In this document: piece after piece, positions 1-64,000 of the stretch | How positions within the stretch are numbered: position 1 is the first letter of the stretch | How the letters are laid out: each line of letters begins with the position of its first letter | Assembly: GCA_938048755.1 (NCBI GenBank) | Contig: CALIUG010000107.1 | Location: forward strand, 3,994 to 67,993 | Source of the DNA: an uncultured Alphaproteobacteria bacterium | GTDB taxonomy: Bacteria; Pseudomonadota; Alphaproteobacteria; SP197 | Reading direction: 5' to 3' | Length of the DNA stretch: 64,000 nucleotides | Notes under the pieces: generated by a model | Told to the model about the DNA's origin: nothing | The model's input: only the letters and a program-made list of their open reading frames with translations | The model's database searches: none | Made by a program: the position numbers and the translations under genes

Positions 1-318
1 AAGCCCGATCAGGGTGCTCCAAGTAGTCCGCCCGTGCAGGAAGGACTTGGTACCGTCCAGCGGGTCGATCAGCCAAAGCCATTCCTTCTCGCCACCTTCC
101 AGGCCGAACTCCTCGCCATGGATGCCGTGATCCGGACATTCGGCGGCGATCAGGGCGCGGATTGCGGTCTCGGCCTCGCGGTCTGCCTGGGTTACCGGAC
201 TTTCATCGGGCTTGAGGTCCATGGATATGCCGCTTTGCCAATGACGCATCAGCACGGTCTCTGCTGCGTCGGCGGCGCGGCAGGCCAGGTCGATCCAGGC
301 GGGAGGTACATGTTCCAT
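1..318 (-). CDS. Inositol monophosphatase family protein (SuhB/HisN-like), 5' part only; gene continues beyond window start
   Basis: Minus-strand translation from ATG at 318 gives MEHVPPAWIDLACRAADAAETVLMRHWQ...EKEWLWLIDPLDGTKSFLHGR. This contains the classic IMPase motif W-[IV]-D-P-[IL]-D-G-T at the expected ~residue 85. It is not in the ORF track because it runs off the window edge. Confidence 0.6.
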   Translation of the reverse strand, partial: MEHVPPAWIDLACRAADAAETVLMRHWQSGISMDLKPDESPVTQADREAETAIRALIAAECPDHGIHGEEFGLEGGEKEWLWLIDPLDGTKSFLHGRTTWSTLIGL

Positions 319-398
319 GATGGCGTGAGCATCCCTTTCGTATCGCTTCGTGACAAGCCTGCGATTGCCTTGCATCCACAAAGAAGCACAATGGCGTC

Positions 399-1640
399 AT
401 GACAACGCTTCTCCGCACCCTGGTGATTGCGGCTCTTGCAGCGGCACCGGCTCACGCGCAGACCAGTCCCAATGCGCCCAACGAGCCGGTCGGCCAGCAC
501 TACCTGATCATCCAGGATGATCTGCCTGCGCCCTATGCGACCGAGAGCGTCAGCAATAGCGGCGACCTCCATCGGATCCCCGATCCGCCGGTTCTGAACC
601 TGCCCAGGGGCTTCACGGTCAACCTGTTTGCCTCTGGTTTTGATCATGCGCGCTGGCTTGCCACGGCCCCCAACGGCGACATCTTCATGGCCGAATCCCG
701 CGAAGGACACATCATGGTCCTGCGTGACGCCGACGGGGATGGTGTTGCTGAAACACAATCGGTCTATTGGTCGCGCATGAACCTTCCCACGGGCATGGTG
801 TTTCGGGACGACGGATTCTATGTCGCCGATACCGAGGCAGTCTGGCGTTTTGATTATGAGGAGGGTGACCTCGAATCAGACCGGGCACCGCTCAGAATGT
901 CCGTCACGGATGCCCTGGGCGGATCACGGGGGCATTGGACTCGCACGCTCGCCTTCGCGCCCGATGGCGATGACTTCTACGTCGCCGTGGGATCACGCGA
1001 CAACGAATCCATCGAGAGCGAACCGCGCGCGACAATCCAGGTTTTCGAGGATGGCGCCAGCACACCACGGACCTTCGCATCGGGTCTGCGCAACGCCGTG
1101 GGCATGGCCTTCCATCCCGCCACCGGTGAGCTCTACACGGTCGTTAACGAACGCGACGGTTATGGAGACGACCTTGTGCCTGACTACTGCACGCGCGTGC
1201 GCGATGGCGCGTTCTACGGCTGGCCTTATGCCTATTCAGGAACCAACCCCTCGCCTGATTACGGTGACCGTGCGCCCGAGCTGGTCGCGCAATCCCTGGA
1301 ACCCGATGTCATGTTCCAGTCCCATTCCGCGCCACTGGGGCTGGTCTTTTATGACGGCACGATGTTCCCGGCGGACTATCAGGGGGATGCCCTGGTCAGC
1401 CTGCATGGTTCCTGGAATCGCTCTGTCCCGGCCGGCTACAAGATCGTGCGCGTCCGGTTCGAGGACGGAAGGCCGGTTGGCGGCTACGAGAACTTTGCCA
1501 CGGGGTTCTGGTTCGCCGGTGACAAGGAGGCAGAACTTTACGGCCGTCCGGTCGGTATGACGGTCGCGGCAGATGGAGCCCTGCTCATTGCCGATGACGG
1601 GGCCGATGTCATCTGGCGTATTGCCTATGAGGAACCATGA
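399..1640 (+). CDS. PQQ-dependent soluble sugar (glucose/sorbosone) dehydrogenase family protein with N-terminal signal peptide
   Basis: 413 aa. N-terminus MTTLLRTLVIAALAAAPAHAQ is signal-peptide-like. Body resembles the GSDH/YliI beta-propeller family (repeated DGxxYV / NAVGMAFHP / GLVFYDG segments). It overlaps the NUDIX gene by ATGA. Confidence 0.7.
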   Translation: MTTLLRTLVIAALAAAPAHAQTSPNAPNEPVGQHYLIIQDDLPAPYATESVSNSGDLHRIPDPPVLNLPRGFTVNLFASGFDHARWLATAPNGDIFMAESREGHIMVLRDADGDGVAETQSVYWSRMNLPTGMVFRDDGFYVADTEAVWRFDYEEGDLESDRAPLRMSVTDALGGSRGHWTRTLAFAPDGDDFYVAVGSRDNESIESEPRATIQVFEDGASTPRTFASGLRNAVGMAFHPATGELYTVVNERDGYGDDLVPDYCTRVRDGAFYGWPYAYSGTNPSPDYGDRAPELVAQSLEPDVMFQSHSAPLGLVFYDGTMFPADYQGDALVSLHGSWNRSVPAGYKIVRVRFEDGRPVGGYENFATGFWFAGDKEAELYGRPVGMTVAADGALLIADDGADVIWRIAYEEP

Positions 1641-2191
1641 GCAACGAAACGGCACAGGGACCGGTCCACCCGCGCATCCCCGAGGGCGACAACCGCGAGC
1701 GTCTGGTCTGCAACGATTGCGGCTTTGTCCTCTATTCCAACCCGAAGGTCATGGTGGGTTCCGTGGTGCATTGGGAGGAACGTGTCCTGCTGTGCCGGCG
1801 CGAGATCGAACCACGCGCCGGTTTCTGGACCCTGCCGGCAGGCTTCATGGAGAACGGCGAAACCACCGAACAGGGCGCGTTGCGCGAGGCACGCGAGGAA
1901 ACCGGTGCCGACATTGCGCTTGACCATGTTCTGGCGGTCTACAACATCCCGCGTATCAGCCAGGTCCAGGTAATCTATGCCGGACGGTTGCTGTCACCCG
2001 ACGTGCATGCCGGTGACGAAACGCTGGAGGTCGGGTTGTTCACCTGGGACGCCATCCCCTGGGACGATCTGGCGTTTCCCTCGGTGCGCTGGGCGCTCGA
2101 ACATTGGCGCGAAGCCAGGCAAACCGGCGATCAGACCGCCCGTTCCAACCCATCTGGCGAAACGGGTGATTATCGTCACTTGAAGTCGTGA
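1637..2191 (+). CDS. NUDIX hydrolase with N-terminal zinc-ribbon
   Basis: Nudix box GFMENGETTEQGALREAREETG matches GX5EX7REUXEEXGU. N-terminal CNDCGF suggests a Zn ribbon. 4-nt ATGA overlap with the upstream gene. Confidence 0.85.
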   Translation: MSNETAQGPVHPRIPEGDNRERLVCNDCGFVLYSNPKVMVGSVVHWEERVLLCRREIEPRAGFWTLPAGFMENGETTEQGALREAREETGADIALDHVLAVYNIPRISQVQVIYAGRLLSPDVHAGDETLEVGLFTWDAIPWDDLAFPSVRWALEHWREARQTGDQTARSNPSGETGDYRHLKS

Positions 2192-2231
2192 TTACGTTCA
2201 TCGTTTCAGAAGGGAACGCAATGCCGCGTTG

Positions 2232-2256
2232 GTCGTTATCTAACCAAGATAACGAC
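2232..2256. promoter_or_regulatory. Perfect 10-bp inverted repeat GTCGTTATCT-aacca-AGATAACGAC immediately upstream of small ORF 2270
   Basis: Palindrome seen directly in the sequence, 14 nt upstream of the ATG at 2270. Candidate operator or RNA hairpin. Confidence 0.3.
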
Positions 2257-2269
2257 AATAAGGCCAAGA

Positions 2270-2545
2270 ATGAGCGACTTACATGCCGAAACGGCCCTCT
2301 GGATTGATGGTCTACGCCAGCGTGCCGACAAGGCGGAACAGCGCCTTGCCACCACCGATTCATTCCGTGACCAACGCAGGGATGCCGACGAACGTCTGGC
2401 CCGGTTCCGCACAGGTCTCGACCTGATGGGCAGCGACAAGAAGGACGCCACGCCTGAAGAGCGCACAACGCTGGAGACCATGGCCGACGATCTTGATGAA
2501 GCTGTCGAGAGCTTCCTCGTCAAGCTCAAGAACGCTGCAGAGTAG
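2270..2545 (+). CDS. Small hypothetical protein (91 aa)
   Basis: ORF with genome-typical high GC3 codon usage and AAGG upstream. No recognisable family. The antisense ORF 2236..2574 is Ser/Ala low-complexity and was rejected. Confidence 0.4.
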   Translation: MSDLHAETALWIDGLRQRADKAEQRLATTDSFRDQRRDADERLARFRTGLDLMGSDKKDATPEERTTLETMADDLDEAVESFLVKLKNAAE

Positions 2546-2548
2546 GGT

Positions 2549-3178
2549 TCAGCCGACCTTGTCGATGCTGTCAACGATATGGGCGACGATGCCGTATTCC
2601 TTGGCTTCTTCAGGGCCCATCCAGTAGTTCCGATCGGTGTCCTTGGCGACCCGCTCGACCGGCTGGCCCGTTTCCTCGGCGATGATCTGGTTCAACCGGT
2701 CACGCATCTTGAGGATTTCCCTGGCCTCGATATCGATCTCGGTCGCCTTGCCGCCGACGCCACCCATGGGCTGATGCAGCAGGAAGCGCGTGTTGGGCGT
2801 GCAGTAGCGGTTTTCCTTGTCCGCAGAGAGATAGATGTGCGCACCCGCGCTGGCGACCCAGCCGGTGCCGATCACCTTCACCGGTGCGGCAACAAACCGG
2901 ATCATGTCGTGGATGGCATCGCCGGACTCCACATGGCCACCGGGTGAACTGATCACCAGACGGATGGGATCGTGGTTCTCTTCGCTCATGGCGATCAGCT
3001 GGGCGCAGGTTTCGCGCGCGGCCTTTTCGTTGATCTCGCCAAACAGCAGGATCGTGCGCGAATCGAACAGGATCTTCATGACTGCGCGGTTTTTCTCGTC
3101 CTTCTTGGACTTCGCGTCGTCCTTTTCGTCCTTGTCGTCGTCATCGTCGGCGACATAACGCGCATCGAAATCGATCAT
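2549..3178 (-). CDS. ClpP-family serine peptidase paralog (S14) with atypical Asp/Lys-rich N-terminal extension
   Basis: VISSPGGHVESG, GWVASAGAHI (Ser nucleophile), LLHQPMGG (His) and DTDRNYWMGPEEAKEYGIV (Asp) give a full ClpP fold and triad. The canonical ClpP N-terminal axial-loop region is replaced by MIDFDARYVADDDDDKDEKDDAKSKKDEKN. The start could alternatively be the Met at ~3079. Confidence 0.75.
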   Translation of the reverse strand: MIDFDARYVADDDDDKDEKDDAKSKKDEKNRAVMKILFDSRTILLFGEINEKAARETCAQLIAMSEENHDPIRLVISSPGGHVESGDAIHDMIRFVAAPVKVIGTGWVASAGAHIYLSADKENRYCTPNTRFLLHQPMGGVGGKATEIDIEAREILKMRDRLNQIIAEETGQPVERVAKDTDRNYWMGPEEAKEYGIVAHIVDSIDKVG

Positions 3179-3249
3179 GATGGTGTCCGTGATTGGGTCT
3201 GAAACGTCGGGGCCTCTGACATAAGAGCCGGTTGCCCCATTTGCAAGCG

Positions 3250-3717
3250 TCAGGGCGTGGTGCCAGGCGTTTCGGGCAGGGAAACGCCGATCATGGCATC
3301 GCGGCTGACCTGTGCTGCCAGGGCTTCCTCGCTCCAGCCCTGCGTGCCTTCCGGGCGCATGGGCAGAACCATGTAGCGCATGTCGGCGGTGGAATCGTGC
3401 ACGCGGATCTCCGTGGTTTCGGGCAGCTCGGTGCCGAACTCGGCCAGAACGGCGCGGGGCTCGACCACCACGCGCGCACGATAGGCCGGGTCAACCCAGG
3501 CGCGCGCCACCATCTTTGCCCCTCCGGCAGGCGAGCGTGCATCCATGCGTTCGATGGTGCGCCGTTCCTCGTCAGCCGTGTAGATGCCCTTCTCGATCAG
3601 TAGCTCGCGCAGGGCACGCACCAGCAGCATGTGTTCGCTGGGCGGGCCTGCATCATCATCGGGCTGGAACGGGTGGGGGTGGTCATGATCGTGGCCGTGC
3701 TTGTGGTCAGAGCTCAT
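3250..3717 (-). CDS. Nitrile hydratase alpha-subunit-like protein, degenerate (no cysteines; metal-centre segment deleted; His-rich N-terminus)
   Basis: It aligns to both flanks of NHase alpha. The N-side [17 protein letters not shown]...[20 protein letters not shown] matches the 'LIExGxxT...GAKVVAKAWxDPEY' region. The C-side [60 protein letters not shown] matches the 'REPRxLLKEFGxxxPxxxEIxVWDSSSExRYxVLPxRPAGTDGWSEEEL..RDSMIGV' region. The ~45 aa between them (VCTLCSC metal site) is absent in-frame and the protein has 0 Cys. N-terminus is [17 protein letters not shown]. Confidence 0.7.
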
Positions 3718-4004
3718 TGCGCCGCCTCCAGCCAGTGTTCGTAGAGTTCGACCTCGATGGTGTCATCGGGCGTTTCGGCGCGTTCCGACCACAGGTGCTC
3801 CATGGTGAAACGCACACGATAGAGCGGCTGTTCCGGTTTGCCGTCGCCGTGATGGGCCAGGGTTTCGGGGTTGCCGAATACGCCGCACAGACGCTCGACC
3901 ACACCACACCGCCCTTTCACATAAGTCGGCACGCGATGGTGGTGGCGGGGAAACCGTTCTGCGACGATCACACGGTCGCCGGGACTGAACTTTACATCGC
4001 TCAT
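3714..4004 (-). CDS. Nitrile hydratase beta-subunit C-terminal (SH3-like) domain protein
   Basis: [68 protein letters not shown] matches the NHase beta C-terminal half 'KFKxGDxVRxxxxxPxGHxRxxRYVRGKTGTVVxHHGAxIYPD...EHLYTVRFTAQELW'. It has ATGA overlaps with both neighbours. Confidence 0.7.
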
Positions 4005-4321
4005 GGCGCGGCCTTGCGCAGTGCGGCAATCCGAGTGGCGATCTCGTCTTCGCTCACCACGCCTTTTTCCACCACGATCATGCGGATCGATTCGATCCAG
4101 CGCTCGTAATAGCCCAGCTTCTCATAGGCGTCCGGGCCCAGGGTCTCGATGCCCCGGCGCAGTTCGTCGACCCGCATGAGACCACGCTTCTCGTCCGAGA
4201 GCAGGGTCAGCATGGCATCCACCTGCTTTTCCCAATGGGCGGGGTTGTGTTCGGTCTGATCAACTGGTCCGGCCTCAAGGCCAGCCAGGTCGTGGTATCC
4301 GCGATGATGGTCGTTGTTCAT
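4001..4321 (-). CDS. Nitrile hydratase beta-subunit N-terminal domain protein
   Basis: MNNDHHRGYHDLAGLEAGPVDQTEHNPAHWEKQVDAMLTLL...LGPDAYEKLGYYERWIESI matches the NHase beta N-terminus 'MNGVHDxGGxxGxGPxxxxxxEPVFxxxWExxxFAM...MxPAEYLxxxYYExWL'. The split-beta arrangement is the one known from toyocamycin NHase (ToyK/ToyL) and thiocyanate hydrolase. Confidence 0.7.
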   Translation of the reverse strand: MNNDHHRGYHDLAGLEAGPVDQTEHNPAHWEKQVDAMLTLLSDEKRGLMRVDELRRGIETLGPDAYEKLGYYERWIESIRMIVVEKGVVSEDEIATRIAALRKAAP

Positions 4322-4353
4322 GGCGCGATGATGGAACGCGGTTGCGTTCGAGT

Positions 4354-5277
4354 CTAGGAGAGCCCCATCAGGGAACGCGCAAACTCATCAGCCTTGAAGG
4401 GGCGCAGGTCTTCTGCACTTTCGCCCACGCCGATGGCATGGATCGGCAGGCCGAACTTGTCAGCAAGGCCCACGATCACGCCGCCGCGCGCTGAACCGTC
4501 CAGCTTGGTCACGACCAGCCCGGTCACGTCGCACATGGCCTGAAAGGCCTCGACCTGTGCATGTGCGTTCTGGCCGGTGGTGGCGTCCAGCACCAGGATG
4601 CGGTCATGGGGTGCATCAGGATCCAGCTTGGCAAGGACGCGCAGGACCTTCTGGAGCTCGGCCATCAGGTTGTCTTTGTTGTGCAGACGCCCGGCGGTGT
4701 CGATCAGCAGCAGGTCTGCGCCCTCGGCCCGCGCGGTTTCCAGCGCGCCGTAAGCCAGGCCCGCGGCATCGGCACCCTGCTTGCCAGCGACAACTGTGCA
4801 ACCGGTGCGCTGACCCCAGATCTGGAGTTGTTCGATGGCCGCAGCGCGGAACGTGTCGCCTGCTGCCAGCACGACCTTGAGCCCGGCATCACTATGGAGT
4901 TTGGCCAGCTTGCCGATCGTGGTGGTCTTGCCCGTGCCGTTCACGCCCATCATCAGCACGACATGAGGACGGTGGGACCGGTCGATCTCCAGGGGCTTTG
5001 CGAGCGGCCCCAGAATCTCCGCCACGCTTTCGGCCAGATCCGCGCGCACTTCCTCGTCGGTGACTTCCTTGTCGAAACGCTTGCGCGAAAGATCAGCGGT
5101 CAGTCTGGCAGCGGTTGTGACGCCCAGATCACCGGCGATGAGCGCTTCCTCGAGTTCCTCGAGTGCGTCGTCATCCAGCTTGCGCTTGGTGAAGATCGAG
5201 CCGATGGATTCGGTCAGGCGTCCCGACGACCGCGACAGGCCCGAACGCATCCGGGAGAACCAGCCACCCTCCGACAT
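4354..5277 (-). CDS. ftsY: Signal recognition particle receptor FtsY
   Basis: SRP GTPase motifs [41 protein letters not shown], with an acidic N-terminal A domain. Confidence 0.9.
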
Positions 5278-6515
5278 CAGGCTGCCTCGGCCAGCAGGGT
5301 CGTGCCGTCGCTCGACGTGATCGCCAGATCGGCCAGGCTTCCTGCCGGCAGCGTGCCGGGCGTCGTCACCGGCGCGAAGTGTTCGCTGCGGCCCCGCCCC
5401 TCGGCCTCCACCAGGACCTGTGCCGTGGTTCCGACGCGATCAGCCAGGAACCGTGCAACGGCCTCGTCACCGGCCTGACGCAACCGCTGGGCGCGTTCCT
5501 TGCGCAGGGGCTTCTCCACGGCAGGCATGCGCGCAGCCGGAGTTCCCGGACGCTCGGAATAGGGAAAGACGTGGAGCCAGGTCAGCCCGCAATCGGCGAC
5601 GTGCTGCAGGGTGTTCTCGAACATGACGTCGGATTCGGTCGGGAAGCCGGCGATCAGGTCCGCGCCGAACACGGTGTCGGGGCGCAGGCGGCGCATCAGG
5701 TCACAAAACGCGATCGCCTGTTCGGGTGTGTGGCGGCGTTTCATGCGCTTGAGCACCATGGCATCGCCCGCCTGCAGGGAAAGATGCAGATGCGGCATCA
5801 GCCGCTCTTCCTCGGCAAAGGCGCGGTAGAGGCTTTCGTCGGCCTCGGCGATGTCGAGGCTCGTGATCCGCAGGCGCGGCAGGTCCGGCACCAGCTTCAG
5901 GATGCGGCGTGCAAGATCACCCAATGTCGGCTTGCCCGGAAGGTCATCACCCCAGGACGTGATGTCGACCCCGGTCAAGACGACTTCGCGATAGCCGGCT
6001 TCGACCAGTCCTGCGATCTCGCGCACCACTTCACCGGCCGGCACGCTGCGGCTGGGGCCACGGCCATAGGGAATGATGCAGAAGGTGCAGCGGTGATCAC
6101 AGCCGTTCTGGACCTGCACGAAGGCACGGACGCGATCCTCGAATCCCGCCAGCATGTGCGACGCGGTTTCGCGCACGTCGGCAATGTCGTTGACGCTGAC
6201 CCTCTCCGGCGCCCTGGCCTGCCATGTCCCGGCTTCCAGCTTTTCAACATTGCCAACGACGCGATCCAGCTCGGGCATCTTCGCCCAGGTGTCGGGATCG
6301 ATCTGCACGGCACAACCGGTCGCCACGATGTTCGCTTCGGGATGTTCCCGTCGCGCACGGCGGATGGCCTGGCGCGCCTGGCGTTCGGCTTCGGCAGTGA
6401 CGGCGCAGGTGTTGATGACGATGGTATTGCCGGACTCGCTCGTGCCCAGATGGCCGCGAATCACTTCTGATTCGTATGCATTCAGGCGGCAGCCGAAGGT
6501 CAGGACATCGGACAT
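5277..6515 (-). CDS. mtaB: MiaB-like radical-SAM methylthiotransferase (MtaB type)
   Basis: N-terminal MTTase domain TFGCRLNAYESE and radical SAM CxxxCxxC (NGCDHRCTFCIIP). The dapF-mtaB-ftsY arrangement is conserved in alphaproteobacteria. Confidence 0.75.
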   Translation of the reverse strand: MSDVLTFGCRLNAYESEVIRGHLGTSESGNTIVINTCAVTAEAERQARQAIRRARREHPEANIVATGCAVQIDPDTWAKMPELDRVVGNVEKLEAGTWQARAPERVSVNDIADVRETASHMLAGFEDRVRAFVQVQNGCDHRCTFCIIPYGRGPSRSVPAGEVVREIAGLVEAGYREVVLTGVDITSWGDDLPGKPTLGDLARRILKLVPDLPRLRITSLDIAEADESLYRAFAEEERLMPHLHLSLQAGDAMVLKRMKRRHTPEQAIAFCDLMRRLRPDTVFGADLIAGFPTESDVMFENTLQHVADCGLTWLHVFPYSERPGTPAARMPAVEKPLRKERAQRLRQAGDEAVARFLADRVGTTAQVLVEAEGRGRSEHFAPVTTPGTLPAGSLADLAITSSDGTTLLAEAA

Positions 6516-6516
6516 T

Positions 6517-7338
6517 TCAGGCCACCAGTTCGGCTGCGAGGATGCCGTGATAGGAGAGGGCGGTGGGTCCGGCCATCAGCACATGACCGTCTTCGCGCCA
6601 TGTCATGTCGAGTTCGCCGCCGGGCAGGGCAACCGTGATGCTGCGTTCGGTCAGGCCTCGGCGCACACCGGCAACGACGACAGCACAGGCCGCCGAACCA
6701 CAAGCCAAAGTCGGCCCTGCGCTGCGTTCCCAGACACGCACCCGGATGCGCTGCGGAGTCTCGACCGTGCAGAAGCTGATGTTGGCGCGTTCGGGGAACA
6801 TCGGGTGGTGTTCCAGCGCGGAGCCTGTGTGCGCCAGATCGACGGCATCGCAATCGTCCACAAACAGAACGGCGTGAGGATTGCCCATGTTCACGCAAAC
6901 GGCGGCGGGAGCATCGGGTCCCAGGTCGACCTCTGCCGTATCGGTCTCTTTTGCGAGGGGGATGGCATCCCAGGTGAGCCGGGCTTCGCCCATGTCGACG
7001 CTGATACCATCCGGGGTTGCCTCGCTGGCCAGCAAACCTGCGACAGTTTCGACAACGATCCTGTCTCGGCCGGTCTCATCCATGACCAGACGTGCAACGC
7101 AACGCGTGGCATTGCCACAGGCCTGGGCGTGGCTGCCGTCCGGGTTCCAGATGCGCATGAACACATCGCCATGCTCGGAAGGTTCCATGCGGATGAGCTG
7201 GTCACAGCCCACGCCGGTATGGCGATCGGCAATCGCGCGGATCATGTCCGGCGACAGGTCGAGCGCACGCTCGCGGGCATCAACGATGACAAAATCGTTG
7301 CCCAGTCCGTGCATCTTGAGAAAGCTGACCGTATCCAT
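6517..7338 (-). CDS. dapF: Diaminopimelate epimerase
   Basis: Begins FLKMHGLGNDFVIVD. The two catalytic Cys regions GNATRC and ACGSAACA are present. Length 273 aa. Confidence 0.9.
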   Translation of the reverse strand: MDTVSFLKMHGLGNDFVIVDARERALDLSPDMIRAIADRHTGVGCDQLIRMEPSEHGDVFMRIWNPDGSHAQACGNATRCVARLVMDETGRDRIVVETVAGLLASEATPDGISVDMGEARLTWDAIPLAKETDTAEVDLGPDAPAAVCVNMGNPHAVLFVDDCDAVDLAHTGSALEHHPMFPERANISFCTVETPQRIRVRVWERSAGPTLACGSAACAVVVAGVRRGLTERSITVALPGGELDMTWREDGHVLMAGPTALSYHGILAAELVA

Positions 7339-7466
7339 GTCGCGCCTTATATGGCGCTCTCTTTCGGGCGTCCAATGGGTGGTTGCCGGTTTGACCGGGG
7401 CATGTTTTGGTCAGGCAACCGATTCTGGCGCACGGATGGCGCCGCATGCAGCCCAGAGGCTCTTTC

Positions 7467-7946
7467 ATGACCACGCTCAACGTCCTGCCCATTCTGGAAC
7501 GCCGACGCATTCAGGCTGAGGTCGTCAAGCCGATCTATGAAGCATTGAAAGCCGAATCCGGGGAGGAAACGGCAAAGCGGGTGATCGGTGCTGCCATCAT
7601 TGCCGCGGCGATCGAAGAAGGGCAGGAATTCGCTCGAAAACACGGTGAAAACGGTGGAATCGAAGGATTTCTCTCGTTCCAGCACCTGTGGGATGCCGAC
7701 GGTGCACTCGAAACCGAGGTCATCAAGGAATCCGGAAACGAGTACATCTACAAGGTCACGCGCTGCCGATACGCAGAAATGTATAAGGAAATGGGCGTGG
7801 GCGAGATCGGGTTTCAGCTATCCTGCAACCGGGACGGGACCTTTGTTGAAGGGTATGATCCCCGCATCCGGTTCAGGCGCACGCAAACCATCATGCAGGG
7901 CGCCAGCCACTGCGACTTTCACTATTCCATGACTGGAGACGATTGA
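7467..7946 (+). CDS. Putative L-2-amino-thiazoline-4-carboxylate hydrolase (ATC hydrolase) family protein
   Basis: ~160 aa with a Cys/His pattern (TRCRY...CNRDG...HCDFHY) reminiscent of PF14196. The start is ambiguous between 7446 and 7467; the track ORF begins at a TTG at 7407. Confidence 0.4.
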   Translation: MTTLNVLPILERRRIQAEVVKPIYEALKAESGEETAKRVIGAAIIAAAIEEGQEFARKHGENGGIEGFLSFQHLWDADGALETEVIKESGNEYIYKVTRCRYAEMYKEMGVGEIGFQLSCNRDGTFVEGYDPRIRFRRTQTIMQGASHCDFHYSMTGDD

Positions 7947-8033
7947 TGACAGCAAGGTTCCTTTCTCTGGTGTCTGCTGACGGCCTGCAACAGCGGTGAC
8001 AGCTTTCTGGAATGGGATGAGGAAACTGCGGCC

Positions 8034-8477
8034 ATGCTGGCAGCCCAGGAAGCTGCGGCAGAGCAGGAAGCCGCCGGGCAGTCGGGAGCTGCAGCAGATG
8101 GCGATGTCGGCCTTGTCATGCCGCACGCAATTCTGCGCGACTCCGGCGAGCTGGAGGTCGGCGAGCTGGCGGTTGTTCCTCCCAGTGGTGACAGCAGGCA
8201 GGCAACCGCCACCTTGACGAATGGTGACGTCTGCAGTGGCGGACTGGTCGGCACCGGAGACAATCGCGGAACCTTTGCACTTTCCTGTGAATCCGGAACA
8301 GTCTGGCTGGGTGACTACATCTTCGCCCAGGCAGATCTGGGCAGTGCCGTGATGCGCGACCACAGAAGCGCGCCGGCACGAATGGTTTATGGTGCCGATG
8401 CTGCCGACATCGAAGCCGGTCTGGTGGATTTCGAAAGCGTCTGGGCATCCCGCGAAGCCATGGCGATGCAGGAATAG
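8034..8477 (+). CDS. Hypothetical protein (147 aa)
   Basis: Only sizeable sense ORF in the 7946-8559 gap, with moderate GC3. No family recognised. Low confidence. Confidence 0.3.
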   Translation: MLAAQEAAAEQEAAGQSGAAADGDVGLVMPHAILRDSGELEVGELAVVPPSGDSRQATATLTNGDVCSGGLVGTGDNRGTFALSCESGTVWLGDYIFAQADLGSAVMRDHRSAPARMVYGADAADIEAGLVDFESVWASREAMAMQE

Positions 8478-8558
8478 ACGGGCAGAATCCTCGAATTCTC
8501 CGGGGCGAGTGCCATATGAAGAAGCCCCGGACGACCTCTTTGATGGTGAAACAACCCG

Positions 8559-10004
8559 ATGTTTGATTCTCTCTCCGACCGCCTGAACGGCATCTTTGAC
8601 GGCCTGCGCCGCAAAGGTGCGCTGAAGGATGATGACGTCAACGCAGCCCTGCGCGAGGTTCGCATCGCGCTGCTGGAAGCTGATGTTTCGCTGCCCGTGG
8701 TCAAGGACTTCATCGAAGCGGTACGCGAACGCGCTATCGGTCAGGAAGTCATGCGCGGGGTCAATCCCGGCCAGCAGGTCGTCAAGATCGTGCACGACCA
8801 TCTGGTCGAAACCCTGGGTGCGGAGACCTCGGACCTCAATCTTGCCGGCAATCCGCCCATCGCGATCATGATGGTCGGCCTGCAGGGTTCGGGCAAGACG
8901 ACCTCCACGGCAAAGATCGCACGCTGGCTTCAGGGCCAGGGTAAACGCGCCCTGATGGCTTCGCTCGATGTGCGCCGCCCGGCTGCCCAGCAGCAGCTGG
9001 CCGTGCTGGGTGAGCAGACCAATGTCGAGACGCTCGATATCATCATGGGCGAACAGCCCGTGCAGATCGCCAAACGCGCCATGGATCGCGGCCGCAAGGG
9101 TGGTTTTGATGTCGTGATGCTCGATACCGCGGGGCGCCTCCATCTCGATGACGAACTGATGGACGAAGCCGCCGCCGTGCGTGCGGCCGCCAATCCGCAG
9201 GAAATCCTGCTCGTGGCCGATGCCATGACCGGTCAGGACGCGGTCAACGTTGCTTCGGCCTTCAAGGAGAAGGTCGGCGTGACCGGCATTGTGCTCACGC
9301 GTGTCGATGGTGATGCCCGTGGTGGTGCCGCCCTCTCCATGCGCGCGGTGACCGGCTGCCCGATCAAGCTGATGGGCGTCGGCGAAAAGATCGACGAACT
9401 GGAAGCTTTCCATCCCGACCGGATCGCCGGGCGCATTCTGGGCATGGGTGATGTCGTCAGTCTGGTCGAGAAGGCCGCCCAGACCATCGAGGCCGATGAC
9501 GCCGAGCGCTTCGCCAAGAAGTTCCAGAAGGGCCAGCAGTTTGATCTCGATGACATGTGGGCCCAGCTCCGCCAACTCCGCAAGATGGGTGGCATGGACG
9601 GTCTGATGGGCCTGCTGCCCGGCGTCGCGAAGGCCAAGAAGCAGCTGGCCTCGGCCAAGATGGATGACAGCGCGCTGAAACGTCAGGAAGCCATCCTGTC
9701 CTCCATGACCAAAAAGGAACGTGCCGATCCGCGCATGATCCACGCCAGCCGCAAACGCCGCATCGCGGCGGGCGCCGGCGTCCAGGTCCAGGACATCAAC
9801 CGTCTCATGAAGCAGTTTCAGGAGATGAACGGCATGATGAAAAAGGTCCGCAAGATGGGCAAGAAAGGCCAGCTTCCACCCGGCATGGACATGTCCGCCA
9901 TGGGCGGCATGCCCGGCGCAGGCGGTGGCGGTGGAACCCCCAGCCAGGCCGAACTCGAAAAGATGGCCCAGGGCCTGAAACTCCCGCCGGGCTTCAAGAT
10001 GTGA
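8559..10004 (+). CDS. ffh: Signal recognition particle protein Ffh
   Basis: GLQGSGKTTSTAKIA, DTAGR, TRVDGDARGG, and an M domain with a Met-rich C-terminus (MNGMMKKVRKMG...MSAMGGMPG). Confidence 0.95.
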   Translation: MFDSLSDRLNGIFDGLRRKGALKDDDVNAALREVRIALLEADVSLPVVKDFIEAVRERAIGQEVMRGVNPGQQVVKIVHDHLVETLGAETSDLNLAGNPPIAIMMVGLQGSGKTTSTAKIARWLQGQGKRALMASLDVRRPAAQQQLAVLGEQTNVETLDIIMGEQPVQIAKRAMDRGRKGGFDVVMLDTAGRLHLDDELMDEAAAVRAAANPQEILLVADAMTGQDAVNVASAFKEKVGVTGIVLTRVDGDARGGAALSMRAVTGCPIKLMGVGEKIDELEAFHPDRIAGRILGMGDVVSLVEKAAQTIEADDAERFAKKFQKGQQFDLDDMWAQLRQLRKMGGMDGLMGLLPGVAKAKKQLASAKMDDSALKRQEAILSSMTKKERADPRMIHASRKRRIAAGAGVQVQDINRLMKQFQEMNGMMKKVRKMGKKGQLPPGMDMSAMGGMPGAGGGGGTPSQAELEKMAQGLKLPPGFKM

Positions 10005-10044
10005 CTTTGCCGACCGGGCGGTAGAGCTTGAATCTGTCGGCCCG

Positions 10045-10070
10045 GATATACATGTATGTCTTGTATATCA
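10045..10070. promoter_or_regulatory. Inverted repeat GATATACA-N10-TGTATATC upstream of vapB (candidate antitoxin operator)
   Basis: 8-bp perfect arms seen directly, overlapping the region just 5' of the SD GGAGGT and the ATG at 10084. Confidence 0.4.
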
Positions 10071-10083
10071 TCGGAGGTTCATC

Positions 10084-10314
10084 ATGCAGGTATCCAAATG
10101 GGGCAACAGTCTGGCCGTGCGCTTGCCTGCTGCCGTGGTGGAGGCGCTTGAGCTTCAGGAAGGTGACGATATCGCGATTGAGATTGCCGATGCGCGCACC
10201 TTCGCTGTACGGCGCAAACCCGGACAAGGAGAGCTGCTGAAACGGTTGCGGGCGTTCCGTGGCCGCTTGCCCGATGACTTCCATTTTGATCGCGACGAAG
10301 CCAATGCCAGGTAA
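10084..10314 (+). CDS. AbrB/MazE/SpoVT-family antitoxin (VapB-like)
   Basis: 76 aa, MQVSKWGNSLAVRLPAAVVEALELQEGDDI is a swapped-hairpin AbrB-type signature. It overlaps the downstream PIN gene. Confidence 0.75.
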   Translation: MQVSKWGNSLAVRLPAAVVEALELQEGDDIAIEIADARTFAVRRKPGQGELLKRLRAFRGRLPDDFHFDRDEANAR

Positions 10315-10723
10315 CTTCATCGACACGAATGTGTTGATCTATCTTGCCTCCGGCGATGCTGCCAAAGCAGACCGGGCTGAAGAGGTCGTTGCCCAAGGAG
10401 GCACGATCAGCGTTCAGGTATTGAATGAAATTGCCAACGTCGCGCGCCGCAAGATGCAACTCGACTGGTCCGAGACACGGACCCTGCTATCGCTCTTGCG
10501 CAATCTCCTGATAGCGGTCCCTCTCGACGAGAAGACCCATGACACCGGTCTCGCACTGGCTGAGCGATACGGATTCTCCATCTACGATTCGATGATCGTG
10601 GCATCCGCCTTAAGCGCTGGTTGCACGCAACTCTGGTCTGAAGACATGCAGAACGGGCTGCGTATCGGTGACCGGCTCATCATCACCGACCCGTTTTCAT
10701 CCGCCCGGTGGTGGTTGCGGTGA
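10304..10723 (+). CDS. PIN-domain toxin (VapC-like)
   Basis: MPGNFIDTNVLIY...SIYDSMIVASA...SEDMQ carries the PIN acidic residues. Start taken at the ATG at 10304; the track ORF begins at 10259. Confidence 0.75.
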   Translation: MPGNFIDTNVLIYLASGDAAKADRAEEVVAQGGTISVQVLNEIANVARRKMQLDWSETRTLLSLLRNLLIAVPLDEKTHDTGLALAERYGFSIYDSMIVASALSAGCTQLWSEDMQNGLRIGDRLIITDPFSSARWWLR

Positions 10724-10834
10724 TCGGTTCGTAGTCTTCGTGGAAGGCACTTCTCTTCACACTAATGTCTGCACAGGGGTTGAATTCGTGGTTTTCACGA
10801 TCATTTATTAAACGTCGTTTATTTAATTGCCTTA

Positions 10835-11158
10835 TTGGAACGACTCATGACTCGATCCAAACCTAGCGCAAATGGTCCGGCTAGTTCGCCAACTGACAAA
10901 ATTCCAACGGAAACTGAAGTTTCCTTGGCCACAGGTTCGGAGTCATCGAACGGAATCTTGAAGTTCTGGCTGACGGCGCTTGGTGTCTGCACATTCCCGC
11001 CAGTGGCATGGTTTGGCTACTTCATTGCTCGCCCCGGCGGTCTTACCGGCGATCAGATCTTTGGGTTGGCGCTGATCCTGATCGTGTTGAGTATGGTTTC
11101 TATCGGAGTTGCCGTACTCGTTTCTTTCGCCTTTCTTTGGGCGTGGATCAACCGATGA
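10835..11158 (+). CDS. Small membrane protein (107 aa, hydrophilic N-term + 2 predicted TM)
   Basis: Follows an AT-rich promoter-like tract (10780-10830). Hydrophobic segments WLTALGVCTFPPVAWFGYFIA and IFGLALILIVLSMVSIGVAVLVSFAFLWAWI. Local GC ~50%. Confidence 0.45.
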   Translation: MERLMTRSKPSANGPASSPTDKIPTETEVSLATGSESSNGILKFWLTALGVCTFPPVAWFGYFIARPGGLTGDQIFGLALILIVLSMVSIGVAVLVSFAFLWAWINR

Positions 11159-11385
11159 AGCACGTTCACCGGGGCGTTGCCGTATGGATGGCCATGGCGC
11201 TGGCCTATCTCCTCATGCTTGACACGCTTGAAGTTTCCTTCGCTGAATTGGGCATGCTTGGTCGCTGGACGTGGGCCGTGCTGGAAGCAGGTCTGCACAT
11301 CCTGGCCGCCTGGTTCGCCATCGGGACCCTTGGCGCCGCGGTATTCCTGGCTTCGGGCCTGTGCCACCGGCGGTCGGCATCATGA
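11155..11385 (+). CDS. Small membrane protein (76 aa, 2 predicted TM)
   Basis: ATGA-coupled to the previous ORF: MKHVHRGVAVWMAMALAYLLML...LHILAAWFAIGTLGAAVFLASGL. Confidence 0.4.
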   Translation: MKHVHRGVAVWMAMALAYLLMLDTLEVSFAELGMLGRWTWAVLEAGLHILAAWFAIGTLGAAVFLASGLCHRRSAS

Positions 11386-11669
11386 AGGGATTGTCATGCA
11401 GTGGGCATCGCACGTCGCGTCGAACGCTTCGTCCCGTCCGCTACTTCCTCTGGCTTTGGATGACCTGGTTTCTGGTGCCGCCCATCGTGGGCTTGTCGAT
11501 GGCAATCGCTGCCGTGCTTGAAGCGGCTGTCGGTGGTTCTGGCGATGTCATGTTCAGCCTTTTGACAGAACACATCCCGGCCATCATGCTGATCTGGCTT
11601 ACCGGCCTGATCGTCATTGCGCTGATCCATCACCTTGCGCGCCGTCTAGGCGCGGAGCTGCGCGCCTAG
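11382..11669 (+). CDS. Small membrane protein (95 aa, 2 predicted TM)
   Basis: ATGA-coupled to the previous ORF. FLWLWMTWFLVPPIVGLSMAIAAVLEAAV...IMLIWLTGLIVIALI shares an AVLEA motif with the preceding ORF. Confidence 0.4.
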   Translation: MKGLSCSGHRTSRRTLRPVRYFLWLWMTWFLVPPIVGLSMAIAAVLEAAVGGSGDVMFSLLTEHIPAIMLIWLTGLIVIALIHHLARRLGAELRA

Positions 11670-12400
11670 ACCAGCGTGCGCAGCGGCTTTTCGATCACCA
11701 CGGCCGTGGTGCAGCCACTCGGTGAATAGGACCCGTGGATGCTGCCGGGCGGCAGGCTCACCACGTCGCCGGTCCGGTAAGTCGTGCCGTCGGGGTCGGT
11801 GAGTTCGCCGCTCAACATGATGAACTCTTCCCAGCCTGTGTGTTCATGCCGTGACGAACTTGAACCCGGCAGAAAGTTGATCAGCGAGAGTCCTTCGCCG
11901 GTCTGGGGATTGGCGCGGATGTTGTGCCAGTCAATGGGATCGGCAGTCTCGGGCAGGCTGGGATAACGCTCGAAATCGGCCGTCTTCCAGTTCACGATTG
12001 TGCGGCCTTCCTGCATCGCCGCGATCTCGGGGTCACCTTCAACCGTATCGATGGGTTTCTGGATCCAGACCATCAGCGTGCAGCCCTTGGGCGAGCTGGT
12101 GCTGTGGCGCGTGCCGGGGTTGTAGCTCACGACATCACCTGTCTTGAGCACGGTGCCGTCGCCATCAATGAGTTCGCCGTCGAGCACGACAAACTCCTCC
12201 TGGCCGCTGTGGTGATGCAGCTTGGCGCCGCCGCCCGGGGTGATTTTGAGCAGATAGGTGCCATCGCCGGGTCCAGGTTCGGCGCGGACCGGGTGCCACA
12301 TCAGGTCGGTTTCACCGCCGTCGATGGCGGGATAGGGCTCCCAGTCACAGGTCATCCAGTTGACGACGACCCGACCATCCAGGTTCCAGACCTGATCCAT
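11666..12400 (-). CDS. Bicupin (two cupin_2 domains) protein
   Basis: Two repeated beta-barrel cupin modules (HxHxxxxE...G...H type: KLHHHSGQEEFVVLDGEL and SRHEHTGWEEFIMLSGEL). Start placed at MDQVWN to avoid overlap with the agmatinase gene; the track ORF extends to 12433. Confidence 0.6.
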   Translation of the reverse strand: MDQVWNLDGRVVVNWMTCDWEPYPAIDGGETDLMWHPVRAEPGPGDGTYLLKITPGGGAKLHHHSGQEEFVVLDGELIDGDGTVLKTGDVVSYNPGTRHSTSSPKGCTLMVWIQKPIDTVEGDPEIAAMQEGRTIVNWKTADFERYPSLPETADPIDWHNIRANPQTGEGLSLINFLPGSSSSRHEHTGWEEFIMLSGELTDPDGTTYRTGDVVSLPPGSIHGSYSPSGCTTAVVIEKPLRTLV

Positions 12401-12402
12401 GG

Positions 12403-13353
12403 CTACTTGCTCCGGTTTGTTGCCATCAAGCATGCCATCTCGAACATCATGTTGGCCACATTCACGAACGTGATGCCGATGGGGTCGTGCGGCGGGGAAA
12501 CCTCGCAGATGTCGCCGCCCACTGCGTTGATGCCCATCATGGAGCGGAAGATGACCTGCATGTCGCGCATGGAAATGCCGCCGGGCTCGGGCACGCCGGT
12601 GCCGGGGCAGTCGCGCGGGTCCAGGCCGTCGATGTCGACCGTGAGGTAACAGGGCTCGTCGCCCAGGACCTCCAGCGCCAGCTTGATGAAGGCTTCCCGG
12701 CCCATGACTTCGTATTCGTCCATCGGCACCATGGTGATGCCGACCTCGTTACCGTAACCGATGTCGTCGTCGCCATAACGTGTGCCGCGCAGGCCGACCT
12801 GGATGGTGCGTTTGGGGTCGATCAGGTTTTCTTCGACCGCACGGCGCACGAAGGTGGCGTGGTTGATCCTGGTGCCCATGAAGTCGTCGAATGTGTCGGC
12901 GTGGGCATCAACATGGAACAGACCCAGCGGACGGTCCTTGGCGATGGCGCGCAGGATGGGCAGTGGCACGGTGTGATCACCGCCGACCGAAAGCGGCCAG
13001 GCACCGGCGGCATGAATCTCTTCGTAGAAGCCCTGAATCATGTCCACGCTTTCCTCCACCTTCATCGGGTGGGTCGGTGCGTCGCCGACATCGGCAATGT
13101 TGCAAAGCCGGAACGGCGCAACCTTGGTTGCCGGATTGACCGCGCGGATCAGACGGCTGGCCTCGCGCGTGACCGCGGGGCCGTGACGTGCTCCCAGGCG
13201 ATAGGTCGCGCCGAGATCAAAGGGTACACCGGCAAGCGCGATATCGACATCGGGGCCAATTTCGTGGCGTTGCGAGCGCATGAACGTCGCGATCTCCTGA
13301 AAGCGGGGCGTGGTGCCCGAATCGTAAGGTTTGAAATCGCCGGGTCCCGACAT
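12403..13353 (-). CDS. Agmatinase/ureohydrolase (arginase family)
   Basis: Mn-binding motifs GGDHTV, DAHADT, TVDIDGLDP and SPPHD, 316 aa. Confidence 0.85.
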   Translation of the reverse strand: MSGPGDFKPYDSGTTPRFQEIATFMRSQRHEIGPDVDIALAGVPFDLGATYRLGARHGPAVTREASRLIRAVNPATKVAPFRLCNIADVGDAPTHPMKVEESVDMIQGFYEEIHAAGAWPLSVGGDHTVPLPILRAIAKDRPLGLFHVDAHADTFDDFMGTRINHATFVRRAVEENLIDPKRTIQVGLRGTRYGDDDIGYGNEVGITMVPMDEYEVMGREAFIKLALEVLGDEPCYLTVDIDGLDPRDCPGTGVPEPGGISMRDMQVIFRSMMGINAVGGDICEVSPPHDPIGITFVNVANMMFEMACLMATNRSK

Positions 13354-13460
13354 GTGGTCATGCTCCTGATGGGTTCGTGTTGCTTCGGATCGTGGTAGAC
13401 CAGCCCAACTTGCCTGACAATGGTTGCAGGAATGTCACATGTGGTGCTGTTGCTGCCATG

Positions 13461-13532
13461 GCCGGCCGGCTCTCCCACCCGGCCACCCACGAGCGTATCC
13501 TTGATGGGTGGCCGGGTGGGGGAGCGGGCTGG
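13461..13532. repeat. REP-like palindromic element, copy A (28-nt arms, 15-nt loop)
   Basis: GCCGGCCGGCTCTCCCACCCGGCCACCCA-cgagcgtatccttga-TGGGTGGCCGGGTGGGGGAGCGGGCTGG. Near-identical arms recur at 22682-22752. Confidence 0.6.
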
Positions 13533-13711
13533 TGCAGGTCTGCCAAACACAATCCCATCAACCAATGCTTGCCAACGGGCCGCGTCAGGACTATGAAGCG
13601 CGCCCAATTCCCGAGGTTTATCCGACCTGCTGCCGCTGGCGGCGATTTGGGCCTTCCCTGTAACAGGGCCCGAGCCGAAGCGGCGAGAAAGAAACGTAAG
13701 GACCACGCTAG

Positions 13712-14185
13712 ATGTCGTTGAAGATTCGTCTGTCCCGCGGTGGCGCCAAGAAGCGCCCCATGTACCGTATCGTTGTTGCCGACTCCCGTTCCGCACGCGA
13801 TGGCCGCTTCATCGAGCGCATCGGCCTCTACCAGCCCATGCTGCCGGCCGATCATCCCGAGCGGCTGACGATGAACGAAGAGCGCATCAAGTACTGGCTG
13901 AGCCAGGGTGCCACGCCGACCGATCGTGTCGCGGTGTTCCTGGGTCAGGCCGAGATCATCCCCATGCGCGAGCGCACCAAGGGTTCGGGCAAGCAGAAGA
14001 TCCGCGAGGCCGAGGCCGCCGCGAAGGCCGAGGAAGAGGCCGCTGCTGCCGCTGAGGAAGCTGCCGCTGCTGCTGAAGCCGCGGCTGCCGAGGAAGCTGC
14101 TGCCGCTGAGGCCGAAGCTCCCGCTGAAGAAGCCCCGGCCGACGCGCCTGAGGAAGGTGGAGATGCCGAGGAGCAGACCTCCTGA
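13712..14185 (+). CDS. rpsP: 30S ribosomal protein S16 with Ala/Glu-rich C-terminal extension
   Basis: [35 protein letters not shown] is the canonical S16 N-terminus. C-terminus is the low-complexity [30 protein letters not shown]. Confidence 0.9.
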
Positions 14186-14717
14186 GGCTGGTCTGAACGA
14201 CCCGAAAGACTGGATTTGTCTGGCGGTTGTCGGCGCCCCCAAGGGCGTGCGCGGCGCCGTTCGGCTGACCTGCTACAACGAAAATCCCAAAGAGATTGGC
14301 GCATACGGCCCGCTTCATGCGGGACCCGGCGGCAAGCCGCTTGCGGTGCGGGTAATCGAATCGACCAAGCCCGGGCAGATCGTCGTCAAGATCACGGGAG
14401 TCGAAGATCGCGATGCGGCTGCAGCCCTGAACGGTACCCGTCTGTTTGTGCGCCGTGAGGTGATGCCTGCACCCGATGAGGACGAATTCTACCATCACGA
14501 TCTGATTGGTCTGGCCGTCGTGCATGCCGATGGGCGCGACCTGGGCACGGTGCGTGCCCTGATCGACAACGGCGCCGGCCATGTGCTCGAGATTCTCGAT
14601 GGCACCGGCAAGGACACGATCCTGATTCCCTTCACGCTGGAAGCTGTTCCCACGGTGGATATCAAGAGCGGGCGAATCGTCGTTGATCCGCCGGCAGGGC
14701 TTCTGGACGATGCCTGA
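14163..14717 (+). CDS. rimM: Ribosome maturation factor RimM
   Basis: [18 protein letters not shown] plus a PRC barrel ([10 protein letters not shown]). Start uncertain: the ATG at 14163 overlaps rpsP by 23 nt, and a later non-ATG start is possible. The 3' end overlaps trmD (ATGCCTGA). Confidence 0.7.
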
Positions 14718-15435
14718 AACAGCCGCCCAGCCATGGACCGCGACGGTGCTCACCCTGTTCCCGGAGATGTTTCCGGGGCCTCTGGGCGGCTCGATTCCCG
14801 GAAAGGCGCGAGAATCCGGCCTTTGGGCGTTGGAAACTGTGGACATTCGCGATTTTGCGCGTAATAAGCACCGCAACGTTGACGACGCCCCCTTCGGCGG
14901 CGGGCCAGGCATGGTGATGCGGCCCGATGTTCTGGCTGCGGCACTGGACGCCACAGCCACCGGAGGTGAGGACGAAACGCTGATCTACCTCTCGCCACGC
15001 GGCGCTCCTCTTGATCAGGCGCGCGTGCGGGAGTTTTCTGCGCTCCGGCGCCTGGTGCTTGTCTGTGGCCGTTTTGAAGGCGTGGACGAGCGTGTCATCC
15101 AGGACCGTGGGCTTCAGGAAGTCTCGGTCGGTGATTATGTCCTTTCGGGCGGCGAGCCAGCGGCGGTCGTGCTGATCGATGCCTGTGTCAGGCTCCTGCC
15201 TGGTGTGATGGGCGCGCCCGAAGGATTGGTTGAGGAGAGTTTCGAGTCCGGTTTGCTGGAATATCCGCACTACACGCGGCCCAACCCCTGGGAAGGCCAC
15301 GAAGTGCCGGAAGTGTTGTTGTCGGGTCACCACGGAAAGGTGCGGCAGTGGCGCCAGCAGCAGGCAGAAGAGATCACCCGCGAACGGCGCCCGGATTTGT
15401 GGCGTCGTCACCGCGAAGCAAAGACGAACGATTAG
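14710..15435 (+). CDS. trmD: tRNA (guanine37-N1)-methyltransferase TrmD
   Basis: SPOUT knot motifs [13 protein letters not shown] (here [13 protein letters not shown]), GDYVLSGGE and EYPHYTRP. Confidence 0.85.
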
Positions 15436-15469
15436 AGAAGTACGGCTGCAGGCCGACGGAGGAAAGCGC

Positions 15470-15853
15470 ATGAATATTGTTCAGAAGATCGAGCAGCAGC
15501 AGATCGACAAGCTGATGGGCGACAAGCAGATTCCGGAATTCGCCCCCGGCGATACCGTCCGTGTGGCCCTGCGCGTGGTCGAAGGTACGCGCGAGCGTAT
15601 CCAGAACTATGAAGGCGTTGTGATTGCCCGCAAGAACCGCGGTCTCAACTCGTCCTTCACCGTGCGCAAGCTATCCTATGGTGAGGGTGTCGAGCAGGTC
15701 TTCCCGCTCTACAGCCAGCGCATCTCGGAGATCACCGTGGTACGCCGCGGCATCGTTCGCCGTGCAAAGCTCTATTACCTGCGAGGCCGCACCGGCAAGG
15801 CTGCTCGTATCGCCGAGAAGCGTGACGAGCGTCCCCGTAAGGCCGCCAAGTAA
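15470..15853 (+). CDS. rplS: 50S ribosomal protein L19
   Basis: [12 protein letters not shown]...FAPGDTVRV...[25 protein letters not shown]. Confidence 0.9.
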
Positions 15854-15940
15854 CAACCTGATTCTCGGCCCGCGCACCGGGCAGGGTGCCTTGCGCCTTT
15901 CTCCCGTGCGCGGCCAGCGACCCGCACGGGATGGAACGCC

Positions 15941-17350
15941 ATGACCGCACCACGGACACTTTTCGACAAGATCTGGGATTCCCACGTCGTCGCCGACAAC
16001 GGTGACGGCACGGCGCTTCTCTATATCGATCGCCACCTCGTGCACGAGGTCACCAGCCCGCAGGCCTTTGAAGGTCTGCGTGCGGCCGGCCGGACCGTGC
16101 GCCGTCCCGAACTGACGCTTGCCGTGGCCGACCACAATGTTCCCACGACGGACCGCAGTGCGGGAATCGCCGATGAGGAAAGCCGCATCCAGGTCGAAAC
16201 TCTGACTGCAAACTGCAAGGAGTTCGGCATCAACCTCTTCGAGATGGACGATCCCCGACAGGGCATCGTGCATATCGTTGGTCCCGAACAGGGCTTTACC
16301 CAGCCCGGCATGACCATCGTCTGCGGCGACAGCCACACCGCCACCCATGGCGCCTTTGGCGCCCTGGCCTTCGGTATCGGTACGTCGGAGGTCGAGCACG
16401 TTCTTGCGACTCAGACGCTGGTCCAGCGCCATGCCAAGAACATGCGCGTGACGGTCGAAGGCGACCTTCCGGTCGGCGTGACCTCCAAGGACATGGTACT
16501 GGCGATCATCGGCGTCATCGGCACGGCTGGCGGTACCGGCCACGTGATCGAATTTGCCGGTTCGGCCATGCGCAAGCTTTCCATGGAAGGCCGCATGACC
16601 GTCTGCAACATGACGATCGAAGCTGGCGCGCGTGCCGGGCTGATCGCACCCGACGAGACAACCTTTGCCTATCTCAACGACCGTCCCATGGCGCCCAGCG
16701 GCGAACACTGGGACCGCGCGGTCGACTGGTGGCGCAGCCTGCCATCCGATCCCGGCGCCCATTACGAGAAAGAGGTCGAGCTTCTTGCGTCCGACATCGA
16801 ACCCCAGGTGACCTGGGGCACCAGCCCGGAAGACGTTCTGCCGATTACCGGCAGTGTTCCCGACCCGGCCAATGCCCGCGACAAGGACCACCGCGCCGCG
16901 ATGGAACGTTCGCTGGCCTATATGGACCTCAAGCCCGGCACGAAGCTGCAGGATGTCGCGATTGACCGCGTGTTTATCGGCTCTTGCACCAATGGCCGTA
17001 TCGAAGACCTGCGCGCCGTTGCTGCCATTGCCCAGGGCCGCAAGGTCGCAGACGGCATCCACGCCATGGTTGTTCCAGGCTCCGGTCTTGTGAAGAAGAA
17101 GGCCGAGGAGGAGGGCATCGACCGCATTCTGATCGAAGCCGGCTTCGACTGGCGTGAGCCCGGCTGTTCCATGTGCCTTGCCATGAACGCCGACAAGCTC
17201 GAGCCCGGCGAGCGCTGTGCCTCGACCTCAAACCGCAATTTCGAGGGCCGTCAGGGCCGCGGTGGACGCACCCATCTAGTCAGCCCCGGCATGGCTGCGG
17301 CTGCTGCCATCAAGGGACGACTTGCAGACGTGCGCGAGATTTCGGGCTAG
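15941..17350 (+). CDS. leuC: 3-isopropylmalate dehydratase large subunit
   Basis: Aconitase-family Fe-S Cys residues (CGDSHT, GSCTNGR, CSMCL); 469 aa. Confidence 0.95.
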
Positions 17351-17385
17351 AATGTCATCGCGCACAAGTTCTGAGGGGGAGTACC

Positions 17386-17871
17386 ATGTCTGACTCGACC
17401 AACTACGCCGGATTCTGGATTCGATTTGGTGCCTGGATTGTGGATGCGATTGTATTGGTCGTGCCAATCATTGCCGTTTCAATCCTGTTTCCCGCAACCA
17501 TCGATGAAACCACGGGGATGTCCAGTGGGCCGAATCTTGTCGGCTCCCTGATCGGAGCGGCCATTGTTGGTGCCTATTTTGTCCTCATGGAAAGCAGTGC
17601 CAAGCAGGCCAGCCTCGGTAAGATGGCCTTGGGATTGAAGGTCACGACGATGGACGGCGGGCGTTTGAGCCTGGGCCAGGCGGCCGTGCGCGCCTGGCCG
17701 TTCTACCTTGGTGGCCTGGCCGGAGCTGCCGATGCCCTTGTTGGAACAGGCATGATCCTGTCGTTGATTGTGGGCGTTGCAGCCTTGATTGCGCTTCTCG
17801 TGATTGCCTTCTCGTCGAACAAGCAGGGCTTGCACGACAAGATGGCTGGAGCGCTCGTGGTCAAGAAATAG
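17386..17871 (+). CDS. RDD-family membrane protein
   Basis: AGFWIRFGAWIVDAIVLVV...LGLKVTTMDGGRLSLGQAAVR...QGLHDKMAGALVVKK is RDD-like. Strong SD GAGGGGGA before the ATG at 17386. Sits between leuC and leuD. Confidence 0.65.
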   Translation: MSDSTNYAGFWIRFGAWIVDAIVLVVPIIAVSILFPATIDETTGMSSGPNLVGSLIGAAIVGAYFVLMESSAKQASLGKMALGLKVTTMDGGRLSLGQAAVRAWPFYLGGLAGAADALVGTGMILSLIVGVAALIALLVIAFSSNKQGLHDKMAGALVVKK

Positions 17872-17935
17872 GCCGGCGCTCAGTACAAGCCAGCTCAGGT
17901 TTCACGCCTGATCTGGTCAACCTGAATGGATTACT

Positions 17936-18544
17936 TTGATGGACAAGTTCGTCTCTCTTACCGGCGTTGCTGCGCCTCTGCCCATGATCAATGTCGATAC
18001 CGACATGATCATTCCCAAACAGTTCCTCAAGACCATCAAGCGCACGGGTCTGGGCAGCCATCTCTTTGACGAGATGCGCTTCAACGACGACGGCAGCGAG
18101 AAGTCGGACTTCGTCCTCAATCGCGAGCCCTATCGCGGTGCCTCGATTCTGATTGCCGATGAGAACTTCGGCTGCGGCTCCTCGCGCGAACACGCCCCCT
18201 GGGCGCTGCTCGACTTCGGCATCCGCTGTGTCATCGCGCCCAGCTTTGCCGACATCTTTTTCAACAACTGCGTCAACAACGGCATCCTGGCGATCACGCT
18301 GCCCCATGCCGAGGTTCATGCTCTGCTGAAGGATGCCGATGGCGGGCACAACGCACGGTTCACCGTTGATCTCGAAGCCCAGACCATTACCCGCCCGGAC
18401 GGATCGACGCTGACCTTTGAGATCGAACCGGAACGCAAGCACCGCCTGCTCAACGGTCTCGACCCCATTGGCCTGAGCCTGCAGAAGGACGATGCGATCT
18501 CCGGTTACGAATCGCGCGTCACCGAAGAGCGTCCCTGGCTTTAA
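17936..18544 (+). CDS. leuD: 3-isopropylmalate dehydratase small subunit
   Basis: [20 protein letters not shown] and [16 protein letters not shown]. Confidence 0.9.
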
Positions 18545-18619
18545 CTGCTCCTGAAGATTCCGTTTCCCATCATTGAAGGGTGCTCGCAAGAGCACCCCAA
18601 CCCACGACGTGAGGCCACG

Positions 18620-19729
18620 ATGACTGCCAACAAGAAACTCCTGATGCTGCCCGGCGACGGGATTGGCCCCGAGGTCATGGCCGTGGTTGCGCGCGTCATC
18701 GAATGGTTTGGCAAGCGGCGTCAGATTTCCTTTGATGTCGAGGAAGGCCTGATCGGTGGTGCGTCTTATGATGCCCACGGCACGCCCCTGTCGGACGGCA
18801 CGCTGGAACAGGCCAAGGCGGCCGATGCCGTGCTGCTGGGTGCCGTCGGCGGGCCCAAATGGGATGACCTTGAATTCTCGCTCAAACCAGAGCGTGGCCT
18901 GCTCAAGATCCGCAAGGAGATGGGCCTTTTTGCCAACCTGCGTCCGGCTGTCGTGTTCCCGGCGCTGGCGGAAGCCTCCACGCTCAAGACCGAGATTGTC
19001 TCGGGCCTCGACATCATGATCGTGCGCGAGCTCACCGGCGGCATCTATTTCGGTGAGCCCCGCGGCATTGAGGATCTGGGCAACGGCGAGCGCCGTGGTT
19101 TCAACACGCTGGTCTATACGACCACCGAGATCCGCCGCGTCGGCCGCGTGGCGTTTGAGCTGGCGCAGAAGCGTGGCGGGCGTCTGTGCAGTGTCGACAA
19201 GGCCAATGTCATGGAATCGACCGTGTTGTGGCGCGAAGAGATGATCAAACTTGGTGCCGAGGAGTATCCCGACGTCGAGCTTTCCCACATGTATGTCGAC
19301 AATGCCGCTATGCAGCTGGTGCGCGATCCCAAGCAGTTCGACGTCATGGTCACGACCAACATGTTCGGCGACATCCTGTCCGATTGCGCTGCCATGCTGA
19401 CGGGTTCGCTGGGCATGCTGCCCTCGGCCTCGCTGGGTGCGGAAACGAACGGGCGTATTCCCGCACTCTATGAGCCGGTCCATGGTTCCGCCCCCGATAT
19501 TGCGGGCAAGGACATGGCCAACCCGCTGGCCACGCTTTCGAGCTTCTCGATGATGCTGCGCTACAGCCTTGATCTGCAGGAGGAAGCCGATCTGGTCGAT
19601 CAGGCCGTCAGCAACATCCTGGCCGGCGGCATGCGTACTGCCGATATCATGCAGCCGGGTAAGGCCAAGGTTTCGACCAGCGTCCTCTCCGATGCCATCA
19701 TCGGCGAACTGGACAAGCTCAACGCTTGA
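18620..19729 (+). CDS. leuB: 3-isopropylmalate dehydrogenase
   Basis: [20 protein letters not shown] and MFGDILSD isocitrate/isopropylmalate DH motifs. Confidence 0.95.
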
Positions 19730-19893
19730 GCCTATATGGCGATCCATGATGAATCGTGACGCACGCAAGGGACGGATCGGAGAAGGGGCCATGGCCGCTG
19801 CTTCTGGACGCGTGCGTGCCATGAAAACCACCACCACGATGCGAACCGCAGGCTGACCAGGCCCCGGTCAGCACCTGTTTGACGAGATTGGAA

Positions 19894-19920
19894 GGGGCCG
19901 CGAGGCTCCTTTTTTGTTGT
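19894..19920 (+). terminator. Candidate intrinsic terminator (GGGGCC-GCGA-GGCTCC hairpin + TTTTTTGTTG)
   Basis: 6-bp stem (one G.U) with a GNRA-like tetraloop followed by a U-run, 165 nt downstream of leuB and upstream of asd. Confidence 0.35.
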
Positions 19921-19972
19921 GCCGTTGCATGAACTGGCTGTGCCCATCGGGGCAGCCGAGATGGAGAAGAAG

Positions 19973-21010
19973 ATGGGTTACAAGGTTGCAGTTGTCGGCG
20001 CCACGGGTGCCGTAGGCTACGAGATGCTGGCCACACTTGCCGAACGGAAGTTCCCGGTTGATGAGATCGTCGCACTTGCTTCGTCGCGCTCGATCGGCCG
20101 TGAGGTCTCTTTTGGCGACGACAAGGTCCTGAAGGTCCAGGATCTGGAGACCTTCAACTTCAAGGGAACCGACATCGCGCTCTTTTCGCCCGGCGCCAAG
20201 GTCTCGGACATCCATGCACCACGCGCTGCCGCGGCAGACTGCATCGTGATCGATAACACCTCGCGTTTCCGCTACGACGAGGACATTCCGCTCATCGTGC
20301 CCGAGGTCAATCCCCAGGACCTTGAGATGTTCGAGAACCGCTACATCATCTCGAACCCGAACTGCTCGACGATCCAGATGCTGGTTGCCTTGAAGCCGCT
20401 GCATGATCTGGCGCCGATCAAGCGCATCGTCGTCTCGACCTATCAGGCGACGGGCGGCGCGGGGAAGGCGGGCATGGACGAGCTCTTCAATCAGACCAAG
20501 AAAACCTACGTCAACGAGAAGATGGCGCCCGACGTCTTCCAGAAGGAAATCGCCTTCAACTGCATTCCCCAGATCGATGTCTTTATGGATGACGGCTCGA
20601 CCAAGGAAGAATGGAAGATGATGGTCGAGACGCAGAAGATTCTCGACCCCGCGATCAAGGTGCAGGCGACCTGTGTGCGTGTGCCGGTCTTTATCGGTCA
20701 CGCCGAAGCGGTGACCGTGGAGTTCGAAAGCGCGCTCGACGAAAACGACGCCCGTGACCAGCTGCGTGAATCCGATGGTGTTGTCGTGCTCGATGAACGT
20801 GAGCCAGGCGGGTACATCACCCAGAAGGAATGCGCGGGCGATGACGCCGTTTACGTCAGCCGTATCCGCAAGGATCCGACGGTCGAGCACGGTCTTTCCA
20901 TGTGGATTGTCTCCGACAACCTGCGCAAGGGTGCTGCCCTCAACGCCGTCCAGATTGCCGAGGAAATGGATCGCCGCTTCCTGAAAGGTGCGCTGGACAA
21001 GGCAAGCTGA
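19973..21010 (+). CDS. asd: Aspartate-semialdehyde dehydrogenase
   Basis: KVAVVGATGAVG Rossmann N-terminus and the active-site region NCSTIQ. An alternative start at 19961 (MEKKM) is possible. Confidence 0.9.
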   Translation: MGYKVAVVGATGAVGYEMLATLAERKFPVDEIVALASSRSIGREVSFGDDKVLKVQDLETFNFKGTDIALFSPGAKVSDIHAPRAAAADCIVIDNTSRFRYDEDIPLIVPEVNPQDLEMFENRYIISNPNCSTIQMLVALKPLHDLAPIKRIVVSTYQATGGAGKAGMDELFNQTKKTYVNEKMAPDVFQKEIAFNCIPQIDVFMDDGSTKEEWKMMVETQKILDPAIKVQATCVRVPVFIGHAEAVTVEFESALDENDARDQLRESDGVVVLDEREPGGYITQKECAGDDAVYVSRIRKDPTVEHGLSMWIVSDNLRKGAALNAVQIAEEMDRRFLKGALDKAS

Positions 21011-21016
21011 GCGCGA

Positions 21017-21466
21017 TCAATCGGTGATCAGGAGCGTCTGAATCTCAGGTGCAAGCATTTCGCCCTGGAAGGGATTGAGCACTCTGACACCGTCATAGTC
21101 GGCACCGTGCTGCATGTCCTCGGAAAGCAGCACGGTGCAGCCGGCTTCACGCAACGTCGCGAGCAGCAGGGCGTCCCAATATTGCAGGCGGCCAGCCGCT
21201 GCTTGGGACAAAGCCCAGGATGCTGCCTGGGCGCTGGGCATGACGGCCGGAAACATTTCAAGCAGGTTGGTTGCGTGTACCGCGAGTGTTTCGGTCGCCT
21301 GCGGATCAATGCGTCGCGAGGCGACAAAGAACTCACCGACGGCCTGGATTGTCAGGTGACAGTCGACCATGCGCGAGGCGGCCAGGATTTCCAGAGTGCG
21401 TGCGTGGCGATGGCCAGCTGTTGCGTCGAATGCGTAGACCAGCACATTCGCATCAAGTGAAAACAC
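21017..21466 (-). CDS. PIN-domain toxin (VapC-like)
   Basis: MFSLDANVLVYAFD...LLSEDMQHG PIN signature, 149 aa. Confidence 0.75.
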   Translation of the reverse strand: MFSLDANVLVYAFDATAGHRHARTLEILAASRMVDCHLTIQAVGEFFVASRRIDPQATETLAVHATNLLEMFPAVMPSAQAASWALSQAAAGRLQYWDALLLATLREAGCTVLLSEDMQHGADYDGVRVLNPFQGEMLAPEIQTLLITD

Positions 21467-21480
21467 GGATTTCGTACCGG

Positions 21481-21750
21481 TCAGATGTCTTCATAGGCGT
21501 CTTCGCGCCGGAACTTGTAGCCACCCAGGTCGACAGGGTGATCACGCATGCGCTCTTGCATGCGCTGCCAGGCCGCTTCCTGCTCGGGTGTCAGAATGCG
21601 CTTTCTGCCGGGAATGGGAACGAGCTTGGCGACTGCTTCACCACGCCGCGTGATGATCACTTCCTGTCCGGATTCAACCTCGCGAATCAGACTGGCAAAT
21701 TGCTGGTTTGCGTCGCGCAAGGCGACTTCCTTGGTAGCTTCCATGATCAT
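21481..21750 (-). CDS. Phd/YefM-family antitoxin
   Basis: EATKEVALRDANQQFASLIREVESGQEVIITRRGEAVAKLVPI is the Phd/YefM N-terminus. The ATG is at 21750; the track ORF starts at a TTG at 21771. Confidence 0.7.
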   Translation of the reverse strand: MIMEATKEVALRDANQQFASLIREVESGQEVIITRRGEAVAKLVPIPGRKRILTPEQEAAWQRMQERMRDHPVDLGGYKFRREDAYEDI

Positions 21751-21756
21751 GATCCA

Positions 21757-21784
21757 AGTATGTACTACCAATGTAGTACATACT
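21757..21784. promoter_or_regulatory. Perfect inverted repeat AGTATGTACTAC-caat-GTAGTACATACT immediately upstream of the antitoxin start (candidate operator)
   Basis: 12-bp perfect arms seen directly in the sequence. Confidence 0.45.
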
Positions 21785-21788
21785 GACG

Positions 21789-22633
21789 TTAAGACAAGAG
21801 CGTCACTTCGACGCTGACCGAGGGCGTCGCAATCTCTTGCTGGCCAGCGACCAACGCCATTTCTTCCATGCCAAGGGATGCGGTCCGCCGCATCACCCCA
21901 TGGGTGGCTGCCAGGGCATGGGACAGTGCTTCAGGGGTGGATGATCCCTTCAGGACCATGGCGGTGAAAATGGCCGCGATCAGATCGCCTGCGCCATCGA
22001 CGGGGACATTCAGCCTGGAAACACTGGCCTGCCACGCGCCGGTCTGGTCGATCGCAAGAACGGGGATGCTGTCTGGATAGTCGTCGCGTGCTTCCAGCGA
22101 TGTCACCACAACGGTGCCGGGGCCCATGGCCTGTACCTCGCGGGCGGCTTCCAGTGCTTCGCTCAAACCGCGGACCTTCCGGCCTACCAGAAACTCAAGT
22201 TCCATGTGGTTGGGGAACATGATGTCGGCGCGCGGCACGATATGGTCGCGCAGGTATTCGGGCACACCGGGTTTGACGAAGAATCCCTCCTCGTTGCCCA
22301 TGACGGGATCGCAGGCATAAAGCGCGTCAGGATTGGCCGCGCGCACCAGATCAAGAGCGTGAAGCACGACGTCGCCCAGTTCCGGTCCGCCGATGAACCC
22401 GGTCAGCAGGCACTGGCAGCGGCCCAGTCCGCGATGGTCAACGCCGTCAACGACATCACGAATCCAGTCAAGCTCGAGCGCTTTGCCCTTGAATTCCGGC
22501 CAGCCCAGATGGTTGGAAAACACCACCGTCGGCACGGCATCGACCTCGAAACCCAACAGCTGCAGGGGCAGCACGGCGGCATTGAGGCCGACATGGCCGC
22601 GCGCGACGTGCGACTGAATTGTGAGGATATCCA
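21789..22633 (-). CDS. pdxY: Pyridoxal/pyridoxamine kinase
   Basis: MDILTIQSHVARGHVGLNAAVLPLQLLGFEV...DPVMGNEEGFF...GAGDLIAAIF are ribokinase-family PdxY/PdxK motifs. It is the 3' part of the long track ORF 21789..23702. Confidence 0.8.
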
Positions 22634-22681
22634 TGCCTTGTCTGCCTTTGGGCAGTTGTTGTCGATTGGCGCTTGGCTGTA

Positions 22682-22752
22682 CCAGCCCGCTCCCCCACCC
22701 GGCCGCCCATTCAGAATACTGCCGTGGGTGGCCGGGTGGGGGAGTGGGCTGG
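22682..22752. repeat. REP-like palindromic element, copy B (28-nt arms, 15-nt loop)
   Basis: CCAGCCCGCTCCCCCACCCGGCCGCCCA-ttcagaatactgccg-TGGGTGGCCGGGTGGGGGAGTGGGCTGG. The right arm differs by 1 nt from copy A (13505-13532). Confidence 0.6.
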
Positions 22753-22811
22753 CGTTGCGGCGCCGAAAAAGTATAGTACGCGCGACATCGAGATCGACAG
22801 GAGAACTCTTC

Positions 22812-23696
22812 ATGCCGCGTACCATCCGTCCGCGCCGCAGCGTGCTTTACATGCCCGGCTCCAATGCCCGGGCCCTGGAGAAAGCGCGAACCCTTGATGC
22901 CGATGGCCTGATCTTCGATCTGGAAGACGCCGTTGCGCCCGATGCCAAGGATACGGCGCGCAAGCAGGTCTGTGAGGCGGTTACTGCCGGTGGATATGGC
23001 GGGCGTGAAATCATCATCCGGGTCAACGGACTGGTAACCCCCTGGGGTCGTGATGACATCATGCTGGCCGCCAGGTCGGGTGCACACGCGATTCTGCTGC
23101 CCAAGGTCGAGGGCGCGGGGTTTATTCGAGAGGTGTTGTCCATCATGGATGTTGCCGGAGCGCCTGAAACCATGTCGATCTGGTGCATGATGGAAACGCC
23201 GCTTGCCATGCTGCATGCCGAACGGATCGCGTCGTCCAGTCCGCGCCTGGGCGCGCTCGTCATGGGCACGTCGGATCTTACCAAGGATCTCGCCGCGCAG
23301 CACACGCGCGACCGTCTGCCGATGCTGACCAGTCTGGGCATCTGCATGCTTGCGGCGCGCGCCTTTGATGTCTCGATTCTGGATGGCGTGCAGCTCGATC
23401 TCGAGAACATGAAGGCGTTCGACATGGCCTGCCATCAAGGCCACGACATGGGTTTTGACGGCAAGACCCTGATCCATCCCAAGCAGATCGAAGCGGCCAA
23501 CCGCATCTTCGGGCCGACCAAGGAAGAGGTCGAGTGGTCGGAGCGTATTATCGAGGCGCATGCCGAGGCCGCCAAGGAAGGCAAGGGCGTCGTTGTGGTT
23601 GACGGCAAGCTGATCGAAAACCTCCATATTCAGGAGGCCAAACGCATTCTGCAGCTTTCCGAGGCGATTGGTCGCCTCAAGAGCGGGGAAGCATGA
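22812..23696 (+). CDS. HpcH/HpaI-CitE family CoA-ester lyase/thioesterase (malyl-CoA lyase/thioesterase-like, Mcl2-like)
   Basis: CitE-like TIM barrel: MPGSNARALEKARTLDADGLIFDLEDAVAP, ETPLAM, DLENM. The size (294 aa) and an adjacent Mch-like gene resemble the mcl2-mch pairs of the ethylmalonyl-CoA pathway. Confidence 0.75.
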   Translation: MPRTIRPRRSVLYMPGSNARALEKARTLDADGLIFDLEDAVAPDAKDTARKQVCEAVTAGGYGGREIIIRVNGLVTPWGRDDIMLAARSGAHAILLPKVEGAGFIREVLSIMDVAGAPETMSIWCMMETPLAMLHAERIASSSPRLGALVMGTSDLTKDLAAQHTRDRLPMLTSLGICMLAARAFDVSILDGVQLDLENMKAFDMACHQGHDMGFDGKTLIHPKQIEAANRIFGPTKEEVEWSERIIEAHAEAAKEGKGVVVVDGKLIENLHIQEAKRILQLSEAIGRLKSGEA

Positions 23697-24739
23697 GCGC
23701 ACAACCCGGCAACTTCTTCGAGGACTTCGAGGTCGGCGGCGTTCTCAACCATGCCACGCCGCGCACGATCACGACCGGTGACACGGCACTCTATACCGCG
23801 TTGACCGGCTCGCGGTTCGCACTCCATTCCGCCGACACGTTTGCGCAGGCCTGCGGGCTTTCCGGCAGTCCGATCGATGATGTGCTGGTGTTCCACATCG
23901 TCTTTGGCAAGACCGTCCCGGATGTTTCGCTCAACGCCATTGCCAATCTTGGATATGCCGATGGGCGTTTCGGCGTGCCGGTCTATCCCGGCGATACCTT
24001 GAAGACGGTCTCGACCGTTCTGGGCAAACGCGAGCTTTCCAACGGCAAGGCGGGTGTCGTCTGGGTGCGCTCGAACGGCACCAACCAGCGCGGCGAAACC
24101 GTGCTGGACTACGTGCGCTGGGTCATGGTGAACAAGGCTGATCCCGAGAGCCCGGCTGCTGAAGCGCAGGTGCCGGAACTGCCCGCGGCGGTCGATGCTG
24201 CCTCGCTCCAGGTGCCGGCCGATTTTGATCTCGCCGGTTATGACCGCATGGCCGCGGGCGACCCTCGCGGTTTCGGGGACTATCAGATCGGTGACCGCAT
24301 CGACCATGTCGACGGTATGGCGATCGAGGAAGCCGAACACCAGATGGCCACACGGCTCTATCAGAATACGGCCAAGGTGCATTTTGACCTGCATCGTGCG
24401 GCCGAAACCCGTTTCGGTCGGCGCATCATTTATGGCGGCCACATCATCAGCCTTGCTCGGGCGCTCTCGTTCAACGGTCTTGCCAATGCCTGCCGTATCG
24501 TCGCGCTGAACGGCGGGCGCCACACGGCGCCGACCTTCGCTGGCGACACGATCTATGCGTGGTCGGAAATCCTCGAAAAGGCCGAACTGGCAGGGCGCGG
24601 TGATGTCGGCGCGGTGCGGATCCGAACGATTGCGGCCAAGAACCACCCCTGTGAGGACCTGCCCGACCTGGGCGAGGACGGCAAGGATCACCCCGACAAG
24701 GTCCTGGATCTGGATTACTGGGCCCTGATGCCGATGTGA
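23693..24739 (+). CDS. MaoC-family double hot-dog (R)-enoyl-CoA hydratase (mesaconyl-CoA hydratase-like)
   Basis: 348 aa with two hot-dog halves. ATGA-coupled to the CitE-like gene. Confidence 0.7.
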   Translation: MSAQPGNFFEDFEVGGVLNHATPRTITTGDTALYTALTGSRFALHSADTFAQACGLSGSPIDDVLVFHIVFGKTVPDVSLNAIANLGYADGRFGVPVYPGDTLKTVSTVLGKRELSNGKAGVVWVRSNGTNQRGETVLDYVRWVMVNKADPESPAAEAQVPELPAAVDAASLQVPADFDLAGYDRMAAGDPRGFGDYQIGDRIDHVDGMAIEEAEHQMATRLYQNTAKVHFDLHRAAETRFGRRIIYGGHIISLARALSFNGLANACRIVALNGGRHTAPTFAGDTIYAWSEILEKAELAGRGDVGAVRIRTIAAKNHPCEDLPDLGEDGKDHPDKVLDLDYWALMPM

Positions 24740-24860
24740 GCCGGTGGGGATGGTTCCTTCTTACCCGGAACTGAATTAGTGTATGTTTGCTTCGTTGCAG
24801 TGCAGCATTGAACCTCCGTCGAGGTCGTTGCGTACCAACGCATGCTGAGGAGATTTCTTG

Positions 24861-25259
24861 ATGGCAGAAACGCCAAACAGGCCGCTATCGCCGCATCTGC
24901 AGGTCTACAAGCCGCAGATCACATCCGTTCTGTCGATCACGCACCGCGCCACGGGCATTGTGCTGTCCCTGGGTGTTGTTCTGCTGGTTGCCTGGCTGAT
25001 GGCTGCAGCGGCAGGTCCGGAGTACTACGCAGCGGCCCAGGCCTGCGCCGGATCGTGGTTGGGCTACCTCTTCCTCTTCGGCTTTTCGGTGTGTCTGTTC
25101 TACCACCTGCTCAACGGCATCCGGCATCTCTTCTGGGATGCGGGCCATGGATTTGAGCTGGAGACCGTGACCCGCACCGGATGGGCTGTTCTGGTGGGAA
25201 CGGTGCTGCTGACCGCCATCGCCTGGATCCTGGGTCTTTCGGTCATGGGGAGGCTGTAG
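24861..25259 (+). CDS. sdhC: Succinate dehydrogenase cytochrome b556 subunit
   Basis: RPLSPHLQVYKPQITSVLSITHRATG (heme His) is the canonical SdhC N-terminus, with 3 TM. Confidence 0.85.
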   Translation: MAETPNRPLSPHLQVYKPQITSVLSITHRATGIVLSLGVVLLVAWLMAAAAGPEYYAAAQACAGSWLGYLFLFGFSVCLFYHLLNGIRHLFWDAGHGFELETVTRTGWAVLVGTVLLTAIAWILGLSVMGRL

Positions 25260-25261
25260 TC

Positions 25262-25615
25262 ATGAGCAACCGCAAACTCGGACCCTCCAAGACCGGGACG
25301 TCCCACTGGTGGCATCAGCGGTTGACGGCCATTGCACTTGTCCCGCTCGTTCTGTTCCTCATCGGCCTACTGCCCAACATGGCCGGCGCGACCTATCGTG
25401 AATTCACCGCGCTCATGCAGATTCCGATCACACCCGTGGTTTTGATCCTGCTTGTGGGGGCTGGTCTCTATCACATGAAACTCGGCCTGCAGGTCGTCAT
25501 CGAGGACTACGTTCACAACGAATGCCTCAAGATGGCGCTGGTCGTTTCGCTCACGCTTTTCACGTTCTTTCTTGCCGCCGCCGGCATCGTTTCCATCATC
25601 ATGCTCGCGGCCTGA
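25262..25615 (+). CDS. sdhD: Succinate dehydrogenase hydrophobic membrane anchor subunit
   Basis: [14 protein letters not shown]...[18 protein letters not shown]; 117 aa, 3 TM. Confidence 0.8.
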
Positions 25616-25635
25616 AGGCGAAGGATTTTGACGAC

Positions 25636-27432
25636 ATGACAGCTTCGCCTGCCTACAAGATTATCGACCATTCCTATGACGTCATCGTCGTGGGCGCGGG
25701 CGGCGCGGGTCTGCGCGCCACCCTGGGCCTTGCCGAGGCGGGATTGCATACCGCTTGCATCACCAAGGTCTTCCCCACGCGCAGCCATACCGTGGCCGCA
25801 CAGGGCGGTATTTCGGCGGCGCTGGGCAACATGGGTCACGATGACTGGCGCTTCCACATGTACGACACCATCAAGGGGTCGGACTGGCTGGGCGACCAGG
25901 ACGCTATCGAATACATGTGCAAGGAAGCACCCGCTGCGGTGATCGAGCTGGAGCATTACGGCGTGCCGTTCTCGCGCACCGAAGAGGGCAAAATCTACCA
26001 GCGCGCCTTTGGCGGGATGACGACCGATTATGGTGAAGGCACGGCCCAGCGCACCTGCGCGGCAGCCGACCGTACCGGACACGCCATCCTGCATACGCTC
26101 TACCAGCAGTCGCTCAAGAACCAGGCGCAGTTCTTCCTGGAATACTTCGCCCTTGATCTGATTATGGATGACGAAGGCGGCTGCCAGGGTGTCATGGCAT
26201 GGTGTCTGGATGACGGCACCATTCACCGCTTCAACGCCCACACCACGATCATCGCCACGGGTGGTTACGGGCGCTGCTACTTCTCCTGCACCTCGGCCCA
26301 TACCTGCACCGGTGACGGCGGCGGTATGGCGTTGCGTGCGGGCCTGCCGCTCCAGGACATGGAGTTTGTGCAGTTCCATCCCACGGGTATCTATGGCGCC
26401 GGCGTGCTGATTACCGAAGGCGTGCGCGGTGAGGGCGGTTATCTCGTCAACTCCGAAGGCGAGCGATTCATGGAGCGATACGCGCCCTCAGCCAAGGATC
26501 TTGCCAGCCGAGATGTCGTCTCGCGCGCCATGACCATGGAAATCCGCGACGGTCGGGGTGTGGGCGGCGACAAGGACCATATCTTCCTGAAACTCGATCA
26601 CCTTGATCCCGCGATAATCCATCAGCGTCTGCCCGGCATTTCCGAAAGCGCGCAGATCTTCTCAGGTGTCGATGTGACCAAGGAGCCGATCCCGGTCCTG
26701 CCCACCGTGCATTACAACATGGGTGGTGTTCCCACGAACTATCATGGTGAGGTCGTCACCCTCAGGGATGGCGAGCCCAATGCTGTCGTGCCCGGCCTGA
26801 TGGCAGCAGGCGAGGCCGCCTGCGTTTCGGTCCATGGCGCGAACCGCCTGGGCTCCAACTCCCTGCTCGATCTCGTGGTGTTCGGACGTGCTGCCGCGAT
26901 CCGTGCAGCCGAAGTGGTCAAGCCTGGTGCCCGGCTGCGCGAGCTGCCCAAGGATGCTGGTGAAGCAACGCTCGATCGTCTCGACCGTCTGCGCCATGCC
27001 AAGGGTGATACACCGACGGCCGCCATCCGCGCGAAGATGCAAAGCACCATGCAGAACGATGCCGCGGTCTTCCGCACCCAGGAAACGCTGGCGGAAGGCT
27101 GCACCAAGATGGCCGATGTTTTCGACAGTTTCTCCGATGTCGGCGTCTCGGACCGTTCGATGATCTGGAATACCGATCTGGTGGAGACCTGGGAGCTCGA
27201 CAACCTGCTGCGCCAGGCCGTCGTCACGATCAACTGCGCGGAAAACCGCAAGGAAAGCCGTGGTGCTCACGCGCGCGAGGACTTCGCGGACCGGGATGAC
27301 GAAAACTGGATGAAACACACGGTTTGCTGGCTCAGCGAAGACGGCAAACCCAGCATCGACTATCGGCCGGTGCATATGGAAACGCTGACCGATGATGTCG
27401 AAACCGTCCCGCCCAAGGCGCGGGTTTATTGA
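25636..27432 (+). CDS. sdhA: Succinate dehydrogenase flavoprotein subunit
   Basis: [18 protein letters not shown] fold, [10 protein letters not shown] (covalent FAD His) and [11 protein letters not shown]. Confidence 0.95.
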
Positions 27433-27446
27433 TCGGAGGAAGTGTC

Positions 27447-27704
27447 ATGCGACGTCTGTTGATTGTTCTGGTGGCTGGCCTGGCGCTGTTGGCGTCCGGC
27501 GATGCCGCCCATGCCAGTACGCAGTGGAAGGAAAGCCACTACAACCTCGTCCAGGCTCTGGAGGCCGGCTACACCGTCGTCAGCAACTATCACAACAGCG
27601 AGGGCCATCTGGTCTTCGTCCTGCAGCGTCAGAATGTCTTGCTGATGTGTGCCTATGCCGTGCAACAATCGACCAATTGCGCACAGTTGGGCAATGAGCT
27701 CTAG
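27447..27704 (+). CDS. Small secreted hypothetical protein (85 aa) inserted between sdhA and sdhB
   Basis: Strong SD GGAGGA 8 nt before the ATG. MRRLLIVLVAGLALLASGDAAHAS is a signal peptide. The mature ~60 aa has 2 Cys. Confidence 0.5.
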   Translation: MRRLLIVLVAGLALLASGDAAHASTQWKESHYNLVQALEAGYTVVSNYHNSEGHLVFVLQRQNVLLMCAYAVQQSTNCAQLGNEL

Positions 27705-27835
27705 AGTCCGATCGGTGTATGTCGGATCGACATGCACCGTGAATCGGCCTCTGATTTGTTAAGGAGGAGCAGCATGCACGTTTCTGGTTAAGCCAACCCG
27801 AAACGATCCTGCTCCAGGAACGGGAAACCTCTCTC

Positions 27836-28618
27836 ATGGCTGAATTTCGACTGCCCAAGAATTCGCGTATCCGCAACGGCAAGGCCCATCCTGTCAATGA
27901 AGGCGCCAAGCGGCGCGCGCGATTCAAGGTTTACCGCTACGATCCCGACAGCGGCGAAAACCCGCAGCTCGACACCTTCGAAATCGATCGCGACAAGTGC
28001 GGGCCGATGGTTCTGGATGCGCTGATCAAGATCAAGAACGAGATCGACCCCTCGCTCACCTTCCGCCGTTCCTGCCGGGAAGGCATCTGCGGTTCCTGTG
28101 CCATGAACATCGACGGCACCAACACGCTGGCCTGCACCAAGCCGATCGACGAGGTGAAGGGGGATGTGAAGATCTATCCGCTGCCCCACATGGCGGTCGT
28201 GAAGGATCTCGTGCCCGATCTCAACAAGGCATACGAGCAGCTTGCGTCGGTGAAACCCTGGATGCGCAACGACACGCCTGCATCACCGGACAAGGAGCGC
28301 CTGCAGAGCCCCGAAGATCGCGAAAAGCTCGATGGCCTCTATGAGTGCATTCTGTGTTTCTGTTGCCAGACCAGTTGCCCCAGCTACTGGTGGAACGAGG
28401 ACCGGTATCTCGGCCCCGCCGTTCTGTTGCAGGCCTATCGCTGGATTGCCGACAGCCGTGACGAAGCGACCAACGAACGGCTCGACGAGCTGGAAGACCC
28501 GTTCAAGCTCTATCGCTGTCACACCATCATGAACTGCGCCAAGGCCTGCCCCAAACATTTGAACCCGGCCAAGGCCATTGCCGAAACCAAGAAGATGCTG
28601 GTCGAACGCCAGGGGTGA
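27836..28618 (+). CDS. sdhB: Succinate dehydrogenase iron-sulfur subunit
   Basis: [15 protein letters not shown] (2Fe-2S), [12 protein letters not shown] and [13 protein letters not shown] (4Fe-4S/3Fe-4S). Confidence 0.95.
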
Positions 28619-28669
28619 CGTTTCGTGACGTTTGTGGCTCAGCCGTTCATCATGGCAGCCACAGTCATG

Positions 28670-29329
28670 TCAGGGGCTCCAGATCATGGGCCAACTGACG
28701 TTGGCACCGCAGAAATCCGTTCCGCCGCGCAACACCAGAAGATCGCCCAATGCAGTGATCACTGGAGCTCCTGGAATCGGTTGATTCTTGCTGTCGACAA
28801 AGACGAAACCACCGCTCGCGGGATGACCAAGAACCGGTCCGCTCATGGAGCAAAGATGTTGGCTGGAGTTGTCCACGGCGCTGGCATCAATCGTTATGGT
28901 GCTCTCGTTGGCTTGGCTCACGTCAAGTGAGGCTCCAGCGTTCGCAGGAATCGCGTCGTAATTTCCGGACTTGGGGACGTCGCCCGACGTGCCGGTCATC
29001 GCAAGCATCGCCGTGATGCGTTTTTCAACAGTCTGGGCAATGCAAGTGCTGTCAGCGCTACAGGCGTCCCGTTCCGAGATGGCGTCACGCTGAGCGCTTC
29101 GTATCGCCGTTTCCTGTTCCGGTTTGGCGGCAAGCAGCGCCTGATAGGCGCGCGCCATGGCCAGATCGAGGGCCGACAACAGCGGGTCTGCGCAGATCGC
29201 CTTTTCGGTATCGGTCTGTGCCTTGGAGCACGCATAGCTCGGGCCATGTGTTTCGCCGGCTTGTGCATCGAACGCGAGTGACAGGATTCCGGCGGCCAGC
29301 ATGACGGCCACGTTTCGAACAGATTGCAT
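28670..29329 (-). CDS. DUF1311 (LprI-like) domain secreted protein
   Basis: Signal peptide MQSVRNVAVMLAAGILSLAFDAQA, then YACSKAQTDTEKAICADPLLSALDLAMARAYQAL, which is DUF1311-like (Cys pairs). Start placed at the internal Met; the track ORF is 28670..29464. Confidence 0.5.
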   Translation of the reverse strand: MQSVRNVAVMLAAGILSLAFDAQAGETHGPSYACSKAQTDTEKAICADPLLSALDLAMARAYQALLAAKPEQETAIRSAQRDAISERDACSADSTCIAQTVEKRITAMLAMTGTSGDVPKSGNYDAIPANAGASLDVSQANESTITIDASAVDNSSQHLCSMSGPVLGHPASGGFVFVDSKNQPIPGAPVITALGDLLVLRGGTDFCGANVSWPMIWSP

Positions 29330-29405
29330 CGGGCTACCCTGATCGTTGGCTGATTCTGATTCAGGTACAGCAGCTTTGTCTAGAGGCTGGTGATGAAGGC
29401 CTTTG

Positions 29406-30449
29406 TCAGCCGCCCACCATGGCGCCAAACACCATGCCGACGATAATCGCGCCGCCGATGCCAAGCATCATGTATGCGGCAAAGACCGGGGCCTTCACCA
29501 GGGACCAGACGGCCGCCATGGCGGGGATGGAACTGACCGCGCCGCCGACCATGAAGGCCATGCCCGCGCCTGCGCTCATACCCTGATCCATCAGGCCAGC
29601 AACCAGTGGCGGGGCGGCATAGCTGTTGAGATAGGCTGGCGCGCCGACAAAGGCCGCGATCACGATCGAGAGCAGGCCGTCTCCGCCGACCACCGGACCG
29701 ATGGCCTCTGCCGGGACATAGGTGATCAGCATGCCTTCCAGCAGATAGGCAAAGGCCAGCCATTTGATCAGAAAGATGGCATTGGCCGTGCCTTCGCGGC
29801 GGAACGTCTCGCGCCGTTCGGTTTCCTGCCAGAAGCACCAGACCGGCTTGCCCTCGAAAGGGGATGTGCTGCTGCAACATCCGCCGCCGGTGCGTGGGCG
29901 TAGGGGATCGGTAAAGGCGCCGGTGCGCATGAACGCCTGCAGGGCAAAGCCGCCCATCAGGCCAATGGAAACAGCAGCGATGGCCTTGCCCACGGCAAAC
30001 TCCCAGCCCAGAGCGCCAGCGGTGATGAAAAGGGTCGGCGGATCGATCAGGGGCGAGGCCAGCCAGAACGCCATAACGGCGGGCAGGGGCACACCCATCG
30101 CCAGCATGCCGGCAATGAACGGGATGACCTCACACGAACAGAACGGCGCCAGGCCGCCAAACAGGGCGGCCATCACGATCATGCGTGACGGCCTGCCCGT
30201 GAAGGCGCGCGCCACCACGTCTTCGGCACCGCTGGCTTTCAGATAGGCAATCAGCGCCACTGCCACGGCGATATAGGGCAGGGTGCCGATCAGTGCCCGG
30301 ATGGCAATCTCCAGAATCGGTGCGAATTCTTCCGGATCGAGAAGGAAAATGCCGATGGGGATGAGTGCGATCAGGAGCCAGACGCTGGTCAGGTATCCCG
30401 CTGTGCGCTTCAGGGCCGCACCGGTCGGGGCAAGACTGAGATCGGTCAT
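29406..30449 (-). CDS. DUF318/ArsP-family permease (putative organoarsenical/metal(loid) efflux permease)
   Basis: Polytopic membrane protein with the PFCSCE motif (ArsP TPFcSCS-like) in a TM segment. Coupled to the upstream ArsR gene. Start ambiguous between 30449 and 30521. Confidence 0.65.
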   Translation of the reverse strand: MTDLSLAPTGAALKRTAGYLTSVWLLIALIPIGIFLLDPEEFAPILEIAIRALIGTLPYIAVAVALIAYLKASGAEDVVARAFTGRPSRMIVMAALFGGLAPFCSCEVIPFIAGMLAMGVPLPAVMAFWLASPLIDPPTLFITAGALGWEFAVGKAIAAVSIGLMGGFALQAFMRTGAFTDPLRPRTGGGCCSSTSPFEGKPVWCFWQETERRETFRREGTANAIFLIKWLAFAYLLEGMLITYVPAEAIGPVVGGDGLLSIVIAAFVGAPAYLNSYAAPPLVAGLMDQGMSAGAGMAFMVGGAVSSIPAMAAVWSLVKAPVFAAYMMLGIGGAIIVGMVFGAMVGG

Positions 30450-30459
30450 GGGGTGTTCC

Positions 30460-30789
30460 TTACGCCGAAAGAGGCATGTTGCGCAGGGTGTCGGCCTGGC
30501 CCGGCTGCGAGCAGCACTCATGGGTCAGAAACTCGGCCAGCGCCTGAAGGCGGTCATAGGCCGCGCGGTTCAGGATGGTACGGCCCAGCTTTTCCTGTTC
30601 GACCAGACCTGCCGCCGCCAGAAACTTCAGATGGTGGGCCAGGGTTGAAGCGGGAATCCCGACCCGGTCCTGAATCTCTCCCACGCTCAATCCGCCCCCG
30701 CCGGCTTTCACCAGAGTCAGAAGCACCATCAGGCGCGGTTCCGAACCTGCTGCGGCAAATCCTTGGGCGGCTTCTTCCAGGGCAAGCAT
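30460..30789 (-). CDS. ArsR/SmtB-family metalloregulator
   Basis: wHTH LSVGEIQDRVGIPASTLAHHLKFLAAAGLV and a C-terminal ECCSQPG vicinal Cys pair typical of metal(loid)-sensing ArsR. Confidence 0.75.
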   Translation of the reverse strand: MLALEEAAQGFAAAGSEPRLMVLLTLVKAGGGGLSVGEIQDRVGIPASTLAHHLKFLAAAGLVEQEKLGRTILNRAAYDRLQALAEFLTHECCSQPGQADTLRNMPLSA

Positions 30790-30952
30790 GACGCGACTCC
30801 GTTGGTTCGTTAATTCGATATAACTAGAATTATCGAAATATAGCAAGCACCAACCTATCAAACGATCTTTCTGCATCACATCTGCGCGTCGACAAGCGCA
30901 CCAAATGCAAGCAAACTGGACCTCCGCTCGTCAGCATGAATGAGAAATTCTG

Positions 30953-31843
30953 ATGCAACGACTGCCCTCTGGCGTTTCTCTCAATGCCGTGCGTGCCTTT
31001 GACGCGGTTGCGCAAAGCGAAAGCATCAAGCTTGCCGCAGAGGCTCTGTTCGTCACGCCGGGTGCGGTCAGCCATCAGCTCAAGCAATTGGAGCAGGCTC
31101 TGGGTGTCCTGCTTGTTTCTCGCAGCAACAACGCCGTGACGCTCACCGACGAGGGCCGGGCGTTTGCAGCCAGCATCGGCCCGGCGCTCGAGACCATTGC
31201 CCAGGCCGCACAGCGGCTGACCCGTGATGCAAACAGTCTGGTCATGCAGGTCTCGGCAACCCTGGCCATGCGCTGGCTGATCCCTCGGTTGGATGGCTTT
31301 CGCGAGCAGAACCCGGCCATCCGTGTGCGTCTGGAGACGTTGAATGAAGTGACGACCCATGCGCAGGACGATGTCGACCTTGCCATCGTTTACACCCGTG
31401 GCACTTCACCCCACCGGCTGGCTCGCCCGCTGTTTGCCGACTGGTGCGGACTCTATAGTACGCGTGAGGTTGCCGAGCGCGTCAACGGCGTATCAGATCT
31501 CGTGACCGTACCACTCATCGCGGCGACACCCGATGACTGGGACTGGCACTTGTGGGCTTCAGCCCATGACGTCGACTTTGACCGGCTCAACCTGCGTCAC
31601 CGCTTCGACATTGATGATGCCGCGATTGCTGCGGCCCAGGCTGGCATGGGTGTGGTGCTCGCGCCGGAACGGTTTGTCCGTCGCGAATGTGAATCGGGCT
31701 CACTCGTTGCGATGCCTGGTACATCGGTGATGCGCTTCGGAACCTATTGGGTGATCCCTTCACCCACGGCAAGACGCCCGGTGGACTGCATGCTCAACTG
31801 GCTCGCCCAGGAGGTCGGCCAGGATGGCCAGCAGAATCTCTAG
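30953..31843 (+). CDS. LysR-family transcriptional regulator
   Basis: N-terminal HTH LNAVRAFDAVAQSESIKLAAEALFVTPGAVSHQLKQLE plus a LysR substrate-binding domain. Confidence 0.85.
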   Translation: MQRLPSGVSLNAVRAFDAVAQSESIKLAAEALFVTPGAVSHQLKQLEQALGVLLVSRSNNAVTLTDEGRAFAASIGPALETIAQAAQRLTRDANSLVMQVSATLAMRWLIPRLDGFREQNPAIRVRLETLNEVTTHAQDDVDLAIVYTRGTSPHRLARPLFADWCGLYSTREVAERVNGVSDLVTVPLIAATPDDWDWHLWASAHDVDFDRLNLRHRFDIDDAAIAAAQAGMGVVLAPERFVRRECESGSLVAMPGTSVMRFGTYWVIPSPTARRPVDCMLNWLAQEVGQDGQQNL

Positions 31844-32679
31844 AATCTGGGATGGGCGACCAGAATGACCAGTTCGACCTGGTGGTCGACCAGGGCCTGG
31901 CGGTAGTTACTGAACTTCTCACGTGCGTTGGCACCGGTCAGCAAGTGCAGGCCCAGAGGAGGGGGGGCGTCTGATTGGTCCGCCTTTGCAAACATCTTCT
32001 CGAAGAATTCCAGGGCGAAGTCGCGCAGGTTCTCTTCTTCGGAAACGATGAAACCGGCGTCATCCAGCAGCGTGATGCTCTCATCGCGGGTCTTCAGGGT
32101 GCTGGTATCGGCGGTCTCGGCCCAGGGCACGGGATAACGCATCCCGGACGTCGGCCCCTTCATGACATCGAACAGGCATAGCGGCGCATCGGGACGCAGA
32201 ACGCGGGCAGCCTCGCGCAGCAACAGATCGCGATCGGCGATGTTCATGGCGACATGGAAGCTATAGGCGGCGTCGAAGCTGTCGTCCTCGAAGGGCAGAG
32301 ACAGAGCGCTGCCGGTCTCGAACCTACATTGATCGGCCAATCCCATGCGTTGGGTCAGAAGGTCCGCGACCTCGATATAGGCCGGTGTCAGGTCGATCCC
32401 GGTCACGCGGCAGCCGCGTTCTGTGGCCAGACAGCGCGCGGCACCGCCAATGCCGCACCCGATGTCGAGAACATGACTGTCCTTGTCTGCTTCGAACAGG
32501 TCCAGCGCGATCAGGGTCGCGGCACGCCCGCCGGTGTGAAATTCGTCCACGGCGGCCAGGTCTTCTGGCTGAATCCGGTCAAGGTCGATGCCCTGTTGTT
32601 CCAGTCCGGCGAGAATGTCTTCGGCCAGACCCGACCGCTGGTAATGGGCCGCGACGGATTGTTCGAGTTCGTCTGTCAT
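31840..32679 (-). CDS. Class I SAM-dependent methyltransferase
   Basis: Motif I VLDIGCGIGG and post-I GIDLTP. Start at the ATG at 32679, which overlaps the stop of the upstream cyclase (TGATG). The track ORF extends to 33069 in frame. Confidence 0.7.
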   Translation of the reverse strand: MTDELEQSVAAHYQRSGLAEDILAGLEQQGIDLDRIQPEDLAAVDEFHTGGRAATLIALDLFEADKDSHVLDIGCGIGGAARCLATERGCRVTGIDLTPAYIEVADLLTQRMGLADQCRFETGSALSLPFEDDSFDAAYSFHVAMNIADRDLLLREAARVLRPDAPLCLFDVMKGPTSGMRYPVPWAETADTSTLKTRDESITLLDDAGFIVSEEENLRDFALEFFEKMFAKADQSDAPPPLGLHLLTGANAREKFSNYRQALVDHQVELVILVAHPRF

Positions 32680-33926
32680 CAAGCCAGCCTTTGATTGCAG
32701 TTGGGGGGAGCAAAGACCTCGATGGGCGCGGTTACGCCCTTCAGGGCCTGGCTGCCCAGCGAGAGCCATGGCTCTTCTAGAAGTCCGGCAAAGGCGGCGC
32801 TGGCCAGCACGGGTCTCTGCAGAACCTTTGTCAGGGCCTCGATGCGTGCAACCTGATTTGCCGCCGGTCCGATGGCCGTGAACTGCAGCCGTTGGGGAAC
32901 GCCGATATTGCCATAGGTCAGATCCCCGACATGGAGCGCAATACCGCAGCTGATGGCGTCGTCCCCTCGCTCCCTGCGTGGGATGTTCAGGGCTTCCAGC
33001 GCCTGCATGGCTTCCATGGTTGCCTTGCGTGCCGCCTCGGCTGCGGCCTGTGCGCCCATGGTCAGACACGGGAAGATGGCAAGCACGGCATCACCAATCA
33101 GCAGCAGTACTTCACCACCGTTGGCGATGACCGGTCCGGCCGTTGCCTCAAACATCTCGTTCAGCACATTCAGATAGGCTTCAGGCTCCAGCTTTTCGGC
33201 CAGGCGCGTCGAATTGCGCATGTCGGAATATAAGATGACGGCGTGCAGGGTTTCGGTGTCGCCGCGCTGAATGTTGCCGCCCAGAACCTTGGCCCCGGCA
33301 TTGCTGCCGACATAGGCACTCAGCAGGTTGCGCGAGATCTCGCCCTTGATGCGTACCTTGCAGGCAACCGCCAGCCGGGTTTTCACACGCCGCAAGGCGC
33401 GGATGTCTGCCTCGCTGAAACCGCTCTCCCGGTCGGTTGCCCAGGAAAGGAACATACCGTCGCCGATCTCCTGATCAGGCGAGACCTTCCCGAAGGGAAC
33501 ATGGGCAGCCAGATAGTCGGTGACTCCAGCGTCATGCAACTCGGTCAGCACTGGAAAATCGACCAGAGCATCGTCCCCCACAAGCTTGCGGCGGACGAAA
33601 GGAATGTCGTTTTCGACCATGTGAAAAAATGGGCTGTCTCGGAACATCGCGTTGCCCGTGGCGCCATGGGGCATCTCGAAGGTGTCCACGCCCTTTCCCT
33701 GTTCCCAGACCAACCAGATCGCCTCGAACAGCGGATGCAGCGTGCGGTAACTCACCAGCGCGCGCGTGATCGGCACACCGGCGGCGCGCAGGCGACGGCA
33801 GCAGCCATCGACCAGCTCGACCATGCCGGTATTGGCCAGCGCCTGTTCCATCAGCCAGTCGGCGACGACATCGATCAGCGCGCCGTCAAGGCTGGGATTG
33901 CGCAGGGGTTCGGACATCACAGTCAT
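32679..33926 (-). CDS. Class III adenylate/guanylate cyclase with N-terminal sensor-like domain
   Basis: CHD catalytic domain AVILYSDMRNSTRL...GDAVLAIF...IALHVGDLTYGNIG. Start ambiguous between 33926 and 33992. Confidence 0.75.
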   Translation of the reverse strand: MTVMSEPLRNPSLDGALIDVVADWLMEQALANTGMVELVDGCCRRLRAAGVPITRALVSYRTLHPLFEAIWLVWEQGKGVDTFEMPHGATGNAMFRDSPFFHMVENDIPFVRRKLVGDDALVDFPVLTELHDAGVTDYLAAHVPFGKVSPDQEIGDGMFLSWATDRESGFSEADIRALRRVKTRLAVACKVRIKGEISRNLLSAYVGSNAGAKVLGGNIQRGDTETLHAVILYSDMRNSTRLAEKLEPEAYLNVLNEMFEATAGPVIANGGEVLLLIGDAVLAIFPCLTMGAQAAAEAARKATMEAMQALEALNIPRRERGDDAISCGIALHVGDLTYGNIGVPQRLQFTAIGPAANQVARIEALTKVLQRPVLASAAFAGLLEEPWLSLGSQALKGVTAPIEVFAPPNCNQRLA

Positions 33927-34159
33927 CGGCCCAATATGGGGCGCAGGGCACGCTACGCCAATGTGTAGTTTTGTCTGTCTGCCCGGAGACACGCAGTCGT
34001 TCAGGGGATTCAGATACGTGTGAATGTCCCGAGTCTCTCCGGAGTCCGGTTTTTTGCCAGAATCCCCTTGCGATTCACCATGCAGGCTGGTTGTTTAGCG
34101 GCCCATTCCACACCTGACAGATGACCGGCGGCCCCATGTGCTGCTGGGAGGATTTTACG

Positions 34160-36656
<2,497 letters not shown>

Positions 36657-36738
36657 CCTGTCCTACGCGCGCGTGACATCCTGCAGAGATGCGGTATCGT
36701 CCTTGCGGGGCAAGACGAAATCCTTGGGAGGGATCGCG

Positions 36739-37212
36739 ATGACGATAGGTAATGGAATGCGCATGTTTGCAGCAGCGCTGCTTGTGATGGTGGTCTCGCT
36801 GCCGGGCGTACGGGCCGAGGAGTCTCACGGGACGGCGGAGGAAGCCCAGATCATGGTGGGCCAGGCTGTGGCCTATTTCGATGAGGTCGGCGCCCGGAAG
36901 GCCTTCACGAAGTTCAGCGATGATCCCGCTCCGATGTTCCTCAAGGGCGATCTCTATGTTTTTGTCATAGACGGGAACGGCACCATCGTCGCGCATGGTG
37001 TCGATCCTTCGCTCATCGGTCGTGATGCCACGCAGCTCGAAGATGTCGATGGCAAGAAGTTCGGCCAGGAAATGCTGAGCGAAGCCAGCATGGATGGCAC
37101 CTGGGTCGACTACAAATGGAAAGACCCGCTGACCGATGCCATCGAACCCAAGTCAAGCTGGGTGGTCCTGCATGATGGGTATGTCTTTGGCGTGGGCATC
37201 TACAAGCCATAG
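36739..37212 (+). CDS. Standalone periplasmic single-Cache (sCache_2-like) domain protein, paralog 1
   Basis: Signal peptide MRMFAAALLVMVVSLPGVRA. The body EAQIMVGQAVAYFDEVG...DLYVFVIDGNGTIVAHGVDPSLIGRD...DGKKFGQEM...DGTWVDYKWKDP...PKSSWVVLHDGYVFGVGIY matches the sCache_2 pattern (DLYxFVxDxxGxxxAHP...GKxxxxEM...GGWVxYxWxxP...KxSYV...GVY). It has no TM or output domain. Confidence 0.6.
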   Translation: MTIGNGMRMFAAALLVMVVSLPGVRAEESHGTAEEAQIMVGQAVAYFDEVGARKAFTKFSDDPAPMFLKGDLYVFVIDGNGTIVAHGVDPSLIGRDATQLEDVDGKKFGQEMLSEASMDGTWVDYKWKDPLTDAIEPKSSWVVLHDGYVFGVGIYKP

Positions 37213-37219
37213 ACCCGGT

Positions 37220-37684
37220 ATGTTGCGCCAGGTCCTGATCGCGCTTTGTCTTATCGCGGTGCCGTTCGGCGCTCTTGCCGATGAGCATCGCGGCTCGCCG
37301 CGTGAAGCACAGGCCATGGTCGAACGCGCGGTCGCGCTCTATGACGCTGAAGGGATGCAGGCGTTCCGCGAGTTCTCCAAGTCCGCATCCTCGGATTTCC
37401 AGGACAGAGACCTCTATCTCTTTATCATCGATCAGGCCGGCTTCATGGCCGCCCACGCGTTGTTTCCCGATGCTGTTGGTCAAAGTGCGATCAATGCCCG
37501 GGACCCAGAGGGCAAGTACTACGTGCGTGAAATGCTGGAGCGGGCAACCGAATCGGGCGTCTGGATCGATTACGTGTTCAACGATCCCCTGCTGGGCTTC
37601 CCCGTTCCGAAATCAGCCTGGGTCGTGCGCCACGACGGGTTTCTTTTCGCCTGCGGTATCTATGCCGGTGAACTTGGCGTTTGA
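37220..37684 (+). CDS. Standalone periplasmic sCache_2-like domain protein, paralog 2
   Basis: Same architecture: signal peptide MLRQVLIALCLIAVPFGALA, then DLYLFIIDQAGFMAAHALFPDAVGQ...EGKYYVREML...GVWIDYVFNDPL...PKSAWVVRHDGFLFACGIY. Confidence 0.6.
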   Translation: MLRQVLIALCLIAVPFGALADEHRGSPREAQAMVERAVALYDAEGMQAFREFSKSASSDFQDRDLYLFIIDQAGFMAAHALFPDAVGQSAINARDPEGKYYVREMLERATESGVWIDYVFNDPLLGFPVPKSAWVVRHDGFLFACGIYAGELGV

Positions 37685-37723
37685 TGGCGGTTGCGACAAC
37701 TCGGAAGAAGGGGTGCTGACCTG

Positions 37724-38182
37724 ATGAAACAACTCCTGATTGCCTTGTTCACTCTGGTAGTGATGGGCGCGTCCACAGTCTGGGCTGATGACAGCCGCGG
37801 CACGACGGGCGAAGCCCAGAAGCTGGTGGCTGATGCTATTGCATTCTTCGATGACGTCGGCGCGGAAGCGGCCTTTGCCGAAATGAACTCGGGCGAGTCC
37901 CGGTTCGAAGACCGTGATCTCTATATCTTCGTGGTTGCCCAGGACGGCACTGTCGTTGCCCAGGTCGCCGACCCCGGTCGGGTCGGTATGGATGCGCGCA
38001 CCCTGCGCGATGCTGCCGACACCGCCTACGGCACTATGATCGTCGATCACGCCACGCCGGACGGCGTCTGGGTCGAATACCTGCGCGAAGATCCCCTGAC
38101 TGGTGAAGTCGCGCCCAAGGCAAGCTGGGTTGTCCTCCATGACGGTTACATCTTCGGCTGCGGTGTCTATCTGACCCAGTGA
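37724..38182 (+). CDS. Standalone periplasmic sCache_2-like domain protein, paralog 3
   Basis: Signal peptide MKQLLIALFTLVVMGASTVWA, then DLYIFVVAQDGTVVAQVADPGRVGMD...DGVWVEYLREDPLTGEVAPKASWVVLHDGYIFGCGVY. Confidence 0.6.
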   Translation: MKQLLIALFTLVVMGASTVWADDSRGTTGEAQKLVADAIAFFDDVGAEAAFAEMNSGESRFEDRDLYIFVVAQDGTVVAQVADPGRVGMDARTLRDAADTAYGTMIVDHATPDGVWVEYLREDPLTGEVAPKASWVVLHDGYIFGCGVYLTQ

Positions 38183-38307
38183 GCATTCTGGCCTGAAAAC
38201 GCGGGGATACGTGGCGTTCGTCCGGTTGTTATCGTCCGAACCGATGGTATGGTGACAGCACTGGTTCTTATTCCCATGTTTCGGAGCGTCGCCCTCAGGG
38301 CAAATCC

Positions 38308-39477
38308 ATGAATCTGCACGAATATCAGGCCAAACAGGTCCTCGCGTCCCACGGTGTTTCTGTGCCGCGTGGCGAAGTGGCCGGCAATGGCGACGAGGCG
38401 GTCGCCGGCGCCGAAAAACTCGGGGGCGATCTCTGGGTCGTCAAGGCGCAGGTCCACGCAGGTGCGCGGGGCAAGGCAGGCGGCATCAAGGTCTGCAAGA
38501 CCCATGATGAGGTGCGCCAGGCGGCCGATGGCATGATCGGGGAACTTCTGATCAACCACCAGACCGGGCCCGCCGGAAAGCCGATCCACAAGGTTTATGT
38601 CGAGGAAGGTTCCGACATCGCGCGCGAGCTTTATCTCGCCTTGCTGGTCGACCGCGACAGCAGCCGTATCGCCGTGATCGCTTCGACCGAAGGCGGCATG
38701 GATATCGAAGAGGTCGCAGCCAGCACGCCCGACAAGATTGTCTCGCTCAGCATCGATCCCGCCAGCGGCCTGATGCCGTTTCACGGCCGCCGTCTTGCCG
38801 CCGCGCTCGAGCTGGAGGGCGATCAGGTCAAGCAGGCAGGCAAGCTGCTGGGCGCGATGTACGCCACCTTTCTGTCGAGCGATGCCAGCATGCTCGAGAT
38901 CAATCCGCTGGTCGTGACCAAGGCGGGCGATCTGGTCGTGCTCGACTGCAAGTTCAACATCGATGACAACGCCATGTTCCGTCACAAGGACCTGGCCGAG
39001 ATGCGCGACGAGAGCCAGGAAGACCCGGCGGAGCTTGAAGCCCATGAAGTCGGGCTCAACTACATCAAGCTCGATGGCACCATCGGCTGCATGGTGAACG
39101 GTGCAGGTCTTGCCATGGCGACCATGGATATCTGCAAACTGGCCGGCGGCGAGCCTGCCAACTTCCTGGATGTCGGTGGTGGTGCGACCAAGGAGCAGGT
39201 TGCCTCGGCCTTCCGCATTATTGTGTCGGACCCGAACGTGAAAGCCATTCTGGTCAACATCTTCGGCGGCATCATGCGCTGTGACGTCATTGCAGAAGGC
39301 ATCGTTGCCGCGGCCAAGGAACTGGATCTTCAGGTTCCCGTTGTCGTGCGCCTGGAAGGCACCAATGTCGATCAGGGCAAGAAGATCCTGGCCGATTCCG
39401 GACTGGCGCTGACGCCTGCCGATGATCTCAGTGACGCTGCGGCCAAGGCCGTGGCTGCCATCAAGGGAGAAGCCTGA
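38308..39477 (+). CDS. sucC: Succinyl-CoA ligase [ADP-forming] beta subunit
   Basis: [12 protein letters not shown] and the ATP-grasp fold; 389 aa. Confidence 0.95.
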
Positions 39478-40352
39478 TGGCCGTTCTCGTCAATCGCGAT
39501 ACCAAGGTCCTGGTGCAGGGTTTCACCGGCAAGACCGGCACCTTCCATTCCGAACAGGCCATGGCCTATGGCACCCAGGTTGTCGGCGGTGTCACGCCCG
39601 GCCGTGGCGGCAGCAGCCATCTCGACCGGCCCGTTTTCGACACGGTCGAGCAGTGTGTCACCCATACCGGTGCGAACGCTTCGGTCATCTATGTGCCGCC
39701 GCCCTTTGCCGGTGACGCCATTCTCGAAGCCGTCGATGCCGGCGTCGAACTGATCGTTGCCATCACCGAAGGCATTCCGGTGCTCGACATGGTGCGGGTC
39801 AAACGTGCGCTGCAGGGTTCGGGCTCGCGCCTGATCGGGCCCAACTGTCCCGGTGTCATCACGCCGGACGAATGCAAGATCGGCATCATGCCGGGCCACA
39901 TCCACAAACGCGGCAAGATCGGTGTGGTCTCGCGCTCAGGCACGCTGACCTATGAAGCCGTCCACCAGACAACCGGTGTCGGTCTGGGTCAGACCACCTG
40001 TATCGGCATCGGTGGTGACCCCGTCAACGGCACCAACTTCATCGATTGCCTGGAAATGTTCCTTGGCGACGACGAGACCGAAGGCATCATCATGATTGGC
40101 GAGATCGGTGGATCGGCCGAGGAAGACGCGGCCGAATTCATCCGGCAGGACAAACGCAAGAAGCCCATCGCCGGGTTCATTGCCGGTGTCACCGCCCCGC
40201 CGGGCCGTCGCATGGGTCATGCCGGTGCCATCATTTCAGGCGGCAAGGGCAAGGCCGAAGACAAGATCGAAGCCATGCAGAGTGCGGGCTTCACCATTGC
40301 TGATTCTCCCGCAAGCCTGGGCACAGCCATGCTGGCGGCGATGAAGGGTTAG
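39477..40352 (+). CDS. sucD: Succinyl-CoA ligase alpha subunit
   Basis: Phospho-His loop SRSGTLTYE and GxxGHAGA. Stop/start overlap with sucC (TGATG). Confidence 0.95.
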
Positions 40353-40396
40353 AGACCTAACAACCTGGAGGCCGCAACAGGCGGCAGAAAGCGTCC

Positions 40397-43333
40397 ATGG
40401 GACAGCGGATCGACGAACTCTCCTTTCTCAACGGTACCAACGCCAACTACATCGCAGAGCTCTACGCGCGTTATCGTGCCGATTCTGACGATGTCAGCAA
40501 GGAATGGCGCGAGGTTTTCGACGACCTGAACGACGATGCCGCCTCCATCCTGGCCGAACTGGAACCGGCCCGCGCCGCCCGTATCGTTCAGGACTTCGAG
40601 GACGAACCCGAAGGGTTCGGCTTCCCGCCCCGCAATGGCAACGGCCATGGCCGTCCCCAGCACGGTTATGATGGTAACGGCGCAACCCACAGCGCGCCTG
40701 ATTGGGCACCGGTTCCGGGCCATCGTGATTCCGTCGCCGAGTATGCCGTGGCGCGCGACAGCATCCGGATTCTGATGATGATCCGCGCCTATCGTGTGCG
40801 TGGCCATCTCGCGGCCAATCTCGATCCCCTGGGCATCGAAGGCAGCCGTCATCATCCCGAACTTGATCCCAAAAGCTACGGCTTCACCGACGCCGATTAC
40901 GGCCGGGAATTTTTCGTGGATGGCGTCCTGGGTTTCCAGCGCGCCACGCTGCAGCAGATTCTCGATGCGGTGCGCAAGACCTATTGCGGCACCATCGGTG
41001 TCGAGTTCATGCATATCCAGAGCCCGGACGAGAAATCCTGGATCCAGCGCAAGTTCGAAGGCACACGCTCTGATGCCGAACTGGGACCGGAAGAAAAGAA
41101 ACGCGTGCTCTCGGAGATCTTCCGTTCGGAAGGCTTCGAGAAGTTCCTTTCCATCAAGTATCCAGGCTCCAAGCGGTTCTCGCTGGAAGGTGGTGAAAGC
41201 ACCATCGCGGCGATGGAAACCATCATCCGCACCGCAGCCCGTGGCGGCGTCGAGGAGATCGTTCTGGGCATGCCCCATCGCGGTCGCCTCAACATTCTGA
41301 CCAACGTCATGGGCAAGTCCTACGCCCAGGTCTTTTCCGAGTTCCAGGGCGAGTCCAGCCATCCCGATGCCGTCCATGGCTCCGGCGACGTGAAGTACCA
41401 TTTGGGCACCTCTTCGGATCGCCAGGTGGCCGATGGCCGCAAGATTCACCTTTCGCTCACGGCCAACCCTTCGCATCTCGAAGCCGTCAATCCCGTGGTC
41501 GAAGGCAAGGTCCGCGCCAAGCAGGAAATGCTTGGGGATGAGGAGCGCAAGAAGGTTCTGGCCATCCTGCTCCACGGCGATGCGGCCTTTGCCGGTCAGG
41601 GTCTGGTTGCCGAGACGCTGGGCATGTCGGAACTGCGCGGTCACAAGACCGGCGGCACGATCCACATCATCGTCAACAACCAGATCGGGTTCACGACCAA
41701 TCCCAGTTTCTCGCGTTCGTCGCCCTATCCCAGCGACGTCGCAAAGATGGTGTCCGCGCCGATCTTCCATGTGAACGGCGATGACCCCGAAGCGGTGGTG
41801 CATGTCGCCAAGGTCGCGGCAAAGTTCCGCCAGGAATTCGGACGCGATGTGGTGATCGACATCTTCTGCTACCGCCGCCACGGCCATAACGAAGGCGACG
41901 AGCCGGCCTTCACCCAGCCCATCATGTACCGCAACATTGCCAAGCACCCCACGACCCGCCAACTCTATACCGAGCGGCTGGTTTCTGAAGGTGTGATCAC
42001 GCCCAAGCAGGCCGACCGCATGATCCAGGACTTCAATGGTCAGTTGGAGAAGGACCTGGAGGCCTCACAGGGTTACAAGCCCAACAAGGTCGACTGGCTT
42101 GAAGGCGTCTGGTCGGGCCTCGAGGTTTCCGAGCGGGATGGTGCGCGTCGCGGCATGACGGCGGTTCCGACCGAGGAACTCAAGACCGTGGGCCACGCCA
42201 TCGCCAGTTATCCCGATAGCGTGAATGTCCATCGCAAACTCAAGCGCATTCTCGACCAGCGCCGCACCATGATCGACGAAGGCAAGGGCATCGACTGGGC
42301 GATGGCGGAAGCGCTGGCTTTCGGCACCCTGTGCTACGAGCGGGCCAATGTGCGTCTCTCCGGCCAGGATTGCGGGCGCGGCACGTTCAGCCAGCGCCAT
42401 TCCGTGCTGGTCGATCAGATCACCGAAGAACGCTATATTCCGCTCAACCACATCAGCGACGATCAGGGCCGTTACGAGGTCATCGACAGCATGCTCTCGG
42501 AAGCCGGCATCCTGGGTTTCGAGTATGGCTACAGCCTTGCCGACCCCAACACGCTGGTTCTGTGGGAAGCCCAGTTCGGCGACTTCGCCAATGGCGCCCA
42601 GGTCATCGTCGATCAGTTCCTCACCGCAGGTGAGAGCAAGTGGTTCCGCATGTCGGGCCTCGTCATGCTGCTGCCGCATGGCTATGAGGGGCAGGGGCCT
42701 GAACACAGTTCGGGACGGCCGGAGCGTTATCTTCAGCTTGCGGCGGAAGACAACCTCCAGATTGCCAACTGCTCGACTCCGTCGTCCTACTTCCATTTGC
42801 TGCGGCGTCAGATGAAACGCAAGTTCCGCAAGCCGCTCATTGTCATGACGCCCAAATCCCTGTTGCGGCACAAGCGCTGTGTTTCCAGAACCGAAGACTT
42901 CACTGGCGAGACACAGTTTCACCGCACGCTCTGGGAACTGGACGACGCCAGCCACGGTAAGGACATGGAGCGTGTCGTGCTCTGTACGGGCAAGGTCTAT
43001 TATGACCTGCTCGAGAAACGTGACGAACTGGGCCTCAAAAACGTCACCTTCATCCGCCTGGAACAGCTTGCGCCATTCCCGCTCGATGCCCTGCAGGAAG
43101 CCGTCGACTATTATCCCAATGCCCAGTTCATCTGGTGCCAGGAAGAACCTCGCAACATGGGTGCCTGGAACTTCGTGCGCGACAAGATCGAACAGGCCAT
43201 GGAAAAGGGCGAACTCAAGATGGTGTTGCCGCGTTATGTCGGGCGCGATGAAGCGGCATCTCCGGCAACAGGCTTTATCCGTGTGCATGAACGCGAGCAG
43301 GAAGCGCTCGTCAACGAAGCCCTGACAGGCTGA
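40397..43333 (+). CDS. sucA: 2-oxoglutarate dehydrogenase E1 component
   Basis: 978 aa with ThDP-binding regions (GDAAFAGQG...) characteristic of SucA. Confidence 0.95.
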
Positions 43334-43365
43334 AGCGCGCGACAACAACAGGACGGAACAACACG

Positions 43366-44646
43366 ATGGCGATCGAAATCAAGGTGCCCCAGCTTGGCGA
43401 GTCCGTCACGGAGGCCACGGTTGCGACCTGGTTCAAGAACAAGGGTGACGCCGTCACGCGTGATGAACCCCTGGTCGAGCTTGAAACCGACAAGGTGACC
43501 ATGGAGGTCTATGCCCCGGCATCGGGCGTGCTCTCCGACGTCATGTTCGACGAAGGCAGCGATGTCGAGGTCGGCACAGTGCTGGGCAAGGTCGAGGAGG
43601 GCGATGCGCCTGCTGCCAGCGCCGAACCGGCACCAGAAGAAGCACCGGCCAAGAAGGAAGAGCCCGCAGCCGCACCCAGCAAAGAGGAACCGGCAACTGC
43701 ATCCGCCGCCGAGGCGAAGAGTGATCTGCCGCTGTCACCTGCCGTGCGCAAGATGGTGGACGAGAACAATCTGGACCCCTCCGCCATCAGCGGAACCGGC
43801 AAGGATGGTCGTCTGACCAAGGCCGACGTTCAGGCCCATCTGGATGGCGGGGGCAGGAAGGACGCTGCCAAACCTGCCGCGCCTGCGCCCGAAGCACCGG
43901 CCCCGCGTGAACGGGTTGCCGTCGCGCCGTCCGAGCCTGATCCGGAGGGACGCGAGGAACGCGTCAAGATGACGCGTCTGCGCAAACGTATTGCCGAGCG
44001 TCTCAAGGCAGCACAGGACACCGCGGCTATGCTCACGACCTTCAACGAGGTCGACATGACCGCCGTGATGGCCGCGCGCAAGCAGTATCAGGAGCGTTTC
44101 GAGAAGAAACACGGCGTACGCCTGGGCTTCATGTCGTTTTTCGTGCGCGCCGCAATACAGGCACTGCAGGACATCCCGGCCGTCAACGGCGAGATCGCCG
44201 GCGACGAGATCATCTACAAGCACTACTACCATATCGGTGTGGCGGTCAGCTCGCCCTCGGGTCTGGTGGTGCCGGTACTGCGTGATGCAGACAAGCTGTC
44301 CTTTGCCGAAATCGAAAAGAACATCGGCGCCCTGGGCGTCAAGGCACGGGACGGCAAGCTCTCGCCCAACGACCTGACCGGTGGCACCTTCACGATTTCC
44401 AACGGCGGCATCTTTGGTTCACTCATGTCCACGCCCATTCTGAATCCGCCACAATCGGGCATTCTGGGCATGCACAAGATTCAGGAACGCCCGATCGCCG
44501 TCGATGGTGAAGTGGTGATCCGACCCATGATGTATCTGGCACTGAGCTACGATCACCGCATCATCGATGGCCGTGAAGCCGTGACCTTCCTGGTCCGTCT
44601 GAAGGACGCCATCGAGGATCCCCAGCGCTTGCTGCTGGAGATCTGA
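43366..44646 (+). CDS. sucB: Dihydrolipoyllysine-residue succinyltransferase (E2o)
   Basis: Lipoyl domain ETDKVTMEV, an Ala/Pro linker, a PSBD, and the catalytic [10 protein letters not shown]. Confidence 0.95.
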
Positions 44647-44784
44647 ACCCCACGCTCGTGTGATCCCGGCCGCAGGCGCGTAGCGCCGGAGAGCCGGGAC
44701 CTCGAGCGTTCGGCGCCGAGCAATCCAGATCCCGGCTCGCCCCTTGGTCGGCTGGGATGACATGAATTTTTCCGGAGATGAAGC

Positions 44785-46179
44785 ATGGCCGATCAGGATT
44801 TTGACGTTGTCGTCATCGGGGCGGGACCCGGTGGTTATGTCTGTGCCATCCGCTGTGCGCAGCTTGGCCTGAAGACGGCCTGTGTCGAAAAGCGCGAAAC
44901 CCTGGGTGGGACCTGCCTCAATATCGGCTGCATCCCCTCCAAGGCTCTGCTGCAATCCTCCGAACTCTACGAGCAGGCCAACGGCCATCTGGGCAAGCAT
45001 GGCGTAAAGGTATCGGGCGTCGAGCTTGACCTGCCGACCATGATGAAACGCAAGGACAAGGTGGTCGATACACTGACCAAGGGCATTGCCGGTCTCTTCA
45101 AGAAGAACAAGATCACGCATCTGATCGGTGAGGGTCGCATCATCGATGCCAACACCGTTGAGGTCGCAGGCAAGAAGGTCTCAACCAGGAATATCGTGAT
45201 TGCGACCGGTTCGGAGGTTGCCAGCCTGCCGGGTATCGAGATCGATGAGGAACGGGTTGTTTCGTCCACCGTCGCGCTAGCCCTTCCCGAGGTTCCCAAG
45301 CGCATGCTGGTGATCGGTGCGGGTTTCATCGGCCTTGAGATGGGCTCGGTCTGGAAACGCCTGGGTGCTGAGGTCACGGTCGTGGAGTATCTCGATCGCA
45401 TCGCGCCGGGCATGGACGGGGAGATCGCAAAGGAGTTTCAGAAACTTCTCAAGCGTCAGGGACTGGGCTTCAAGCTTGGCACCAAGGTGACCGGGGTGAA
45501 ATCCTTGAAGAAGGAACTGAAGGTCACGCTGGAGCCGGCAGCCGGAGGCGATGCTGAAACCATTGCCTGCGATGTCGTGCTGGTCTCGGTCGGTCGTCGC
45601 CCCTATGTCGATGCCCTGGGTCTGGAAGATGCTGGCGTTGCGCTTGACGACCGTGGCCGGGTTGCCATCGACGACCACTTCGCCACCAACGTTTCGGGCA
45701 TCTATGCCATCGGCGATTGCGTGCGTGGCCCCATGCTGGCGCACAAGGCCGAGGATGAAGGCATGGCCATGGCTGAAATCCTGGCCGGTCAGTCCGGCCA
45801 CATGAACTACGGCGTCATTCCCGGCGTGGTCTATACCGATCCCGAAGCAGCCTCGGTCGGCAAGACCGAAGACGAGCTCAAGGACGAAGGCGTCGATTAT
45901 GTTTCCGGCAGTTTCCCCATGCTCGCCAACAGCCGTGCGCGGACCTATGACCAGACCGGCGGTCTGGTGAAGATCCTGGCTGATGCAAAGACGGATCGTG
46001 TTCTGGGTGTGCACATCCTGGGCAGTGGTGCCGGTGAGCTGATCGCCGAAGCTGCCGTGGCCATGGAGTTCGGCGCGTCGTCGGAAGACATTGCGCGGAC
46101 CTGCCATGCCCATCCGACCTTCTCCGAAGCGGTGAAGGAAGCCGCCCTTGCGGTCTCGAAACGCGCCATCCACTTCTGA
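44785..46179 (+). CDS. lpdA: Dihydrolipoyl dehydrogenase (E3)
   Basis: Redox-active disulfide GGTCLNIGCIPSK, FAD/NAD folds and C-terminal HAHPTFSE. Confidence 0.95.
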   Translation: MADQDFDVVVIGAGPGGYVCAIRCAQLGLKTACVEKRETLGGTCLNIGCIPSKALLQSSELYEQANGHLGKHGVKVSGVELDLPTMMKRKDKVVDTLTKGIAGLFKKNKITHLIGEGRIIDANTVEVAGKKVSTRNIVIATGSEVASLPGIEIDEERVVSSTVALALPEVPKRMLVIGAGFIGLEMGSVWKRLGAEVTVVEYLDRIAPGMDGEIAKEFQKLLKRQGLGFKLGTKVTGVKSLKKELKVTLEPAAGGDAETIACDVVLVSVGRRPYVDALGLEDAGVALDDRGRVAIDDHFATNVSGIYAIGDCVRGPMLAHKAEDEGMAMAEILAGQSGHMNYGVIPGVVYTDPEAASVGKTEDELKDEGVDYVSGSFPMLANSRARTYDQTGGLVKILADAKTDRVLGVHILGSGAGELIAEAAVAMEFGASSEDIARTCHAHPTFSEAVKEAALAVSKRAIHF

Positions 46180-46194
46180 TCGCGGAATCACGTC

Positions 46195-48180
46195 ATGCGC
46201 CTGAGGACCTTCATAAAGATTGCTGTGGTTGTGGTCGTCATTGCTGTTGGCGGTGTCATCGGTTTTCTTTCTCAACTCGATCCCAATGATTACCGCGATG
46301 ACATTGCTATTGCCCTCCAGGATGCGACGGGCCGCACCGTCACACTGGGGGGAGCGCTGTCACTCGAAAAATCCTTGAGTCCCACCCTGGTGGTCGAAGA
46401 CGTCACAATCGCCAATGCGGCCTGGAGCAAGACGGCCGACATGGCCAACATCAAGAGCCTGGAAGTCGAGGTGGAACTGTTGCCGCTGCTCTCGGGCAAT
46501 ATCGTCGTCAATCGTCTGGTGCTCGACGGCGGCAAGATCCTGCTGGAGACCGGAGGTGACGGACAGGCGAACTGGAAGTTCGATTCAACAACCTGCCATG
46601 TGGACTCATCCACTCAGGCGCGACAACTCGCCTTCAAGGCTGTGTCGATCAAGGACACGCAGATCACGTTCCGTTCGGAAGCGGCTGCCAGGGAAGACTC
46701 GCTCACCGTGACCGATCTCGAGCTCAAGGCTGAGCAACCCTCGGATCCGCTGGCGATATCGGGAAGTCTTGATCTCAACGGAACCTCCTTCACGCTCGAT
46801 GGCACGCTCAAGACTCTGGGGTCGCTGATTGAAGGTGAGAGAACCGAGGCCGACCTGACGCTTGAATCCGATGGTCTGAAGGTCGAGATCAATGGCGGGC
46901 TGGGAGAGCCGGGATCCGAGGAGTTTTTCGCGGTCATCCTCAACGCTGATCTCAAGAGCAGCGATGGTCTCGCGCCATTGGGGATTGATCTCGATGGCCA
47001 CCTCGATACCGCCACGCTCACCACGAAGTTTGATGGCGGTGCGGGCGCACTGCACTTCAAGGATCTCGTGGCGACCGTGGATGGCAATACGTTCAAGGGG
47101 AATCTCAGGCTGGACCTCACCACTGCCACGGCGCTTGTTTCGGGTTCTCTCGATCTCGACAAGCTGGACCTGGATTCAATCACGCAAACGGCCGATGCCG
47201 ACGTGGAGGCGGCGAACCGCGTCTTTCCGGAAACACCGTTGCCGTTTGATGCCTTGAAACTGATCGATCTCAAACTCGACGTGAAGATCGCCGAGCTTAT
47301 GGCCCAGAATCTTTCCTTCACCGATCTCAGTTCAGATGTGGCGTTACAGTCGGGAAGCCTCTCCCTCGACGACCTGAGTTTCAATGTCTCGGGGGCAAGT
47401 GTGTCGGGCAAGGCAAGTGCTGATGCTGCCACGCAGGCTGCCGCGATTTCGCTCAAGTTCGATGATCTCGAGATGGGTGATCTGCTCAAGACCCTGGATG
47501 CGCCCGATCGCCTCAGCGGCAAGGCCGATGTGGTATTGGATGTGTCAGGCAATGGTGCATCGCTGGCGGCGATCGCCGGATCGATGGATGGCAAGGCATC
47601 CGTGCTCATGGAGAATGGCAAACTTGATGCCCACGAACTTGATCTTCTGGTTGGCGGCGTCACCACCATCATCGGCAGCCTGTTCTCCAAGGGTGTGAAG
47701 AGCGGTGACCTTCACTGCCTTGCGCTCGCCTGGGACATCAAGGCCGGTGTCGCAAGCCAGAAGGTGATGTTGCTTGATACCAATGATTCCACCGTGACCG
47801 GTTCGGGTGAAATCTATCTCGGCAAGGAAACCCTCGATCTCAAGGTCGTGCCGCACTCCAAGGGTGTCACGCTCAATCTCGCCGTGCCGATCCATGTGCG
47901 CGGTACGCTGCTGCACCCGACCTTCACGCCGGATGAAGGGGCTCTTGCCATGCATCTTGGCGGGCTTCTGGGTGCCACATTGTTCCCGCCGGCCCTGCTG
48001 CTTTCCATGGGTGATCTTGGTTCCGGGGATACCGGATGCTCGGATGCCAACCAGCCCAAGCAATCCGATCTTCTTTCGGACGTTGGCTCTGCAGTCGGCG
48101 GTGAGGCCAGCGATGTGGGCACCGCGGTCGATGACGCCGTGAAGGGTGTCGGCGATCAGATCGACAGCCTGTTCGAGTAA
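46195..48180 (+). CDS. AsmA-family outer-membrane biogenesis protein
   Basis: N-terminal TM anchor MRLRTFIKIAVVVVVIAVGGVIG and a long repetitive beta-rich periplasmic domain. 661 aa. Confidence 0.7.
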   Translation: MRLRTFIKIAVVVVVIAVGGVIGFLSQLDPNDYRDDIAIALQDATGRTVTLGGALSLEKSLSPTLVVEDVTIANAAWSKTADMANIKSLEVEVELLPLLSGNIVVNRLVLDGGKILLETGGDGQANWKFDSTTCHVDSSTQARQLAFKAVSIKDTQITFRSEAAAREDSLTVTDLELKAEQPSDPLAISGSLDLNGTSFTLDGTLKTLGSLIEGERTEADLTLESDGLKVEINGGLGEPGSEEFFAVILNADLKSSDGLAPLGIDLDGHLDTATLTTKFDGGAGALHFKDLVATVDGNTFKGNLRLDLTTATALVSGSLDLDKLDLDSITQTADADVEAANRVFPETPLPFDALKLIDLKLDVKIAELMAQNLSFTDLSSDVALQSGSLSLDDLSFNVSGASVSGKASADAATQAAAISLKFDDLEMGDLLKTLDAPDRLSGKADVVLDVSGNGASLAAIAGSMDGKASVLMENGKLDAHELDLLVGGVTTIIGSLFSKGVKSGDLHCLALAWDIKAGVASQKVMLLDTNDSTVTGSGEIYLGKETLDLKVVPHSKGVTLNLAVPIHVRGTLLHPTFTPDEGALAMHLGGLLGATLFPPALLLSMGDLGSGDTGCSDANQPKQSDLLSDVGSAVGGEASDVGTAVDDAVKGVGDQIDSLFE

Positions 48181-48201
48181 GCCGGTCACACGGCGCATCC
48201 T

Positions 48202-49446
48202 GTGTTGAAAGAACTGGCCCGGTCGATCGAGGCGCGTCCCGTTGTCCTGCTGGTTCTGCTCTGCCTGATCCAGGTCGGAACCATGATGGGGTTCTCGACC
48301 TACTGGTCGCTTCTCCCGATTCTGCAACCCGCCTGGGACATGACCAACGAGCAGGCCGGATGGCTCTCGGGTATGTTGTTCGGCGGTTATGTGATGGCCG
48401 TTCCGTTCCTGGTGACGATCACGGACCAGCGCGATGCGCGCGGCATCATGCTCATCGGGTTTATCCTGGCGTTCCTGGGGCTGGCAGGCATGGCGCTGGC
48501 CGGTGACGGCTTCTGGCCTGCGCTGATCTGGCGCACGCTGGCCGGTGCCGGTCTGGCCGGGACTTACATGCCCGGTCTCAAGGTGCTGACGGATCGGCTC
48601 GACAGTTCCCGTCACGCGCGCGCGGTTGCGTTCTACACCGCTTCCTTCAGCGTCGGGGCCGGGGTGTCCTACTTCGTTTCGGGATTTCTGTTCCAGTATC
48701 TTTCCTGGCAGGGCGTTTTCGCCGTCATTGCGCTGGGTCCCGTGGTTTCTGCCGTTCTGGTGATCCTTCTGGTTCTGCCGCGCCAACCCGAACGCTCTGA
48801 AGGCAAGCAGCGCCACGCCCTCGATTTCCGGCTTGTGCTCAAGTCACCCCAGACCATCGCTTATGTCCTGGCCTATGCCGGACATACGGCCGAACTGTTC
48901 GCCATGCGCTCCTGGCTCGTGCCTTTTGTGGTTTCCAGCTTCGCCCTTCATGGCGTCGCCAACGAGGTCGATGCGGCCGTCGTTGCCACGACGGTGTCGT
49001 TTGTCGCCGTGTTTTCCAGTCTGGCCGGTGCGGAACTTGCCATCCGCATCGGGCGGGTCCGCCTCATCGCCGCGGCCATGGTGGTCTCGTTTCTGGTCGC
49101 CGTGGCCACCGGTTTTGCCGTCGCCCTGCCGATCTGGATCGTGGTCGCGCTCTGCCTGATCTACTCCCTGACGATCCAGGCGGATTCCGCGGCCATCACG
49201 GCCGGTGCCGTCGCCATGGCGCCCAAGGGACACCGTGGCGCAACGCTCGCCGTGCATTCGGTGATCGGGTTCAGCGGTGCGCTCATCGGCCCACCCATCG
49301 TGGGTGTCATGCTCGATATCACCGGCGGTCAGGGCTCCGTGCTTGCCTGGGGCCTCTCCTTCGTTCTGATGGGAGCCTTTGGCCTCTTTGGCCTTGCCTG
49401 CCTTCTGTGGCTGGGTCGTCAGGCGCGGGGGTGTGCGTTGCGGTAG
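48202..49446 (+). CDS. MFS transporter
   Basis: 12 predicted TM, with an MFS loop motif (DQRDARGIML ~ D-R/K-x-G-R-R). Confidence 0.8.
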   Translation: MLKELARSIEARPVVLLVLLCLIQVGTMMGFSTYWSLLPILQPAWDMTNEQAGWLSGMLFGGYVMAVPFLVTITDQRDARGIMLIGFILAFLGLAGMALAGDGFWPALIWRTLAGAGLAGTYMPGLKVLTDRLDSSRHARAVAFYTASFSVGAGVSYFVSGFLFQYLSWQGVFAVIALGPVVSAVLVILLVLPRQPERSEGKQRHALDFRLVLKSPQTIAYVLAYAGHTAELFAMRSWLVPFVVSSFALHGVANEVDAAVVATTVSFVAVFSSLAGAELAIRIGRVRLIAAAMVVSFLVAVATGFAVALPIWIVVALCLIYSLTIQADSAAITAGAVAMAPKGHRGATLAVHSVIGFSGALIGPPIVGVMLDITGGQGSVLAWGLSFVLMGAFGLFGLACLLWLGRQARGCALR

Positions 49447-50333
49447 ACCTCCAGAAGGCCTTCGGCATCAACGTCGGTATAACGCTGGGTCGTCGACAGG
49501 CTGGCATGACCCAGCAGTTCCTGAATGGTGCGCAGGTCCGCGCCGCGTCCCAGAAGATGCGTGGCATAGCTGTGGCGCAAGGCATGAGGTGTCGCTGATT
49601 CCGGCAGGCCCAGCATCGCCCGCAGGTTCCGGAACCTGCGTTGCACGACACCGGGATTGAGCCGCTTGCCCTGCACACCGATGAACAGAGGCGATGCAGC
49701 AGGGCTGCCGTCGGGGCGCTGCGCGAGATAGGCTTCGATAGCGTCTCGCACTCTGGGGAGCAGGGGCACCACACGTTCCTTGTTGCCCTTGCCCAGAATA
49801 CGCATGGCATCGCCGGCTTTCCGGATGGTGCCGACATCCAGGCTGAGAGCCTCACCGATTCGCAGACCTCCGCCATAGAGCAGAAGCAGCAGGGCGAGAT
49901 CCCGTGCCGTGACCCAGGGCGTCTGATCGGCGTCGTCGGCCATGGCCAGAACATCGGTCGTGTCATCGGTGGTCAGGGGACGCGGTACCTGCCGGGGCAG
50001 TTTGGGCGCGCGCATGGACGTGGCTGCCGGGTTCGAGACCAGGCCTTCACGGTCAAGATATCGGAACAGACTCTTGACCGCCGACAGTGCCCGCGCGGTC
50101 GAGCTTTTCGCCAGACCTTTCTGGGTGCGGCTGGCGAGCCAGGATCGGAAGTCCGGCGTGCCGAGTTCGCGCAGGGTGGCGACGGACGGTTCCTCACCCA
50201 GATGTCCTCTCAGGAAGGTCAGAAAACCATCGAGATCACGTTGATAGGCATGCACCGTATGTTCGGATGCCCGCCGTTCGCTGATGAGTTGTTCACGCCA
50301 GGCCGCAAGGACTGATTCCAGCGTCGCGGTCAT
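49419..50333 (-). CDS. xerC: Tyrosine recombinase XerC
   Basis: Catalytic RHSYATHLL...GHASLSTTQRYT (R..HxxR..Y) and an N-terminal SAM-like domain. The adjacent DUF484 partner is typical for alphaproteobacterial xerC. Convergent 28-nt overlap with the MFS gene end. Confidence 0.8.
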   Translation of the reverse strand: MTATLESVLAAWREQLISERRASEHTVHAYQRDLDGFLTFLRGHLGEEPSVATLRELGTPDFRSWLASRTQKGLAKSSTARALSAVKSLFRYLDREGLVSNPAATSMRAPKLPRQVPRPLTTDDTTDVLAMADDADQTPWVTARDLALLLLLYGGGLRIGEALSLDVGTIRKAGDAMRILGKGNKERVVPLLPRVRDAIEAYLAQRPDGSPAASPLFIGVQGKRLNPGVVQRRFRNLRAMLGLPESATPHALRHSYATHLLGRGADLRTIQELLGHASLSTTQRYTDVDAEGLLEVYRNAHPRA

Positions 50334-50338
50334 GGCGG

Positions 50339-51058
50339 TCAGAGTGCGAGCCCCAGTTTCTTGCGCAGGCAACGCTCCAGAACAGCGGCCAGGAAGCGAT
50401 AGAGGTCCACCGGAGCGCCCTGCTGGAAGTGATCATCGTGGCGTGAGCCCAGGGCCAGAATACCGTACGGTAGCCCGTCATCCCCGCCAAAGCGCGCCAG
50501 CAGTTCCGATTGCACCAGCGTGGAGGCACCCATGAAGAGTCCCTCATCGGCCATGGCAGGGGACCGCGCAATGACGTCATGATCGTCTTCCATCAGGCGA
50601 TCGACCGTACCTTCGACAACGCAACGCACGCCGCAGATGACCTGCGCCTGGCCACCAGGACAGGTGGTTTCCACCGCCAGGGTTACGACATCGACACCCA
50701 AGAGAATGGCAAGGTCGGAGGTCACGATCTCAACCAGATGATCAAGATCGACGGCACCGATCATGACCAGCGCGCCGGCATGGATGCGGTCCTGCAGGGA
50801 GCGATCCCGACGTGTCCGGTCGACCAGCTGTGTTTCCTGATCGCGCGCATCGCAGGCATCACTGCGCAGCTTTTCGATCAGGAAGGCCTGCCAGTCTCCA
50901 ACATTGTCACCGTGATGGCGCTGTGGCGGGGCCAAAACGTCCATCAGTTCGGGGCGTTCTGCCAGGAACCCGGGATTGCTGCGCAGGAAAGCTTCAACCC
51001 GTCCGGCCGAGAGCACCTCCGGTTGGGGTGCGGTCGCTGATTCGGGTTTGCTTGCCAT
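50339..51058 (-). CDS. DUF484-family protein
   Basis: VEAFLRSNPGFLAERPELMDVL is the DUF484 N-terminal signature, with a GAF-like body. Confidence 0.7.
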   Translation of the reverse strand: MASKPESATAPQPEVLSAGRVEAFLRSNPGFLAERPELMDVLAPPQRHHGDNVGDWQAFLIEKLRSDACDARDQETQLVDRTRRDRSLQDRIHAGALVMIGAVDLDHLVEIVTSDLAILLGVDVVTLAVETTCPGGQAQVICGVRCVVEGTVDRLMEDDHDVIARSPAMADEGLFMGASTLVQSELLARFGGDDGLPYGILALGSRHDDHFQQGAPVDLYRFLAAVLERCLRKKLGLAL

Positions 51059-51075
51059 GCCTTGTTCCGGTTTCT

Positions 51076-51732
51076 CTAGAGGATCGCCTGGCCGGTCTTC
51101 TGCCAATCCGCCAGGAAGGCCTCCAGACCCTTGTCGGTGAGCACATGATTGGCGAGCTTGCGCAGCACGTCGGGCGGCAGGGTCGCCACATCCGCCCCGA
51201 TCAGGGCCGACTGTTTGAGATGAATCGGGGTGCGAATCGATGCCACCAGAATCTCGGTCGAAAGAGCGGGATAGTTGTCATAGATCGTGCGGATCTCGCT
51301 GATCAGTTCCATGCCGTCCTGTCCCAGATCATCCAGGCGTCCGACAAAGGGTGAAATGAACGTTGCCCCGGCCTTGGCAGCCAGCAGTGCCTGATTGGCG
51401 GAGAAACAGAGCGTCACATTGACCTGCGTTCCGGCATCGGTGAGGGCACGGCAGGTTTTCAGGCCGTCCCAAGTCAGCGGTACCTTTACGGTCACGTTGG
51501 GGGCCACCTTGGCCAGCTTGCGGCCCTCGGCCAGCATGGTCTCGTGATCGGTCGCGGTGACTTCGGCACTGACGGGGCCATCCACGATCTCGCAGATTTC
51601 CTTCAGCACCTCCATGAAGTCGCGCCCGCTCTTGGCGACCAGCGAGGGGTTGGTGGTGACGCCATCCACCATGCCGGTTGCCGCGAGGTCGCGGATTTCG
51701 TCTGTATCGGCTGTATCGACAAAAAACTTCAT
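51076..51732 (-). CDS. tal: Transaldolase / fructose-6-phosphate aldolase (short form)
   Basis: [31 protein letters not shown]...[12 protein letters not shown] (Schiff-base Lys), ~218 aa. It is the 3' part of the 874-aa track ORF. Confidence 0.8.
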
Positions 51733-51831
51733 GGGTGGTCCTGCGTTCCAGAGTTGCTGTTCGTCGTTTCGTTTGGGCCATTTTGCACCGCACGCATTGC
51801 GACGACGCCAAGCCATGGCAAAGTGTAGCGG

Positions 51832-54033
51832 ATGCCATTGAGCGATACCACAACACCGGGCCTCTTCGCGCCGCCCCGCACAGTCCAGGTTCTCCTGCCT
51901 CTGCCGGTGCCGGGCCCCTATGACTATGCCGTGCCCGAGGATCTCGAGACACCGCTGGGTGCCATTGTGCGTGTACCCCTGGGCGTGCGTGAGGTCACCG
52001 GCGTTGTCTGGGCGCAAGGCTCCGGCGAGGTCGATACCGCCAAGCTGCGCCCCATCAGCGAGATCAGGAACGTGCCGCCCTTGACCGAAACCATGCGCAC
52101 CTTTGTGTCGTGGGTCGCGCGTTACACGGTCAGTTCCGAGAGTTCCGTGCTGCGCATGATCCTGCGCATGCCCGAAGCGTTCGAGCCTCCCGCACCGATC
52201 CGCGCCCTGCGTCTGGCGGGTGATCCTCCCGAACGTCTGACTCCCGCCCGGCGTCGTGTGCTCGAGATCATGTCCGACGGCATGGCGCGCACGCCTAAGG
52301 AAATCGCGCATATGGCAGGCGTCGGCACATCCGTGCCCAAGGGCCTGCAGCAGTCCGGGGCGCTCGAGGAGATCATCCTGCCCGCGCGCCGCGCTGTTCC
52401 ACCACCCGATGCGGAAGTCGAGGGGCCAGACCTCTCCAGCGACCAGCAGGAAGCCGCAGCCGTGCTGGGCGAAGCGGTCGACAAGCAGGCCTATGAAGCC
52501 ATCCTGCTCGAGGGGGTCACCGGTTCGGGCAAGACGGAAGTCTATTTTGATGCCATCGCCAGAGCCCTGCGTAGCGGCAGGCAGGTGTTGGTCCTGCTGC
52601 CCGAGATTGCGCTCAGCGCGCAGTTCCTGGCCCGATTCGAAGCGCGCTTCAACGCGCCGCCGGCGGTCTGGCATTCCGGGGTCGCGCGCCGCCAGCGCCG
52701 CGATGTCTGGCGGGGTGTTGCGACGGGTGAGGTGCGGGTCGTCGTCGGCGCCCGCTCGGCGCTGTTCCTGCCGTTCCGTGAGCTGGGCCTGATCGTGGTC
52801 GATGAGGAACACGACGGCTCGTTCAAGCAGGATGACGGCGTCTGTTACAACGCCCGCGACATGGCGGTGCTGCGCGCAAGTCTCGAATCGGTTCCCATTG
52901 TGCTCTGTTCGGCGACGCCGTCGCTTGAAACTCTCGTCAATGTCGATCGCGGGCGTTACCGCCGGCTGGATCTGCCTGTGCGCCACGCCGGTGCCGCCAT
53001 GCCCGAAGTCCGTGCCATCGACATGACCAAGGAGGGCCCCGAGCGTGGCAAGTGGCTCTCGCCCCGGCTGGCCGATGCGCTCACCGCAGCCCTGGAGGCC
53101 GGCGAACAGAGCCTGCTTTATCTTAACCGACGCGGTTATGCCCCGCTGACCCTGTGCCGAACCTGCGGCCATCGCCTGGCATGCCCCAATTGTTCGGCCT
53201 GGCTGGTCGAACATCGCCATCGCGGACGCCTGCAGTGCCACCATTGCGGCATCTGGTCGCCCCGTCCCGAAGCCTGCCCGGAATGCCAGACCCCCGATTC
53301 GCTGGTTGCCTGCGGTCCCGGGGTCGAACGGCTCGCTGAAGAGGTCGCCGAGCGATTCCCCGATGCGGCCATGGAAATCATGGCTTCCGACACGCTGATG
53401 GGGCCTGCCGATGTCGCCGCGCTCGTTGAACGCATGGAAAGAGGCGAGGTCGACATTCTGATCGGCACGCAGGTCGCGGCCAAGGGCCATCATTTCCCCA
53501 TGCTCACCGTGGTTGGCGTGGTCGATGCCGATCTTGGCCTGGATGGGGGTGATCCCCGCGCTATGGAGCGTACCTGGCAGCTTCTGCACCAGGTTTCCGG
53601 GCGGGCAGGGCGCGAGGAACGCCCAGGCCAGGTGTTCCTCCAGACCTTCGAACCCGCCCATCCGGTCATGCATGCGCTGGTCAGTGGTGACCGCGAGCAA
53701 TTCCTCGAACGTGAGAAAGCGGGTAGGGAGGAGGCCGGAATGCCGCCCTATGGTCGTCTGGCAGGCATCGTGATCTCGGGAACGAAGGAAAGCGAGGTGC
53801 GCACTCTGGCCCAGGATCTGGCGCGCAGAGCCCCGCGCGGCCCCGGAATCGATACGTTTGGCCCCGCACCGGCCCCGCTTTCTCTCCTGCGCGGCCGCTT
53901 CCGCTGGCGTCTGCTGGTCAAGGCCGGGCGCGACGTCAACATCCAGTCCGCCCTGCGCACCTGGCTTGCTCCCGTGCAGTTGAAAGGAAGCCTGCGCCTC
54001 CAGGTCGACGTCGATCCGTTGAGTTTTCTTTAG
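51832..54033 (+). CDS. priA: Primosomal protein N' (PriA helicase)
   Basis: Walker [17 protein letters not shown], Cys4 zinc-binding region [16 protein letters not shown]...CHHCG...CPEC, 733 aa. Confidence 0.9.
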
Positions 54034-54036
54034 GTC

Positions 54037-54470
54037 TGTTTGTTTGTTCCCTCAGACGCCGGGCGTTCGCTCCGCTGTTTATCTTTGTTCCCTCAAGCGC
54101 CGGGCGTTCGCTCCGTTCGCTTGGCTTCCGGGCCTCCCGGCCCGCCGGTGCGGTCGCACCGGTCGGCGGCCGCTGCGCTCTCGCCGCCGAATGCCTGCTC
54201 ACCGGTGGTGCAGGGTGCCTGTCACAACCGCCTCAATTGTGTCATCCCGGCTTTGAGCCGGGATCCCGGTCCGCACGTTGCTTTTGAAACCCGTCATGAC
54301 GCGATCCCGGATCGCGCTCGCGCTGCTCGCTTGTCCGGGATGACATCCCGTGGGGTGGTTTGTAGGCGAGAGGTCCCGTAGGGACCGAGGGGAGCGACTG
54401 CGACCCCACCGCGTCAGCGGCGCAAGCCAAGCGGACGGAGTTCGCGCCCGGCGCTTGAGGGAACAAACAA
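54037..54470. mobile_element. MITE-like nonautonomous element (~434 bp) with ~36-bp terminal inverted repeats, a tandem duplicated left end and nested internal palindromes
   Basis: The left end TGTTTGTTTGTTCCCTCAGACGCCGGGCGTTCGCTCCG is tandemly duplicated (54037-54115). The right end CGGAGTTCGCGCCCGGCGCTTGAGGGAACAAACAAA (54435-54470) is its reverse complement. Internal hairpins include CCGGTGCGgtCGCACCGG, CCCGGCTttgaGCCGGG, GTCATCCCGG...CCGGGATGAC and GGTCCCgtaGGGACC. Confidence 0.5.
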
Positions 54471-54659
54471 AAAACCGGAGCATTCGCTCCGCAGCTGAGG
54501 GCTCAAAAATGCCGACTCTTGTTGCATAGGCCATATCCCTATGTTACCTACGCCGCGGCTTGACGATGAAGGGTTGGGTGCACTGTTTCAGGGCGCTTCG
54601 GCAAGTCAAAAAACCCAACGCTGACAAATGTTTAACGGGCACACGCGAGGGCTTCTCTC

Positions 54660-55219
54660 TTGGCCACCGACAACAGCGTAGTCACTGGCCTTTCAGGCCG
54701 CTATGCGCGCGCGCTTTACGAGCTCGCCGACGATTCGAAGCAGCTGGATGCAGTTGCTGAGGATTTGCGCGGCTTGTCGACCGCACTCACCGAATCGGAC
54801 GATATGCGCCGGCTCGTGAACAGCCCCGTGCTGTCTCGCGACGAGCAGGGCAAGGCCATGGCGGCCATTCTGGACGCCATGCAGGCCAACGACCTGACCA
54901 AGAGGGCCATTGGCCTGATTGCGCAGCAGCGCCGCCTGTTCGTCCTTGATGATGTCATTTCAGATTATCTGCGCCTGCTGGCCGCCCACAGGGGCGAGAC
55001 CACGGCGGAGGTGACTTCGGCACGTGAACTCAAGAGCGATGAGCTCGAGAAGTTGCGCGGCACCTTGAAGGAAATTGTCGGCCGCGACGTTGCGGTCGAA
55101 ACGAAGGTCGATCCCGGCCTTCTGGGCGGCCTTGTCGTCCGTATTGGATCGCGCATGCTCGACAGCTCGATCCGCACCAAACTTGAACGCCTTGAGCTTG
55201 CGATGAAAGGGGCTGGCTG

Positions 55220-55220
<1 letters not shown>
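54660..55220 (+). CDS. atpH: ATP synthase F1 delta subunit (OSCP)
   Basis: [11 protein letters not shown] is the OSCP N-terminus; 186 aa; immediately precedes atpA. Confidence 0.85.
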
Positions 55221-56752
<1,532 letters not shown>

Positions 56753-56781
56753 TGATCGTCGGAACCGGTACGGAATAGCCC

Positions 56782-59117
<2,336 letters not shown>

Positions 59118-59143
59118 GCTGCTGATAGCAGGGTAGGTTAGAG

Positions 59144-59551
59144 ATGGCGGACAAGGTCAACTTCGAACTGGTCAGTCCCGAGCGCCTTCTGGTCTCGGAT
59201 GCCTTCGATATGGTTGTGATTCCTGGTGGTGACGGCGAATTCGGCGTCCTGCCGGACCACGCGCCGCTCATCTCGACCATCCGCCCCGGTATCATCGACG
59301 TGCATGAAGGCAGCAGCATCGCCCACCGCATCTTTGTCGGCGGTGGTTTTGTGGAAGTCCTGCCGGATCGCTGCACTGTGCTGGCCGAAGACGCCGTCAT
59401 GGTCGCCGATATCGACCGCGCCCTGGTCGAAGAAGATCTGCGTGAGGCCGAACTCACCCTGCGCGACGCCGAAAGCGATCACGACCGCCGCCGCGCCGAA
59501 GGCAATATCGCAAGGCTCGGCGCCATGCTTGAGGCGGCCCGCGCCAACTGA
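59144..59551 (+). CDS. atpC: ATP synthase F1 epsilon subunit
   Basis: 135 aa directly after atpD, with an epsilon beta-sandwich N-terminus FELVSPERLL. Confidence 0.9.
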   Translation: MADKVNFELVSPERLLVSDAFDMVVIPGGDGEFGVLPDHAPLISTIRPGIIDVHEGSSIAHRIFVGGGFVEVLPDRCTVLAEDAVMVADIDRALVEEDLREAELTLRDAESDHDRRRAEGNIARLGAMLEAARAN

Positions 59552-59731
59552 TCGGCGCGGTGCCTTTTGAGGCCGCATCCCAACTGACGCATCGATTCAG
59601 CCCATCCCTTGTCGTAACCCGGCTCGCCCCTCAGATGTCCAGTTCAGGCTTGTTCTGCATGGATAGAGGTGTCTCTGGGACCAACAGACGTTGCGAATCT
59701 GCCACTTTCGACCTGCACTGCCGCAATCTGC

Positions 59732-59844
59732 AGGTGTTCGTGCATGGATCGTCGAATCGAGTTCGACGATGACAAAGAGAACGTGAAAGCGCAGGGTTTT
59801 CAATTACTTGGAGTCATCGTCGAACTCGATTCGACGATCCATGT
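59732..59844. repeat. 30-bp perfect inverted repeat (arms 59732-59762 and 59814-59844, 51-nt spacer); each arm itself contains the palindrome CGTCGAA-N5-TTCGACG
   Basis: GCATGGATCGTCGAATCGAGTTCGACGATGA ... TCATCGTCGAACTCGATTCGACGATCCATGt, seen directly. It lies in a ~650-bp lower-GC noncoding tract between the convergent atpC and LysR genes. Confidence 0.6.
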
Positions 59845-60198
59845 ACTGCCGGTAGAACACGCGATTTCGCTGGACGCAGCCACGATCTCATCGCCCGTCC
59901 AAAGTCTTCGAGGTACCGCGCCAACCACCTGGACAACACGATGTTCCGGGCCGACTTGCTACAACCGCAAATCCGGACTAGGAACAAAAAAGTGAACAAA
60001 ATGCCGTGCCTCTCAACATGCACGAACCGGACGACCTCACCTGATGGTGATCCACTACGCTGCGTAGCAACTACCCGTCCGGAGCGGCCCATAGCCGGTC
60101 GAATTCTACTTTGCATGGGGTTGAACCCCGAAAAAGCGACGAAGCCCTCCCCCAAGTGATGTTTCTCACCCTTTGTCGATCGTGAAATCTAGGATGGT

Positions 60199-61104
60199 TC
60201 AGTCGTTCCGCTCGATTGTTTCCTGTACCTGGTTTTCGATCCAGGTTGTGAAGGCCCGGATCATGGCGGCGGTTGTCGGCTCCTCGACTGTGGTGATCGT
60301 GTATCCCGGCGTGTCGAGCACCAGTTCGGGGAAGGGAGCGGCAAGTCTGCCGGCCTGGCGCGCATCGGCGGCCAGAAACCAGCTCGCCAGGGCGATGCCA
60401 TGGCCTTCTTCGGCCGTCAAAAGACTGTGGTGGCAGTCCGAGAACGTGGGGCCGGAGGTCGGGTCGAGGTTCCGGAGCCCGACTGAAGTAAACCAGGCAT
60501 GCCAGTCCTCGTCGGTCTCGTCGTGGAGCAAGGTCAGTTCGGGAAGCCGTGCGGGTTCATCAAGGCCCTTGACCAGATCGGGGCTGGCATGGGGCGTGAC
60601 GTGATCGCCGGGGATCAGCCATCGGGTGTCCGGCCCGGCATCGGAGCTTCCGCGTTCGATCACGATATCAACTTCGTCGGTGTCCCAGTCGACGTCCCGG
60701 TCTGTACTGTAAAGCCACAGATCGATGTCGGAATGCAGCCTTCGGAAGTTGTGAAGGTGTGGCACCAGCCATCGGCTGGCAAACGCCGGTTCCACGGCGA
60801 CGATCAGAGAGGCCGGATTGCCATAGGCGCGCGCCCGCAGAATGCCGTGGTCCAGGCGTTTCAGGCACTCGCGCACCACGCGCCAGAACTCAAACCCCGC
60901 ATCGGTCAGGGCGACCTTGCGGTGTTCCCGGTGGAACAGGGGCTGGCCCAGCGCTTCTTCCAGCGTCTTGATCTGATGGCTCACGGCCGACTGGGTCAGA
61001 TGCAGTTCTTCGGCGGCAGCCGTGAAGCTCTTCAGCCGCGCTGCTGCTTCGAACCCGCGCAGGGCTCCAAGCGGCAGGTGCGATATGGGTGTGGGCCGCG
61101 CCAA
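60199..61104 (-). CDS. LysR-family transcriptional regulator
   Basis: HTH LGALRGFEAAARLKSFTAAAEELHLTQSAVSHQIKTLE. Starts 3 nt after the BKACE gene stop, so it is probably co-transcribed. Confidence 0.85.
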   Translation of the reverse strand: MARPTPISHLPLGALRGFEAAARLKSFTAAAEELHLTQSAVSHQIKTLEEALGQPLFHREHRKVALTDAGFEFWRVVRECLKRLDHGILRARAYGNPASLIVAVEPAFASRWLVPHLHNFRRLHSDIDLWLYSTDRDVDWDTDEVDIVIERGSSDAGPDTRWLIPGDHVTPHASPDLVKGLDEPARLPELTLLHDETDEDWHAWFTSVGLRNLDPTSGPTFSDCHHSLLTAEEGHGIALASWFLAADARQAGRLAAPFPELVLDTPGYTITTVEEPTTAAMIRAFTTWIENQVQETIERND

Positions 61105-61107
61105 ACG

Positions 61108-62001
61108 TCAGGCAGGTTTGCGCAGGTTGAGCTTCTCACGTGCCTCTGCGGGCGTCAGGACCCGCGCGCCCATACGCTCGATGATACCCACGGCCTTCTC
61201 CACCAGCTGGCCGTTGTTGGCCAGAACGCCGCGGGAAAGATAGAGGTTGTCCTCCAGCCCGACGCGGACATTGCCGCCCAGGGCAACGGACTTTGCCACC
61301 ATCGGCATCTGGTGGCGCGAAATGCCGAAGGAGGACCAGAAGGCGCCTTCTGGCAGGATATCGCGCATGGCCAGCATGACCCTGGTGTCCGTTGGCGCGT
61401 TGTGGCCGATGCCCAAGCAGAGCTGGAACATGGGCGGAGCATCGAACACGCCCTCTTCGACAAGTGTTCTTGCCTGCATGATCGGGCCGACGTCAAACAC
61501 CTCAAGCTCCGGCTTCACGCCGGCAGCCTGCATAAGCTTGGCCATCCTGCGGATCGCCGAGTCGTTGCCCAGATAGGCAACGTCTTCACCAAAGTTGATC
61601 AGGCCCATATCGAGCGTGCAGATCTCTGGCAGCAGGTCCAGGGCATGGGCCACGCGTCCCTCCGGGATGGTGAGGTCGCTGCCTTCCTGCCATTCGCCCG
61701 GCTTGTCGTCGTCGATGATGATGGCGCCGCCATTGCCGCCGGTCAGGTTGATCACGACATCGGTCTCGCTTTCGCGAATGCGCGCCACGACTTCGGCGAA
61801 AAGCTCGGTCTTGAAGGCATTCTGGCCGGTTTCGGGGTCACGGACGTGGCAATGGACGATGGCAGCACCTTCCTTGGCGGCCTGGATGGCGGCTTCGGCG
61901 ATCTGCTTGGGCGTGACGGGCACATGCTCGCTCTTGCCGGCGGTATCGCCACCGCCGGTCACGGCGCAGGTGATCACCACTTCGTTGTTCATCTCGTCCA
62001 T
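61108..62001 (-). CDS. Beta-keto acid cleavage enzyme (BKACE/DUF849; 3-keto-5-aminohexanoate cleavage enzyme family)
   Basis: VVITCAVTGGGDT...HCHVRDPETG...NLTGGNGG are BKACE TIM-barrel Zn-site motifs; 297 aa. Confidence 0.8.
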   Translation of the reverse strand: MDEMNNEVVITCAVTGGGDTAGKSEHVPVTPKQIAEAAIQAAKEGAAIVHCHVRDPETGQNAFKTELFAEVVARIRESETDVVINLTGGNGGAIIIDDDKPGEWQEGSDLTIPEGRVAHALDLLPEICTLDMGLINFGEDVAYLGNDSAIRRMAKLMQAAGVKPELEVFDVGPIMQARTLVEEGVFDAPPMFQLCLGIGHNAPTDTRVMLAMRDILPEGAFWSSFGISRHQMPMVAKSVALGGNVRVGLEDNLYLSRGVLANNGQLVEKAVGIIERMGARVLTPAEAREKLNLRKPA

Positions 62002-62061
62002 CTTGGGCTCCCATCCATCGTGTTCATGTCAGAGCGATTGAGGCCTCTTCGGCACGCCCTG

Positions 62062-63018
62062 TCAATGACGACAGCGTTCTACCATGGCCTTGAAGCTCTC
62101 GCGCAGGATGGGTTCCGGCAGGTCGTGCCCGATCAGCACCAGACGTGTTGTTCGGTTGTTATCGGTCCAGCCTGCAAGGTGTTCCAGTGGGTGGAAGACA
62201 TGCTGTACGCCGTGCACAACCGCGGGCGTATCAGCTCCCGCAAAATTCAGAATACCCTTGAAGCGCAGCAGTCGATCACCGCATTGGGCCATGACTTGTT
62301 CGATCCAGGCGATCACCCGATGGGGTTGCAGGGGAACCGGGCTCTCAAGACTGACCGAGCCGATGGTGGGGTCGTGGCCGTGAACGTCTGGTGTGGCGTG
62401 CATCCAGCGATCCGGCAAAGCGTTTCCTGCGGCCAGCAGGTCGGCGCCATCGATGGTGCCTGCAAGAAGTCTGGCGCCGGGGTTGAGGTCGGCCAGACGT
62501 TGCCGAAGCGTCTGGAGGTCCTGGCTGCTGGCAAGGTCCGTCTTGGTCAGTACCAGGCGGTCTGCCGCTGTGATCTGGTGCAGTGCCTCGTTGTGATGCG
62601 AGAGATGTTCGTGTCCGTGCAAGGCATCCACCACGGTCACGACCCCAGCCACACGACAGGACTGCTTCAGACTATCGTCGGAAAGCAGGGTATGGAGAAC
62701 CGGGGCAGGGTCGGCGAGGCCCGTCGTTTCAATCAGGAGATGGTCAAAGGGGGGAAGCTCACCTGCAAGGACGCGCTCCTGCAGCGCCTTGATCCCCACC
62801 ACGAGTTCGCCGCGAACCTCGCAGCACAGGCATCCGGCACCGACCAGCATGGTTGCGGCATCAACATGTTCGACGAGCAGATGGTCGAGGCCGATCTCGC
62901 CGAACTCGTTGACCAGCACGGCTGTGTTGGCCATGGTGGGATCGCGTACCAGATGATTGATCAGGGTTGTCTTGCCGCTGCCCAGGAACCCGGTGATGAC
63001 GGTGACGGGCAGCATCAC
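62062..63018 (-). CDS. COG0523 (CobW/HypB/UreG-like) metallochaperone GTPase
   Basis: Walker A GFLGSGKTTLIN, metal-binding GCLCCEV (CxCC), His-rich linker HATPDVHGHDP and a C-terminal CobW_C domain. Confidence 0.8.
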   Translation of the reverse strand: MMLPVTVITGFLGSGKTTLINHLVRDPTMANTAVLVNEFGEIGLDHLLVEHVDAATMLVGAGCLCCEVRGELVVGIKALQERVLAGELPPFDHLLIETTGLADPAPVLHTLLSDDSLKQSCRVAGVVTVVDALHGHEHLSHHNEALHQITAADRLVLTKTDLASSQDLQTLRQRLADLNPGARLLAGTIDGADLLAAGNALPDRWMHATPDVHGHDPTIGSVSLESPVPLQPHRVIAWIEQVMAQCGDRLLRFKGILNFAGADTPAVVHGVQHVFHPLEHLAGWTDNNRTTRLVLIGHDLPEPILRESFKAMVERCRH

Positions 63019-63857
63019 GCGGGGTCGATACCCAGCAGGGAGAGCGGACGCTCAAACAGGATGGCTTCGATCGTCTTTTCGGGGATGCGCGGCATGGCAA
63101 GACCCGTGCCCCAATCGTTGAGTCCGCGGAACTCCGCAATCGCGGCCGCGGTCGTGCGCACCGGAAAGTCCGATCCGAACAGCAGACGCTCGGTCACCCG
63201 GTACTCCTCGGCAATCATCAGGCCGTTATAAAGTTGCCAGGGCCGGTGAAAGCGCGCGGAGAGATCAGCAAAGACGTTCTCGTTCTTGCGCATCAGAATG
63301 GCGGTTTGCTCCATATAGGGCTGACCGTAATGGGCCACGATGATCTTGAGGTCGGGGAACGCCATGGCGACCTTGTCGAGCAGGACCGGATCGGAGAACT
63401 CCAGATTGCCGGTATAGGCGCCGCCACAGTGGAACATCACCGGCACCTTGTGGTGACTGGCGATTTCGTAGAGCGGCCAGCTTGCCTTTCCGCGCGGGTC
63501 GACATGCTGATAGGTCGGCGACAGCTTGATACCCTTCAGCCCCAGGTTGAGCGCCCGTTCGAATTCTTCAGGTGCGTCCTCATCATCGGGATGGACCGAG
63601 CAGAAACCCACGGCCCGACCGGGGTAGCGGCCGACATAATCGGCGATGAACTCCGGCGGCGTGTGGTTGCCGGAATGTTTGGGGATCGCGACCACGACAA
63701 ACCGGGAAACCCCGGCTTCGTCGATCATGGCGCCATGCTGCTCGGGAAGGGCCTCTCCGGGTCCCAGAACGCCACGCTGGGACCACAGCGCACGATCTTC
63801 GTCCGTGCGGTGTTCGTGGAGAAAGCAGTGTGTGTGCCAATCGACCAGTTCAGGCAT
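63015..63857 (-). CDS. Amidohydrolase_2 (PF04909) metal-dependent TIM-barrel hydrolase/decarboxylase family protein
   Basis: N-terminal metal-binding VDWHTHCF, plus internal HCGG and SDFP(V) motifs. 4-nt overlap with the COG0523 gene. Confidence 0.7.
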   Translation of the reverse strand: MPELVDWHTHCFLHEHRTDEDRALWSQRGVLGPGEALPEQHGAMIDEAGVSRFVVVAIPKHSGNHTPPEFIADYVGRYPGRAVGFCSVHPDDEDAPEEFERALNLGLKGIKLSPTYQHVDPRGKASWPLYEIASHHKVPVMFHCGGAYTGNLEFSDPVLLDKVAMAFPDLKIIVAHYGQPYMEQTAILMRKNENVFADLSARFHRPWQLYNGLMIAEEYRVTERLLFGSDFPVRTTAAAIAEFRGLNDWGTGLAMPRIPEKTIEAILFERPLSLLGIDPA

Positions 63858-64000
63858 GATTCCTCGCCGTATTTGGGGCTTTTTGTGTGTTTACTGTATC
63901 CTATGGTACGCATTGCGTCCCCAGGCGCTGATCTTGTTCTGATCGCCTGGCTGCACTACATAGAGGTGCAAGAGCGCTGGCGTTGGTTGGTCGCTTCGAA

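Follow-up and report, generated by a model that had tools for sequence, protein, structure and literature searches.

Background

Among nitrile hydratases (NHases), the sequence CTLCSCY has been described as a cobalt-binding motif (PMC2667541), and the equivalent peptide of P. putida contains all metal ligands (PMC4709657). The toyocamycin NHase, ToyJKL, is an (alpha-beta-gamma)2 enzyme whose subunits have reported masses of 21.2, 10, and 11.4 kDa (PMC8574189). Among ClpP proteases, Listeria monocytogenes ClpP1 (LmClpP1) has the catalytic triad Ser98/His123/Asn172 (PMC9257651). LmClpP1 and Pseudomonas aeruginosa ClpP2 (PaClpP2) have no activity on their own, fail to bind ClpX, and work in a mixed ClpP1/P2 complex (PMC9257651 and further literature).

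The locus described here lies on the minus strand of the window (the whole 64-kb stretch of DNA analyzed) and places genes for NHase homologs beside a gene for a ClpP-like protein. It is very probably an ordinary cobalt-type (Co-type) NHase operon with a split beta subunit, the alpha gene of which was recently inactivated by a 186-bp strain-level deletion.

Gene content of the locus

The features to which the text refers are as follows.

4354 to 5277, minus strand: ftsY, encoding the SRP receptor (TIGR00064, 321 bits versus a cutoff of 260.7)
4001 to 4321, minus strand: N-terminal half of the NHase beta subunit (beta-N) as a separate ORF, 106 aa (PF21006, NHase_beta_N, 6.4e-18)
3714 to 4004, minus strand: C-terminal, SH3-like half of the NHase beta subunit (beta-C), 96 aa (PF02211, NHase_beta_C, 1.5e-23)
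3250 to 3717, minus strand: Co-type NHase alpha gene with a 186-nt in-frame deletion, 155 aa (PF02979, NHase_alpha, 9.5e-44, in two stretches)
3479 to 3487, minus strand: deletion junction, the single kept copy of the 9-bp repeat GGCCTATCG (DNA alignments to contigs L004 and L086)
2549 to 3178, minus strand: atypical ClpP paralog, 209 aa, Ser110-His135-Asn184 (CLP_protease, 3.7e-62; NF009205, 260 bits)

An earlier, preliminary description of this DNA reported three ATGA-coupled minus-strand ORFs downstream of ftsY, with a ClpP-like gene 71 nt beyond alpha. Its coordinates stand, as do its domain assignments, which were borne out in Pfam searches with the E values listed above. By ORF coordinates, ftsY is directly upstream of the trio, with a gap of 32 nt to beta-N. 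The two beta genes adjoin alpha immediately upstream, and the start and stop codons overlap at 4001 to 4004 (beta-N/beta-C) and 3714 to 3717 (beta-C/alpha). The genes around the trio comprise ftsY, a radical-SAM MiaB/RimO-like gene, dapF, and ClpP, with no nucleoside-antibiotic genes. A promoter and terminator scan of positions 2200 to 5600 gave no signal above shuffled expectation.

Beta-N matches positions 2 to 98 of the TIGR03888 profile and beta-C matches positions 137 to 226. An assignment of beta-N as an NHase accessory protein was considered and rejected (TIGR03889, 18.5 bits versus a cutoff of 46; NHase_beta_N, 65 bits). The split beta subunit had been described as otherwise known from toyocamycin NHase and thiocyanate hydrolase, but it is not rare: we found it in 68/76 related loci from reference genomes. 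The split-beta Co-type NHase with the gene order beta-N, beta-C, alpha is widespread in Alphaproteobacteria and Betaproteobacteria. Because the split is this common in the clade, it implies no toyocamycin function.

The alpha protein lacks the metal claw

The window alpha retains the NHase_alpha domain (PF02979, 149 bits versus a cutoff of 27.2), which is matched in two stretches. The protein is 155 aa long, versus 217 aa in an intact counterpart (P0124), and contains zero cysteines. Alignments to P0124 and to a second, near-identical intact protein, P0002, show that the missing segment comprises 62 residues (186 nt), is absent in frame, and includes the VCTLCSCY metal claw. The preliminary description was correct that the claw segment is cleanly deleted in frame, while its estimate of about 45 residues was too low. 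The claw motif C-(T/S)-L-C-S-C is accordingly absent from the window alpha and occurs as VCTLCSCY in both P0124 and P0002. Against the NHase-alpha equivalog TIGR01323 (cutoff, 249.85), the window alpha scores 139.9 and fails; intact P0002 scores 255.1 and passes. Both fall below the cutoff of 291.45 for thiocyanate hydrolase gamma (TIGR03887), with scores of 138.2 for the window protein and 225.1 for P0002. Because all three metal-ligand cysteines are lost, the window alpha, as judged from its sequence, cannot be an active NHase or bind cobalt, a conclusion that the preliminary description had also reached.

The C-terminal domain of alpha is an internal duplication consisting of two helix-helix-strand-strand units. 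In structure predictions of the monomers, the deletion takes out two helices and two strands together with the claw. When intact and deleted alpha were modeled as monomers by AlphaFold from equally deep, shallow alignments of 12 sequences, the intact form reached a pTM of 0.68 and a pLDDT of 73, versus 0.34 and 57 for the deleted form. The His-rich N terminus, which had been interpreted as a tail acquired in place of the claw, is common to the window alpha and the intact, claw-bearing relatives aligned (P0002 and P0124).

An intact allele and the deletion junction

P0124 is 100% identical to the window alpha at all aligned residues and, in addition, carries the missing 62 residues. The contig that encodes it (L086) has the gene order of the window and is 99.69% identical to it over 10.3 kb; within the alpha gene, the two differ only by one SNP and the 186-nt indel. 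In the intact alleles of L004 and L086, the 9-bp direct repeat GGCCTATCG bounds both ends of the 186-nt segment (alpha-gene nt 231 to 239 and 417 to 425), and the window retains one copy. The repeats encode Ala-Tyr-Arg, the start of each helix-helix-strand-strand unit. An in-frame loss of 186 nt between 9-bp repeats has the sequence features typical of slippage. We propose that slippage in replication, or microhomology-mediated recombination, between the two repeats removed the whole first helix-helix-strand-strand unit and the VCTLCSCY claw. Given the loss of all ligands, the product would neither bind cobalt nor hydrate nitriles, and the 155-aa alpha most likely reflects a recent loss of function in this allele.

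Short repeats can also raise the question of assembly. The source is metagenomic, a direct repeat lies at the segment ends, and the alpha protein is internally repeated; the 186-nt segment might, therefore, be present in the organism and have been collapsed by the assembler. However, assemblers work with k-mers far longer than the 9 bp over which the repeat is exact, and beyond these 9 bp the flanks do not resemble each other. The identical junction is also present in three contigs (L001 to L003) assembled independently from different JGI samples, in addition to the window. We thus consider an assembly artifact highly improbable. That three metagenome contigs from separate assemblies share the deletion indicates that it is real, but strain-level: it was seen only in one population, 99.8 to 99.9% identical to the window. 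The three deletion-bearing contigs have the L086 base at the alpha SNP site. An exact scan for the junction in a metagenome contig collection returned 0 matches; this collection evidently does not include L001 to L003, which carry the junction.

Distribution of intact and deleted alpha among relatives

Among the best 120 database matches listed, the window alpha is the sole gapped sequence and forms a singleton cluster, with the alpha proteins of relatives measuring about 206 to 237 aa. All alpha matches in 80 species-representative genomes are full length. The motif C[TS]LCSC is found in 79/80 of these genomes, and the 80th (L078) has VCTQCSC. Several short cluster members (149 to 188 aa) were considered as further internal deletions and rejected, as all proved to be N-terminal truncations (start-site calls or contig ends). 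Across the sequences compared, Cys-less alpha proteins do not form a conserved family.

The same distribution bears on the direction of change. The short form could be ancestral, a single-repeat alpha resembling the leader of NHLP precursors, with the intact allele produced from it through an insertion or a duplication. Residues 67 to 133 of the window alpha do match the NHLP leader model (TIGR03793, 48.5 bits), and the alpha C-terminal domain is an internal duplication. This match is, however, below the cutoff of 50.9 bits, and there is no RiPP context. Moreover, all outgroups, near and far, are full length with the claw, and the short and long forms occur together in one 99.7%-identical population, within which the short form is nested. 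The probability of an ancestral short form is thus close to negligible.

Selection on the NHase genes

Beta-N is 92% identical to its ortholog in L004, a 95%-identical relative. The dN/dS values of the three NHase genes versus L004 range from 0.04 to 0.18 (beta-C, 0.044), and most of this divergence is older than the deletion, so that recently dead genes and genes still under selection are not separable by these values. When beta-N differences were polarized with the outgroup L014, a MAG full of frameshifts that was used piecewise only, no excess change was seen in the window lineage, a comparison of little power. No second lesion was found in alpha, beta-N, or beta-C, and the deletion is exactly in frame. 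The low dN/dS values and the lack of excess change in the window lineage appear consistent with a very recent event; the other genes of the operon would look intact because there has been too little time for decay.

Because the deletion is in frame and there is no second lesion, continued use of the shortened alpha is conceivable, and the protein may still be in use. The deletion allele was retrieved from several samples and is therefore not strongly deleterious in its habitat. If expressed and stable, the deleted alpha could still associate with beta-N and beta-C, serving without metal as a dominant-negative subunit or as a scaffold; it would also illustrate how a single natural step can yield a claw-less, NHLP-like module from an NHase alpha gene. 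We regard this outcome as very unlikely.

The ClpP-like neighbor

The ClpP-like protein exceeds the NF009205 cutoff (260 versus 228 bits). It had been credited with an intact Ser-His-Asp triad; in our alignment, E. coli Asp171 corresponds to Asn184, giving the triad S110/H135/N184, and Ser-His-Asn is present in 120/120 of the closest homologs. The best PDB matches are chain A of 4jcq, 4ryf, and 6sfx (1e-67), along with 7m1l and 9ndj (2e-53). The charged N-terminal extension, rich in acidic residues and lysine, is common to many alphaproteobacterial homologs. By sequence, the protein belongs to a conserved atypical paralog family of the Listeria ClpP1/Pseudomonas ClpP2 type, which is kept in hundreds of proteins regardless of NHase. 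By analogy with these proteins, it would need a canonical ClpP as its partner in a mixed complex in order to function; no second ClpP is encoded in the 64-kb window. Adjacency of ClpP and NHase genes was found only in L004, L014, and L086 and in the same-population contigs L001 and L002. The ClpP-like gene is a chance neighbor in this lineage and is functionally unrelated to the NHase genes.

These results also bear on the function that the preliminary description proposed, in which the Cys-less alpha and the split beta form an evolved, noncatalytic scaffold that either uses the His-rich tail to store or chaperone metal or serves as a new kind of ClpP-associated adaptor. Such a role would fit an in-frame deletion that leaves three intact, translationally coupled ORFs, keeps the N-terminal arm and the His-rich tail, and is found in several samples. 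We nevertheless consider it very unlikely. The aligned intact enzymes have the His-rich tail too, and P0124 represents an intact allele that is otherwise identical and has the same neighboring genes. Only the closest relatives have ClpP next to the NHase genes, conservation of the ClpP paralog family does not depend on NHase, and predicted fold confidence is lower after the deletion. The preliminary description itself held that a lack of conservation in related genomes would speak against its proposal; the Cys-less alpha is a singleton confined to one 99.8 to 99.9% identical population, and its relatives are full length.

Implications

The locus offers a caution, in that a striking active-site-deleted homolog turned out, on comparison with near-identical sequences, to be an allele with a strain-level deletion. 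At most, it documents a natural, ongoing loss of NHase function in an environmental alphaproteobacterial population and provides a clean case of slippage between short repeats that encode the start of the two units of a duplicated domain. As by-products, the analysis shows split-beta Co-type NHases whose alpha subunits have His-rich N termini to be common, and it shows that Alphaproteobacteria conserve ClpP paralogs that have Ser-His-Asn and resemble Listeria ClpP1.

Comparison with known systems

LmClpP1 and PaClpP2 are the closest solved structures to the window ClpP-like protein and share with it a noncanonical N terminus; the Ser-His-Asn spacing is identical to that of LmClpP1. In contrast to both, the window protein has a longer acidic/lysine-rich N-terminal extension.

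The deleted alpha resembles NHLP RiPP precursors (TIGR03793; PDB entry 8tb1) in having a single helix-helix-strand-strand unit and no claw. Unlike them, it keeps a long N-terminal beta-binding arm (∼66 aa extra) and resides in an NHase operon, with no core peptide or maturase nearby; its origin is a very recent deletion and not NHLP descent. Thiocyanate hydrolase gamma (TIGR03887; PDB entry 2dd4, matched at 2e-38) is homologous, is of the Co type, and has an equivalent of the split beta, but the intact relative P0002 stays below that model's cutoff (225.1 versus 291.45) and scores better as an NHase alpha.

Compared by description, ToyJKL likewise has three subunits, two of them small ones that together correspond to beta, and their sizes are similar to those of the intact form here (217, 96, and 106 aa). 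It differs in context, as the window genes lie between ftsY and ClpP without nucleoside-antibiotic genes.

Finally, the window alpha matches solved structures of Co-type NHase alpha (TIGR01323 and PF02979; PDB entries 7qop, 3hht, and 1ire) with E values of about 1e-40. The intact allele has CTLCSCY, and the beta partners adjoin in beta-then-alpha order; the window copy differs in that 62 residues are absent, the three Cys ligands among them. The window alpha represents no new protein family: its gene is a recently inactivated allele for a known type of enzyme.

Layout of the operon

The sequence comparisons indicate that the nitrile hydratase (NHase) locus is an otherwise ordinary split-beta Co-type operon whose alpha gene was recently inactivated, at the level of the strain, by an in-frame deletion. 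The genes concerned are listed below.

Genes of the locus (beta-N and beta-C are halves of the beta subunit as separate ORFs)
4354-5277, minus strand: ftsY, first in the minus-strand gene order
4001-4321, minus strand: NHase beta-N, 106 aa; Pfam NHase_beta_N, 6.4e-18
3714-4004, minus strand: NHase beta-C, 96 aa; Pfam NHase_beta_C, 1.5e-23
3250-3717, minus strand: NHase alpha homolog, 155 aa; Pfam NHase_alpha, two stretches, 9.5e-44
2549-3178, minus strand: ClpP-like protein, 209 aa; Pfam CLP_protease, 3.7e-62

These matches bear out the domain assignments of the preliminary description; its gene order, the ATGA overlaps joining beta-N, beta-C, and alpha, and the 71-nt gap between alpha and the ClpP-like gene were recovered at the same coordinates. 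The alpha ORF, as reported, contains no cysteine. Given the domain matches and the cysteine-free alpha, the basic description therefore stands. The window alpha scored below the NCBIfam cutoffs for the NHase alpha equivalog (139.9 versus 249.85) and thiocyanate hydrolase gamma (138.2 versus 291.45). No second NHase copy was found within the 64-kb window, and no NHase activator or accessory gene adjoins the operon.

The missing segment

In-frame loss of the segment carrying the metal-binding claw motif (VCTLCSCY) was confirmed, although alignment to the nearest relatives put its size at exactly 62 residues rather than the ∼45 first estimated. In a comparison with solved NHase alpha chains, residues 74-115 of the window alpha matched two regions of 7qop_A (∼61-103 and ∼125-165); this double alignment indicates that NHase alpha has an internal repeat, of which the window protein holds only one copy. 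Direct repeat detection aligned the deleted unit with the following one (34% identity over 32 residues, E = 8e-4). The structure predicted for an intact relative shows a helix-helix-strand-strand unit twice (H77-85, H87-93, E102-107, E112-118; then H140-147, H149-155, E165-171, E175-180), and the claw lies after the first.

AlphaFold2, run with 12-sequence alignments for each form, gave a pLDDT of 73 and a pTM of 0.68 for the intact alpha and values of 57 and 0.34 for the deleted one, whose C-terminal half was mostly below 50. The lost segment comprises the claw with the helix that follows it, a further two helices, and two of the sheet's four strands. Metal binding and catalysis would thereby be lost, as, probably, would a stable C-domain. 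The deleted alpha could conceivably persist as a stable half-domain like that of nitrile-hydratase-like leader peptides, serving as a scaffold or in a dominant-negative way, but this is improbable.

Origin of the short alpha

In a search of 5.8 billion proteins, 8000 NHase alpha relatives were scored. The window protein was the sole 155-aa sequence among the best 120 (the remaining ones being 206-237 aa), and its cluster is a singleton named "hypothetical protein." A 217-aa alpha, P0124, from the 90% cluster of the intact P0002, is 100% identical to the window alpha at every aligned position; it carries the full 62-residue segment and a lineage-specific Met in LPMRPEG that matches the window alpha. 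Other short members of the P0002 cluster were rejected as further deletions, being N-terminal truncations only. The Cys-less alpha is not a protein family. Nor is its His-rich N-terminus a new acquisition, as had been proposed, since all aligned intact relatives share it. This motif (window 3673-3717) is conserved across intact split-beta Co-type alphas in alignments against both P0002 and P0124; built-in cobalt delivery by the tail is conceivable.

When GTDB genomes were surveyed, one for each species, related alpha genes turned up at 80 loci. Alpha matches were full length at all of them, 79/80 contained C[TS]LCSC, and the claw segment was present in the closest species representative (L014, MAG A_MB180) despite many frameshift errors. 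The short alpha is therefore derived, and its singleton cluster likewise speaks against a conserved form. On contig_14087 of A_MB180, beta-N, beta-C, alpha, and ClpP are each broken by frameshifts, most likely through long-read indel error rather than as real pseudogenes, so this record is unreliable for gene-integrity calls. The remaining locus, L078 (5001-5543; Deltaproteobacteria MAG OFTM60), has VCTQCSC, with the claw Leu replaced by Gln, and a fused beta.

The 134-kb metagenome scaffold encoding P0124 (L086) has the gene order of the window (ffh, dapF, radical-SAM gene, ftsY, beta-N, beta-C, alpha, ClpP, 91-aa ORF, NUDIX) and is 99.69% identical to it across 10,257 nt. Within alpha, one base (nt 453) and a 186-nt indel are the sole differences. 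Both L086 and L004, a 95%-identical relative, have an exact 9-bp direct repeat, GGCCTATCG, flanking the 186-nt segment; a single copy is left in the window (3479-3487). Such a pattern is the textbook mark of replication slippage or of a deletion mediated by microhomology. Assembler collapse at the repeat was rejected: 9 bp is too short, and three further contigs (L001 to L003) from three different JGI samples, 99.8 to 99.9% identical to the window and with the L086 base at nt 453, also carry the deletion. The deletion is therefore real, but it is a polymorphism inside one population. With a singleton protein, an otherwise identical intact P0124, and a deletion confined to one population, the novel noncatalytic NHase scaffold suggested earlier is unsupported.

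Divergence from L086, otherwise 99.7 to 99.9% identical, is ∼7% over window 1-1500 (102 differences/1500 nt), a stretch overlapping a GSDH/TrAA12-like gene (399-1640, plus strand). With ∼8 differences over 1501-7000 and a sharp edge near 1500, it looks like a recombination tract. Positions 7001-8000 hold 15 differences per 1 kb (0-3 per kb in adjoining stretches), clustered around an ORF (7407-7946) and the sequence upstream of dapF.

State of the remaining genes

dN/dS relative to L004 (dS ∼0.2-0.3 for the three NHase genes)
alpha, remaining codons: 0.064
beta-C: 0.044
beta-N: 0.18
ftsY: 0.017
ClpP-like: 0.088

Of the eight beta-N differences, which were polarized, three fell to L004 and just one to the window branch, while four were ambiguous. 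By these two measures, no decay was seen in the remaining NHase genes, as expected if the deletion is very recent; their intact state alone is no proof of continued function.

The ClpP-like neighbor

The ClpP-like protein is a ClpP1-type paralog unrelated to the NHase operon. Its score against NCBIfam NF009205 (260) exceeds the curated threshold (228), and the closest matches among solved structures are Listeria ClpP1 (4jcq/4ryf/6sfx chain A, 1e-67) and Pseudomonas ClpP2 (7m1l/9ndj, 2e-53). Mapped from the E. coli ClpP sequence, with S97/H122/D171 checked by position, the triad falls on S110, H135, and N184; the third residue is thus Asn, and not the Asp of the intact triad originally described. 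Ser-His-Asn occurs in 120/120 closest homologs, many with a charged N-terminal extension, and in the top solved chain these residues are spaced as in the published LmClpP1 triad. LmClpP1 has an impaired Ser98/His123/Asn172 triad, binds no AAA+ partner, and requires a ClpP1/P2 heterocomplex for activity (PMC9257651); PaClpP2 forms inactive heptamers alone and is active in ClpP1(7)P2(7) (PMC13056064). The NF009205 score, triad, and likeness to LmClpP1 and PaClpP2 thus identify a known kind of atypical ClpP. Judging from these 120 homologs, Alphaproteobacteria contain a large, conserved set of Ser-His-Asn ClpP paralogs whose N-termini are extended to differing lengths by acidic/lysine-rich sequence; the extension of one 322-aa homolog (P0184) is far longer.

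Adjacency of ClpP to the NHase cluster is confined to the closest relatives (L004, L014, and L086) and the window's own population (L001 and L002), and is lacking at the 79 other species-representative loci; the nearest thing is a 32%-identical ClpP match ∼4 kb away in L072. No sign of a functional tie between the two was seen. No second ClpP copy was found within the 64-kb window. Convergent with the ClpP-like gene is a 91-aa ORF (2270-2545, plus strand), called also in L001 and L086, without a Pfam match; its position is conserved.

Enzyme type and split beta subunit

Outside the gap, P0002 shares 97% identity with the window alpha; it scores above the NHase-alpha equivalog cutoff (255.1 versus 249.85). 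Thiocyanate hydrolase was rejected as the identity of the intact gene, that cutoff not being passed. The P0002 claw, VCTLCSCY, is Co-type: CTLCSCY is the motif that binds Co, with CSLCSCT as its Fe counterpart (PMC2667541), and the homologous Pseudomonas putida claw peptide holds all metal ligands (PMC4709657).

Beta is encoded as two ORFs in 68/76 related loci and fused in 8, making the three-gene layout the norm for the clade rather than an arrangement otherwise known from toyocamycin NHase and thiocyanate hydrolase. The split ORFs stand upstream of alpha in these 68 loci (surveyed among L006 to L085). L006 and L082 have the order beta-C, alpha, beta-N-like, and the downstream ORF may encode a beta homolog of accessory or activator type rather than the structural subunit. 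Three-polypeptide NHases appear far commoner in genomes than the two characterized examples suggest. The layout of the window's clade parallels that of toyocamycin NHase, likewise a three-subunit enzyme, (alpha-beta-gamma)2, with subunits of 21.2, 10, and 11.4 kDa (PMC8574189).

Follow-up and report, generated by a model that had tools for sequence, protein, structure and literature searches.

The window, the whole 64-kb stretch of DNA analyzed here, belongs to an uncultured alphaproteobacterial clade that is represented by metagenome-assembled genomes only. The region described has ffh, cupin, arginase, and rpsP genes as neighbors and lies between ffh, which ends at 10004, and the convergent cupin gene. 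It encodes a VapBC pair followed by three small proteins (o1, o2, and o3), all on the plus strand. The drop in GC content from ffh to the cupin gene that an earlier note had described is real but narrower than was claimed. In 300-nt segments the minimum is 0.49 at 10650-11099, with values of 0.55-0.58 across VapBC, and segments with 50% GC or less are confined to 10561-11105 in all 64 kb. The dip spans VapBC, the spacer, and o1; o2 (62.8% GC) and o3 (59.7% GC) are near the 61.4% mean of the window.

The first two genes had been read as a VapB (AbrB)-VapC (PIN) pair, and Pfam matches to MazE_antitoxin and PIN support that reading. vapB (10084-10314, plus strand) codes for an antitoxin of 76 amino acids with a MazE/AbrB (SpoVT-type) DNA-binding N-terminus (Pfam PF04014, MazE_antitoxin, 1.3e-10), and a GGAGG ribosome-binding site precedes it on the same strand at 10073-10077. 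Its nearest relatives in the PDB are MazE and PemI (about 2e-6). vapC (10304-10723, plus strand) codes for a PIN-domain toxin of 139 amino acids (Pfam PF01850, 6.7e-15), and the two reading frames overlap by 11 nt. Four acidic residues of VapC (D7, E42, D95, and E113) are each at least 97% conserved in 81 family members. The dN/dS is 0.06 for vapB and 0.11-0.14 for vapC. The last five residues of this VapC are an extension by stop-codon loss, the orthologues being 134 amino acids long.

Upstream of vapB, the operator-like palindrome that the earlier note had pointed out, GATATACA-N9-TGTATATC, was found at 10045-10069. It is an 8-nt inverted repeat 39 nt upstream of the vapB ATG and a candidate operator for VapB. 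A perfect 8-nt inverted repeat arises by chance with a frequency of 0.0115 in shuffles of the 79-nt spacer. Unrelated metagenomes gave 72 loci with a VapB homologue; in most of these, GATATAC(A)-N(4-12)-(T)GTATATC lies 38-42 nt upstream of the ATG, and the ATATAC core is present in 71. Judged from its sequence, the unit at 10045-10723 is a canonical type II VapBC module. Like other modules that pair a MazE/AbrB-type VapB with a PIN VapC, it has the antitoxin gene first, overlapping frames, a DNA-binding antitoxin, a PIN toxin whose acidic residues are all present, an upstream palindromic operator, and a patchy, mobile distribution. It differs in nothing essential beyond the five-residue C-terminal extension. 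VapB would neutralize the PIN ribonuclease VapC, and the pair is predicted to be autoregulated, with the VapB-VapC complex acting at the GATATAC-N-GTATATC operator to repress the promoter.

Among solved structures, only 8wmm, that of PcrIIC1, resembles this VapC in sequence (E = 1.5e-15 over nearly the full length). According to PMC12669027 (citing Zhang et al. 2024), PcrIIC1 is a PIN-domain pro-CRISPR accessory protein that belongs to certain type II-C Cas9 loci. It shares the IDTN and SEDM motifs with this VapC. Unlike PcrIIC1, the VapC encoded here has a VapB partner, and cas genes were not noted in its vicinity. A search of metagenomes found 268 VapC relatives, for which 80 loci were retained, and in all 71 of the retained loci with room upstream VapB is encoded immediately before VapC. 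The pairing and the lack of noted cas genes argue that the present VapC is the toxin of a toxin-antitoxin pair rather than a Cas9 accessory protein.

The earlier note had placed VapBC and the three membrane proteins together as an islet inserted into the core genome. For VapBC this stands, as the pair is absent from otherwise collinear relatives. In a MAFFT alignment, three relatives (L026, L010, and L009) have a single unbroken gap in place of VapBC with homologous flanks on both sides. The inserted cassette is about 0.7 kb (10017-10712, plus strand, boundaries within about 10 nt) and begins about 12 nt past the ffh stop. Another relative, L030, lacks VapBC, yet its ffh and cupin proteins are 99.6% identical to those of the window. 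The cassette is polymorphic among near-identical strains. The module probably arrived as one cassette of this size directly after the ffh stop. A target-site duplication around the cassette was considered and rejected, the flanking CCG-CCGG repeat being weak, imperfect, found only in the window, and absent in L035. No integrase ORF was found in 10005-11669.

The gene content of close relatives marks the ffh-cupin interval as a recurrent insertion hotspot. In addition to the VapBC of the window, close relatives have at this site a KAP NTPase gene flanked by a duplicated 3' end of ffh, a truncated PIN gene, and TauD remnants. In having cargo that varies among close relatives, the interval resembles the integration hotspots known as variable slots between core genes. 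It differs from them in that neither an integrase nor a recognizable attachment site was found with the VapBC cassette, and its flanking direct repeat is weak.

Downstream of vapC, the AT-rich, promoter-like tract of the earlier note was recovered as a conserved segment of 41% GC at 10724-10850. Within it we propose a promoter or regulatory element for the small-ORF operon at 10780-10826 on the plus strand. The element consists of TTGAAT (-35-like, 10780-10785), 18 nt, and TTTATT, with an invariant ATTAAAC core at 10807-10813. The TTG and ATT-AAC do not vary in an alignment of nine locus variants, some of which have a different first gene downstream. A sigma-70 consensus scan called no promoter at the operon, so the proposal is based solely on this conservation. 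A CtrA box in the element was rejected because the spacing of TTAA is wrong and not conserved. That the operon is co-transcribed with ffh, or connected to the signal recognition particle, was also considered and rejected, given the TauD gene that intervenes in L036 and the conserved promoter.

The three coupled small ORFs and their ATGA overlaps at 11155 and 11382 are all present as had been described, and the overlaps are retained in relatives. The two hydrophobic segments ascribed to each ORF are seen by hydropathy in o1, o2, and o3, and AlphaFold2 models o2 and o3 as helical hairpins. o1 (10847-11158, plus strand, 103 amino acids) has a hydrophilic N-terminus rich in Ser, Thr, and Pro before its two hydrophobic helices, and it occupies a first slot that is variable. 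The o2 gene (11155-11385, plus strand) codes for a two-helix membrane hairpin of 76 amino acids; its start overlaps the o1 stop, and the model has helices at residues 2-31 and 34-73 (pLDDT 84). The o3 gene (11382-11669, plus strand) codes for a second such hairpin, of 95 amino acids (pLDDT 69); its start overlaps the o2 stop, and its own stop shares a CTAG with the convergent cupin gene. Spanning these convergent stops is a near-perfect, GC-rich palindrome of 28 nt (11644-11671), a candidate two-way terminator. The palindrome region has a fold energy of -37 kcal/mol (61 nt, z = -3.3); L030, L009, and L010 keep the palindrome, and L026 and L013 do not. When 9900-11800 was scanned against Rfam, the one match, to a snoRNA, was at chance level.

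The differences among homologues of o2 and o3 fall mostly at third codon positions, and on this sequence comparison both are clearly real genes under purifying selection, with dN/dS of 0.20-0.35 for o2 and 0.24-0.53 for o3. Antisense ORFs across o2 and o3 were rejected, as the third-position substitution bias favors the plus-strand frames. The dN of o2 and o3 is 0.12-0.21 versus 0.001-0.03 in ffh, the arginase gene, and the cupin gene, and their amino-acid change is 10 to 100 times that of the flanking genes. Homologues of o2 are 70-87% identical and are found at the same site with or without VapBC. For o3, only seven homologues were found in 5.8 billion proteins, all at the ffh-cupin site. 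The o3 family forms only three clusters at 50% identity among 1.84 billion representatives, to which a profile search added one distant member. The second helix of o3 has an invariant IPAIM..WLTGLIVIA.

An AVLEA motif shared by o2 and o3 had been taken to suggest that they are paralogues. The motif is there (residues 41-45 of o2 and 44-48 of o3), but hhalign (probability 0.1-0.2%) and Smith-Waterman (z = -1.2) detected no paralogy between the two. A shared 5-mer arises by chance in 2.4% of composition-preserving shuffles of o2 and o3. The motif opens the second helix in o2 but closes the first helix in o3, and its fifth residue is not conserved in o3 homologues. No paralogues of o1, o2, or o3 are encoded elsewhere in the 64-kb window.

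Database searches matched the small proteins to no known family. Pfam, NCBIfam, PADLOC, and PHROG gave no significant match for o1-o3 or for the alternative slot genes, and sequence and profile searches of the PDB with o2 and o3, as well as Foldseek searches of the PDB with their AlphaFold2 models, also returned nothing. Like class II (two-transmembrane) holins and small abortive-infection membrane effectors, o1-o3 are small, have two hydrophobic helices each, and are encoded by tandem genes coupled in translation. They differ in that neither an endolysin or sensor protein nor any phage gene is encoded nearby, that PHROG, PADLOC, and viral contigs contain no relatives, and that their chromosomal position is stable across the clade. 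Searches for a phage holin or lysis cassette gave a best PHROG match of E = 0.021, to a family of unknown function, which is not significant, and no relatives of o1, o2, or o3 in viral contigs.

The first gene of the operon is of a different kind. The earlier note gave o1 107 amino acids; the ORF holds up, but the longer start does not, as the TTG at 10835 is more likely inside the ribosome-binding site. The ATG start of the 103-residue form is used in public annotations and has a conserved GGA(A/G) upstream. Only three homologues of o1 were found (86-100% identity), and by hhalign o1 has no relative among the other first-slot genes. Between sublineages, the first-slot genes are replaced, duplicated, split, or deleted. 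Some sublineages have an additional gene of 121 amino acids.

Some of the small ORFs, o1 especially, might be non-functional, either decaying genes or chance hydrophobic frames, which we regard as unlikely. The dN/dS of o1 is 0.47-0.72 with its differences nearly even over codon positions, its GC3 of 0.56 is atypical compared to 0.73-0.80 in the flanking core genes, its relatives are limited to three close variants, and in L030 and L013 the first slot has split or truncated genes. However, o1 is intact across 103 codons in three lineages with its ATGA coupling to o2 kept, the second hydrophobic helix of o1 is nearly invariant, and the purifying selection on o2 and o3 is clear. o1 is weakly constrained and may be decaying.

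We consider it probable that the low-GC stretch is made up of two independent units, a mobile VapBC cassette and an older, clade-restricted operon of small membrane proteins, which share the recombination-prone gap between ffh and the cupin gene. At the ffh-cupin site o2 and o3 are encoded in relatives that lack VapBC (L006-L014, L026-L032, and L036), and three small ORFs are already present at this site in L036, a distant relative. From this distribution the operon (10780-11669) appears to be clade-specific and older than the VapBC insertion. o2 and o3 are found at the site without VapBC, and VapBC is found elsewhere without the trio; their neighborhood is probably positional rather than functional. 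The claim that the trio was inserted along with VapBC fails, since o2 and o3 are at the identical site in relatives without VapBC and the operon has its own conserved promoter.

The single defense or addiction islet of the earlier note, with the membrane trio as effectors or partners of the toxin-antitoxin pair, is on this evidence highly improbable. Its component features are present, but synteny separates VapBC from the operon. The genes are adjacent on one strand, share a GC dip over VapBC, the spacer, and o1, and lie at a site that in relatives also took a KAP NTPase and another PIN gene. o1 has so far been found only downstream of VapBC. As the known o1 homologues, in three sequence variants, all share this position, co-occurrence alone would allow that VapBC and o1 are linked; shared ancestry accounts for it equally well, as the loci are close relatives. 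Synteny largely refutes the islet, however, as o2 and o3 predate VapBC and are without it in many relatives, vapC and o1 have a distinct conserved promoter between them, and none of the 80 retained VapBC homologue loci has ffh, the cupin gene, or o1-o3. A small hydrophobic ORF follows VapBC homologues in only two of 56 loci. The components do not co-occur across genomes as an islet would, with o2 and o3 lacking VapBC in at least five locus types and VapBC lacking the trio in 80 loci. VapB, VapC, o1, o2, and o3 matched no PADLOC defense model at E values up to 0.1, and the likeness to defense or abortive-infection islets is not borne out for the trio, which has no PADLOC, PHROG, or viral-contig match. 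Conserved core genes of uniform GC, which the earlier note held to be at odds with an islet, describe o2 and o3 (conserved, with near-normal GC) and not VapBC or o1.

In the operon of the two-unit reading, the conserved AT-rich promoter would drive o1, o2, and o3, whose translation is coupled and whose small products would each sit in the inner membrane as a two-helix hairpin. By the positive-inside rule, both termini of o2 and o3 are predicted to be cytoplasmic and their acidic loop periplasmic. The translational coupling alone suggests that o1-o3 are made in a fixed ratio and may form one small mixed membrane complex. o2 and o3 would be the conserved core, with the first slot replaced, duplicated, or broken in each sublineage.

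Could the operon be a conflict locus in its own right, either a membrane immunity or exclusion array or a set of small membrane toxins with immunity partners, its turnover reflecting an arms race? The rapid amino-acid change relative to the flanking genes, the first-slot turnover and extra 121-residue gene, and the position in a hotspot where toxin-antitoxin and NTPase genes have been gained repeatedly are consistent with this. We nevertheless think it rather unlikely, as there are no toxin, bacteriocin, secretion, or phage genes nearby and no PADLOC, PHROG, or viral matches, and the operon is fixed in place and vertically inherited. The dN/dS is below 1 in every comparison, and relaxed constraint fits equally well. 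There is similarly a slim chance that the ffh-cupin gap is a previously undescribed locus, with a conserved promoter, a hairpin array, a stable o2-o3 core, and a swappable first cassette, engaged in an arms race of membrane immunity, exclusion, or conflict. Depending on the sublineage, its first position would then contain a duplicate, a pseudogene, or a two-helix gene that is unrelated or has diverged rapidly.

The small proteins could instead serve the TauD-family dioxygenase, the double-cupin protein, and the arginase-family hydrolase as accessory subunits in the membrane, for instance as a transporter or an anchor. In the clade their genes are always beside those for the cupin and arginase proteins, L036, the most distant relative, has an intact TauD gene directly upstream, and the o3 and cupin stop codons overlap. 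This role is quite unlikely, as the cupin and arginase genes are present without any of the o-genes in L016 and L022-L024, o2 and o3 persist where TauD is decayed or lost, and the enzymes evolve far more slowly than the small ORFs. The convergent orientation also means that the operon shares no transcript with the cupin gene.

Nothing in the stretch suggests a new mechanism. The shared GC dip and the adjacency of the genes did not amount to a functional islet, and it was synteny that parted a recent cassette from older residents. This VapBC copy is one more member of a very large family, and it adds a well-supported operator motif for its VapB subfamily. What remains is an orphan operon in which genes for small membrane proteins turn over fast at a fixed slot downstream of a conserved promoter. 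Knowing its function would be of some interest for the biology of small proteins in uncultured marine-type Alphaproteobacteria.

The ffh stop (10004) and a convergent double-cupin gene on the minus strand (11666-12433) enclose five plus-strand ORFs: vapB (10084-10314), vapC (10304-10723) and three small ORFs, o1 (10847-11158), o2 (11155-11385) and o3 (11382-11669). All three small ORFs reported in the earlier note were found, each with two hydrophobic segments, as were the ATGA overlaps at 11155 and 11382. For o1, however, the most probable start is the ATG at 10847; the resulting 103 aa agree with public annotations, against the 107 aa proposed. A start at the TTG at 10835 is less probable, since that codon sits inside a conserved GGA(A/G) ribosome-binding site. 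In 300-nt windows, GC falls from ~0.62-0.65 outside to 0.55-0.58 across vapBC, reaches a minimum of 0.49 at 10650-11099 and recovers to 0.60-0.64 by 11100. Over all 64 kb, windows with GC ≤50% occur solely inside 10561-11105. The dip, described as running from ffh to the cupin gene, is thus real over vapBC, the spacer and o1, but o2 (62.8%) and o3 (59.7%) lie outside it.

VapBC and the membrane trio had been taken for a single defence or addiction islet, which synteny contradicts. Through o3 and o2 homologues we reached collinear loci in related metagenome-assembled genomes, labelled uncultured Alphaproteobacteria and, for one in the genome scan, Rhodospirillaceae. All share a backbone of ATC-hydrolase, a 184-aa ORF, ffh, a variable part, convergent cupin and arginase genes, and rpsP-rimM-trmD-rplS. 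The ORF preceding ffh (8034-8477 in the window; annotated at 180-184 aa in related loci) has no Pfam match and is present in all collinear relatives. Aligning the window with three VapBC-free relatives leaves one unbroken gap at ~10017-10712 with homology on both sides. Locus L030 lacks VapBC, yet matches the window at 99.6% identity in its Ffh and cupin proteins, and at the 80 VapBC homologue loci neither ffh nor the cupin gene nor any of o1-o3 occurs. Together these comparisons indicate that VapBC is a mobile module that landed here as a recent cassette insertion. A small hydrophobic ORF follows VapBC in 2 of 56 homologue loci. No integrase is present at the insertion, and microhomology at its flanks is weak. 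The expected insertion downstream of ffh therefore holds for VapBC but not for o2 and o3, which are resident in VapBC-free relatives.

The VapB(AbrB)-VapC(PIN) assignment was borne out by Pfam (MazE_antitoxin, 1.3e-10; PIN, 6.7e-15). Solved structures related to VapB are MazE and PemI. VapC has a single solved relative, PcrIIC1 (PDB 8wmm), described as a PIN-domain "pro-CRISPR" accessory protein of some type II-C Cas9 systems (PMC12669027). As this sole match covers the full length (E = 1.5e-15), PcrIIC1 appears to derive from the window's VapC subfamily. The subfamily itself is paired with VapB: a metagenome scan gave 268 VapC relatives, and among the 80 loci retained (60-70% identity) a VapB homologue lies directly upstream of VapC in all 71 with upstream room. 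An alignment of 81 family members shows at least 97% conservation of the acidic residues D7, E42, D95 and E113, all of which the window copy has. Values of dN/dS against orthologues are 0.06 for vapB and 0.11-0.14 for vapC, so both are under strong purifying selection. The window VapC has 139 aa versus 134 aa in orthologues, the ancestral TGA stop having become CGG with RWWLR appended (10706-10723, against L035 and L033).

The palindrome noted upstream of vapB is present at 10045-10069. Judged on the window alone, a perfect 8-nt repeat arises with probability 0.0115 in shuffles of the 79-nt spacer. In most homologue loci an inverted repeat, GATATAC(A)-N(4-12)-(T)GTATATC, lies 38-42 nt 5' of the vapB start, and ATATAC occurs upstream of vapB in 71 of 72. 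This conservation at a fixed distance is strong comparative evidence for the palindrome as a candidate cognate operator. By analogy with established VapBC systems, toxicity, an RNA target and autoregulation may be expected, and the pair would act as a standard addiction or stress module autoregulated through its operator.

The 10724-10846 spacer, which follows vapC, has its homologue in the spacer next to ffh in VapBC-free relatives. Nine locus variants preserve a block within it, irrespective of which gene comes first downstream. It contains a -35-like TTGAAT (10780-10785; TTG conserved among the nine), 18 nt later (T/A)TTATT with an invariant ATTAAAC core (10807-10813), and a GGA-type ribosome-binding site. 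A consensus promoter scanner made no call on the block, so we regard it as a putative promoter or regulatory site of the small-ORF operon's own. The variable part reads 96-aa gene, o2, o3 in L026-29; 96-aa gene, o2, 121-aa gene, o3 in L010-12; 109-aa gene, o2 remnant, 122-aa gene, o3 in L006-9; KAP NTPase island, split first gene, o2, o3 in L030-32; short remnant, o2, o3 in L013-14; and intact TauD, 71-aa o2 paralogue, o2, o3 in L036, the most distant relative. From these arrangements, the ancestral state is about three small genes in a row, in an operon separate from VapBC and older than it.

In many bacteria, E. coli included, ffh is adjacent to rpsP-rimM-trmD-rplS. In the window's clade this gap has gained the small-ORF operon as well as a convergent pair of cupin and arginase genes, and its ffh-proximal end keeps acquiring cargo, VapBC in the window being one case. 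In L030 (2690-4394; also L031 and L032) ffh is followed by the gene for a KAP-family P-loop NTPase, beyond which the final ~180 nt of ffh recur in a second copy, 90.7% identical (window counterpart, 9809-9991). This looks like an island integrated at the ffh 3' end with target duplication; no integrase was seen with it. The more distant L022 carries an HTH_3 helix-turn-helix gene, possibly an antitoxin, and a DUF4143 ATPase. L016, from a related complete chromosome whose cupin is 82% identical to the window's, has an N-terminally truncated PIN gene (5765-6370, stored orientation), 55% identical to the window VapC, abutting the cupin stop and fused in frame to TauD-derived sequence. Neither vapB nor o-genes are present there. 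The PIN gene is an independent acquisition at this gap, since decayed.

Between ffh and the small ORFs, a TauD-family dioxygenase gene is intact in L036 (3639-4397), survives as Pfam-confirmed fragments in L016 (6186-6539) and L018 (6404-6694), and has left no trace in the window, a series that records stepwise gene decay. That the operon is accessory to the TauD, cupin and arginase genes beside it ranks third among our readings, weakened by the persistence of these neighbours without small ORFs in L016 and L022-24 and by the convergent orientation. A 28-nt near-perfect GC-rich palindrome (11644-11671) spans the CTAG common to the convergent o3 and cupin stops, folds at -37 kcal/mol for 61 nt (z = -3.3) and doubles as coding sequence for the conserved o3 tail GAELRA. 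L030, L009 and L010 retain this palindrome, a candidate two-way terminator; L026 and L013 lack it, and there o3 runs 29 nt into the cupin gene. The cupin gene is itself allelic: in L026-L029 and L013 its proteins are 67-69% identical to the window's (dN 0.25) while arginase (dN 0.023) and ffh (dN 0.018) stay close, so the variable or recombining region reaches into it.

Substitutions in o2 and o3 cluster at third codon positions and ATGA coupling is retained in relatives, which marks both as genuine coding genes. Their dN/dS is 0.20-0.35 and 0.24-0.53, compared with 0.00-0.15 for flanking core genes; their dN (0.12-0.21) is 10-100x that of ffh, arginase and cupin in the same genome pairs (0.001-0.03). 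First-slot genes, o1 (0.47-0.72) and the 96-aa gene (0.78), are barely constrained. Such fast evolution, with cassette turnover within a hotspot, would suit a conflict or immunity array, our second-ranked reading, but the operon carries no toxin, phage or defence signature. Pfam, NCBIfam, PADLOC, PHROGs, the PDB (sequence, profile, Foldseek) and viral contigs gave no match, and a full HMMER profile search turned up three clusters only among 1.84 billion cluster representatives. The supposed paralogy of o2 and o3 was not detectable on comparison (hhalign probability 0.1-0.2%, Smith-Waterman z = -1.2); the shared AVLEA differs in topological position, is partially conserved and is reached by chance in 2.4% of shuffles. 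Other small genes do give signs of paralogy: the 71-aa L036 gene is a duplicate of o2 (95.6% probability), and L009 has in its first slot a 109-aa gene with a weak resemblance to o3 (z = 6.9, hhalign 22%). For its part, o1 resembles no other gene compared.

AlphaFold2 predicts helical hairpins (pLDDT 84 for o2, 69 for o3), and basic ends with an acidic loop predict both termini to be cytoplasmic. Throughout the family, the second o3 helix (IPAIM..WLTGLIVIA) shows no variation. Most likely, one promoter and translational coupling would yield three hairpin proteins in fixed ratios, which may join in a small mixed complex of the inner membrane, its conserved core being o2 and o3. We consider a lineage-specific accessory complex under relaxed constraint the most likely role. 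VapBC is a further member of an already known toxin-antitoxin type. The small-ORF operon gives no sign of a new mechanism; it is an uncharacterised orphan family, confined to one clade, with interesting evolutionary dynamics.

Follow-up and report, generated by a model that had tools for sequence, protein, structure and literature searches.

Three predicted secreted, stand-alone sCache_2 proteins encoded between mdh and sucC are candidate periplasmic binders of small carboxylates

Among the extracellular sensor modules of prokaryotes, Cache domains are described as the largest family (PMC4822843); according to a 2026 preprint more than 90% of them are fused to signalling modules, a stand-alone output-less architecture being called highly unusual (PMC12889525). 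For the sCache_2 domain of the carboxylate receptor PscD, the contacts to propionate are made by Y90, W92, H103, F126, Y143, W145 and K156, with ligand affinity in the micromolar range (PMC5062169). We found no description of heme-free, output-less or stand-alone sCache_2 and poly-Cache proteins in the open-access literature; as the search spanned open-access papers only, this absence is no proof that none exists. Here, we describe a set of such proteins encoded in the genome of an uncultured alphaproteobacterium and compare it with these systems. The bare sCache_2 set is a variant of a known domain, in a large unstudied family.

In the 64-kb window, i.e. the whole stretch of DNA analysed, the ORF map shows three plus-strand genes between mdh and sucC, here called cacheA (36739..37212, 157 aa), cacheB (37220..37684, 154 aa) and cacheC (37724..38182, 152 aa). 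All three encode predicted secreted stand-alone sCache_2 proteins, as judged from reading frames and Pfam and, for cacheA, additionally from an AlphaFold2 model. An earlier note on this DNA had described three consecutive paralogs; its ORF coordinates are exact, and the pairwise identity of 41-44% (BLASTP: 42%, 44% and 41%; E = 6e-39, 1e-42 and 8e-39) bears out the relationship, the mutual similarity being far beyond chance. The assignment to sCache_2 holds in Pfam, in which all three proteins match PF17200 at a gathering score of 25 with 61.9 bits (cacheA), 40.2 bits (cacheB) and 25.2 bits (cacheC). CacheC is thus just over the threshold, yet it matches cacheA at a BLASTP E-value of 1e-42 and is, judged by sequence, clearly homologous to it. 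The shared motif quoted in the earlier note is valid as a consensus but not as a strict pattern, since cacheB and cacheC deviate: in cacheC, A replaces D of DLYxFxxD, and cacheB reads FP at the DP position, carries I at the V of GxWVxY, and in its C-terminal motif T, Y and G are changed to L, F and A.

Inspection of the sequences revealed that all three N-termini have the make-up of a signal peptide, with a charged residue at the start, a hydrophobic stretch and a site of the AxA type, putative cleavage lying between VRA and EE in cacheA, ALA and DE in cacheB and VWA and DD in cacheC. The predicted signal peptide of cacheA comprises residues 1-26, leaving a mature protein of approximately 131 aa. 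In each of the three proteins, 19-residue windows with a Kyte-Doolittle value >1.6 occur at the N-terminus only, and the signal-peptide-like N-termini suggest that cacheA, cacheB and cacheC are extracytoplasmic. No transmitter domain was found in them in Pfam. The lack of a second hydrophobic segment and of a transmitter domain, together with a stop codon followed by the next gene, shows that these are not transmembrane receptors of the Cache type. The architecture proposed earlier, a signal peptide plus a single Cache domain with neither transmembrane nor output part, is supported by the three Pfam matches and, for cacheA, by AlphaFold2 and Foldseek, and both alternatives named in the earlier note as speaking against it are excluded. 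That a frameshift conceals an output domain is incompatible with sucC beginning 125 nt past the cacheC stop, and the boundaries of the cache genes are the same in near-identical contigs (L001-L004; L087-L089). A lipoprotein or PepSY-type identity is excluded by the absence of a lipobox Cys at the predicted cleavage sites of all three proteins and of any PepSY match in Pfam or Foldseek.

The AlphaFold2 model of cacheA (pLDDT 88.1, pTM 0.79) comprises the helices 33-50 and 52-61, a short helix 108-115 and five strands, so that the modelled fold has helices at its N-terminus and, behind them, an antiparallel beta sheet of the PAS-like type, as in sCache_2. The best Foldseek matches are 4EXO/2QHK, TlpB, 4K08 and 5G4Y (E = 7e-9 to 3e-7), and the top 11 PDB matches are sCache_2 chemoreceptor domains without exception (11/11). 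On the sequence level, the best PDB matches are acetate-bound 4K08 (3.5e-13) and PscD, 5G4Y (3.4e-12), the nearest NCBIfam families being the sensory proteins MctS and CtpM; the publication on PA2652/CtpM offers no residue-level data bearing on C4-dicarboxylate specificity.

We mapped the PscD pocket onto the three proteins by profile sequence alignment. The equivalents of the PscD contacts are Y73, F75, H86, G109, Y125, W127 and K138 in cacheA and Y, F, H86, V109, Y, F127 and K in cacheB, while cacheC is the most divergent of the three, Q86 replacing His and R127 replacing Trp. The residues hydrogen-bonding the ligand carboxylate in PscD, Y90/H103/Y143/K156, correspond to Y73/H86/Y125/K138 in both cacheA and cacheB; cacheC has Q at position 86 and keeps the remaining three. 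Among 64 single- or double-domain members of the family, Y73 and F75 are present in 64/64, Y125 and K138 in 63/64 and H86 in 49/64. D71 is an invariant residue. The paralog-specific pocket variants are common to orthologs in other species, those of cacheC being present also in L005. This pattern suggests that cacheA, cacheB and cacheC may bind small carboxylate-bearing metabolites and that residues 86, 109 and 127 could confer differing specificities on them. Speaking against a carboxylate ligand, His is missing at position 86 from cacheC (Q86), and N86 is the residue of the single-copy B clade. The idea of the earlier note that the ligands are TCA-related organic acids is plausible, fitting both the conserved carboxylate-contacting residues and the operon position.

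The genomic context is that of the TCA cycle. Upstream, mdh encoding malate dehydrogenase (35691..36656, +; Ldh_1_N and Ldh_1_C on the identical protein of contig L001) ends 82 nt before cacheA; cacheA and cacheB are separated by 7 nt, cacheB and cacheC by 39 nt, and cacheC and sucC by 125 nt. Downstream follow, all on the plus strand, the succinyl-CoA synthetase subunit genes sucC (38308-39477) and sucD (39477-40352), assigned by Pfam on identical L001 proteins matching ATP-grasp_2/Ligase_CoA and CoA_binding, and the 2-oxoglutarate dehydrogenase genes sucA (40397-43333) and sucB (43366-44646), completed by lpd (44785-46179), whose L001 equivalents of equal lengths carry the Pfam domains E1_dh, 2-oxoacid_dh and Pyr_redox_2. 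Directly 5' of mdh lies an aldehyde dehydrogenase gene (34160..35659, +; Pfam Aldedh, E = 1e-143), which adjoins mdh also in the closest relatives, namely L001, L002, L005, L006, L009, L010 and L032. A Shine-Dalgarno sequence GGGAGGG precedes cacheA and a Shine-Dalgarno-like AAGGGG precedes cacheC. No terminator-like site was detected in the 82-nt gap between mdh and cacheA, and mdh and the cache genes probably belong to one transcription unit. Gene spacing and weak consensus scans likewise suggest co-transcription of the cache genes with the TCA operon; promoter-like and terminator-like sites around the cache genes show no excess over shuffled sequence, so that the scan tells little about the transcription unit. 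An Rfam scan of the window yielded no RNA family at its gathering score.

A dedicated partner is not encoded in the vicinity. We found neither a transporter or receptor partner nor a membrane sensor lacking a periplasmic domain near the cache genes, and no NCS2-like permease in the window, in which the nearest transporter gene is of the MFS type (48202-49446). The sole nearby signalling gene encodes a cyclase-domain protein (Pfam Guanylate_cyc) with no membrane segment evident by eye, and the other neighbouring genes checked in the window are housekeeping or unrelated genes.

The arrangement mdh-Cache(1-5)-sucCDAB occurs in 17 alphaproteobacterial MAG species with mdh identities down to 69%, and a neighbour-joining tree without bootstrap shows a B-type copy at the mdh-sucC site in 17/17 species, the B-type being the resident lineage of the site. 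In this tree, cacheC is placed beside cacheB and cacheA together with copies at unrelated loci. The latter grouping rests mainly on the identity values, cacheA being 56-58% identical to L007/L008 versus 42% to cacheB. We reject a recent local triplication based on the tree and the identities, so that the tandem triplication proposed in the earlier note is accurate in describing three adjacent paralogs but too simple as a history, given the off-site affinity of cacheA and a copy number varying from 1 to 5. Family members away from the mdh site have varied neighbours, so the link to the TCA cycle may hold for this clade only, and the position between mdh and sucC may reflect merely a permissive, well-expressed insertion site.

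Beyond this clade, a strict family motif gave 122 matches in a search of one genome each of 185,579 species, and all strict-motif matches listed stem from MAGs (80/80). This, together with the predominance of fused Cache domains in the preprint (PMC12889525), agrees with the view of the earlier note that freestanding copies are uncommon. The output-less family is not tiny, as it comprises 906 representatives at 50% identity with E <= 1e-30. The 120 closest homologs are almost all 117-186 aa long, the exception being one double-domain protein of 273 aa. Natural fusions of two domains (P0050, L043, L010) hint that cacheA, cacheB and cacheC may form hetero-oligomers. The top 150 representatives are dominated by proteins with 2-16 tandem Cache domains, up to 16 domains per chain occurring on surface lipoprotein-like relatives. 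We analysed 16 relatives of extra length and found a signalling output domain in none of them (0/16). Other extracytoplasmic domains are present in 10/16, including a solute-binding domain in 7/16: SBP_bac_3 occurs in 4/16 and Peripla_BP_6/ANF_receptor in 2/16, one of which has also SBP_bac_5; a 5'-nucleotidase C domain is found in 2/16, an autotransporter beta domain in 1/16 and LamG/Ig in 1/16. In Chloroflexota, a poly-Cache gene is located <=350 bp from an NCS2-superfamily permease gene in 14 loci, the two genes being arranged either divergently or convergently. Within the permease cluster, pairwise identities have a median of 39%, and these permease-linked relatives are only 33-36% identical to cacheA. 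At other loci, the neighbouring genes frequently encode enzymes with carboxylates or CoA-thioesters as substrates, such as AMP-binding ligases and family III CoA-transferase, and also HpcH aldolase with FAA hydrolase. Clustering of the neighbours of 80 loci gave no partner conserved across phyla but clade-specific blocks only. The names now attached to the homologs in annotations are "hypothetical", "signal transduction histidine kinase" and "cytochrome c", the latter two names being wrong for these proteins.

We favour a model according to which the three proteins are periplasmic small-carboxylate binders working in the manner of solute-binding proteins and co-expressed with the TCA operon, and we give this reading a probability of roughly one half. 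In this model, cacheA, cacheB and cacheC would be soluble periplasmic bare sCache_2 domains having a signal peptide only and neither transmembrane helices nor a transmitter, the Tyr/His/Tyr/Lys set (Y73, H86, Y125 and K138 in cacheA) contacting the ligand carboxylate as in PscD. Co-transcription would lead to production of the proteins whenever the cycle is expressed. The captured organic acids would be held in the periplasm and passed on to an uptake system or, with lower likelihood, to a sensor, the gene of either lying at another locus. The cache proteins themselves would transduce no signal. This reading draws on the wider family, i.e. the arrays of up to 16 domains, the fusions to solute-binding and autotransporter domains and the adjacency to permeases in Chloroflexota, and the suggestion of the earlier note that the proteins are solute-binding partners gains plausible support from the solute-binding-domain fusions and the permease adjacency. 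We know of no stand-alone Cache protein delivering a solute to a transporter, and none was found in the open-access literature.

Without exception, the closest relatives of known function are sensory domains from chemoreceptors or kinases (4K08, 5G4Y, TlpB; MctS and CtpM in NCBIfam), and this together with the conserved ligand pocket would fit a different role, in which the proteins act as co-receptors binding the ligand in the periplasm and then docking on a membrane sensor (kinase, chemoreceptor or cyclase) whose gene lies elsewhere, to regulate organic-acid uptake or TCA genes. LuxP with LuxQ and TorT with TorS provide parallels, and three paralogs with unlike pockets would suit a multi-signal input. 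We nevertheless consider co-receptors doubtful, as the only signalling candidate nearby is the Guanylate_cyc protein instead of a sensor lacking a periplasmic domain, the long arrays and the autotransporter and solute-binding fusions ill fit a one-to-one docking, and an output module is missing from all 16 fusion proteins. Alternatively, abundant binders might retain leaking or scarce organic acids in the periplasm as a buffer, with neither transporter nor sensor as partner. The location inside a presumably well-expressed housekeeping operon, the variable copy number and the multiplied domains in relatives, suggesting that dosage matters, and the fruitless partner search are in agreement with such a retention, which we regard as unlikely given that the retention of paralog-specific pockets from species to species speaks for specific recognition instead of bulk buffering, that the permease adjacency in Chloroflexota points to a coupling to transport and that binders in the micromolar affinity range of PscD would buffer weakly.

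That the genes are decaying receptor remnants or neutral passengers of the operon devoid of function could be suspected from their non-synonymous divergence, dN versus the L005 orthologs being ~7-10 times that of mdh/suc, and from the fluctuating copy number and the reduction of the C-type copy to a fragment in L006. However, dN/dS versus L005 is 0.08-0.18 for all three, i.e. cacheA, cacheB and cacheC are under purifying selection, and with intact reading frames and signal peptides, a site kept in 17 species and pocket residues that are invariant or nearly so, we judge decay to be very improbable. Even less credible is an identity as redox or heme proteins akin to stand-alone sCache_heme (Tll0287-like), which is suggested by the name "cytochrome c" given to many homologs by JGI and by the existence of stand-alone heme-binding Cache proteins (PMC12889525). 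None of the three proteins contains a CxxCH motif and cacheA is devoid of any cysteine, the missing heme-attachment motif effectively refuting this identity; moreover, of the 13 matches obtained by sequence in the PDB at E-values up to 10, none is another heme-Cache structure or a cytochrome-named chain, and the best of them are carboxylate-binding chemoreceptor domains.

Cache domains have so far been treated as inputs of signalling proteins. If the capture model is true, a large branch exists without a signalling part, in which the Cache fold, duplicated, chained and fused to solute-binding domains, serves also ligand capture at the cell surface, and nutrient uptake in uncultured marine bacteria might gain a new kind of binding protein; the window would then suggest that an alphaproteobacterial clade ties periplasmic organic-acid recognition to expression of the TCA operon. 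Only tentatively do we extend this to a general proposal, according to which output-less sCache_2 proteins might constitute an unrecognised extracytoplasmic solute-binding class built on a PAS-like fold, occurring as single-domain periplasmic proteins in Proteobacteria and, in Chloroflexota, Actinomycetota and further groups, as arrays with a maximum of 16 domains carried by autotransporters or lipoprotein-like proteins, and feeding secondary transporters such as the neighbouring NCS2-type permease. The class would be mostly from uncultured marine and possibly sponge-associated bacteria, with cacheA, cacheB and cacheC as an organic-acid capture set of the TCA operon.

Compared to known systems, the closest are the C2/C3-carboxylate chemoreceptors, i.e. 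PscD from Pseudomonas syringae (5G4Y/5G4Z), Adeh_3718 (4K08), the Vibrio parahaemolyticus MCP (4EXO/2QHK) and McpP, which have the Pfam family and the fold in common with the cache proteins. Both are extracytoplasmic, by prediction in the case of the cache proteins, and cacheA and cacheB retain the Tyr, His, Tyr and Lys that contact the carboxylate. The PscD crystals had kept a ligand that came along from the expression host. In contrast to the chemoreceptor domains, which have a transmembrane helix on either side and control an MCP signalling domain, the cache proteins have a predicted signal peptide in place of TM1, their chain ends at the last beta strand, and at their mature length they are more compact. 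Compared to PscD, Phe replaces Trp92 and Gly or Val replaces Phe126, substitutions that may enlarge the pocket. The sCache_heme proteins (Tll0287-like) resemble the cache proteins in being single-domain, output-less and secreted, the latter again predicted for the cache proteins, and differ in an inserted helix with CXXCH, covalent heme c and proposed redox roles (PMC12889525). The ABC, TRAP and TTT solute-binding proteins share the proposed role as small-molecule binders, being secreted or lipid-anchored, and are often multi-copy or tandem-fused; they are, however, two-lobed Venus-flytraps, whereas cacheA shows a PAS-like Cache fold and no cognate transporter adjoins the cache genes. As none of the three proteins matches a solute-binding protein family in Pfam or NCBIfam and the fold is PAS-like, membership in the SBP_bac_* and Peripla_BP_* families is excluded, a functional analogy being possible. 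TlpB from Helicobacter pylori (3UB6), finally, has the fold and family of cacheA and binds urea instead of a carboxylate, so that the fold itself does not dictate a carboxylate ligand. Its Asp114, which we take to be the key residue, aligns by eye at H86 of cacheA, suggesting that this position can switch the ligand class, which matters for N86 of the B-type and Q86 of the C-type proteins.

The junction between mdh (35691-36656) and sucC (38308-39477) holds three open reading frames on the forward strand, i.e. cacheA (36739-37212, 157 amino acids), cacheB (37220-37684, 154 amino acids) and cacheC (37724-38182, 152 amino acids), taking the most plausible start for each, at exactly the coordinates proposed in the earlier note. 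The gaps are 82 nt (mdh to cacheA), 7 nt, 39 nt and 125 nt (cacheC to sucC), GGAGG-like sequences lie ahead of cacheA and cacheC, and the GC content of the region equals that of its surroundings. The encoded proteins A, B and C share pairwise identities of 42%, 44% and 41% (E = 6e-39, 1e-42 and 8e-39), and no further Cache copy was found in the 64-kb window. Scans for promoters and terminators gave no excess above shuffled sequence; gene spacing and conserved order suggest the three genes being co-transcribed with mdh-sucCDAB-lpd.

All three proteins start with a basic residue followed by a hydrophobic core and an AxA-type site (VRA-EE in A, ALA-DE in B, VWA-DD in C), suggesting that they are exported. 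Neither a lipobox Cys nor a CxxCH motif is present in A, B or C, and no later 19-residue window shows a hydropathy above 1.6, in agreement with the lack of a transmembrane or output region claimed before. Pfam sCache_2 (PF17200) matches A, B and C with 61.9, 40.2 and 25.2 bits, all reaching the gathering score of 25 bits, and in NCBIfam the closest hits are the Cache regions of MctS, a kinase, and of CtpM, a chemoreceptor for malate, with scores far under the equivalog cut-offs as expected when the domain alone matches. An AlphaFold2 model of A based on an alignment of 103 sequences (pLDDT 88.1, pTM 0.79) has two N-terminal helices, another short helix and five strands, and its top 11 Foldseek matches in the PDB are all sCache_2 chemoreceptor domains, with 4EXO/2QHK, TlpB, 4K08 and 5G4Y among them. 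Among solved structures, the sequence profile ranks 4K08, crystallised with acetate (3.5e-13), and 5G4Y of the carboxylate receptor PscD (3.4e-12) highest. A, B and C are sCache_2 family members by sequence, and A also by fold, so that the proposed architecture of a predicted signal peptide plus a single Cache-like domain stands; Pfam, the model of A and Foldseek exclude a PepSY-like or lipoprotein fold, and a hidden downstream output domain is likewise excluded.

A motif-based scan of one genome per species, covering 185,579 species, returned 122 relatives, and all 80 loci kept from these are from metagenome-assembled genomes (MAGs), none from a cultured isolate. Family members lie between mdh and sucC in 17 alphaproteobacterial species, in 1-5 copies, the mdh of these species being 69-98% identical to that of the window. 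In a neighbour-joining tree calculated without bootstrap, a B-type copy is present at every mdh-sucC locus, C-type copies group beside B, and A-type copies cluster with copies at unrelated loci of Alpha- and Gammaproteobacteria; A is 56-58% identical to the copies of L007 and L008 but only 42% to B. With A being nearer to off-site copies than to B, the earlier reading as a tandem triplication, largely right on gene identity and on three adjacent genes, is over-simple on origin, as the genes represent three old lineages. Compared to the orthologs in L005, dN/dS is 0.17 for cacheA, 0.18 for cacheB and 0.08 for cacheC versus 0.02-0.04 for flanking genes, dN being roughly 7-10 times that of the latter. 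The Cache genes are fast-evolving yet constrained and therefore real genes.

Many of the 80 loci carry, in their record titles, taxon names (Poribacteria, Binatia, Nitrospinota, Dehalococcoidia, Arenicellales) or bin labels (COS4, RHO1, SB0662) of the kind expected for the microbiomes of marine sponges; L010, a close relative, has another label (SI072), taken as pelagic. Cache Pfams are reported to be enriched in sponge-associated Thaumarchaeota (PMC7848895). Directly upstream of mdh lies an aldehyde dehydrogenase gene (34160-35659, forward strand), an adjacency kept in the related loci L001, L002, L005, L006, L009, L010 and L032 and missing from single-copy B-type loci. A reverse-strand gene (32679-33992), which keeps its place two genes ahead of mdh in both L001 and L002, encodes a 437-residue protein in which an uncharacterised N-terminal region of ~240 residues precedes a nucleotidyl-cyclase domain of class III (Guanylate_cyc in Pfam, 32 bits), with no membrane segment by eye. 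A 91-residue open reading frame (27429-27704, forward strand) with a signal-peptide-like N-terminus and without Pfam match, called as an 85-residue gene in the related contig L002, is flanked by two large open reading frames corresponding to sdhA and sdhB of L002. Its product would then be another small, predicted secreted protein encoded within a TCA operon. Among housekeeping genes, a PIN-domain toxin gene with an adjoining Phd/YefM antitoxin gene (21017-21771, reverse strand) and a second, solitary PIN-domain gene (10259-10723, forward strand) are found.

Four residues of PscD (Y90, H103, Y143 and K156) form hydrogen bonds with propionate, and three others (W92, W145 and F126) pack against it (PMC5062169). 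Profile alignments place Y73, H86, Y125 and K138 of A at the former and F75, W127 and G109 at the latter positions. In a set of 64 members with one or two domains, drawn from 49 sources, Y73 and F75 are invariant (64/64 each), Y125 and K138 occur in 63/64 each and H86 in 49/64, the remainder having mostly N or Q. The pockets diverge at positions 86, 109 and 127, i.e. H, G and W in A, H or N, V, and F or S in B, and Q, G and R in C, each signature recurring in orthologs from other species. This suggests ligands carrying a carboxylate, with specificity probably differing by paralog; speculatively, Arg127 of C might accommodate another acidic group. The key Asp of urea-binding TlpB presumably aligns with H86 of A, according to our reading of the alignment, so the class of ligand is not assured. 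Binding of TCA-related organic acids, as suggested before, is plausible but unproven.

Nearly all of the 120 closest homologs have a length of 117-186 residues; one is a double-domain protein of 273 residues. Searching 1.84 billion representatives exhaustively with a profile yielded 906 matches at E <= 1e-30, and among the best 150 of these, proteins with 2-16 tandem domain copies predominate. An Acidimicrobiales MAG encodes a 2032-residue open reading frame with 15 domains (L053, 7581-13679) and a Dehalococcoidia MAG two with 8 and 10 domains (L056, 2329-5964 and 7254-12263), the former and the second of the latter having a lipobox-like signal at the start and a Pro/Thr-rich linker. Such giant extracytoplasmic proteins with 2-16 tandem output-less sCache_2 domains (P0121-P0270) also occur in Poribacteria and other MAGs, and double-domain fusions are found at the alphaproteobacterial mdh site as well (L043, L010). 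None of 16 representatives with extra length contains an MCP, kinase or GGDEF output; ten have other recognised domains, i.e. SBP_bac_3 (four proteins), Peripla_BP_6/ANF_receptor (two, one also with SBP_bac_5), a 5'-nucleotidase C-terminal domain (two), an autotransporter beta domain after 7 Cache domains (one) and Laminin_G/Ig (one), and six match Cache families only or no family.

At 14 Chloroflexota loci, a gene encoding tandem Cache domains lies within 350 bp of a gene for a permease of the NCS2/xanthine-uracil-permease superfamily with 539-593 residues (L056, 714-2450; L057, 5515-7251; 12 more among L061-L081), in divergent orientation at some and convergent at others. These permeases have ~140 extra C-terminal residues and NCBIfam scores far under the cut-offs. 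Pairwise identity in the whole permease cluster, extra non-adjacent copies included, is 29-98% with a median of 39%, which argues for a functional link and not recent synteny. Neighbours elsewhere are varied, and many of them are enzymes with carboxylates or CoA thioesters as substrates: the A-like copy of L007 has AMP-binding ligases on both sides, Nitrospinota-type loci combine a family III CoA-transferase, an acyl-CoA-dehydrogenase-like open reading frame (by eye) and a 3-hydroxyisobutyrate-dehydrogenase-like gene in one block, and an HpcH aldolase, an FAA hydrolase and a GCS2 ligase gene followed by ABC-transporter genes also occur.

The best-supported reading, with a probability of about 0.5, is a model in which A, B and C capture small carboxylates in the periplasm; they would be produced together with the TCA operon and act like solute-binding proteins, passing the ligand to an uptake system encoded elsewhere. 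Domain identity, the lack of an output, selection and synteny are established here, and ligand class, co-transcription and the transfer to a transporter are inferred. A role as co-receptors for a distant membrane sensor is unlikely, and one as a stand-alone periplasmic buffer is slightly less probable still. A C-type copy survives only as a fragment in L006; decaying or neutral genes are nevertheless very improbable at the observed constraint, and heme or redox proteins, as a database name implies, are refuted by the missing CxxCH.

In public annotation, the window proteins themselves and the other members of their clusters are listed as 'hypothetical protein', 'signal transduction histidine kinase' or 'cytochrome c', and the latter two JGI/IMG names are misleading for this Cache family because the window proteins and the homologs inspected have neither a heme motif nor a kinase domain. 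According to a 2026 preprint (PMC12889525), fusion to a signalling module is the case for more than 90% of Cache domains, and stand-alone forms, termed 'highly unusual', are described for the heme-binding sCache_heme group; a description of output-less heme-free sCache_2 proteins or arrays of tandem Cache domains was not found in the open-access literature. The window subfamily resembles sCache_heme in being stand-alone but lacks the motif for heme attachment, and its closest relatives in sequence are the carboxylate sensors. All characterised sCache_2 proteins are defined by receptor architectures, to which A, B and C do not belong. Across the family, domain organisation points to the Cache fold being used without signalling, in the manner of a binding protein, which is directly testable with three small proteins.

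Follow-up and report, generated by a model that had tools for sequence, protein, structure and literature searches.

Several kinds of small palindromic repeat are known from the intergenic DNA of bacteria. REPs and REPINs, mobilised by RAYT enzymes and studied in E. coli and Pseudomonas (Bertels & Rainey 2011, PMC3116915; Nunvar 2010, PMC2817692), are extragenic, G+C-rich, hairpin-forming sequences of high copy number that occur as singlets, as inverted doublets folding into one long hairpin and as clusters. The cognate RAYT gene is usually present once, with repeats on both sides. The repeats themselves have no coding capacity, produce no target duplication and consist of a single palindrome of 20-40 nt, its stem subject to compensatory changes, beside a conserved unpaired 5' motif (GTAG or CGTC). 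CGTC-tagged REPs predominate in Alphaproteobacteria, mostly as inverted dimers, and members of the superfamily are recognised by a CGTC, TGTC or CCTC terminal tag, an 8-9-bp stem beginning AT, a 4-5-nt loop and a short tail (Di Nocera et al. 2013, PMC3733652). BIMEs, in which REPs alternate in orientation, and pneumococcal BOX elements are modular mosaics, as are the RIME and Sm-repeats of Rhizobiaceae, which are alphaproteobacterial, intergenic, palindromic and about 100 nt long. Bacterial MITEs such as Correia/NEMIS, ERIC/IRU and RUP, finally, are dispersed non-coding elements with long inverted ends, found beside promoters and in 3' UTRs.

The element described here, from a window of 64 kb (by which we mean the whole stretch of alphaproteobacterial DNA analysed), resembles all of these in part. 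Its outer repeat family shares with REPs and REPINs every trait of sequence and distribution listed above other than the short tagged palindrome, and its copies are likewise old and diverged (median identity 78%). It differs from them in the size and make-up of the unit, which measures 85-120 nt and comprises a 20-nt head and three or four hairpins, in direct tandem arrays that are the commonest arrangement in some genera and dominant in Niveispirillum, in a core common to several alphaproteobacterial groups and a phage, and in that no RAYT was found in 1.25 Mb of loci. The mosaic construction of BIMEs and BOX is present too, through ATACCAA...TTGGTAT hairpins in Niveispirillum and through nested REPs, but there is no sequence relation and the outer units are mostly direct. 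Like the MITEs, the composite is about 260-580 bp long, dispersed and non-coding, with long inverted ends, and it lies beside a promoter-like block and near gene 3' ends; unlike them, it shows no target-site duplication and has no parental IS that we could find, and its 'TIR' is an independent unit. The RIME and Sm-repeats could be compared by description only, and the canonical unit gave no blast match on Sinorhizobium megaplasmids in the plasmid collection PLSDB, which speaks weakly against identity with them. The element is thus REPIN- or BIME-like in its working and MITE-like in its looks and falls fully under neither definition: a MITE's length (about 470 nt), inverted ends, lack of coding capacity and multiple dispersed copies are found, and the target-site duplication is not; extragenic singlets, doublets and clusters are found, and the short palindrome with a GTAG or CGTC tag is not. 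The outer family, of which no description was found in Rfam or, by sequence string, in the searchable literature, seems to be undescribed but of a familiar kind.

Anatomy of the locus between priA and atpH

A non-coding, hairpin-rich insertion separates priA from the ATP synthase genes, running from window position 54038 to about 54505 (+/- 8). Upstream, priA (51832-54033, plus strand; Pfam PriA_3primeBD, DEAD, Zn_ribbon_PriA and PriA_C) ends in the C-terminus ...SFL* common to its orthologues, and the first head of the repeat follows 12 nt after its TAG stop codon (54031-54033). Downstream, atpH (54660-55220, plus strand; Pfam OSCP, E = 2e-49) is the first gene of atpHAGDC, a gene order confirmed in locus L001. 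A codon log-odds gene caller built for this analysis called no gene in 54034-54659.

The first-pass annotation of this DNA had pointed to long inverted repeats, a duplicated left end and many interior hairpins, all of which are present. Inverted arms of 36 nt (54039-54074 and 54436-54471) are 83% complementary, and a longer pair of 53 nt (54078-54130 and 54421-54473) is 85% complementary. The tandem copies of the left terminus (54043-54074 and 54084-54115, 41 nt apart) are real and 94% identical, although the notation '[G/A]A' given for their variable position was slightly off, the copies differing as CAGACG and CAAGCG. A 22-nt pattern of the terminus occurs three times in the window, each time at this locus, against an expectation of 0.00 in 100 shuffles. 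Folding, which the annotation had suggested as a check, bore it out: the 471-nt stretch is far more stable than its shuffles on the plus strand (-275.9 kcal/mol against -207 +/- 6; z = -11.1), the opposite strand giving z = -8.4. The description of the locus is correct, and far beyond chance.

The window composite is built from two full units, set tail to tail and each accompanied by an additional head-only copy, around a central REP doublet. On the left, the outer head-only copy (54038-54078, plus strand) comprises a T-rich leader, GTTCCCTCAGACGCCGGGCG (54046-54065) and then TTCGCTCCG, and is without hairpin 1 and the rest of the unit; R1, a covariance model of the repeat-unit core, aligns to it with a deletion in place of the hairpin (29.4 bits, E = 4.5e-6). 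This layout, in which a head-only copy precedes a full unit by 31-46 nt, recurs in other loci. The left full unit (54079-54235, plus strand; R1 match 60.6 bits, E = 3e-14) is made up of a T-rich leader, the head (54087-54106), a degenerate hairpin 1 (54107-54119), CTTGGCTT (54120-54127), hairpins 2 (54128-54144), 3 (54145-54162) and 4 (54163-54190) and an arm extension to 54235; its DNA fold has four hairpins (z = -3.3). Its inverted counterpart on the right (54351-54473, minus strand; 69.7 bits, E = 1.4e-16) has the T-rich leader at 54465-54473, the head at 54445-54464, then hairpin 1, CTTGGCTT at 54424-54431 and hairpins 2 (54407-54423), 3 (54389-54407) and 4 (54372-54386). With filters off, R1 matches nothing in the whole window other than these three.

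Between the full units lies a nested TGTC-tagged REP doublet of a second repeat family (54240-54345), two inverted REPs whose arms, TGTCATCCCGG and CCGGGATGACA, are 100% complementary. The first REP (54240-54266, plus strand) reads TGTC-ATCCCGGC-TTTGA-GCCGGGAT-CC and the second, its inverted partner, occupies 54301-54345 on the minus strand. Judged by its sequence, the doublet is a CGTC-superfamily REP. It has the TGTC tag, an accepted variant, the form of an inverted dimer, an 8-bp stem from AT and a loop of 5 nt, and its short tail is rich in C. It departs from the description in the unusually long loop of the second REP (about 22 nt) and in a tail of CC(C) in place of CCA. The superfamily does not take in the outer GTTCCCTCA family. 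Since the doublet differs from the outer unit, and since a related TGTC doublet is found on its own in a different intergenic spacer, at window positions 44655-44765, the locus is two repeat families nested in each other, and its interior is not that of the single element first supposed.

Right of the inverted full unit is a degenerate outer head-only copy (54474-54505, minus strand; outer boundary +/- about 8 nt) that holds CGGAGC-attc-GCTCCG (54476-54491). The annotation had seen this hairpin, and had put it just outside the right TIR; sequence comparison places it most likely inside the element, within the head-only copy. The minus strand of 54466-54513 is identical to the left outer head plus spacer at 27 of 38 positions, equalled by about 0.3% of shuffles, and an ungapped comparison of the right outer segment with the left outer head gives 26/40, where the null maximum in 42,007 comparisons was 24. 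The inverted symmetry of the element reaches these degenerate outer heads. We also considered 54474-54505 as native spacer, homologous to the spacers of loci L126 or L184, and rejected this on alignment statistics, the resemblance to the native spacer of the closest empty site being no better than chance would give (p about 0.12); its final 10 or so nt (CAAAAATGCC) may nevertheless be native. The right limit is therefore near 54505 and not at 54530 as first proposed, the stretch 54514-54548 being a promoter-like block conserved in relatives.

The repeat unit and its distribution

Alignment of copies defines a directional unit of about 85-120 nt, in which a T-rich leader is followed by an almost invariant head of 20 nt, GTTCCCTCA-NN-CGCCGGGCG, then by hairpin 1, by CTTGGCTT(AC) and by G+C-rich hairpins. 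The latter number two to four and are of free sequence, the last often having a GGTC or AGTC loop. Hairpin 1 has a 6-bp stem that is variable but paired, an invariant closing C-G and an (A)TCC loop; a symmetric T-C / C-T internal mismatch recurs in the subfamily that includes the window copies. Its pairing was assessed across the alignment: 95.8% of cells are paired, against 76.8% when shuffled and 22-65% with the partner slid, and cells with a double change number 186 against 78.7, a figure reached by none of 500 shuffles. Four of the pairs have both sides changed in 37-53 of 114 sequences, and the wobble pairs of the hairpin show no strand bias (8 forward, 6 reverse). Covariation alone does not prove that the folded form is what is recognised; template-switch mutation in palindromes can give compensatory changes without selection. 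Distantly related alphaproteobacteria and a phage have in common a strongly conserved core of some 45 nt.

The unit is dispersed in the intergenic DNA of Azospirillaceae-like, sphingomonad and other alphaproteobacteria. Scanning one genome per species for GTTCCCTCANNCGCCGGGCG gave at least 117 stretches; among the matches listed, the carriers include Niveispirillum, Nitrospirillum, 'Azospirillum sp. RU38E', strain AAP38, Oleisolibacter, Kiloniellaceae, relatives of Erythrobacter, Aurantiacibacter and Aquisediminimonas and many alphaproteobacterial MAGs, and most of the 8-kb loci around these matches hold a single head, not an inverted pair. By blast against PLSDB the canonical unit matches only Niveispirillum and Tistrella plasmids, with no annotation beneath the matches, and the window element itself has no match in that collection. 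Heads with at most three mismatches number 191 in 1.0 Mb of loci, where about one is found by chance in 60 shuffled loci.

Of the neighbouring pairs of heads, 56 are in tandem, 9 tail to tail and 7 head to head. The supposed 36-bp TIRs are accordingly not the termini of a dedicated MITE but heads of a free-standing directional unit, tandem pairs being so much commoner than tail-to-tail ones. Tandem spacings fall into two classes, one of 31-46 nt, corresponding to a head-only copy and then a full unit, and one of 85-108 nt, corresponding to arrays of full units; tail-to-tail spacings are 171-525 nt in seven of the nine pairs, including the window pair at 358. Nearly all heads (139 of 141) are intergenic by the same gene caller. 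The head side is directed towards the 3' end of a gene 82 times and towards a 5' end 45 times, and the distance from head to stop codon has a median of 38 nt, being 14 nt or less in 29 of the 82. Convergent spacers with heads number 37, divergent 9, tandem co-oriented 41 and tandem anti-oriented 29. Such a distribution is the pattern of a REP-like repeat, not of a strand-specific regulatory RNA.

Niveispirillum units are usually bracketed by hairpins of another repeat, ATACCAA-stem-TTGGTAT, and so form a mosaic. The unit is also carried by a phage: IMG/VR contig 2708742415_000004, which encodes DNA polymerase A, DnaB, portal and tail tube proteins, has more than 25 heads, with arrays of two to five units in its intergenic spacers; a Pfam search covering 33 of its proteins revealed genes for replication and structure and no others. 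Units likewise occupy many intergenic spacers of L093, a prophage-like locus.

Known structured elements were compared with the unit as well. Rfam 15 gave no match in the locus at E up to 10 and none in the window at gathering scores, and, on eight canonical loci searched at E up to 1, nothing over the units apart from a sub-threshold Pseudomon-groES (28 bits against a cut-off of 50); a match to a known family, which the first-pass annotation had named as evidence against a mobile repeat, is thus absent from locus, window and canonical units alike. Integron attC sites have R''(RYYYAAC)...R'(GTTRRRY) boxes and a uniform orientation after cassettes next to intI. They were rejected as an identity for the unit, whose ends, GTTCCCT...AGGGAAC, have the wrong order and base classes and which is found in both orientations among housekeeping genes. 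Also rejected, by comparison with consensus sequences, were the LexA box (GTTC-N7-GTTC) of alphaproteobacteria, CcrM sites, the ECF -35 element, AbcR-type sRNAs and CRISPR.

Recurrence of the composite and its relation to the atp genes

The source genome is represented by one 64-kb locus, and its copy number is inferred from related MAGs and metagenomes. The same arms and architecture are present at unrelated positions in the related-MAG loci L006 and L087, the second of which also has the central TGTC doublet; a lineage-specific 22-mer of the left arm retrieved 49 metagenome contigs, and the arm is also found at three loci from a related MAG. Complete composites number 16 (15 from other loci of related MAGs and marine metagenomes, and the window's own), span 261-576 nt and have flanks that are different in every case. 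All 16 have like ends, TTTGTTT-GTTCCCTCA...TGAGGGAAC-AAACAAA, and in at least eight metagenome composites a TGTC REP stands at the same offset. The left unit of the window is 47-89% identical to 47 copies from the lineage (nearest 86-89%), and the median of 78% points to copies that have long been diverging and not to a burst of recent origin. No flanking direct repeat or target-site duplication was found in the 16 complete composites, a result with which a duplication of 2-3 bp remains compatible; TTTGTTT and AAACAAA are inverted to each other and so belong to the element.

Most of the orthologous loci, which were recovered through AtpH homologues, preserve the order fsa-priA-atpH. The spacer between the priA stop and the atpH start measures 626 nt in the window, against 183 nt (L123-L125), 187 nt (L126) and 243-244 nt (L184, L185 and L187, the AtpH of L185 being 93% identical) in relatives, and the element is absent from all of these shorter spacers. 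Locus L122 has a different, A+T-rich insertion of 1.2 kb at the same place. In four contigs that encode the identical AtpH the assembly breaks off 215-368 nt before atpH, within the element or just short of it, as is to be expected of a repeat, and the element accounts for these breaks. Since the composite recurs at unrelated loci and is absent from orthologous spacers, the window element is an insertion of a non-autonomous REPIN/MITE-like repeat. The first-pass annotation had reasoned that a single copy, conserved in position, would make the element a regulatory leader; the 16 composites with different flanks, and the empty orthologous spacers, favour the mobile repeat.

A conserved promoter-like block and the 5' leader of atpH lie outside the element (54514-54659, plus strand), with GACTCTTGTTGCA at 54514-54526 and CTATGTTACC at 54539-54548. 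Block and leader, the latter of about 110 nt, are aligned in five orthologous loci with a mean column identity of 73%, starting exactly at GACTC, and the same block is readable in three further relatives, L184, L186 and L187. In the five aligned spacers conservation extends from window position 54514 to the start codon and there is none upstream of the block. The block (54514-54548) resembles the alphaproteobacterial sigma-70 consensus, CTTGAC-N17-CTATAT; an E. coli-type promoter scan found no promoter. At its plus-strand end the element is A-rich and lacks the T-run of a terminator; its one terminator-like site is on the minus strand, where the right outer hairpin and a T-run face away from any gene. 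Since it ends just upstream of the promoter-like block, the element most likely lies outside the atp transcript and is probably not an atp leader. The suggestion that it serves atp as promoter, leader or ncRNA finds no support, given that the block and leader are intact downstream and that the element is not conserved at its position.

Mobility and the rival explanations

A search for a mobilising enzyme covered the flanking DNA of many copies. With E. coli RayT as query, a sequence 100% identical to the annotated rayT, tblastn found nothing in 1.25 Mb of element-bearing loci, although divergent RAYT groups could escape such a search, and nothing on the Niveispirillum or Tistrella plasmids. 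Nine proteins bracketed by inverted heads 0.4-3 kb apart include no transposase by Pfam, the genes between such heads being ordinary ones (RTX protein, CcmH/CcmI, cNMP-binding protein, phage adaptor). All-against-all clustering of 821 proteins encoded nearby yielded generic families only and no recurrent neighbour of the element, and no autonomous IS with the same termini was found in about 1.25 Mb of flanking DNA.

These results bear on the description of the element as MITE-like, which holds for its non-coding nature, its multiple copies, its inverted ends and its character as an insertion, and fails for the target-site duplication and for a transposase between inverted heads. A classical MITE would be an internally deleted IS, cut and pasted by a DDE transposase acting on double-stranded TIRs of 36-53 bp and leaving target-site duplications. 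The composites, non-coding and 261-576 nt long with inverted ends, do look like one, with many copies at unrelated loci sharing the same termini and with absence from orthologous sites. We nonetheless think this origin quite unlikely: none of the 16 complete copies has a direct repeat beside it, their T-rich and A-rich flanks being inverted and hence part of the repeat; the 'TIR' is far commoner as a solitary or tandem unit; compensatory stem changes beside the head would be unneeded in a sequence-specific binding site on double-stranded DNA; the inverted heads enclose no transposase; and we know of no IS family with these termini. The proposal that the element is a cis-regulatory leader or structured ncRNA of the atpHAGDC transcript, suggested by its high degree of structure and its position at least 155 nt upstream of atpH on the same strand, is already largely refuted and highly improbable, since Rfam has no match even at E up to 10, since what is conserved at this position is the promoter-like block and leader downstream and not the element, and since the same unit lies beside unrelated genes in either orientation.

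Selection by the host for a structural role, as for BIMEs and intercistronic REPs, is compatible with a mobile origin. The element might then be a transcription barrier or insulator between priA and atp, a stabiliser of the priA mRNA 3' end, or a site for a nucleoid or topology protein. The closeness of heads to stop codons, the preference for convergent over divergent spacers (37 against 9), the extreme stability of the fold, the conservation of the core across several alphaproteobacterial groups and the presence of units in many intergenic spacers of the prophage-like locus and the phage contig all argue for such a role. It is rather doubtful even so, as close relatives do without the element at the same spacer, units lie either way round with respect to transcription (41 against 29), and the plus-strand end, A-rich, lacks a T-run, the sole terminator-like site facing away from genes. 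In our reading, 54038 to about 54505 is probably an inserted interspersed repeat, non-autonomous and hairpin-forming, with a second repeat nested in it, and neither a gene nor a regulatory leader.

As an interspersed repeat, the composite of about 470 nt can fold into one long hairpin, REPIN-like or MITE-like, and copies would be spread by an enzyme acting in trans, for which the head and hairpin 1, folded as single-stranded DNA, would be the recognition site. Such an enzyme would resemble the REP-associated or IS200/IS605-type HUH transposases rather than a DDE enzyme cutting and pasting on double-stranded TIRs. Recognition of folded single strands is preferred because the stem keeps its structure and not its sequence, neither loop nor flanks vary, no duplication of the target is seen and units also occur singly. 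Tandem arrays and head-only copies might arise from local duplication or from abortive events. Phages may help to carry the outer family between lineages, a route suggested by the head-bearing phage contig and the prophage-like locus L093. The copy in the window would most likely be neutral filler, or at most a stable 3' structure on priA read-through transcripts.

A further-reaching and more tentative possibility is that the GTTCCCTCA-headed unit represents a new class of REPIN-like intragenomic replicators, with a long conserved single-stranded head and a hairpin conserved in structure only, common to several alphaproteobacterial groups, carried by phages and moved by an enzyme other than any RayT-like protein detectable in the DNA searched; its inverted head (UGAGGGAAC) may repeatedly be put to use as the ribosome-binding site of the gene that follows. 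At this locus the element is of little consequence: the insertion leaves the conserved promoter-like block and leader untouched, so that to annotate it as a regulatory RNA of atp would be a mistake. The outer family, for its part, gives a way towards the enzyme behind the movement of such repeats in Alphaproteobacteria, and is of use in repeat masking for the assembly and binning of MAGs and in studying how small palindromic repeats come to be nested in one another.

The atpH upstream region in the window and in relatives

Between the hairpin-rich insertion and atpH lies a promoter-like block (GACTCTTGTTGCA ... CTATGTTACC) followed by an atpH 5' leader of ~110 nt, the two together occupying window positions 54514-54659. 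This region is conserved across five aligned orthologous loci and is readable in three others, with invariant stretches that include GTTACC, GCGGC, GACA and CGAGGGC-N-TCTCTTGGC. The leader gave no match to Rfam. A mini-ORF of six codons (ATG CCG ACT CTT GTT GCA TAG; 54509-54529) overlaps the conserved -35-like box but is probably meaningless; its start lies 7 nt past the GAGGG carried by the right outer head, a degenerate head-only copy of the repeat at the element's right end.

The priA-atpH spacer itself seems tolerant of insertions. At locus L122, from a Rhodospirillales MAG whose AtpH is 82% identical, it contains a different, A+T-rich insertion of ~1.2 kb (2760-4000) encoding an 86-aa ORF. 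Adjacency of priA and atpH is not universal, since in two relatives (L127 and L186) the conserved atp promoter block is immediately preceded by an HD-domain (PAS/HD) gene rather than by priA, which in L127 seems to be in fragments.

Other palindromic and hairpin repeats

Kin to the centre of the priA-atpH element is a stand-alone TGTC/GTGATCCCGG...CTGGGATGACA palindromic doublet at 44655-44765, an intergenic site with a + strand gene on either side; the doublet yields z = -4.1 when folded as DNA. A third palindromic repeat is present in two copies (13462-13532 and 22682-22752), its 28-nt arms (CC.GCC.GCTC.CCCACCCGGCC.CCCA / TGGGTGGCCGGGTGGGGGAG.GGGCTGG) showing 89-93% complementarity around a 15-nt loop. 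Directly downstream of atpC, a large palindrome (59740-59846) with 49-nt arms, 84% complementary, and a 9-nt loop includes CGTCGAATCGAGTTCGACGATGAC; it may be a further CGTC-type repeat or the operon terminator.

A further hairpin repeat family was seen in Niveispirillum and RU38E (loci L014, L016, L018, L026, L030, L040, L046, L094 and L118), in which the ends are conserved (ATACCAA ... TTGGTAT) and the stems are fully paired while varying freely in sequence. These hairpins border the GTTCCCTCA unit, the directional repeat of ~85-120 nt, on either side, and occur alone too.

GTTCCCTCA units in phage and at gene starts

GTTCCCTCA units are also carried by the IMG/VR phage contig 2708742415_000004 (loci L128, L131, L132 and L133), which encodes DNA polymerase A, DnaB helicase, portal, tail tube and minor tail proteins. 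There they form tandem arrays of 2-5 units with a period of ~108 nt, located in many intergenic spacers and in both orientations.

In cases where the head of a unit points towards the 5' end of a gene, ...UGAGGGAAC is often followed at 5-7 nt by the start codon (L093, L064, L065, L101, L104, L110 and others). Among the 45 such cases the distances include 0, 5, 6, 6, 6, 6, 7, 10, 12 and 13 nt, the gene starts having been called without ribosome-binding-site information. At such a spacing, the inverted head would be a candidate source of a well-spaced GAGGG Shine-Dalgarno for the adjoining gene.

Follow-up and report, generated by a model that had tools for sequence, protein, structure and literature searches.

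Between the atpC gene and a gene for a LysR-family regulator, in a 64-kb stretch of DNA from an uncultured alphaproteobacterium (hereafter the window), lies a long and perfect inverted repeat whose arms are palindromes themselves. The question that this locus raises is whether the repeat belongs to the place, as a gene for a structured RNA or a regulatory site would, or is one copy of a sequence dispersed in the genome.

The tract between atpC and the LysR gene

An earlier inspection of the letters by themselves (the sequence-only reading) had described a long, ORF-poor tract of lower GC between the two convergent genes, and this description holds. The gap extends from 59552 to 60198 (647 bp), and its GC content is 0.53-0.565, that of the flanks being about 0.58-0.66; the Pfam labels of the flanking genes were taken from contig L001, which is 99.5% identical to the window (Table 1). 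The ORFs inside the gap are all short, of 113 aa at most, and five of them found no match in Pfam. One gene caller placed an 83-aa ORF over the repeat, and its sole relative among the 5.8 billion proteins searched was its own orthologue. With no Pfam match and no relatives of this ORF beyond the orthologue, a coding role of the region was rejected; it is also disfavored by the stem-swapped arms described below, in which the encoded peptide is entirely different. At the end of atpC, a weak hairpin resembling a terminator (59539-59560) was dropped as a candidate, as it is not kept in L081, a contig carrying the orthologous locus.

The smaller features of the tract were also located. The additional partial copy of the repeat that had been placed at 59676 sits at 59658-59665 and is the isolated GCATGGAT, probably a chance occurrence or a decayed remnant. 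Both small palindromes reported nearby are present, GGGGTTGAACCCC where it was expected and CTACGCTGCGTAG at 60045-60057 instead of about 60055.

Table 1. Positions in the window of the repeat units, their neighboring genes and the other features discussed.
Feature	Position	Strand	Remarks
Second REP dimer, other stem family	54240-54345		Upstream of atpH / atp operon; from a palindrome search of the window
atpC (F1 epsilon subunit)	59144-59551	+	Upstream flank; Pfam label via contig L001
Isolated GCATGGAT 8-mer	59658-59665	+	Unit head + 2 nt; no palindrome after it; no R1 match
REP unit 1, 34 nt	59740-59773	+	GTGCA-TGG / ATCGTCGAA / loop TCGAG / TTCGACGAT / GAC
Spacer between units, 39 nt	59774-59812		Partly self-complementary
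REP unit 2, inverted	59813-59846	-	+ strand reads AGTC-ATCGTCGAA-CTCGA-TTCGACGAT-CCA-TGTAC
GAAC-N8-GAAC	59982-59997	+	Candidate only; same site in L081 is GAAC-N7-GAAC
Small palindrome CTACGCTGCGTAG	60045-60057		
Motif 2, TTCTACTTTGCATGGGGTTGAACCCC	60104-60130	+	266 nt right of the dimer
Small palindrome GGGGTTGAACCCC	60117-60129		
LysR-family regulator gene	60199-61104	-	Convergent flank; Pfam label via contig L001

The inverted repeat

The perfect 30-bp inverted repeat that had been claimed is indeed there: the 30-mer CATGGATCGTCGAATCGAGTTCGACGATGA occurs at 59743-59772 on the + strand and at 59814-59843 on the - strand with 0 mismatches, further copies with up to 3 mismatches were absent from the 64-kb window, and none of 100 shuffles gave two matches. 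Two of the details given for it needed correction, since the arms are separated by 41 nt and not 51, and the quoted 31-mer is matched by its supposed exact reverse complement at 30/31 positions, the outermost being G vs T. Both arms carry CGTCGAA-N5-TTCGACG, as had been seen, and in both this extends to a 9-5-9 palindrome, ATCGTCGAA-N5-TTCGACGAT. By an imperfect extension the arms reach 49 nt (59740-59788 and 59798-59846) and are 84% complementary. On the + strand the predicted fold of the repeat has an energy of -94.7 kcal/mol (z = -8.3); for the - strand z is -7.2.

Three more assemblies (L001, L002 and L081, the last 93.9% identical to the window) contain the intact repeat, so with four independent assemblies having it an assembly artefact was rejected. 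Two short contigs from the strain of the window terminate precisely where arm 1 ends, which is what breakage of an assembler at an inverted repeat would give; the repeat thus accounts for the assembler breaks at this locus. Between L081 and the window, the dimer is 97% identical and the next 257 nt (to 60103) are 95% identical, about the same as the flanking genes, and the stretch 60131-60198 has diverged to 59%. The conservation of the dimer and the 257 nt after it could reflect local constraint, in a comparison of two sequences only. No match to the dimer was found by BLAST in 72,556 plasmids.

Each arm is a hairpin unit that covaries across its family

Alignment of the related copies defined a conserved unit of 34 nt, GTGCA-TGG-ATCGTCGAA-TCAAG-TTCGACGAT-GAC. 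On what we call the canonical strand the unit reads as an NGTC tag, a 9-bp stem opened by ATCGTCGAA, a CT(T/C)GA loop, TTCGACGAT, a CCA tail and then TGCAC. A covariance model, R1, was built from 31 distinct units. In the window it matched only the two arms, unit 1 with 57.2 bits (E = 5.6e-13) and unit 2 with 53.3 bits (E = 5.9e-12), and in 45 related loci it matched 82 units, most of them as +/- pairs whose starts are 71-77 nt apart, which makes a dimer of about 107 nt. The two units of the window are 73 nt apart by the same measure, and unit 1 differs from the family consensus by one mismatch. It is placed tail-first, such that its CCA tail (on the other strand) points outward.

The unpaired positions of the unit are nearly constant. 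On the canonical strand the stem is preceded by TGTC and AGTC in the window and by AGTC, GGTC, TGTC or CGTC elsewhere, the GTC of the tag being almost invariant (read as GAC on the other strand, it fills alignment columns 32-34, which are at least 90% conserved). The loop has 5 nt, TCAAG/CTTGA in the family and TCGAG/CTCGA in the two arms of the window, and the stem is followed by CCA at 59839-59841 (TGG at 59745-59747, + strand) in the window and in nearly all the other copies. Of the 31 sequences, 28 have A-U as the first stem pair and all have U-A as the second. Across the 31 units 97.5% of the cells are paired, with some G-U pairs among the variants, and compensatory changes on both sides occur in four of the nine stem pairs (G-C to C-G, A-U to G-C). 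The observed covariation score was reached by 0/500 shuffles, and sliding the register gave much lower scores in every case. The loop and the flanking bases therefore stay constant while the stems covary, a pattern which argues that what has been preserved, by selection or by copying, is a hairpin in each arm, and neither a peptide nor a duplex operator.

In several dimers the second arm has a stem that differs from that of the first and is still self-complementary (e.g., ATCCTCCGA-TCAAG-TCGGAGGAT), with head, loop and GAC unchanged. Such heterodimers are unable to form the long hairpin, and each of their arms can still fold alone. Single units occur as well, as in L089, with one unit at a site that is occupied by a dimer in its orthologues L096 and L082. 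The repeated unit is thus the arm and not the pair. Spacers retain some likeness between copies: that of the window has GTGAAAGCGCAG and GGAGTC in common with the spacers of the copies L047 and L060, and by BLAST the window is 83-85% identical to L060 and L047 over about 105 nt.

Dispersal of the unit in related genomes

A scan of a collection of species-representative genomes for the core ATCGTCGAA-N5-TTCGACGAT yielded 62 loci. Mostly these were one-off matches inside genes of unrelated organisms, and two alphaproteobacterial MAGs stood out, namely OZ242015.1, with the core at 8 scattered sites of a 3.75-Mb chromosome, and A_MB180, with the core at 9 sites on 5 contigs. In both MAGs the core is flanked as in the window, by GTGCATGG before and GAC after. 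The same GTGCATGG...GAC flanks were found again with a stricter pattern in a metagenome collection, on 31 contigs. When the 600-nt flanks of the copies were clustered, 30 distinct genomic contexts were obtained. Both orientations are represented among the copies, at loci unrelated to each other; most copies are extragenic, and frequent positions are 35-100 nt past a stop codon and the gap of a convergent gene pair. Copies are few, about 8-9 exact cores in each of the two MAGs, OZ242015.1 and A_MB180, and the window holds one copy of the family, the dimer. The sequence-only reading had itself named the condition that would undo it, that the repeat is simply a copy of a high-copy REP family; it is in fact one copy of a REP family, found at 30 unrelated loci at least, and this family is low-copy.

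The organism of the window is related to the two MAGs: the OZ242015.1 chromosome includes a locus, L031, that is orthologous to the atp operon of the window with 86.6% nucleotide identity. In its gap downstream of atpC a variant of the palindrome is present and the LysR gene is absent.

The other REP dimer of the window, upstream of the atp operon, reads TGTC-ATCCCGGC-TTTGA-GCCGGGAT-CCC ... ATCCCGGA-(22 nt)-TCCGGGAT-GAC-A. Its tags are on the outside, opposite to the dimer downstream of atpC, and its family is also present in L071, with a matching spacer, and as one unit in L078. The atp operon is thus bracketed by two REP dimers, at 54240-54345 and 59740-59846.

Proposed nature of the element and alternatives to it

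Taken together, these properties make it highly probable that we are dealing with a dimer of REPs (repetitive extragenic palindromes) that belong to the CGTC-tagged superfamily typical of Alphaproteobacteria. When single-stranded, as DNA or RNA, each REP unit folds into a hairpin. The element of about 107 nt is made up of two inverted units about 40 nt apart, and either two small hairpins can form in it or, when the arms are identical as in the window, one long hairpin. We infer that the element would be a non-autonomous DNA that spreads, or spread formerly, by means of a trans-acting enzyme working on the hairpin, and that such an enzyme would recognize the hairpin together with its fixed unpaired flanks on single-stranded DNA; the mobility is read from the distribution only. 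With less assurance, any local effect may be at most a generic one, that of an RNA hairpin at a 3' end or a barrier to transcription, and the element would have no locus-specific function between atpC and the LysR gene.

Candidates for the enzyme were sought in the REP-bearing loci. A tblastn search with a RAYT sequence as probe, a weak test, gave no match in the window or in about 314 kb of these loci, and a screen of 1180 ORFs for the HUH motif gave none either. A 158-nt inverted similarity between L030 and L061 was set aside, being a longer local variant only, with no transposase and no partner arm.

Uniform dimers of about 107 nt at many unrelated sites, with spacers partly conserved between some copies, would also be expected of a classical MITE, that is, a deletion derivative of an IS moved by a DDE transposase, with the arms as its terminal inverted repeats. 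We consider this very unlikely. The seven dimers inspected had no target-site duplication at their ends, where the flanks extend the palindrome by C...G; single arms and compensated, stem-swapped arms persist independently; neither a transposase-like ORF nor a long arm-bounded element was present in the REP-bearing loci examined; and the covariation within each arm fits recognition of a hairpin but not of a duplex terminal repeat. Of the readings that had been suggested, only the degenerate MITE comes close, in that the repeat is miniature and probably mobile; it departs from what we found in that no target duplication was seen at the seven dimers and no parent IS in the loci examined.

Even less probable is that the dimer is a structured sRNA gene, or a regulatory 3'-UTR element of the atp operon, whose long hairpin is the functional RNA. 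The predicted hairpin is very stable on both strands, some members of the family have G-U pairs, and the dimer is 97% identical in the 93.9%-identical L081; but no Rfam family was recognized, the best match being mir-598 with 23.8 bits vs a threshold of 69, among models of miRNA hairpins, and eight related loci searched in Rfam at permissive E-values gave only sub-threshold matches of the miRNA type. Moreover, no promoter-like site was found within 59400-60400, the element stands in both orientations across 30 unrelated contexts, and the heterodimers cannot make the long hairpin. Nor is the REP dimer a canonical terminator, because it lies 189 nt past the stop codon of atpC and 353 nt past that of the LysR gene and no U-tract comes after its long hairpin. 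We obtained no support for a single-copy sRNA gene, nor for a replication site or a recombination site.

The remaining possibility, an operator pair for a dimeric DNA-binding protein such as the adjacent LysR regulator, with palindromes 68 bp apart, is the most improbable of all, for although each arm has a perfect 9-5-9 palindrome and a regulator gene adjoins, the site is at the 3' ends of both neighbors and not at a promoter, the palindrome occurs at unrelated loci without a LysR gene (e.g., the orthologous gap of OZ242015.1), which leaves the paired protein-binding sites of the sequence-only reading unsupported as a property of this locus, and the G-T pairs and the whole-stem swaps beside canonical arms within one element would need several different proteins.

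We therefore return to the REP dimer: the element downstream of atpC is an ordinary genomic repeat and not a special gene or site. For the locus between atpC and the LysR gene this means very little, apart from removing a candidate sRNA or regulatory site. The REP class gains from it a well-resolved family which offers clear stem covariation, homo- and heterodimers, and a polymorphism of single unit and dimer at orthologous sites. The reversed polarity of its dimers, its extended tail and a motif in its neighborhood are small leads on how CGTC REPs are recognized.

A second conserved motif near the REP units

This neighboring motif, motif 2, lies between the dimer and the LysR gene. The core of the motif, TGCATGGGGTTGAACC, is shared without change by L031, L060/L096, L079, L081, L082, L089 and L092, and variants of it occur in L044 and L073. 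Strict conservation covers 16-25 nt, (C/A)TAC(T)N(T/G)TGCATGGGGTTGAACC, in surroundings that are unalignable between contexts. Motif 2 and the REP unit have the head (G)TGCATGG (GTGCATGG) in common, and the distance between them is 100-270 nt in each of five independent contexts; in a sixth, that of OZ242015.1, it is about 1.1 kb.

In three contexts motif 2 is 48-121 nt downstream of GTTC-N7-GTTC, and in L073 a one-mismatch form, ATTC-N7-GTTC, lies about 50 nt upstream of it. The spacing of GTTC-N7-GTTC or GAAC-N7-GAAC is that of the alphaproteobacterial LexA box. The 314 kb scanned contain 10 matches to GTTC-N7-GTTC, of which 4 adjoin motif 2, two of these with AT-rich spacers. At the corresponding site the window has a candidate with N8 and L081 one with N7 (Table 1). 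There is at best a slight chance that the tract is more than a place where REPs have landed, with motif 2 marking a DNA-damage-responsive transcript or binding site functionally tied to the REP family; if it does, the link might show how CGTC REPs, for which no transposase is known, get processed or mobilized.

Other proposals for this region were tried and discarded. The search for a conserved RNA structure around motif 2 gave a 3-bp hairpin only, with no covariation. A small ORF running through the motif, 'MPC...CMGLNP', has substitutions spread flat over the codon positions (9/14/16 and 16/17/18) and its frame is broken in L089, and it was rejected. For a promoter and a terminator read by hand at the variant of motif 2 in L044, a consensus scanner gave neither, and the fold there has z = -2.5. 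The stretch 60016-60118 was considered as the inner part of a decayed dimer with tags outside, like that of L073, and it has no similarity beyond the 7-8-nt head.

Comparison with known palindromic repeats

The regular doublet of about 100 nt, with two inverted REPs around a short spacer, and its intergenic dispersal recall the REPINs, in which, moreover, single units resemble decayed doublets (PMC3116915, PMC3337134). RAYT enzymes are reported to copy GTAG REPs through recognition of a hairpin on single-stranded DNA (PMC3116915, PMC3479197). REPINs are GTAG-tagged, belong mainly to Gammaproteobacteria, are linked to a single-copy RAYT gene with the same REPs on its flanks and usually number hundreds of copies, whereas the family of the window is low-copy and its units have no GTAG (GTRG) tag at either end.

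The CGTC REPs provide the closer comparison. They lie mostly in alpha-Proteobacteria (Di Nocera, De Gregorio & Rocco 2013, BMC Genomics 14:522; PMC3733652). They have a stem of 8-9 bp whose pairs 1 and 2 are A-T and T-A, a loop of 4-5 nt, for which a small number of types recur, and a 3-nt tail with the consensus CCA, and their CGTC tag is frequently replaced by TGTC or CCTC (PMC3733652). The sub-families differ by complementary changes in the stem. They are often homo- or heterodimers with spacers of 20-100 bp, lie mainly downstream of genes, amount to as few as 20-100 units or fewer per genome, and have no dedicated transposase known (PMC3733652). The units of the window carry the tag (TGTC and AGTC), a 9-bp stem opening with A-T and T-A, a 5-nt loop and the CCA tail at the untagged end, and in related genomes the family has dispersed extragenic copies with compensatory variants of the stem. 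The loop has the same L-D codons as units of Rhodopseudomonas palustris and Rickettsia conorii that lie within genes: intragenic CGTC-3 units of R. palustris translate as VIAGLDPAIH / MDARVKPAHD, and an intragenic CGTC-4 unit of R. conorii as VIPWLDHGI (PMC3733652 supplement). The arms of the window translate as VIVELDSTIH / MDRRIEFDDD, a resemblance which points to the same GTC-AT...CTNGA...AT-CCA skeleton.

The Rickettsia elements RPE-4 and RPE-6 have been equated with CGTC-4 and CGTC-1, respectively (PMC3733652). They share the hairpin skeleton, and their inserted units translate as V-I-x-x-L-D-x-x-I; RPE copies are often in genes, in frame, in contrast with the mostly extragenic copies of the window family.

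Sinorhizobium meliloti pSymB is listed as carrying CGTC-3 repeats (PMC3733652). A generic search for AT-N7-loop5-N7-AT palindromes in its first 300 kb recovered units of the form CCTC-AT[CT]CCTGTG-CTYGT-CACAGG[GA]AT-CCA, some of them in dimers. These have the same layout as the units of the window, tag, stem (9), loop (5), stem and CCA, with dimers of about 110 nt, but they differ in the stem (ATYCCTGTG), the tag (CCTC), the loop (CTYGT) and the position of the tags, outside the dimer, and BLAST detects no similarity between the two. The palindromic repeats of pSymB overlap the 'RIME' elements of Rhizobium.

The family of the window seems nearest to CGTC-3 and CGTC-4, the choice of 3 vs 4 being judged from the text and supplement of the CGTC paper and from the pSymB scan. 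Like these, it forms inverted dimers, heterodimers included, with spacers of about 40 nt, and is present in tens of copies; no associated transposase was found in about 314 kb around the copies. Unlike in CGTC REPs generally, in the dimer of the window the CCA tails point outward and the tags face each other, the 'TT' type. Published CGTC dimers are mostly 'HH', with the tags outside, and 'TT' is rare, which is a tendency of the class and does not define it (PMC3733652). Within the family, the tags face inward in the window dimer and in about 19 further contexts, and outward only in L073. Five more conserved bases (TGCAC) past the CCA tail, and the stem ATCGTCGAA, set the family apart from CGTC-3 and CGTC-4. 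These differences from the published CGTC families are minor, variations within a known kind, and the element of the window is a new family member in a published REP class, from an uncultured alphaproteobacterium.

REP dimers around the atp operon

The atp operon has a REP dimer on either side since, besides the main dimer located after atpC, a second one is found 5' of atpH, with the layout TGTC-ATCCCGGC-TTTGA-GCCGGGAT-CCC ... ATCCCGGA-(22-nt loop)-TCCGGGAT-GAC-A. Its family includes L071 330-433, where the spacer matches in reverse complement, and a single unit in L078 (10154-10181). A 158-nt segment is shared, at 92% identity, by two distant sites of OZ242015.1 (L030 7816-7973 and L061 289-446); it terminates in a REP unit and is a longer composite variant of the repeat, with no notable ORF near it. 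Several short metagenome contigs (L004, L005, L070, L080, L082, and L091) have ends that fall within a REP unit or at its border, those of L004 and L005 corresponding to window positions 59772-59774; therefore, REP repeats break assemblies.

Motif 2 and the atpC-downstream gap

The gap downstream of atpC appears to be a hotspot for elements of the REP and motif 2 types. In OZ242015.1, the region orthologous to window 59549-61206 (L031 457-3205) lacks a LysR gene downstream of atpC and contains in its place approximately 2.7 kb without a convincing gene, in which a long-stem single REP variant (L031 2479-2523) and two motif-2-like copies were found. In L081, the 93.9%-identical orthologue, identity to the window is only 59% over the 68 nt from motif 2 to the LysR stop (60131-60198) and 91-97% in the remainder of the atpC-LysR gap, such that divergence changes sharply and locally at the boundary of this segment.

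Motif 2 is strictly conserved across the loci listed in the table, with variants in two of them, and shares with the REP unit the REP head GTGCATGG. A C-rich run usually follows approximately 20 nt after it, and in five independent contexts a REP unit lies at a distance of 100-270 nt. Searches of motif 2 for conserved structure, coding signal, and Rfam matches found none.

Positions of the second REP dimer, motif 2, and the neighboring LexA-box-like sites
Feature	Position	Remarks
Second REP dimer	window 54240-54345	gap upstream of atpH; stem family different from main dimer; tags outside
Motif 2	window 60104-60130	sequence (C/A)TAC(T)N(T/G)TGCATGGGGTTGAACC
Motif 2, other loci	L031 1362-1377; L096 10164-10179; L079 279-294; L081 4193-4208; L082 7440-7455; L089 6460-6475; L092 ~4122-4137	
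Motif 2 variants	L044 5918; L073 4317	
GTTC-N7-GTTC / GAAC-N7-GAAC	L081 4324-4338; L044 5870-5884; L092 4171-4185; L079 402-416	
Window counterpart	window 59982-59997	spacing N8

LexA-box-like sequences near motif 2

GTTC-N7-GTTC or GAAC-N7-GAAC sites were located 48-121 nt away from motif 2, and these account for 4 of the matches to this pattern in 314 kb, which number only 10. The spacer is AT-rich in two of the four; scanning L044 for a consensus promoter gave a negative result. Because of its N8 spacing, the window counterpart may be inactive. The N7 spacing is that of the LexA box in Alphaproteobacteria.
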